Shown here: positions 1 through 10,210 of the stretch, one piece after another
How positions within the stretch are numbered: position 1 is the stretch's first letter
Layout: each line of letters begins with the position of its first letter
Virus genome (UHGV): UHGV-0150968
Direction: 5' to 3' (one strand)
Origin: a virus
DNA: 10,210 nucleotides
Position numbers and translations under genes: made by a program
The notes under the pieces: model-generated
Database searches by the model: none
Told to the model about the DNA's origin: nothing
Seen by the model: the letters and a program-made list of their open reading frames with translations, nothing else

Positions 1-301
1 ATCCATAACTACCTGTAATTGCCCCCCTTTTTTTGTAACAGTTCTTATATTGCTATATAGAATAGCCATTACTAATGCATTTAAATTTAATAAAATAAAA
101 ATTATAAAAAACATAAAACACCACGCAAACACACTTAATAAAAACACCGTTACATTAAAAGATAATAAAAACCACAATAAAAAACGAATAAATCAATTGT
201 CTCACGCAATTATAAAACATCATATTGATTACGCACCTTGTATTACAAACTCATGTATGTAAAATACGCGCACCATTCAAAAAAAAGGAAGACAATAACA
301 T

Positions 302-1261
302 ATGAAAAAAAGTGTCATCGCTGGCGTCTTTATTGCTCTGTCATTTACCACGTGTTCAGCTATCGCGAACAGCCTTGCATTATCATTAGCAAATGATGAT
401 GCAGGGAAGTTTCAACCAATACTTAATGATATTTATGGCAATAAACATGAAAACAGAGATGATTACTCACAAGGCTTATTTCTGGGATATAGCCACGATA
501 TCTCAGACTCGAGCCAATTATCTCTCCATATTGCGCAAGATATTTACTCTCCATCAGGCAGTAATAAAAGACACAACACAGCTGTAACTGGAGACAGAGC
601 TTTTAGTGCATACACTCACACTGGTATTGAATGGAACTCCCTTGCGAATGACTGGATTCGCTATCGATTAGGTACTGACATAGGTGTTGTTGGCCCCGAC
701 GCAGGCGGTCAGAAAGTACAAAATAAAGCTCATGAGATTATTGGGGCAGAAAAATATCATGCATGGGATGATCAAATAGAGAATCGCTACGGTTATACTG
801 TAAAAGGGATGCTATCCATGACACCAAGTATGGATATTTTAGGTGCTAATGTTGGATTATACCCTGAAGTTTCTGCTGTTACTGGAAACTTATTTCAATA
901 TGTAGCATATGGCGCAACCATTGCCATTGGTAATGATAAAACCTTCAATTCGGATAATGGCTTTGGTCTGCTGGCTCCCCGTGGTTTAATGCATATGTCC
1001 GATACAAGCGGATTCAAATACAAGATTTTTGCAGGTATGGAAAGACGAGATGTCAATCGCAACTATACTCTCGAAGGAAAAACAATACAGACGAAACAAA
1101 CAACAGTATCGCTGAACAAAACTGTTGATGAATATCAAGTTGGCGCAACAATTGGGTATGCACCTGTAGCCTTCACACTAGCATTTAATAAAGTAACATC
1201 AGAATTCAAGACAGGGGATGACTATTCATTTATAAATGGAGCAATCACCTTCTTTTTTTAA
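302..1261 (+). CDS. lpxR: Outer-membrane lipid A 3'-O-deacylase, LpxR family (319 aa precursor)
   Basis: N-terminal signal peptide (MKKSVIAGVFIALSFTTCSAIA); C-terminal aromatic ...ITFFF typical of OM beta-barrels; AGGAAG RBS about 10 nt upstream of ATG. If cleaved after AIA, mature residues N9, D10 and H122 coincide with the LpxR catalytic residues as I recall them (N9, D10, T34, H122), with S at position 34. Length matches Salmonella LpxR (319 aa) from memory. Confidence 0.6.
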   Translation: MKKSVIAGVFIALSFTTCSAIANSLALSLANDDAGKFQPILNDIYGNKHENRDDYSQGLFLGYSHDISDSSQLSLHIAQDIYSPSGSNKRHNTAVTGDRAFSAYTHTGIEWNSLANDWIRYRLGTDIGVVGPDAGGQKVQNKAHEIIGAEKYHAWDDQIENRYGYTVKGMLSMTPSMDILGANVGLYPEVSAVTGNLFQYVAYGATIAIGNDKTFNSDNGFGLLAPRGLMHMSDTSGFKYKIFAGMERRDVNRNYTLEGKTIQTKQTTVSLNKTVDEYQVGATIGYAPVAFTLAFNKVTSEFKTGDDYSFINGAITFFF

Positions 1262-1309
1262 CTGAATTGAATTCAATCAAAATAACATAAGTCCAACAAA
1301 AACATAAAG

Positions 1310-1344
1310 TGCGAAATGAATGCCAGCTCCATTTATTTCGCACT
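1310..1344. terminator. Perfect 9-bp inverted repeat (GTGCGAAAT...ATTTCGCAC) between convergent lpxR and ninI; T-rich tract follows on the - strand
   Basis: Seen directly in the sequence. On the - strand the hairpin is followed by CTTTATGTTTTTGTTGG; on the + strand the trailing sequence is A/T-rich but not a clean U-run. Confidence 0.4.
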
Positions 1345-1464
1345 ATAAAAGATTAAAAGTTGCAATAAAATGACTCAGTTACGAAAACCAATAAACTGTG
1401 GCCAGTAGTGAGTCGCTCATCATCGGGCTTTTTGGCGAATGAAATTTAGCTACGCTTTCGAGTC

Positions 1465-2130
1465 TCATGCGCCTTCTCCCTGTACCTGAATCAATGTGAG
1501 GTTTCCGCAGAACACTGCGCCAGTATCGATATACATCTGGTTGGCAAATTTGAGTGGTTTCACTGCTGGCGTATGACCAAAGATGAACGTGTCCGCGCCT
1601 TTGATTTCTTTCACGATCCCGTCTTGTGAGTTGCTGATTCGTTCGCGGTTCCAGATTACCTGCTGATGATCAACTGGCTTTCCAAACTCGTATTTATCAC
1701 AAGGATAATCGGCGTGGCAAATGACATATTTTTTATCTTTGCTCACCAGTTCGATGATTAACGGAAGTTCTTCTGCTTTATGGGCAAGAACTTTAGCCAG
1801 AGTCTCTTTGTCGTAATCGAGATTAAAGAACCAGCCACCGCCATTAAGCAGCCAGTGATTAACGTTTCCACGCTCTGATAAGCCATCAATCATCATTTGC
1901 TCATGGTTTCCACGCACAGCTCTGAACCAGGGGAATGTGATTAATTCCAGACATTCGACGTTCTCTGTACCGCGATCAACCAAATCGCCAACCGAGATGA
2001 GCAGGTCTTTTTTGGTGTCGAATCCAATCGTATCCAGTTTGTTCATCAGGTTCGTGTAGCATCCGTGCAGGTCGCCAGCTACCCAAATATTTCGGTATTT
2101 GCTGCCATCAATTCTTTCGTAGATATTCAT
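1465..2130 (-). CDS. ninI: Ser/Thr protein phosphatase, lambda NinI (orf221) type, 221 aa
   Basis: PPP-family motifs GDLHG, GDLVDRG and GNHE are present; the protein closely resembles my recollection of lambda orf221; start ATG overlaps the ninG stop (ATGA). Confidence 0.85.
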
Positions 2131-2741
2131 GCAGCCTCACTTCTGCTGTTTCGCAGGTCTTTGAGTTTCTGTTGGTACTCTGCCTTGATCGCCTTGCACT
2201 CTTCGACAGTCCAGCGATGGCGGTTATGGTTTGATTCGATTTCGTCTACTGCTTCCTGCCCGATGCGGCTAATCAGTTCGACGCGATACGGAACGAGATT
2301 TCCGCTTTTGTGCTGGTTGCACACCACGCATTGCTTGTGAATATTGCGTTCATCAAATCGGAGTTGAGGTGCCGCAGCAGTTGTCCGGTAATGTCCGGCA
2401 TCCCACTGAGCAGACGTGAGCGTTCCGCACGAGATACATGGTAAGTCGCGGTCTCTTTCTCTGATGAAGGCGTTTACGGCTTGTTGGGCTTGTTTAATCC
2501 AGTAACTGCGGGGCTTTAAGGCGAGTTTTCGAATCTTAAGTTTATCTTTCTGTTTCTGCTCCTCTCGTCGTCGTTTCTTCTCTGCTGCTTTTTCCGCTTT
2601 TTCGCGTTCTTTACTTCGTCGTTCGAGTGCTATCTTGGTTCCACACTCTGGAGAGCACCACCACTGATTAGCGAATGCAGGGTGAAACCATTCCCGACAT
2701 TCATCGTTTTTACATCGTCTTCGCGCTGGTTTAGCCATCAT
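2127..2741 (-). CDS. ninG: NinG / Rap recombination-associated endonuclease, 204 aa
   Basis: 204 aa as in lambda NinG; N-terminus [15 protein letters not shown]...; several Cys pairs; its start overlaps the ninF stop. Confidence 0.85.
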
Positions 2742-2901
2742 CTTCTTCCTCGTGCATCGAGCTATTCGAATCGCTCATCAGCTCTGCACAGCAGTGCTCA
2801 CACACGTGAACTTCCAGCACATGCAGCTTCTGACCGCAATTAGCGCACGTTAAAGCCCGCTCGACGCTTTCTTGTTCGTAACTTCGATTTGGGTCAATCA
2901 C
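2731..2901 (-). CDS. ninF: NinF-like small Cys-rich protein (56 aa from GTG at 2901; the ORF track extends to a GTG at 2943 giving 70 aa)
   Basis: C-terminal part ([20 protein letters not shown]...EEEDDG) matches lambda NinF as I recall it. The GTG at 2901 has a GAGGAA SD 8 nt upstream and overlaps the ninE stop (GTGA); the upstream GTG has no SD. Confidence 0.6.
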
Positions 2902-3080
2902 CTTGTATTCCTCGCACGATGTCTTAGCCACCGGATATCCCACAGGTGAGCCGTGTAGTTGAAGGTTTTTACGTCAGATTCTTTTGGGATTGGCTTGCGT
3001 TTATTTCTGGAGCGTTTCGTTGGAAGGTATTTGCAGTTTTCGCAGATGATGTCGGTGAAACTTCGTCGTTGTCGCCTCAT
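2898..3080 (-). CDS. ninE: NinE, 60 aa
   Basis: 60 aa, [29 protein letters not shown]..., consistent with lambda NinE; ATG overlaps the stop of the upstream ORF (ATGA). Confidence 0.75.
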
Positions 3081-3373
3081 GCCGCCCTCCTGACGCCCTG
3101 CCCGATCGCCATCAATGCCGCTTTGGATACGATAGTAAACATCCGTCGAGGACTAATGAACGGTCGCCAAATCAGCAGCATGGAGCCTTTGCTGTTTCCC
3201 TTCTTCTCCAGCCCTGTCGATGGTTCGATAAAATTAATCCGTCCATCAGTGATAATACGAACTTCGTCAACACTCTCCAGAGCCTTGCTGAACCATCCGA
3301 CAGACATATCCTCTGGCACAAGCATCACTACACGAGAACCAGCGAGCCTGATGTGGTTAAAAGACAGGCACAA
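3077..3373 (-). CDS. Hypothetical protein upstream of ninE; start uncertain (TTG at 3373, first ATG at 3325), possibly a 5'-truncated remnant
   Basis: Its stop is coupled to the ninE start (ATGA) and its composition is protein-like, unlike the antisense frame. It has no ATG start or good SD, and the frame closes 2 codons upstream of 3373, within about 35 bp of the + strand orf28. Confidence 0.4.
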
Positions 3374-3408
3374 TCTTTACTACCGCAATCCACTATTTAA
3401 GGTGATAT

Positions 3409-3495
3409 ATGGAAGAAGAATTTGAAGAGTTCGAAGAGCATCCTCAGGATGTGATGGAACAATACCAGGACTATCCGTATGACTACGACTATTGA
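3409..3495 (+). CDS. Lambda orf28-like acidic peptide (28 aa, MEEEFEEFEEHPQDVMEQYQDYPYDYDY)
   Basis: AAGGTG SD upstream; overlaps the ral start by 17 bp, as in lambda by my recollection. Confidence 0.6.
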   Translation: MEEEFEEFEEHPQDVMEQYQDYPYDYDY

Positions 3496-3679
3496 TAAAA
3501 ATCAATGGTGTGGACAATTCAAGCGATGCAATGGATGCAAGCTGCAATCGAAATGCATGGTTAAGCCTGAAGAAATGTTTCCTGTAATGGAAGATGGGAA
3601 ATATGTCGATAAATGGGCAATACGAACGACGGCAATGATTGCCAGAGAACTTGGTAAACAGAACAACAAGGCTGCCTGA
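3479..3679 (+). CDS. ral: Ral, restriction-alleviation protein, 66 aa
   Basis: Protein MTTTIDKNQWCGQFKRCNGCKLQSKC...GKQNNKAA matches lambda Ral length and sequence from memory. Confidence 0.9.
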   Translation: MTTTIDKNQWCGQFKRCNGCKLQSKCMVKPEEMFPVMEDGKYVDKWAIRTTAMIARELGKQNNKAA

Positions 3680-3696
3680 TGGTGGCCTTCATTTTT
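3668..3696 (+). terminator. Hairpin plus U-tract immediately after ral, with the stop codon in the loop
   Basis: AAGGCTGCC-TGAT-GGTGGCCTT stem-loop followed by CATTTTT; seen in the sequence. Confidence 0.5.
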
Positions 3697-3718
3697 GGCA
3701 TAAACAACAGAGGCGAAG

Positions 3719-3916
3719 ATGTTGACAGTTGGAAAGGCATATTCAACTAAAAATGGAAAGACATTTAGTTGTGAAAAAGATATTGGAGAAATAGACACTA
3801 TCTTTCCATTTGGTGGATGGGTATACAATTCTGATGGAAGCAAAGACAGATTTGCATATTACACCAGAGGAGGTACTTATAAACTAACCAAATCAGAATA
3901 TGATTTAATTATTTAG
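3719..3916 (+). CDS. Hypothetical small protein, 65 aa, no recognisable family
   Basis: ATG with GAGG SD 5 nt upstream; AT-rich coding sequence; Gly/Tyr/Lys/Thr-rich product (MLTVGKAYSTKNGKTFSCEKDIGEIDTIFPFGGWVYNSDGSKDRFAYYTRGG...). It sits in the ral-ea10 intergenic region, which is about 205 bp longer here than in lambda by my recollection of coordinates. Confidence 0.5.
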   Translation: MLTVGKAYSTKNGKTFSCEKDIGEIDTIFPFGGWVYNSDGSKDRFAYYTRGGTYKLTKSEYDLII

Positions 3917-4020
3917 CACAGAGAAGCACTGTGTATTCATTCCAACGAGTGAATACACGGAGCAATGTCGCTCGTAACTAAACAGGAGCCGACTTGTTCT
4001 GATTATTGGAAATCTTCTTT

Positions 4021-4047
4021 GCCCTCCAATGTGAGGGCGATTTTTTA
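4021..4047 (+). terminator. Intrinsic terminator (GCCCTC-CAATGT-GAGGGC then GATTTTTTA) just upstream of ea10; position fits lambda tL2a
   Basis: Perfect 6-bp GC-rich stem followed by a T-run; maps to about lambda 33,930 under the coordinate offset inferred from int to ea10. Confidence 0.6.
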
Positions 4048-4066
4048 TCTGTGAGGATATGAACAG

Positions 4067-4435
4067 ATGTCAAACATCAAAAAATACATCATTGATTACG
4101 ACTGGAAAGCATCAATAGAAATTGAAATCGACCATGACGTAATGACAGAGGAAAAACTTCACCAGATTAATAATTTCTGGTCAGACTCTGAATACCGACT
4201 CAATAAACACGGCTCTGTATTAAATGCTGTATTAATCATGCTGGCGCAACATGCTCTGCTTATAGCAATTTCAAGCGACTTAAATGCATATGGTGTTGTG
4301 TGTGAGTTCGACTGGAATGATGGAAATGGTCAGGAAGGATGGCCTCCAATGGATGGTAGCGAAGGAATAAGAATTACCGATATCGATACATCAGGAATAT
4401 TTGATTCAGATGATATGACTATCAAAGCCGCCTGA
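4067..4435 (+). CDS. ea10: Ea10 protein, 122 aa
   Basis: 122 aa as in lambda Ea10; GAGGA SD upstream. Confidence 0.85.
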   Translation: MSNIKKYIIDYDWKASIEIEIDHDVMTEEKLHQINNFWSDSEYRLNKHGSVLNAVLIMLAQHALLIAISSDLNAYGVVCEFDWNDGNGQEGWPPMDGSEGIRITDIDTSGIFDSDDMTIKAA

Positions 4436-4458
4436 GCGCGGCGTTACCGCATACCAAT

Positions 4459-4485
4459 AACGCTTCACTCGAGGCGTTTTTCGTT
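4459..4485 (+). terminator. Hairpin (AACGCTTC-ACTC-GAGGCGTT) plus U-rich tail between ea10 and cIII; position fits lambda tL2b
   Basis: 8-bp stem with one G-U pair followed by TTTCGTT; seen in the sequence. Confidence 0.45.
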
Positions 4486-4507
4486 ATGTATAAATAAGGA
4501 GCACACC

Positions 4508-4672
4508 ATGCAATATGCCATTGCAGGGTGGCCTGTTGCTGGCTGCCCTTCCGAATCTTTACTTGAACGAATCACCCGTAAATTACGTGACGGATGGAAA
4601 CGCCTTATCGACATACTTAATCAGCCAGGAGTCCCAAAAAATGGATCAAACACTTATGGCTATCCAGACTAA
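4508..4672 (+). CDS. cIII: CIII, FtsH-inhibitor that stabilises CII, 54 aa
   Basis: Below the ORF-track size cutoff; translated by hand as [54 protein letters not shown]; AAGGAG SD upstream. Confidence 0.9.
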   Translation: MQYAIAGWPVAGCPSESLLERITRKLRDGWKRLIDILNQPGVPKNGSNTYGYPD

Positions 4673-4805
4673 ATTCACTATCGCCACTTTTATTGGCGAT
4701 GAAAAGATGTTTCGTGAGGCCGTCGACGCTTATAAAAAATGGATATTAATACTGAAACTGAGATCAAGCAAAAGCATTCACTACCCCCCTTCCCTGTTTT
4801 CCTAA
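4641..4805 (+). CDS. kil: Kil, host-killing FtsZ inhibitor; 54 aa here versus 47 aa in reference lambda by recollection
   Basis: ATG at 4641 overlaps the 3' end of cIII by 32 bp as in lambda; product [47 protein letters not shown] followed by YPPSLFS. Confidence 0.75.
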
Positions 4806-5155
4806 TCAGCCCGGCATTTCGCGGACGATATTTTCACAGCTATTTCAGGAGTTCAGCCATGAACGCTTATTACATTCAGGATCGTCTTGAGGCTCAGAGC
4901 TGGACGCGTCACTACCAGCAGCTCGCCCGTGAAGAGAAAGAGGCAGAACTGGCAGACGACATGGAAAAAAGCCTGCCCCAGCACCTGTTTGAATCGCTAT
5001 GCATCGATCATTTGCAACGCCACGGGGCCAGCAAAAAAGCCATTACCCGTGCGTTTGATGACGATGTTGAGTTTCAGGAGCGCATGGCAGAACACATCCG
5101 GTACATGGTTGAAACCATTGCTCACCACCAGGTTGATATTGATTCAGAGGTATAA
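4739..5155 (+). CDS. gam: Gam (long form 138 aa; short form from the internal ATG at 4859 with AGGAG SD), RecBCD inhibitor
   Basis: Length and sequence match lambda Gam from memory. Confidence 0.9.
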
Positions 5156-5160
5156 AACGG

Positions 5161-5946
5161 ATGAGTACAGCACTCGCAACGCTGGCAGGGAAGCTGGCTG
5201 AACGTGTCGGCATGGATTCTGTCGACCCACAGGAACTGATCACCACTCTTCGCCAGACGGCATTTAAAGGTGATGCCAGCGATGCGCAGTTCATCGCATT
5301 GTTGATCGTCGCCAACCAGTACGGCCTTAATCCGTGGACGAAAGAAATTTACGCCTTCCCTGATAAGCAGAACGGCATCGTTCCGGTGGTGGGCGTTGAT
5401 GGCTGGTCCCGCATCATCAATGAAAACCAGCAGTTTGATGGCATGGACTTTGAGCAGGACAATGAATCATGTACATGCCGGATTTACCGCAAGGACCGTA
5501 ATCATCCGATCTGCGTTACCGAGTGGATGGATGAATGCCGCCGCGAACCATTCAAAACCCGCGAAGGCAGAGAAATCACCGGACCGTGGCAGTCGCATCC
5601 CAAACGGATGTTACGGCATAAAGCCATGATTCAGTGTGCCCGTCTGGCCTTCGGATTTGCTGGTATCTATGACAAGGATGAAGCCGAGCGCATTGTCGAA
5701 AATACTGCATACACTGCAGAACGTCAGCCGGAACGCGACATCACTCCGGTTAACGATGAAACCATGCAGGAGATTAACACTCTGCTGATCGCCCTGGATA
5801 AAACATGGGATGACGACTTATTGCCGCTCTGTTCCCAGATATTTCGCCGCGACATTCGCGCATCGTCAGAACTGACACAGGCCGAAGCAGTGAAAGCTCT
5901 TGGATTCCTGAAACAGAAAGCCACTGAGCAGAAGGTGGCAGCATGA
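5161..5946 (+). CDS. bet: Bet (Red-beta) single-strand annealing protein, 261 aa
   Basis: 261 aa; [37 protein letters not shown]... matches lambda Bet. Confidence 0.95.
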
Positions 5947-6623
5947 CACCGGACATTATCCTGCAGCGTACCGGGATCGACGTGAGAGCTGTCGAACAGG
6001 GGGATGATGCATGGCACAAATTACGGCTCGGCGTCATCACCGCTTCAGAAGTTCACAACGTGATAGCAAAGCCCCGCTCAGGAAAGAAGTGGCCTGACAT
6101 GAAAATGTCCTACTTCCACACCCTGCTGGCTGAGGTTTGCACCGGTGTGGCTCCGGAAGTTAATGCTAAGGCGCTGGCCTGGGGAAAACAGTACGAGAAC
6201 GACGCCAGAACCCTGTTTGAATTCACTTCCGGCGTGAATGTTACTGAATCCCCGATCATCTATCGCGACGAAAGTATGCGCACCGCCTGCTCTCCCGATG
6301 GTTTATGCAGTGACGGCAACGGCCTTGAACTGAAATGCCCGTTTACCTCCCGGGATTTCATGAAATTCCGGCTCGGTGGTTTCGAGGCAATAAAATCGGC
6401 TTACATGGCCCAGGTGCAGTACAGCATGTGGGTGACGCGAAAAGATGCCTGGTACTTTGCCAACTATGACCCGCGTATGAAGCGTGAAGGCCTGCATTAT
6501 GTCGTGATTGAGCGGAATGAAAAGTACATGGCGAGTTTTGACGAGATGGTGCCGGAGTTCATCGAAAAAATGGACGAGGCACTGGCTGAAATTGGTTTTG
6601 TATTTGGGGAGCAATGGCGATGA
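5943..6623 (+). CDS. exo: Exo (Red-alpha) 5'-3' exonuclease, 226 aa
   Basis: 226 aa; ATGA overlap with the bet stop; sequence matches lambda Exo. Confidence 0.95.
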
Positions 6624-6799
6624 CGCATCCTCACGATAATATCCGGGTAGGCGCAATCACTTTCGTCTACTCCGTTACAAAGCGAGGCTGGGTATTTCCC
6701 GGCCTTTCTGTAATCCGAAATCCCCTGAAAGCACAGCGGCTGGCTGAGGAGATAAATAATAAACGGGGGGGGCTGTATGCACAAAGCATCTCCCGTTGA
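6620..6799 (+). CDS. Lambda orf60a-like small protein (59 aa from the ATG overlapping the exo stop; 61 aa from ATG 6614)
   Basis: ATGA coupling to the exo stop; the C-terminal reading frame depends on the G8 homopolymer at 6765-6772. Confidence 0.55.
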
Positions 6800-6968
6800 G
6801 TTAAGAACGAGTATCGAGATGGCACATAGCCTCGCTCAAATTGGAGTCAGGTTTGTGCCAATACCAGTAGAAACAGACGAAGAATTTCACACGTTAGCCG
6901 CATCCCTTTCACAAAAGCTGGAAATGATGGTGGCGAAAGCAGAAGCAGATGAGAGAGACCAGGTATGA
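6777..6968 (+). CDS. Lambda orf63-like protein, 63 aa
   Basis: 63 aa; the G-run 4 nt upstream serves as SD; overlaps the preceding ORF. Confidence 0.7.
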   Translation: MHKASPVELRTSIEMAHSLAQIGVRFVPIPVETDEEFHTLAASLSQKLEMMVAKAEADERDQV

Positions 6969-7048
6969 CAACCACTGAATGCATTTTTCTGGCAGCGGGC
7001 TTCATATTCTGTGTGCTTATGCTTGCCGACATGGGACTTGTTCAATGA
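6965..7048 (+). CDS. Possible 27-aa hydrophobic peptide (MTTTECIFLAAGFIFCVLMLADMGLVQ)
   Basis: ATGA-coupled to the orf63 stop and to the next ORF start; one predicted transmembrane stretch; very short, so speculative. Confidence 0.3.
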   Translation: MTTTECIFLAAGFIFCVLMLADMGLVQ

Positions 7049-7260
7049 CACCTCAGCAGGAAAACGCCCTTCGCAGCATTGCCCGTCAGGCTAATTCTGA
7101 AATCAAAAAAGCCAGACAGCAGTTTCCGGATAAAAACGTCGATGACATTTGCCGTAGCGTACTGAAGAAGCACCGCGAAACGGTAACGCTGATGGGATTC
7201 ACACCGACTCATTTAAGCCTGGCAATCGGCATGTTAAACGGCGTCTTTAAGGAACGATGA
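7045..7260 (+). CDS. Hypothetical 71-aa protein (MTPQQENALRSIARQANSEIKKARQQFPDKNVDD...)
   Basis: ATGA-coupled on both ends; protein-like composition. Confidence 0.5.
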   Translation: MTPQQENALRSIARQANSEIKKARQQFPDKNVDDICRSVLKKHRETVTLMGFTPTHLSLAIGMLNGVFKER

Positions 7261-7281
7261 ACATGAAAAGCAAAATCATCA

Positions 7282-7306
7282 GGGAGCTACAGGCTCCTTT
7301 TTTATT
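7282..7306 (+). terminator. Hairpin (GGGAGC-TACAG-GCTCC) followed by TTTTTTATT
   Basis: Seen in the sequence; lies inside a possible 31-aa ORF (7257-7352), which I therefore do not call as a gene. Confidence 0.45.
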
Positions 7307-7358
7307 ATTCGCATTCACCCTCAAGCGTATTAACCAACAATTCAGGGATTAATGAAAG

Positions 7359-7580
7359 ATGGCAGACATCATTGATTCAGCATCAGAAATTGAAGAATTA
7401 CAGCGCAACACAGCAATAAAAATGCGCCGCCTGAACCACCAGGCTATATCTGCCACTCATTGTTGTGAGTGTGGCGATCCCATAGATGAGCGAAGACGCC
7501 TGGCCGTTCAGGGTTGTCGGACTTGTGCAAGTTGCCAGGAAGATCTGGAGCTTATCAGTAAACAGAGAGGTTCGAAGTGA
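7359..7580 (+). CDS. TraR/DksA-family C4 zinc-finger protein, 73 aa (lambda orf73-like)
   Basis: CxxC...CxxC pattern (HCCECGD ... GCRTCASC) with about 17-residue spacing, typical of the TraR/DksA C-terminal zinc finger; stop overlaps the ea22 GTG start. Confidence 0.75.
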   Translation: MADIIDSASEIEELQRNTAIKMRRLNHQAISATHCCECGDPIDERRRLAVQGCRTCASCQEDLELISKQRGSK

Positions 7581-8125
7581 GCGAAATTAACTCTCAGGCA
7601 CTGCGTGAAGCGGCAGAGCAGGCAATGCATGACGACTGGGGATTTGACGCAGACCTTTTCCATGAATTGGTAACACCATCGATTGTGCTGGAACTGCTGG
7701 ATGAACGGGAAAGAAACCAGCAATACATCAAACGCCGCGACCAGGAGAACGAGGATATTGCGCTAACAGTAGGGAAACTGCGTGTTGAGCTTGAAACAGC
7801 AAAATCAAAACTCAACGAGCAGCGTGAGTATTACGAAGGTGTTATCTCGGATGGGAGTAAGCGTATTGCTAAACTGGAAAGCAACGAAGTCCGTGAAGAC
7901 GGAAACCAGTTTCTTGTTGTTCGCCATCCTGGGAAGACTCCTGTTATCAAGCACTGCACTGGTGACCTGGAAGAGTTTCTGCGGCAGTTAATCGAACAAG
8001 ACCCGTTAGTAACTATCGACATCATTACGCATCGCTATTACGGGGTTGGAGGTCAATGGGTTCAGGATGCAGGTGAGTATCTGCATATGATGTCTGACGC
8101 TGGCATTCGCATCAAAGGAGAGTGA
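7577..8125 (+). CDS. ea22: Ea22 protein, 182 aa, GTG start
   Basis: 182 aa from GTG, matching lambda Ea22 length; central coiled-coil-like region. Confidence 0.85.
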   Translation: MSEINSQALREAAEQAMHDDWGFDADLFHELVTPSIVLELLDERERNQQYIKRRDQENEDIALTVGKLRVELETAKSKLNEQREYYEGVISDGSKRIAKLESNEVREDGNQFLVVRHPGKTPVIKHCTGDLEEFLRQLIEQDPLVTIDIITHRYYGVGGQWVQDAGEYLHMMSDAGIRIKGE

Positions 8126-8316
8126 GATCGGTTTTGTAAAAGATAACGCTTGTGAAAATGCTGAATTTCGCGTCGTCTTCACAGCGATGCCAGAGTCTGT
8201 AGTGTCAGATGATGACCGTACTCAAACATCGGGTTGAGTATTATCTTACTGTTTCTTTACATAAACATTGCTGATACCGTTTAGCTGAAACGACATACAT
8301 TGCAAGGAGTTTATAA

Positions 8317-8598
8317 ATGAGTATCAATGAGTTAGAGTCTGAGCAAAAAGATTGGGCGTTATCAATGTTGTGCAGATCCGGTGTCTTGTCTCCATGCAGA
8401 CATCACGAAGGTGTTTATGTAGATGAAGGTATAGATATAGAGTCGGCATACAAATATTCCATGAAGGTTTATAAGTCTAATGAAGACAAATCCCCATTCT
8501 GCAATGTGCGAGAAATGACTGATACCGTGCAAAATTATTATCACGAGTACGGTGGAAACGATACTTGCCCTCTCTGTACAAAACATATAGATGATTAA
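8317..8598 (+). CDS. ea8.5: Ea8.5 protein, 93 aa
   Basis: 93 aa; AAGGAG SD; matches lambda Ea8.5 length and sequence from memory. Confidence 0.85.
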   Translation: MSINELESEQKDWALSMLCRSGVLSPCRHHEGVYVDEGIDIESAYKYSMKVYKSNEDKSPFCNVREMTDTVQNYYHEYGGNDTCPLCTKHIDD

Positions 8599-8615
8599 AC
8601 CCAATATTACATAAC

Positions 8616-8647
8616 AATCCTCGCACTCGCGGGGATTTATTTTATCT
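8616..8647 (+). terminator. GC-rich hairpin (AATCCTCGC-ACTC-GCGGGGATT) followed by TATTTTAT, downstream of ea8.5
   Basis: Seen in the sequence. Confidence 0.45.
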
Positions 8648-8686
8648 GAACTCGCTACGGCGGGTTTTGTTTTATGGAGATGATAA

Positions 8687-8854
8687 ATGCACTTCCGAGT
8701 CACAGGTGAATGGAATGGAGAGCCATTCAACAGGGTTATCGAAGCAGAGAACATCAACGACTGCTATAACCACTGGATGATATGGGCGCAGATAGCGCAT
8801 GCAGACGTAACCAATATTCGAATTGAAGAACTGAAAGAACACCAAGCCGCCTGA
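8687..8854 (+). CDS. Hypothetical 55-aa protein between ea8.5 and xis (MHFRVTGEWNGEPFNRVIEAENINDCYNHWMIWAQIAHADVTNIRIEELKEHQAA)
   Basis: GGAG SD 8 nt upstream; position corresponds to an unnamed lambda ORF at about 29118-29285 by recollection; below the ORF-track cutoff, translated by hand. Confidence 0.55.
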   Translation: MHFRVTGEWNGEPFNRVIEAENINDCYNHWMIWAQIAHADVTNIRIEELKEHQAA

Positions 8855-8866
8855 TGGCGGTTTTTT
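8846..8866 (+). terminator. Hairpin GCCGCC-TGAT-GGCGG followed by TTTTTT, with the 55-aa ORF stop codon in the loop
   Basis: Seen in the sequence. Confidence 0.5.
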
Positions 8867-8867
8867 C

Positions 8868-8906
8868 TTGCGTGTAATTGCGGAGACTTTGCGATGTACT
8901 TGACAC
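8868..8906 (+). promoter_or_regulatory. pI (int promoter) with CII recognition repeat TTGC-N6-TTGC at 8868-8881
   Basis: TTGCGTGTAATTGC seen directly. Established lambda biology: the CII-dependent pI starts inside xis, so its transcript makes Int but not Xis. The -10 and start-site positions are inferred. Confidence 0.55.
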
Positions 8907-9112
8907 TTCAGGAGTGGAACGCTCGCCAGCGACGCCCAAGAAGCCTTGAAACAGTTCGTCGATGGGTGCGCGAATGCAGGATATTCCCTCCTCCGGTTAA
9001 GGATGGAAGAGAATATCTGTTCCACGAATCAGCGGTAAAGGTTGACTTAAATCGACCAGTAACAGGTAGCCTTTTGAAGAGGATCAGAAATGGGAAGAAG
9101 GCGAAGTCATGA
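8894..9112 (+). CDS. xis: Excisionase Xis, 72 aa
   Basis: MYLTLQEWNARQRRPRSLETVRRWVRECRIFPPPVKDGREYLFHESAVKVDLNRPVTGSLLKRIRNGKKAKS matches lambda Xis; 23-bp overlap with int. Confidence 0.95.
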   Translation: MYLTLQEWNARQRRPRSLETVRRWVRECRIFPPPVKDGREYLFHESAVKVDLNRPVTGSLLKRIRNGKKAKS

Positions 9113-10160
9113 GCGCCGGGATTTACCCCCTAACCTTTATATAAGAAACAATGGATATTACTGCTACAGGGACCCAAGGACGGGTAAAGAGTTTGGATTA
9201 GGCAGAGACAGGCGAATCGCAATCACTGAAGCTATACAGGCCAACATTGAGTTATTTTCAGGACACAAACACAAGCCTCTGACAGCGAGAATCAACAGTG
9301 ATAATTCCGTTACGTTACATTCATGGCTTGATCGCTACGAAAAAATCCTGGCCAGCAGAGGAATCAAACAGAAGACACTCATAAATTACATGAGCAAAAT
9401 TAAAGCAATAAGGAGGGGTCTGCCTGATGCTCCACTTGAAGACATCACCACAAAAGAAATTGCGGCAATGCTCAATGGATACATAAACGAGGGCAAGGCG
9501 GCGTCAGCCAAGTTAATCAGATCAACACTGAGCGATGCATTCCGAGAGGCAATAGCTGAAGGCCATATAACAACAAACCCTGTCGCTGCCACTCGCGCAG
9601 CAAAATCAGAGGTAAGGAGATCAAGACTTACGGCTGACGAATACCTGAAAATTTATCAAGCAGCAGAATCATCACCATGTTGGCTCAGACTTGCAATGGA
9701 ACTGGCTGTTGTTACCGGGCAACGAGTTGGTGATTTATGCGAAATGAAGTGGTCTGATATCGTAGATGGATATCTTTATGTCGAGCAAAGCAAAACAGGC
9801 GTAAAAATTGCCATCCCAACAGCATTGCATGTTGATGCTCTCGGAATATCAATGAAGGAAACACTTGATAAATGCAAAGAGATTCTTGGCGGAGAAACCA
9901 TAATTGCATCTACTCGTCGCGAACCGCTTTCATCCGGCACAGTATCAAGGTATTTTATGCGCGCACGAAAAGCATCAGGTCTTTCCTTCGAAGGGGATCC
10001 GCCTACCTTTCACGAGTTGCGCAGTTTGTCTGCAAGACTCTATGAGAAGCAGATAAGCGATAAGTTTGCTCAACATCTTCTCGGGCATAAGTCGGACACC
10101 ATGGCATCACAGTATCGTGATGACAGAGGCAGGGAGTGGGACAAAATTGAAATCAAATAA
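9090..10160 (+). CDS. int: Tyrosine integrase Int, 356 aa
   Basis: 356 aa; sequence matches lambda Int from memory, including the C-terminal catalytic region (...HLLGHKSDTMASQYRDDRGREWDKIEIK). Confidence 0.97.
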   Translation: MGRRRSHERRDLPPNLYIRNNGYYCYRDPRTGKEFGLGRDRRIAITEAIQANIELFSGHKHKPLTARINSDNSVTLHSWLDRYEKILASRGIKQKTLINYMSKIKAIRRGLPDAPLEDITTKEIAAMLNGYINEGKAASAKLIRSTLSDAFREAIAEGHITTNPVAATRAAKSEVRRSRLTADEYLKIYQAAESSPCWLRLAMELAVVTGQRVGDLCEMKWSDIVDGYLYVEQSKTGVKIAIPTALHVDALGISMKETLDKCKEILGGETIIASTRREPLSSGTVSRYFMRARKASGLSFEGDPPTFHELRSLSARLYEKQISDKFAQHLLGHKSDTMASQYRDDRGREWDKIEIK

Positions 10161-10210
10161 TGATTTTATTTTGACTGATAGTGACCTGTTCGTTGCAACA
10201 AATTGATAAG
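10161..10210. other. att-site P' arm with tandem Int arm-type binding sites (reverse complement AGGTCACTAT and CAGTCAAAAT at 10168-10187); the core lies beyond the window end
   Basis: The reverse complement of the window end reads GTTGCAACGAACAGGTCACTATCAGTCAAAATAAAATCA, the familiar lambda attP P' arm. Confidence 0.7.

Follow-up and report, generated by a model that had tools for sequence, protein, structure and literature searches.

LpxR is an outer-membrane enzyme which, according to PMC6260217 and PMC4651636, depends on Ca2+ and cleaves the 3'-acyloxyacyl ester bond of lipid A by hydrolysis resembling that of phospholipase A2, yielding a less bioactive lipid A. The enzymology and mechanism of Salmonella LpxR are taken here from PMC6260217, which cites Rutten 2009 and Reynolds 2006; in that account N9, D10, and T34 coordinate the catalytic Ca2+ and H122 activates water (summarising Rutten 2009), and D11 is a second-site residue. 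In EHEC, lpxR is described as encoding a Pch/Ler-activated 3'-O-deacylase that is co-expressed with LEE, is a member of the LEE modulon, and lowers phagocytosis and innate responses (Ogawa 2018, as relayed in PMC6393859 and PMC9263587). A statistical association of lpxR with LEE has been found in both bovine and human isolates. Another described carrier is phage 434, a classical Jacob-Wollman lambdoid phage in which the gene is annotated as 'outer membrane beta-barrel lipid A deacylase LpxR'. According to the 434 genome announcement (PMC9119081), these phages do not all have the same morons, and some of the morons are virulence factors.

Here we analyse the lpxR locus of UHGV virus genome UHGV-0150968; the whole stretch of 10,210 nucleotides that was available is referred to as the window. 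We consider it very probable that the window encodes an LpxR deacylase on a moron cassette situated in the nin/Q region of what is now a defective prophage. The gene itself, its carriage by phage, its regulation, and its effects in EHEC are already known, and it is correctly named both in RefSeq (LpxR family protein) and in the GenBank record of phage 434. The window contains the exact LpxR allele of O157:H7 EDL933, on the same cassette that phage 434 carries.

The lpxR gene occupies positions 302..1261 of the + strand, begins with ATG, and encodes a 319-residue precursor consisting of a signal peptide (residues 1-22) and a mature protein of 297 residues. An earlier note, written from the sequence alone, had proposed LpxR family membership, and the similarity proved to be overwhelming. 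The open reading frame matches the Pfam LpxR profile (PF09982) with an E value of 6.8e-40; the score is 137.4 bits, for a gathering threshold of 26, and the alignment extends over positions 2-320 of the 323 in the profile. It matches the chain of PDB entry 3FID (Salmonella LpxR) with an E value of 3.6e-153; the alignment pairs residues 24-319 with positions 2-296 of the chain, is interrupted by only one gap of one residue, and 220/296 positions (74%) are identical to the mature chain. A search of NCBIfam with the LpxR protein returned no model. The protein is 100% identical to those of EDL933 (WP_000750155.1), O157:H7 strain 493/89, and phage 434 (CPT_434_65), and the assembly collection contains 18,193 indexed blocks with exactly this sequence. 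Judged by these comparisons, the open reading frame is lpxR, a lipid A deacylase gene that was already known, in an intact copy.

The gene is the only one of a low-GC cassette of approximately 1.42 kb, of which window positions 1-1397 represent almost the whole. The right junction of the cassette lies between 1397 and 1398, where homology to lambda Q starts, and the left junction lies approximately 21-26 bp to the left of window position 1. The latter was placed by comparison with rusA-ylcG-Q modules that are devoid of lpxR, namely that of K-12 DLP12 and those of thousands of other genomes, homology to which stops at approximately 6845-6849 of locus L002, equivalent to window positions -26 to -22. 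The GC content is 26.9% in the upstream part (1..301, + strand; the promoter/leader region), in agreement with the AT-richness first claimed for it, 39.5% in lpxR, and 29.6% in the 3' flank that reaches to the right junction (1262..1397, + strand), compared with 46.6% in the rest of the window. Correspondingly, GC at third codon positions is 0.31 in lpxR versus 0.51 in ninI. Each end of the cassette was also searched for separately: window positions 1-320 gave a match in 620 of 5426 complete E. coli genomes, and so did positions 1240-1400, in both cases once per genome and on chromosomes only, and among the matches listed every one of either segment lies under an lpxR annotation. Because the two flanks occur in equal numbers and the junctions are defined, the AT-rich leader, lpxR, and the hairpin-bearing tail can be regarded as one unit. 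The 1262..1397 flank varies slightly among carriers, in that EHEC copies contain an additional unit of the 8-bp AATAAAAT repeat, of which the window and phage 434 have a single copy.

To the right, the cassette borders on a remnant of a lambda-type antiterminator gene Q (1398..1468, - strand), comprising approximately its first 23 codons, that shares 97% identity with lambda positions 43890-43956 as well as with the Q genes of numerous lambdoid phages. Its start codon overlaps the ninI stop, and its open frame continues into the cassette as far as a stop at 1379. The phage 434 record calls it 'antiterminator-like protein, N-terminal fragment', and in O157:H7 it is listed among the pseudogenes, under the name 'antitermination protein, missing C-terminus'. 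The remnant, which overlaps the 203-bp spacer between lpxR and ninI, had not been mentioned in the earlier note. Beyond it and outside the cassette is ninI (1465..2130, - strand), encoding a lambda-type serine/threonine protein phosphatase (Pfam Metallophos, E 3.4e-16; NCBIfam PRK11439, E 9.7e-82) and annotated as NinI in phage 434, so that lpxR is indeed convergent with ninI, as had been stated. Overall, the cassette is flanked by a rusA'-ylcG-Q(82-type) module on the left and by the Q remnant, ninI, and ninG on the right, and lpxR is transcribed against the surrounding phage early (early-right) operon. Lambda and many lambdoid phages keep an intact Q at the point where the cassette begins. 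Taken on homology, then, lpxR is inside a lambdoid prophage, in its nin/Q region, on a cassette that interrupts a lambda-type Q gene; location within a phage genome between conserved modules, together with a distinct base composition, would class the cassette as a moron.

Phage 434 (OL657226) is among the closest described relatives of this part of the window, matching positions 1-1464 at 99.8% and positions 1-3331 at 99.91%. In addition to an identical protein, 434 has in common with the window the single-copy AATAAAAT variant, and its layout is the same, with LpxR located between YlcG-like and Q82-like genes on one side and the Q N-terminal fragment and NinI on the other. It differs in being complete and viable, with immunity, replication, and dam-ninB genes, whereas the window consists of lambda-type DNA from approximately 3331 onward. 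EHEC prophages at the lambda att/ybhC site display the same arrangement as phage 434. In EDL933, identical LpxR is encoded on the same cassette, with ylcG-Q on one side and the Q' remnant-ninI-ninG-ninF-ninE on the other, and the prophage beside ybhC, which we take to be CP-933K, is also degraded in its immunity and replication region. The EDL933 copy is distinguished by upstream DNA that differs at 4/301 positions (two of which are single-base indels), by the end points of its deletion (ninE-bet', compared with dam'-ral in the window), and by a frameshifted int. The occurrence of the same cassette and identical protein in a temperate phage and in EHEC prophages bears out the proposal that lpxR was acquired horizontally, as cargo for lysogenic conversion.

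Locus L007 has this cassette and Q' remnant next to NinH-RusA, where the other loci have NinI. Such an arrangement is better explained if lambdoid prophages exchanged the cassette by homologous recombination than if it was inserted repeatedly. A search of species-representative genomes for a donor yielded one locus, in a Citrobacter sp., with 73% identity over the coding sequence only; since this homologue is without the cassette flanks, no donor of the cassette was identified among these genomes. The picture that emerges is of a virulence-related moron that probably spread by recombination among lambdoid prophages and was then stranded in defective ones.

The carrier prophage in the window is a mosaic, 434-like over positions 1-3331 and 98.7% identical to lambda over positions 3329-10210. 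The lambda-type part includes int, xis, exo, bet, gam, cIII, an ea10-like gene, and ral. A truncated dam, retaining only positions 84-167 of the Pfam Dam profile, meets the lambda DNA that precedes ral at approximately 3329-3331, and with this dam'-ral deletion the prophage has lost N, cI, cro, cII, O, P, ren, and ninB. The junction is absent from all complete E. coli genomes in the collection, none of which covers >85% of the window. As N is missing along with the immunity region and the genes for replication, the carrier is defective and lpxR has become a fixed gene of the chromosome, a situation similar to that in O157:H7 EDL933. An Rfam scan of the window reported only the lambda cIII thermoregulator (4495-4553), and a scan of positions 1-9000 of the phage 434 locus gave no match.

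With respect to expression, the orientation of lpxR opposite to the phage operon, together with the published Ler/Pch control, implies that the gene has a promoter of its own. The leader (1-301) is strongly skewed in composition, with AT skews of +0.25 to +0.41 and GC skews of -0.42 to -0.47. A GGAAG Shine-Dalgarno-like motif lies 8-12 nt before the lpxR ATG and is the annotated ribosome-binding site in phage 434. A consensus scan of the window for sigma-70-like promoters gave matches not above chance (5 found versus 6.1 expected). Silencing of the AT-rich leader by H-NS is a reasonable inference, with which its 27% GC and the Pch/Ler dependence are consistent. MicF control of lpxR has been published for Salmonella (PMC4651636); when the 5' 33 nt of E. 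coli MicF were folded against the window lpxR mRNA, the best duplex had an energy of -17.1 kcal/mol, which 32% of shuffled seeds equalled.

At its other end, the gene is followed 44 nt past the stop codon by an inverted repeat (1305..1347) with arms of 18 nt and a loop of 7 nt. Its presence between lpxR and ninI had been noted correctly, though the description of it as perfect holds for only a part: the arms (1305-1322 and 1330-1347) are 89% complementary, and perfect pairing is confined to a 10-bp core (AGTGCGAAAT and ATTTCGCACT). In the + strand RNA (1308-1344) the hairpin has a 15-bp stem and a folding energy of -19.1 kcal/mol (z = -7.0 versus shuffles), with no U-tail; in the - strand RNA the energy is -16.4 kcal/mol (z = -3.2) and the hairpin is followed by UUUAUGUUUUUGUUGG, a U-rich run. 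The element is nearly invariant across phage 434 and the EHEC loci, with one loop change in locus L003. Most likely it marks the end of the lpxR transcript. The U-rich run suggests that polymerase arriving from the ninI side in unmodified form may be halted by the hairpin as well, and it is likely to act as a terminator in both directions. Since a consensus terminator scan of the window did not report the hairpin after lpxR, its role in termination is one that we infer.

This antisense arrangement raises the question of whether lpxR could be of use to the phage. In intact carriers such as 434, the sole route of transcription from pR via the nin genes to the functional Q passes lpxR in antisense, and this might couple the virulence gene with late-gene activation, an idea which we regard as tentative and, on balance, unlikely. 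Transcription of lpxR from a promoter of its own, switched on by host virulence regulators, could collide or pair with the Q-bound read-through transcript of 434; conversely, N-antiterminated lytic transcription could silence lpxR in intact carriers, and the hairpin with its U-tail on the phage-sense strand (1290-1347) could form an extra N-dependent checkpoint before Q. Such coupling does not apply to the window prophage, which has lost pR and N.

A broader form of this argument, in which lpxR would mainly serve the phage, either by remodelling the outer membrane (vesicles, adsorption by other phages, lysis) or by antisense interference with Q, is in our estimation improbable. It draws on the position of lpxR antisense in the path from pR to Q, on the hairpin and U-tail of the phage-sense strand, and on the fact that the carrier 434 is a viable phage isolated from sewage, so that carriage is not restricted to pathogens. 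Against it, 434 and 434B are the only phage records with an LpxR homologue among 50,697 searched by tblastn, leaving 434 as the only phage with the gene, and lpxR in E. coli tracks LEE-positive pathotypes and the Ler regulon in the literature (including PMC9263587). Furthermore, the prophages of both the window and EDL933 are defective, yet LpxR is intact and identical in the two, which suggests that it is the cargo, and not the phage, that has been under selection. We therefore favour lpxR as a virulence-related moron that is of benefit to the lysogen.

The location of lpxR within the prophage has a bearing on a further possibility. The earlier note had put the gene at a left boundary and next to a prophage remnant, and left room for chromosomal-island cargo that adjoins the remnant but lies outside it. 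Within the window nothing stands to the left of lpxR, and the prophage is clearly degraded by the dam'-ral deletion, both of which would be compatible with such an island. The supposed boundary is, however, the edge of the window only. The left context was compared among O157:H7 strains, ten loci encoding the exact protein, and coliphage 434. All of these related loci have, to the left of lpxR, the phage genes ylcG, Q (as two ORFs in L003), and TfpB, followed by holin and lysis genes in all but L003, which is disrupted by an IS element, and by terminase or head genes in several; to the right, ninI-ninG-ninF-ninE are found in most loci. Because the related loci continue leftward with ylcG, Q, and lysis genes, lpxR is placed within the prophage and not beside it, on a cassette that interrupts Q in the nin/Q region. 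The same 1.46 kb is moreover part of the packaged genome of phage 434, and a Q-gene remnant borders the cassette on its right, making a location outside the prophage very improbable.

Turning to the moron's product, the protein has, by inspection, both of the signals expected for targeting to the outer membrane: a cleavable signal peptide of the Sec type and, at the C-terminus, an aromatic signature typical of beta-barrels. The signal peptide, MKKSVIAGVFIALSFTTCSAIA, which is followed by N, opens with an n-region containing KK and continues with a hydrophobic core (mean Kyte-Doolittle value 2.1) and an AxA motif, with cleavage predicted after Ala22 (AIA/N); this predicted cut site coincides with the first residue of the crystallised mature 3FID chain. 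The C-terminus ends in ITFFF, as it does in Salmonella LpxR. The signal peptide and the Phe-rich C-terminal signature that had been claimed are upheld by inspection and, for the former, by the start of 3FID. The catalytic positions given earlier (mature N9, D10, and H122, with S34) were likewise numbered exactly: N31, D32, S56, and H144 of the precursor are residues N9, D10, S34, and H122 of the mature protein, and in the alignment the Asn, Asp, and His positions align with those of the Salmonella enzyme. Residues N9, D10, D11, K67, Q118, H122, E128, K129, and Y130 are identical to Salmonella LpxR, and the sole change among the named active-site residues is from T34 to Ser.

If the protein acts as the Salmonella enzyme does, it would be exported by the Sec pathway, fold as a 12-stranded outer-membrane beta-barrel, and hydrolyse lipid A in a Ca2+-dependent manner so that the 3'-acyloxyacyl group is released. 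The Ca2+, held by D10, N9, and S34, would polarise the ester, and H122 would activate the attacking water, as in phospholipase A2. Under-acylated lipid A would be expected to stimulate host innate immunity more weakly, and by trimming its lipid A in this manner the bacterium would become less visible to the innate immune system. That the intact open reading frame encodes a protein without enzymatic activity or with a new role, as a result of T34S for instance, and supplies an outer-membrane barrel protein only is scarcely credible: while position 34 differs and the activity of Salmonella LpxR has been reported to be relatively low (PMC6260217), serine retains the hydroxyl, T34 seemed dispensable for holding Ca2+ in the simulations described there, every other active-site residue is conserved, and EHEC lpxR, the EDL933 protein of which is identical, has reported 3'-O-deacylase activity and effects on phagocytosis (PMC6393859).

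The window protein thus resembles that of Salmonella Typhimurium (STM1328; 3FID) in family, fold, length, and C-terminus, in addition to the 74% identity of the mature chains, and differs in having Ser where the latter has T34; the Salmonella gene is presumably chromosomal rather than phage-borne. LpxR homologues are also found on E. coli plasmids (e.g. NZ_CP157094 and NZ_AP019857), where they constitute a separate allele with approximately 80% amino-acid identity to that of the window. These provide full-length homologues on mobile DNA in the same species; unlike the cassette, they reside on plasmids of approximately 100 kb with no prophage, and some match residues 1-269 only.

A final observation concerns the small RNA PasD. 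A 2026 preprint places Q and LpxR within 10 kb of >98% of PasD sRNA genes, and locates pasD directly upstream of a sialate esterase gene in phage 2B8. A position for PasD within the non-coding DNA of the cassette was considered and rejected, as the gene maps beyond Q, outside the window. Phage 2B8 itself is without lpxR and matches the window from position 1401 onward only.

The lpxR cassette interrupts a lambda-type Q antiterminator gene, of which only an N-terminal remnant of about 23 codons remains (1398-1468, minus strand; frame open to 1379), with its start codon overlapping the stop of ninI. In related genomes, the functional Q is a different gene, of the 82-type, and lies across lpxR from this remnant. 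The same cassette and Q remnant as in the window are present at 9698-11186 of locus L007 (AP018802.1), where homology to the window stops at window position 1481; there, however, NinH-RusA-YbcO rather than NinI-NinG is found to the right. The cassette has therefore been shuffled between different nin regions.

The lpxR-carrying prophage of E. coli O157:H7 EDL933, located at ybhC (locus L014, 12127-16955), is also defective, with bet truncated immediately after ninE and a frameshifted integrase; the deletion there begins and ends at other points than the one in the window. The window has a deletion or recombination junction at ~3329-3331, where 434-like DNA (99.9%) with a truncated phage dam methyltransferase gene is joined to lambda-like sequence from upstream of ral; the genes lost are N, cI, cro, cII, O, P, ren, and ninB. 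This dam'/ral junction was absent from all 5426 complete E. coli genomes searched.

Among RNA elements, the Rfam Lambda_thermo family (cIII thermoregulator) matched at 4495-4553 on the plus strand (88.5 bits), just before the cIII gene (4508-4672) and overlapping its start. Scanning positions 1-9000 of the phage 434 locus (L002) returned no match to Rfam families. According to a 2026 preprint, the prophage sRNA PasD is located upstream of the sialate esterase gene, and in >98% of cases Q and LpxR are no more than 10 kb away. By analogy with phage 434, the PasD region would lie to the left of the window, corresponding to ~4550-6000 of L002.

The DNA upstream of lpxR (1-300) is AT-rich and strongly strand-asymmetric, the lpxR strand carrying far more A than T and far more C than G (AT skew reaching +0.41; GC skew approximately -0.45), and contains short direct repeats, namely two copies of TAATAAAAAC and a 29-nt repeat (97-125 and 158-186). 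On the 3' side of lpxR, the octamer AATAAAAT (~1364-1371) is present as a single copy in the window, as it is in phage 434, whereas the EHEC loci examined carry two tandem copies.

E. coli plasmids of ~100 kb carry an LpxR allele that differs from this one (~80% amino-acid identity), and plasmids of pig isolates carry an LpxR version that matches residues 1-269 only; examples among these plasmid records are NZ_CP157094 (51044-52000) and NZ_CP062888 (71586-72392).

Follow-up and report, generated by a model that had tools for sequence, protein, structure and literature searches.

The window, that is, the whole analyzed stretch of 10,210 nucleotides from the UHGV virus genome UHGV-0150968, has the gene map of a lambdoid phage. 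Genes were called from the table of open reading frames (ORFs), from Pfam profiles, and by tblastn with the proteins of lambda. In comparison with lambda and phage 434, the window is collinear with the lambda gene order save for one internal deletion, and protein identity to these two phages is 88-100% across both of its blocks. In lambda orientation, the genes run from int through ral to orf28 and, past the deletion, as dam'-ninE-ninF-ninG-ninI-(Q')-lpxR. This is the order found in lambda, 434, 2G7b, PhiR11_1, and intact attLambda prophages (e.g., that of strain 14EC047), minus the deleted part. The following features were found in the window:

302-1261, + strand: lpxR, lipid A deacylase gene, a phage-borne accessory gene ("moron"); Pfam LpxR, E=6.8e-40
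1394-1468, - strand: Q fragment of lambda type, N-terminal 25 codons; tblastn with lambda Q residues 1-25, 88% identity
1465-2130, - strand: ninI, serine/threonine phosphatase gene; 94.6% to lambda NinI over the full length, Pfam Metallophos
2127-2741, - strand: ninG (rap); 99% to lambda NinG, Pfam NinG E=7e-92
2731-2901, - strand: ninF; 96% to lambda NinF, residues 1-56
2898-3080, - strand: ninE; Pfam NinE E=1.3e-42, 91% to lambda NinE
3077-3331, - strand: dam remnant, the last 84 codons and stop of a 175-aa phage N6-adenine methyltransferase gene; 100% DNA identity to 434 dam
3329-3331: deletion junction with a 3-bp microhomology, TAC, common to both parents; base-level alignment with 434, 2G7b, and lambda
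3332-3408: remnant of the orf28-sieB intergenic region, with the orf28 ribosome-binding region and TGTA of the sieB -35 hexamer; alignment with P22 (BK000583)
3409-3495, + strand: orf28; 100% to lambda orf28
3479-3679, + strand: ral, restriction alleviation gene; Pfam Ral E=1.4e-47, 98.5% to lambda Ral
3668-3689, + strand: putative terminator, a hairpin with a T-run just after ral; consensus scan
4019-4040 and 4459-4478, + strand: further putative terminators, hairpins; consensus scan
4067-4435, + strand: ea10 (DUF2528); 100% to lambda Ea10, Pfam
4495-4553, + strand: cIII thermoregulator RNA element, intact; Rfam RF01804, 88.5 bits vs. a gathering score of 50
4508-4672, + strand: cIII; 100% to lambda CIII
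4641-4784, + strand: kil, host division inhibitor gene, intact; 100% to lambda Kil, 47 aa
4739-5155, + strand: gam, intact; 97.1% to lambda Gam, 138 aa
5161-5946, + strand: bet, intact; 99.6% to lambda Bet, full length
5943-6623, + strand: exo, intact; 98.7% to lambda Exo, full length
8894-9112, + strand: xis, intact; 98.6% to lambda Xis
9090-10160, + strand: int, intact lambda-type integrase gene; 99.2% to lambda Int, 356 aa

Among the lambda proteins used as tblastn queries, those of orf28, ral, ea10, cIII, kil, gam, bet, exo, orf60a/63/61, ea22, ea8.5, xis, and int were all present in the left arm. They were aligned over their full length, except for orf60a and orf61, which were aligned over most of it. 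NinE, NinF, NinG, and NinI were also matched. All three reading frames of the Red module (gam, bet, and exo) are intact, and a previous reading of the DNA alone (herein referred to as the sequence-only reading), according to which the Red and integrase frames had been retained, was borne out by these full-length matches. The cIII thermoregulator was the sole Rfam match in the window. In the relatives, 135 bp separate int from ybhC, which places int at attLambda; the window stops 50 bp past int, short of the att core, and has no match to this core.

Several features of the gene map are common to the window and its relatives. Phage 434 and many attLambda prophages carry the same lpxR gene in this position. 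The Q fragment is shared with phage 434; its annotation there, and likewise in RefSeq prophages, is that of an antiterminator fragment. In 434 and its relatives, lpxR lies in the opposite orientation between this 25-codon fragment and a functional Q of the Q82 type, an arrangement resembling the scar of an earlier module replacement. No ninH is present between ninG and ninI, which run directly into each other (2127-2130); in this respect, the window differs from lambda and is like phage 434. The exact Ral protein of the window is very common, and at every sampled place, it was found in the normal N-sieB-ral context. A 65-aa ORF on the + strand between ral and ea10 (3719-3916) has no Pfam match and is not found in lambda, but is annotated as hypothetical in 2G7b and PhiR11_1. 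Between orf63 and ea22 (6979-7580), a 93-aa orf61-like ORF and a 73-aa ORF of the TraR/DksA zinc-finger type (7359-7580) are unlike lambda and match PhiR11_1 and Escherichia coli prophages. This difference from lambda is ordinary mosaicism.

The boundary between the two blocks was localized at base level. The sequence-only reading had drawn attention to a 98-aa ORF on the - strand (3077-3373), which overlaps ninE and diverges from orf28 (+ strand, start at 3409) across a gap of 35 bp. Both the coordinates and the gap were confirmed in the ORF table. The fusion of the nin module to orf28/ral, deduced from this arrangement, is real, but the breakpoint is located not in the 35-bp gap but at 3329-3331, 42-44 nt into the 98-aa ORF. 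The region was split cleanly at these positions by megablast against phages and complete E. coli genomes, and the alignment that had been proposed for the search of breakpoints and microhomology, made with lambda, 434, and 2G7b, revealed the shared TAC. Positions 1-3331 correspond to the lpxR-ninI-ninG-ninF-ninE-dam stretch of phage 434 with 99.9% identity, and positions 3329-10210 are collinear with lambda 34437->27762 with 98.7% identity and with PhiR11_1 with 99.6% identity. Close to the junction, identity is complete: positions 2700-3331 are 100% identical to phage 434 (dam-ninE-ninF-ninG) and positions 3329-4100 are 100% identical to the ral region of 2G7b and PhiR11_1. Thus, two blocks (3.3 kb and 6.9 kb), both of which match known phages at 98.7-100% identity, meet with nucleotide sharpness, and such a two-block junction is evidently not a chance pattern. 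In base-level alignments, the junction reads ...AAGCATCAC[TAC]ACGAGAACC..., with TAC alone shared by the parents.

The 98-aa ORF contains parts of both blocks. Against the Pfam Dam profile (PF05869), it covers only positions 84-167 of 169, i.e., the C-terminal half. Residues 15-98 of the ORF correspond to residues 92-175 of the Dam protein of phage 434, and the catalytic NPPY motif (residues 68-71 of 434 Dam) falls within the 91 deleted residues. The first 14 codons, beginning with a TTG start at 3373, are the antisense of the orf28-sieB intergenic DNA. Hence, the possibility that this ORF belongs to the early-left region, which would have spoken against a fusion, applies to these 14 codons only, the remaining 84 residues being Dam. 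Judging from these alignments, the ORF is a chimeric pseudogene fragment with a fortuitous N-terminus, and dam is inactivated. No exact protein record was found for the chimeric ORF in its 98-aa or 83-aa form. The 82-aa form with an ATG start had exact matches only to dam genes cut by the ends of draft contigs, which is uninformative. At least 21 contigs of different draft assemblies start exactly at the dam ATG that corresponds to position 3325 of the window, 6 nt from the junction. This is probably due to a shared repeat or mosaic boundary that breaks the assemblies of related clones, together with a look-up that selects this very position.

No matches for sieB, N, rexA/B, cI, cro, cII, O, P, ren, or ninB/C/D/H were found by tblastn with lambda proteins within the 10.2 kb of the window, to which the judgment of absence applies; a copy of a lost gene, a tandem prophage, or a helper may be present elsewhere in the genome. 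Additionally, no boxB of nutL or nutR, boxA, oL/oR operators, or ori iterons were found in the window with a tolerance of up to two mismatches (zero for the 8-nt boxA). The two flanking blocks together make up the entire window. These results agree with the earlier claim that N, pL, and the immunity and replication genes had been lost. Beyond these, sieB, ninB, and half of dam are also gone.

The size of the lost segment was estimated from related phages. Both exact 32-nt flanks of the junction are held by 2G7b and by PhiR11_1, in the same orientation and 6,970 bp apart. In a parent of this type, the lost segment includes the N-terminal half of dam, ninB, ren, P, O/ori, cII, cro, cI, two accessory genes, pL/nutL, N, and sieB. 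No single genome was found with both a nin arm of the 434 type and a sieB-ral arm of the 2G7b type at an identity of at least 99%. Because the exact parent was not found as one genome, the deletion size of 6,970 bp, or ~7 kb, is an estimate.

The early-left side of the junction lies within a promoter. The sieB gene is transcribed in lysogens. Its promoter, RNA start, and ATG are marked in the P22 record BK000583, and the region is nearly identical in 2G7b and lambda. No annotation of this promoter was found in the lambda records, and the phrase "sieB promoter" had no occurrence in the searchable literature. The window tracks its parents up to ...CTCGTGTA, the first bases of the -35 hexamer TGTACC, and then continues into dam. 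Of this hexamer, only TGTA is kept, and the -10 hexamer (TAAACT) and the RNA start are deleted. Survival of the sieB promoter as a driver of the nin genes was rejected on these grounds, the break being within the -35 hexamer and the -10 hexamer and RNA start being gone. A cryptic promoter at the junction was also rejected: the only nearby match on the - strand (3279-3252, 9/12) sits within dam'. In a crude consensus scan of the window, no promoter-like site reading into orf28 was found, and promoter-like matches overall were fewer than in shuffles of the window. No known promoter survives at the junction. The sieB promoter region (2G7b L001 8945-9003, and also in lambda and P22) contains two copies of CCCCTACAG(C/A)GAG, one on either side of the -10 hexamer and both conserved in P22 as well as in lambda-type phages, and a 7-bp inverted repeat, CTCGCTG...CAGCGAG. 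These repeats may be regulatory; most of the promoter region is deleted in the window.

Terminator-like hairpins precede cIII, kil, gam, bet, and exo. For read-through from lpxR, no strong predicted terminator was found before the junction. From the missing consensus signals, we infer, as the best reading, that both gene blocks are silent. The remnant would be unable to replicate or to be induced, and its inability to excise would follow, at the level of expression, from the loss of pL, N, and cII. The earlier statement that Kil, Gam, Bet, Exo, Xis, and Int have been left without pL and N holds for the window, in which their genes are intact.

Very probably, this arrangement arose by one internal deletion of ~7 kb in a prophage of the lambda/434 type, through illegitimate recombination at the TAC microhomology. 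The breakpoints, the gene content, the loss of all known control sites, and the inactivation of dam can be read directly from the nucleotides. Chance alone would give a microhomology of 3 bp or more at ~5% of random junctions; TAC fits illegitimate recombination and indicates the mechanism weakly. One end of the deletion would lie in the sieB promoter, at its -35 hexamer (77 bp upstream of orf28), and the other at codon 91 of dam. A single event would have removed sieB and N, the sites nutL and pL/oL, any accessory genes of the rex type, cI and cro with pR/oR, cII, O with ori, P, ren, ninB, and the catalytic N-terminal half of dam. Two promoter-less blocks would have been left back to back: dam'-ninE-ninF-ninG-ninI, formerly pR-dependent, and orf28-ral-ea10-cIII-kil-gam-bet-exo-...-xis-int, formerly dependent on pL and N. 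The kil, Red, xis, and int genes would be essentially silent: stray transcription from the left would be stopped at the hairpins after ral and around ea10, because there is no N to override them. In lambda, removal of cI alone derepresses kil and replication. Deletion of cI together with pL and pR would be tolerated because kil and replication are not unleashed, and this probably explains why the whole block went in one step. The event appears to be recent and private to the source genome.

An engineered deletion was rejected, FRT and loxP scars being absent from the window. Hairpins as deletion hotspots were likewise rejected, the DNA folds of three endpoint regions being no better than those of shuffles (z = -1.2, -0.75, and -0.3).

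Three other explanations were weighed against a single internal deletion. It is unlikely that the junction is an artefact of assembly or of chimeric reads, joining the nin and early-left regions of one or two lambdoid prophages whose immunity region is intact in reality. Such an artefact would agree with the absence of the junction from every other genome and metagenome searched: in a megablast of positions 2700-4100, it was spanned in none of the 5,426 complete E. coli genomes and none of the 50,697 phage records, and its 38-nt and 22-nt patterns had no matches in the GTDB species representatives, IMG/VR, or the JGI metagenomes. Moreover, lambdoid prophages are notorious for their repeats, and the contigs of many draft assemblies are broken within this dam gene. 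However, the 3 bp common to both sides are far too few for a misjoin of k-mers or overlaps, and their orientation and order are exactly those predicted by a simple internal deletion. Finished genomes also carry equally sharp, independent deletions of the same region (see below).

Recombination between two resident prophages, one contributing a 434-type nin arm and the other a lambda/2G7b-type left arm, maybe with a chromosomal rearrangement, is less likely still. The best matches do differ by arm, being phage 434 for positions 1-3331 and 2G7b/PhiR11_1 for positions 3329-10210, and this origin would also account for the failure to find both arms at 99% or more in a single genome. On the other hand, lambdoid genomes are mosaic, and single attLambda prophages join lpxR-nin and Red-int arms at 98-99% identity. 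The presence of both exact 32-nt flanks in one genome, 2G7b or PhiR11_1, also speaks for one parental prophage. With a homology of 3 bp, an event between prophages is no likelier than one inside a prophage and needs more assumptions.

The least probable explanation, to which we give hardly any credence, is domestication, i.e., selection of the deletion with fixation of a host-controlled Red/Ral/LpxR set driven from the junction by a promoter that is new or cryptic. In support of it, the left-arm reading frames are all intact, similar deletions keeping gam-bet-exo recur in other strains, and read-through from lpxR meets no strong predicted terminator before the junction, but the sieB promoter, the only known lysogenic promoter here, is destroyed, no promoter-like site is found at the junction, and terminator-like sites stand before kil, gam, bet, and exo. 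The junction is also private to this genome, the analogous ones are each limited to one or two genomes, and this restricted occurrence gives no sign of spread or long retention. The identity of the junction flanks to live phages is 100% over 532 nt in one direction and 1,272 nt in the other. Intact frames are no evidence of selection here, because a recent deletion would leave them intact anyway. Neither conservation of the same remnant across lineages nor other signs of selection were found. Thus, the term "domesticated", applied to the element in the sequence-only reading, is unsupported, given the private junction and flanks identical to live phages.

The single internal deletion can be compared with the three phages that supply the arms and with other defective prophages. 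Phage 434, 2G7b, and PhiR11_1 match the two arms of the window with 99.6-100% identity. Unlike the window, they are viable and still have the intervening ~7 kb, with sieB, N, pL, cI, cro, cII, O, P, ren, ninB, and full-length dam. In "grounded", or defective, prophages, the control of induction, replication, or excision is lost by deletion, and accessory and recombination genes persist. The window is one more instance of such prophages, with nothing essential different.

A described element of this kind is prophage Sp3 of E. coli O157:H7 Sakai, which is without CI/Cro and O/P and cannot circularize, replicate, or be packaged (PMC2669165). Like the window, Sp3 is a lambdoid prophage with Red (exo-bet-gam), xis, and int in which CI/Cro and O/P functions are lost; its int and Red genes are reported to be disrupted, whereas those of the window are intact. 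The window resembles Sp3 in kind: it has no repressor/Cro or replication functions and keeps other lambdoid modules.

Four further independent internal deletions of the region were found in E. coli prophages: in F3113, Z1323PEC0011, F247, and VE-T2/T10. The prophage of O157:H7 F3113, which we assume to correspond to Sp3/CP-933K, adjoins ybhC (attLambda), has the order lpxR-Q'-ninI-ninG-ninF-ninE, and carries an internal deletion of the early region. It differs from the window in that a truncated O abuts the region upstream of ea10, with ninB, ren, and P retained and ral missing. In the dog strain Z1323PEC0011, a fragment of cII abuts a fragment of ninB, an independent deletion. In F247 (NZ_OY754407), an N-terminally truncated dam is joined to the sieB promoter region, followed by ea10-cIII-kil-gam-bet-exo; the sieB-side endpoint is 15 bp from that of the window, and a short microhomology (TT) is present. 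In contrast to the window, the dam endpoint of F247 lies 94 bp further upstream, the nin arm is NinX-RusA-QuuD without lpxR, and ral and orf28 are absent. The F247 junction is an independent event. The partner of the truncated dam in VE-T2/VE-T10 is a different early-left gene. Neither the F247 nor the VE-T2 junction was found outside its own genome or clone.

The window represents an ordinary, strain-private decay of a prophage, of an already described kind, and not a new system. For annotation, "defective lambdoid prophage with a dam pseudogene" is appropriate rather than "inducible phage"; intact though they are, the exo/bet/gam, kil, xis, and int genes cannot be presumed to be expressed. 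Together with the four other junctions, the window shows that single-step loss of the whole cI-pL-pR-O-P block is a recurrent route of inactivation of lambdoid prophages, plausibly because smaller cI-only deletions would be lethal.

Three independent junctions (those of the window, F247, and VE-T2/T10) end in the first half of dam, and in F247 and the window, the other endpoint falls within 15 bp inside the sieB promoter. With so few events, this clustering is not significant. It is very improbable that "grounding" deletions are non-random, with hotspots or narrowly tolerated endpoints that repeatedly give rise to Red-carrying remnants without the immunity region, or that read-through from lpxR provides such remnants with a low constitutive expression of Ral or Red. 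In F247 (L031 5531/5532) and VE-T2 (L032 5690/5691), dam ends at the identical nucleotide (2G7b L001 2124), and the sequences joined to it are unrelated. This shared endpoint could be a hotspot, the result of shared ancestry with module exchange, or a coincidence.

Follow-up and report, generated by a model that had tools for sequence, protein, structure and literature searches.

A known lambda-type exo-xis block with an unannotated 27-codon reading frame that appears to evolve like a gene

The exo-xis DNA of phage lambda (NC_001416, about 29847-31351) is also carried by most Stx phages, and lambda ribosome profiling has reportedly confirmed orf60a, orf63, orf61, orf73, ea22 and a 31-aa ORF within it (PMC8614690). 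Its product Orf73 binds the secondary channel of RNA polymerase without ppGpp, sharing this site with DksA and TraR, and its IC50 for the inhibition of rrnB P1 is TraR-like, about 50 nM; rRNA and ribosomal protein promoters are shut down, the host grows more slowly, and the phage yield increases 3-4 fold (PMC9239242). Both F-plasmid TraR and lambda Orf73 are about 73 aa long and combine an N-terminal DxxDxA motif with a C4 zinc ribbon and a C-terminal helix; the motif is needed for activity, and D3/D6 substitution variants of lambda Orf73 lose activity (PMC9239242). Nevertheless, Orf73 resembles F TraR only weakly in sequence (E about 1e-4) and, unlike TraR, is described as giving no increase in transcription at the F-element promoters that TraR activates (PMC9239242). 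A second gene of the block, orf61, is annotated as 93 aa in the Stx phages 933W (L0070) and Phi24B (vb_24B_7c), starting at an ATG that corresponds to position 6979 of the sequence described below, and is frameshift-truncated to 61 aa in laboratory lambda. Two terminator-like hairpins have been predicted in the lambda block, t1, with its sequence given, and t2, downstream of which orf73 and ea22 mRNA was found to be lower (Bloch et al. 2014, PMC4195576). Finally, short ORFs are known to overlap intrinsic terminators such as tR2, where the proximity of the ribosome suppresses termination (PMC4824070).

We compared with these systems a stretch of 10,210 nucleotides from a viral genome (UHGV-0150968; hereafter the window). 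Positions 6500-7700 of the window match lambda 30272-31471 (complement) at 98.2% DNA identity over 1.2 kb and phage PhiR11_1 at 99.9%, both with the same gene order, and the series exo-orf60a-orf63-orf61-orf73-ea22 on the pL strand is syntenic with lambda at high identity, including the hairpins t1 and t2. Family matches were obtained for orf60a, orf63, orf73, ea22 and ea8.5. Judged by its sequence, the locus is the known exo-xis block of a lambda-type prophage, part of its leftward early (pL) operon, and we are highly confident in the reading as a whole, namely an exo-xis block with tightly packed small genes, Orf73, the ORF called p27 here, a re-delimited orf61 and a terminator. Of 5426 complete E. 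coli genomes, 3317 (~60%) carry the region; the arrangement is conserved and not a chance pattern. A scan of genome contigs for diverged homologues returned only lambda contamination in unrelated taxa and two Escherichia loci, and a search of Rfam gave no match over the span of the small genes, the cIII thermoregulator upstream being the only match. The ORFs named in an earlier sequence-only reading of this DNA (orf60a-like, orf63, a 27-aa, a 71-aa and a 73-aa ORF, and ea22) were all found on the + strand. The features, all on the + strand, are the following, with the evidence for each in brackets.

5943-5946, ATGA overlap of bet and exo (junction sequence)
5943..6623, exo, lambda exonuclease, 226 aa (ORF list; annotated exo at the homologous position in lambda and PhiR11_1)
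6620-6623, ATGA overlap of exo and orf60a (junction sequence)
6620..6799, orf60a, DUF1317, with an alternative ATG at 6614 (PF07026, lambda annotation)
6684..6706, strong RNA hairpin within orf60a, the predicted t1 (fold -19.6 kcal/mol, z=-3.4)
6777-6799, 23-nt overlap of orf60a and orf63 (ORF coordinates)
6777..6968, orf63, DUF1382, 63 aa (PF07131, PDB 8dsb, lambda annotation)
6965-6968, ATGA overlap of orf63 and the 27-aa ORF (junction sequence)
6965..7048, p27, hydrophobic ORF of 27 codons, MTTTECIFLAAGFIFCVLMLADMGLVQ, lambda 30928-31008, complement (substitution pattern, module boundaries)
7045-7048, ATGA overlap of the 27-aa and 71-aa ORFs (junction sequence)
7045..7260, orf61, 71 aa (substitution pattern, form in locus L004, RefSeq annotation, AlphaFold2)
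7257..7352, p31, ORF of 31 codons spanning t2 (ORF list; annotated in PhiR11_1)
7281..7309, t2, predicted intrinsic terminator between orf61 and orf73 (terminator scan)
7359..7580, orf73, TraR-family C4 zinc-finger protein, 73 aa (PF01258, phrog_54, TraR structures, lambda Orf73)
7577-7580, GTGA overlap of orf73 and ea22 (junction sequence)
7577..8125, ea22, GTG start, 182 aa (PF13935 at E=1e-28, lambda annotation, junction sequence)

Within this block, the 73-aa product had been read from the sequence as a TraR/DksA-family zinc finger, and several lines of evidence bear this out. It matches PF01258 with 35.8 bits (E=7.7e-9), above the cut-off of 24.9, as well as phrog_54 ("DksA-like zinc-finger protein", E=2e-25) and the structures of TraR (5w1s, 6n57) and YbiI (2kgo), with whose cysteines its own C4 pattern aligns (C35-x2-C38-x17-C56-x2-C59, that is, Cx2C-x17-Cx2C). 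The NCBIfam model of the TraR subfamily, TIGR02419, aligns over the full length and scores 55.7 bits, just under its cut-off of 59.7 (E=5.6e-15). The N-terminal DxxDxA motif is present as D3-I-I-D6-S-A8, and 35 of 66 site-alleles in 224 loci are synonymous (P<1e-5). The protein is identical to lambda Orf73 in 72 of 73 residues, the sole difference being alanine for valine at residue 49, and the reprogramming of host transcription that the sequence-only reading had proposed has been shown experimentally for the lambda protein (PMC9239242). Orf73 would be the functional centrepiece of the block: occupancy of the RNA polymerase secondary channel would turn off rRNA and ribosomal protein promoters, slow growth and yield more phage. 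Both the block and its zinc-finger protein are already known, and the finding as first stated adds nothing new; the checks proposed with it are likewise already in the literature, as lambda ribosome profiling, modelled structures of the small proteins and rRNA-promoter inhibition assays in vitro (PMC8614690, PMC9239242).

The two genes that follow exo are also recognizable members of described families. Orf60a matches PF07026 above its gathering score (E=3e-34, 117 bits), and 20 of its 39 site-alleles are synonymous (P=0.001). Its start likely lies at 6620, as in the lambda annotation, since the alternative ATG at 6614 is only 2 nt downstream of the GGGGAG Shine-Dalgarno sequence. The last approximately 10 residues of Orf60a are unlike those of lambda because of a longer G-run in the window (G8, with 2 additional nt at 6765-6766); this frameshifted tail explains why the match covers positions 1-56 of the 60 in the profile, and PGAP flags the same allele as "frameshifted." Orf63 matches PF07131 above its gathering score (E=3e-31, 107.8 bits) and PDB 8dsb (E=2e-33).

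The new point, a modest refinement of annotation, concerns the 27-codon ORF p27, which by its substitution pattern appears to evolve like a real gene. Across 217 related loci, 12 of 19 site-alleles are synonymous where 5.2 would be expected (P=0.0004), in a test limited to 19 site-alleles of sequences that are closely related (95-100% identity), and the changes are distributed 5/2/12 over the three codon positions. The peptide is identical in 204 of the 217 loci, which span 17 DNA haplotypes, and each of the 175 phage records with the ORF has it at full length, with at least 92.6% identity; a tblastn search with p27 returned no match below that value. With a GRAVY of 1.62 and an average of 2.8 over residues 6-21, the peptide contains a hydrophobic stretch of sufficient length to form a membrane helix. 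The boundaries of the ORF also coincide with those of exchanged modules: in nine loci, orf63 is swapped as an exact module (6780-6964) for a Dam methyltransferase gene, and in these variants homology breaks at 6779 and resumes exactly at the p27 ATG at 6965, so that the ATGA, together with a GGGAGG Shine-Dalgarno sequence, is kept behind a different upstream gene. Taken together, these patterns make p27 most likely a real small membrane protein; with moderate confidence, we take it to be genuinely translated in lambda and the Shiga-toxin phages and to have been overlooked by annotators. It is missing from the annotation of every record inspected, its peptide string has no match in the searchable literature, and the extra translated lambda peptides given in PMC8614690, which cites lambda ribosome profiling, are of 7 and 31 aa, not 27. 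The sequence-only reading had called both the 27-aa and the 71-aa ORF rarely annotated, which holds for the former, and its view of the 27-aa ORF as a separate, coupled gene gains support from the comparative analysis. The 71-aa ORF, on the other hand, is far from obscure, being the known gene orf61 that RefSeq annotates routinely (WP_000188870.1 in E. coli).

The delimitation of orf61 bears directly on p27, since an ATG at 6979 opens a 93-aa ORF, and it could be argued that there is no 27-aa gene, positions 6979-7044 instead supplying the first 22 residues of an Orf61 of 93 aa. This is how the gene is read in 933W (L0070), Phi24B (vb_24B_7c) and PhiR11_1, this is the version used in published modelling and deletion studies, and phrog_303 covers all 93 residues. 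However, in the frame of the putative extension only 3 of 19 site-alleles are synonymous, and 0 of 11 when alleles found in at least two loci are considered, with changes distributed 12/5/2 over the codon positions and 11 variants of the extension peptide, among them G7R (38 loci) and H18Y (14 loci). The T at 6976 of the window, moreover, creates a stop that closes the start frame annotated for lambda orf61 and is silent in p27. The 71-aa frame itself behaves as coding (23 of 39 site-alleles synonymous, P=1e-5), and in the locus L004 the 71-aa orf61 occurs alone, without p27 and without upstream homology, behind an unrelated gene and with a GAGG Shine-Dalgarno sequence of its own. PGAP chooses the 71-aa start, AlphaFold2 predicts a three-helix fold for the 71-aa protein without the extension MHFSGSGLHILCAYACRHGTCS (pLDDT 87.7, pTM 0.72), and residues 1-23 of the long form were modelled inconsistently (Donaldson et al.). 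One locus, L095, points the other way: a 14-nt deletion destroys p27 and joins the coupled ATG with the orf61 frame, so that an ATGA-coupled ATG with a GGAGG Shine-Dalgarno sequence leads straight into the 93-aa frame; this locus therefore does without p27 and shows that a long Orf61 is possible. We regard the 93-aa reading as unlikely, and the true orf61 product, judged from the substitution data, most likely starts at ATG 7045. The C-terminal 71 residues of the Stx-phage proteins are the same protein (90-100% identity), and their first 22 annotated residues are apparently noncoding in that frame, the DNA there probably encoding p27 in another. In comparison with laboratory lambda, in which an extra A in the A-run at 7104-7109 truncates the gene, the window orf61 is an intact 71 aa, and this extra A is limited to lambda-derived sequences.

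In a protein search, the family of orf61 was confined to E. coli prophages. Some RefSeq records call the 71-aa protein "ZapA," a name we rejected: PF05164 scores 16.1 bits, below the cut-off of 23.8, NCBIfam gives no match, and no ZapA is among the Foldseek matches in the PDB (all E>=2). A homeodomain-like fold has been proposed for Orf61 (PMC8614690); the three-helix bundle is predicted confidently, and Foldseek against the PDB lists no homeodomain and nothing with E<2. A sequence search of the PDB returned a weak similarity to a single ankyrin-repeat-like motif (E=3e-4), with no stretch passing on its own.

Turning to how these genes might be translated, the sequence-only reading had every start from exo to ea22 overlapping the previous stop. 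Four-base ATGA or GTGA overlaps are indeed found at exo/orf60a, orf63/27-aa, 27-aa/71-aa and orf73/ea22, while orf60a and orf63 overlap by 23 nt, not 4, and the chain is broken between orf61 (end at 7260) and orf73 (start at 7359) by a gap of 98 nt containing the predicted intrinsic terminator and the 31-codon ORF. Overlapping stop and start codons are common in phage operons and are no proof of reinitiation. The tight packing with ATGA and GTGA junctions is consistent with translational coupling, in which, as the anatomy of most junctions suggests, ribosomes ending one gene could reinitiate on the next; p27 and orf61, with weak or misplaced Shine-Dalgarno sequences in the window context, would probably depend on it. 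Alternatively, the overlaps might reflect mere genome compaction, each small gene being translated from its own ribosome-binding site. Recognizable Shine-Dalgarno sequences do precede orf60a (GGGGAG), orf63 (a G-run), orf73 (AGGGA) and ea22 (GAGAGG, 5-6 nt upstream of the GTG), and phage annotators have placed ribosome-binding sites at these genes. Such independence is improbable, though: p27 has no correctly spaced Shine-Dalgarno sequence in the lambda and Stx contexts (AGGT abuts the ATG, or CCCGGC is found), and its ATGA junction with orf63 is kept even where the methyltransferase gene replaces the upstream gene; at the p27/orf61 junction, a single one of the first 91 loci has GTGA and the others have ATGA. 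Least probable among the alternatives is that p27 is translated merely as a relay passing ribosomes from orf63 to orf61, its peptide having no function: ATGA at both ends, the weak Shine-Dalgarno sequence before orf61 in the window context, the dispensability of p27 in L004, where orf61 has its own Shine-Dalgarno sequence, and its destruction in L095 would all fit, but a pure relay would leave the amino acid sequence unconstrained, whereas the near-invariance of the peptide across haplotypes, the excess of synonymous changes and the full-length, closely similar copies in every phage record indicate constraint.

If p27 is real, the exo-xis DNA would hold one more small gene than any annotation gives it, and orf61 would have been wrongly delimited in the literature, both as the 61-aa gene of lambda and as the 93-aa gene of the Stx phages; on the same evolutionary evidence, its start would lie 22 codons downstream of the one used in functional and modelling papers. 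The published phenotypes of orf61 deletions (lysis-lysogeny bias, impaired Phi24B adsorption) may then stem in part or entirely from the loss of p27, since little or nothing of it is left in those deletions. This is relevant to how existing orf61 mutants are read in EHEC phage biology and to the small-protein annotation of a model phage.

Regarding transcription, induction or infection would lead to N-antiterminated pL transcription through bet and exo and then through the run of small genes orf60a, orf63, p27, orf61, p31, orf73 and ea22. Of the two hairpins in this run, the one in orf60a is probably lambda tL3, described as the "native terminator after exo" on pKD46 (PMC8402550); the element at 7281 was ruled out as tL3, since the pKD46 descriptions put tL3 directly after exo, which fits 6684-6706. 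The element at 7281, t2, has an 8-bp stem, a 3-nt loop and a T-run, is only modestly stable (-10.2 kcal/mol, z=-1.9) and has a 3' stem half that is invariant in 224 loci. On transcripts without N modification, t2 would cut the expression of orf73 and ea22. Like the short ORFs at tR2, p31 runs through the terminator hairpin, and its TAA lies 6 nt upstream of the ATG of orf73. At its other end, the start codon overlaps the stop of orf61, as ATGA or, in 94 of 207 loci, as GTGA, and a second ATG lies at 7263, 9 nt after AAGGA. It is tempting to speculate that translation of p31 across t2 may counter termination and hand ribosomes to orf73. The p31 peptide carries no selection signal, and in the phage N antitermination already overrides terminators. 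We rejected p31 as a conserved peptide gene: it is open and 31 aa long in 205 of 207 loci, and its substitutions show no coding-type bias (10 of 28 synonymous, P=0.11), a pattern indistinguishable from that of noncoding DNA. The sequence-only reading had left p31 out of its gene chain. A translated 31-aa ORF is reported in this region of lambda (PMC8614690), and the length of p31 matches that of "orf2313", reported from lambda ribosome profiling.

On the + strand, the ORF list places bet and exo, then several small ORFs followed by ea22, ea8.5, xis and int, at 5161-10160; the stretch from exo to ea22 is, by its sequence, the "exo-xis region" of a lambda-type pL early operon. When phage genomes were searched by megablast with 6500-7700, 190 records matched; Escherichia phage PhiR11_1 is 99.9% identical and phage lambda (NC_001416/J02459, 30272-31471, complement strand) 98.2%, and the annotation of these two phages supplied the names exo, orf60a, orf63, orf61, TraR/YbiI-family protein and ea22. 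Of 5426 complete E. coli genomes, 3317 carry the 426-bp core at 6940-7365. The sequence-only reading of the exo-to-ea22 stretch thus correctly recognises a region that was already known and had been studied by experiment: the exo-xis region already has a substantial literature, in which transcription of the block from pL early after induction has been shown, as has, reportedly by ribosome profiling, translation of the five named genes orf60a, orf63, orf61, orf73 and ea22. As expected for a pL operon, the Rfam element Lambda_thermo (cIII thermoregulator) lies at 4495-4553 (88.5 bits). Matches to lambda imm21 and DE3 begin only at ~1398; the left end (1-1398) aligns with neither and thus belongs to another immunity or early-region module. 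Directly 3' of ea8.5, two tandem terminator-like hairpins with T-runs occupy 8616-8667 (combined fold -24.7 kcal/mol, z=-4.7).

All ORFs named in that reading are present in the ORF list. Its claim that every start overlaps the previous stop stood for exo/orf60a, orf63/27-aa, 27-aa/71-aa and orf73/ea22, but not for orf60a/orf63, where the overlap is 23 nt and not 4, or for 71-aa/orf73, where 98 nt separate the end of the 71-aa ORF (7260) from the start of the zinc-finger gene (7359).

Gene junctions and the hairpin between bet and ea22
5943-5946, + strand, ATGA overlap of bet and exo
6620-6623, + strand, ATGA overlap of exo and orf60a
6965-6968, + strand, ATGA overlap of orf63 and the 27-aa ORF (p27)
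7045-7048, + strand, ATGA overlap of the 27-aa and 71-aa ORFs
7281-7309, + strand, hairpin and T-run (t2), from terminator scan and fold
7577-7580, + strand, GTGA overlap of orf73 and ea22

For orf60a, the spacing of a GGGGAG Shine-Dalgarno suits the ATG at 6620, not 6614. What the present analysis establishes is junction anatomy, sequence identity, coding signatures and module boundaries; judging from the anatomy, ribosomes may pass from gene to gene by translational coupling at the ATGA/GTGA junctions, which would be needed most for p27 and orf61 because both have a poor Shine-Dalgarno here.

The 27-aa ORF had been described as hydrophobic and rarely annotated. It is indeed strongly hydrophobic (GRAVY 1.62), consistent with a single membrane helix and hence a putative membrane location, and it was unannotated in every record inspected, including those of lambda, PhiR11_1, Stx phage, phage P27 and RefSeq; nor did we find any mention of it in the searchable literature. 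We gathered 224 homologous loci for a substitution test, in which each polymorphic site-allele was counted once per ORF as synonymous or not, against a null matched for transition/transversion. The p27 frame gave 12/19 synonymous (5.2 expected, P=0.0004), with polymorphism by codon position of 5/2/12, while the frame of the 93-aa extension, which is that of the lambda orf61 start, gave 3/19 (P=0.96); the positive controls were orf61 (71 aa; 23/39, P=1e-5), orf73 (35/66, P<1e-5) and orf60a (20/39, P=0.001). Among alleles present in at least two loci, 9/11 were synonymous in the p27 frame versus 0/11 in the extension frame. Across 17 DNA haplotypes, 204 of 217 loci encode the same p27 peptide; the alternative-frame peptide comes in 11 variants, of which several are common. 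T6976 of the window is silent in p27 but creates a stop codon in the frame in which annotated lambda orf61 starts. By tblastn, each of the 175 phage records that carry p27 has it at full length.

Module boundaries agree with p27 as a gene and with an orf61 start at 7045. In nine loci (L012, L023, L033, L058, L066, L072, L077, L086 and L089; segment homologous to 6780-6964), a Dam (phage N-6-adenine) methyltransferase gene replaces orf63 exactly, from the one start codon to the next, and neatly illustrates mosaicism at gene boundaries: homology breaks at 6779 and restarts precisely at 6965, the p27 ATG, which once more forms an ATGA with the stop of the gene before it and is preceded by a GGGAGG Shine-Dalgarno. 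In another locus, L004, one 250-aa gene stands in place of both orf63 and p27, and orf61 retains its ATG (equivalent to 7045) with its own GAGG upstream. Against this, a 14-nt deletion in Escherichia sp. E1V33 (L095, 1435-1811) destroys p27 and puts its coupled ATG in frame with orf61, yielding an ATGA-coupled 93-aa Orf61; this locus has a divergent p31 (32 aa, 7 substitutions; the 31-codon ORF is discussed below), an intact hairpin and no orf73 downstream. Taken on the evolutionary evidence, p27 appears to be a real gene, and this, along with the evidence that orf61 begins at 7045, is what would be new relative to the literature. Since lambda p27 (30928-31008) lies wholly within annotated lambda orf61 (30839-31024), the published orf61 deletions also removed p27, wholly or for the most part.

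The 71-aa ORF (7045-7260) is orf61. Contrary to the suggestion that it is rarely annotated, the 71-aa version starting at 7045 is annotated in RefSeq and phage P27, and Stx phages carry an annotated 93-aa version whose start corresponds to 6979. The A-run at 7104-7109 is one A shorter in the window than in lambda; the extra A occurs only in lambda-derived sequences (17 of the 224 loci), so the 61-aa "orf61" of laboratory lambda is a frameshift-truncated allele, and Donaldson et al. likewise consider lambda Orf61 truncated. A protein search found the family confined to E. coli prophages. AlphaFold2 modelled the 71-aa sequence alone as a confident three-helix bundle (pLDDT 87.7, pTM 0.72), for which Foldseek returned no significant neighbour in the PDB. 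Many copies are called "cell division protein ZapA" in RefSeq, a name that the matches do not support (Pfam ZapA 16.1 bits against a cut-off of 23.8, no structural match). Residues 42-65, with the motif TLMGFTPTHLSLAIGMLNGV, weakly match individual ankyrin repeats and DARPins; the best hit has E=3e-4, and by itself no stretch is significant. The resemblance to the ankyrin consensus is probably coincidental.

The interval between orf61 and orf73 holds p31 (7257-7352), a 31-codon ORF that the earlier reading had missed. Its start codon shares bases with the stop of the 71-aa ORF, and 6 nt separate its TAA from the orf73 ATG. PhiR11_1 has it annotated, and translation of a 31-aa ORF here is reported from lambda ribosome profiling (PMC8614690). 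It is open at 31 codons in 205/207 loci, and the 6-nt spacing to orf73 is kept in 198 of them; the same substitution test detected no coding bias (10/28 synonymous, P=0.11, codon positions 7/11/10). Inside it lies the element predicted as terminator "t2" by Bloch et al., who connected it with reduced orf73/ea22 mRNA levels in lambda (PMC4195576); the 3' half of the hairpin does not vary among the 224 loci. It is tempting to speculate that, if p31 is translated, the act of translation and not the peptide may matter, as it could hand ribosomes to orf73 and could occlude the t2 hairpin, giving t2 and p31 a possible role in tuning expression. A strong hairpin inside orf60a (6684-6706; -19.6 kcal/mol, z=-3.4), the predicted t1 of the same authors, is probably lambda tL3, the terminator kept after exo on pKD46.

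The proposal that the 73-aa ORF encodes a TraR/DksA-like C4 zinc finger was borne out: its product matches PF01258 above threshold, phrog_54 ("DksA-like zinc-finger protein") and the solved TraR and YbiI structures, and it has the DxxDxA motif (D3, D6, A8) and the cysteine pattern Cx2C-x17-Cx2C. It is identical to lambda Orf73 at 72/73 positions (A49 here, V49 in lambda), for which the suggested hijacking of host transcription is already published, as is the proposed check on rRNA promoters: lambda Orf73 competes with DksA for RNA polymerase and, without ppGpp, inhibits rrnB P1 (IC50 ~50 nM) and likewise rpsT P2 (Gopalkrishnan et al. 2022, PMC9239242). In the same study it slowed host growth, D3/D6 substitution variants were assayed in vitro and in lysogens, and the D3A D6A lysogen and the orf73 deletion alike gave phage yields 3-4 fold below wild type.

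Finally, the G-run at 6760-6776, which is the orf63 Shine-Dalgarno and also lies within the 3' end of orf60a, varies in length among phages (G8 in the window, in contrast to GAGGGG in lambda), and many loci carry indels at 6765-6775. They give Orf60a a different C-terminal tail, and the window allele is labelled 'frameshifted' by PGAP. In loci L096-L109, the region with the laboratory-lambda frameshift allele occurs in assemblies labelled Shewanella, Pseudomonas, Bradyrhizobium, Paenibacillus, Kitasatospora, Oceanobacillus and others, some on ~48.4-48.5 kb contigs at low coverage; these are almost certainly contamination of public genomes by lambda control DNA.
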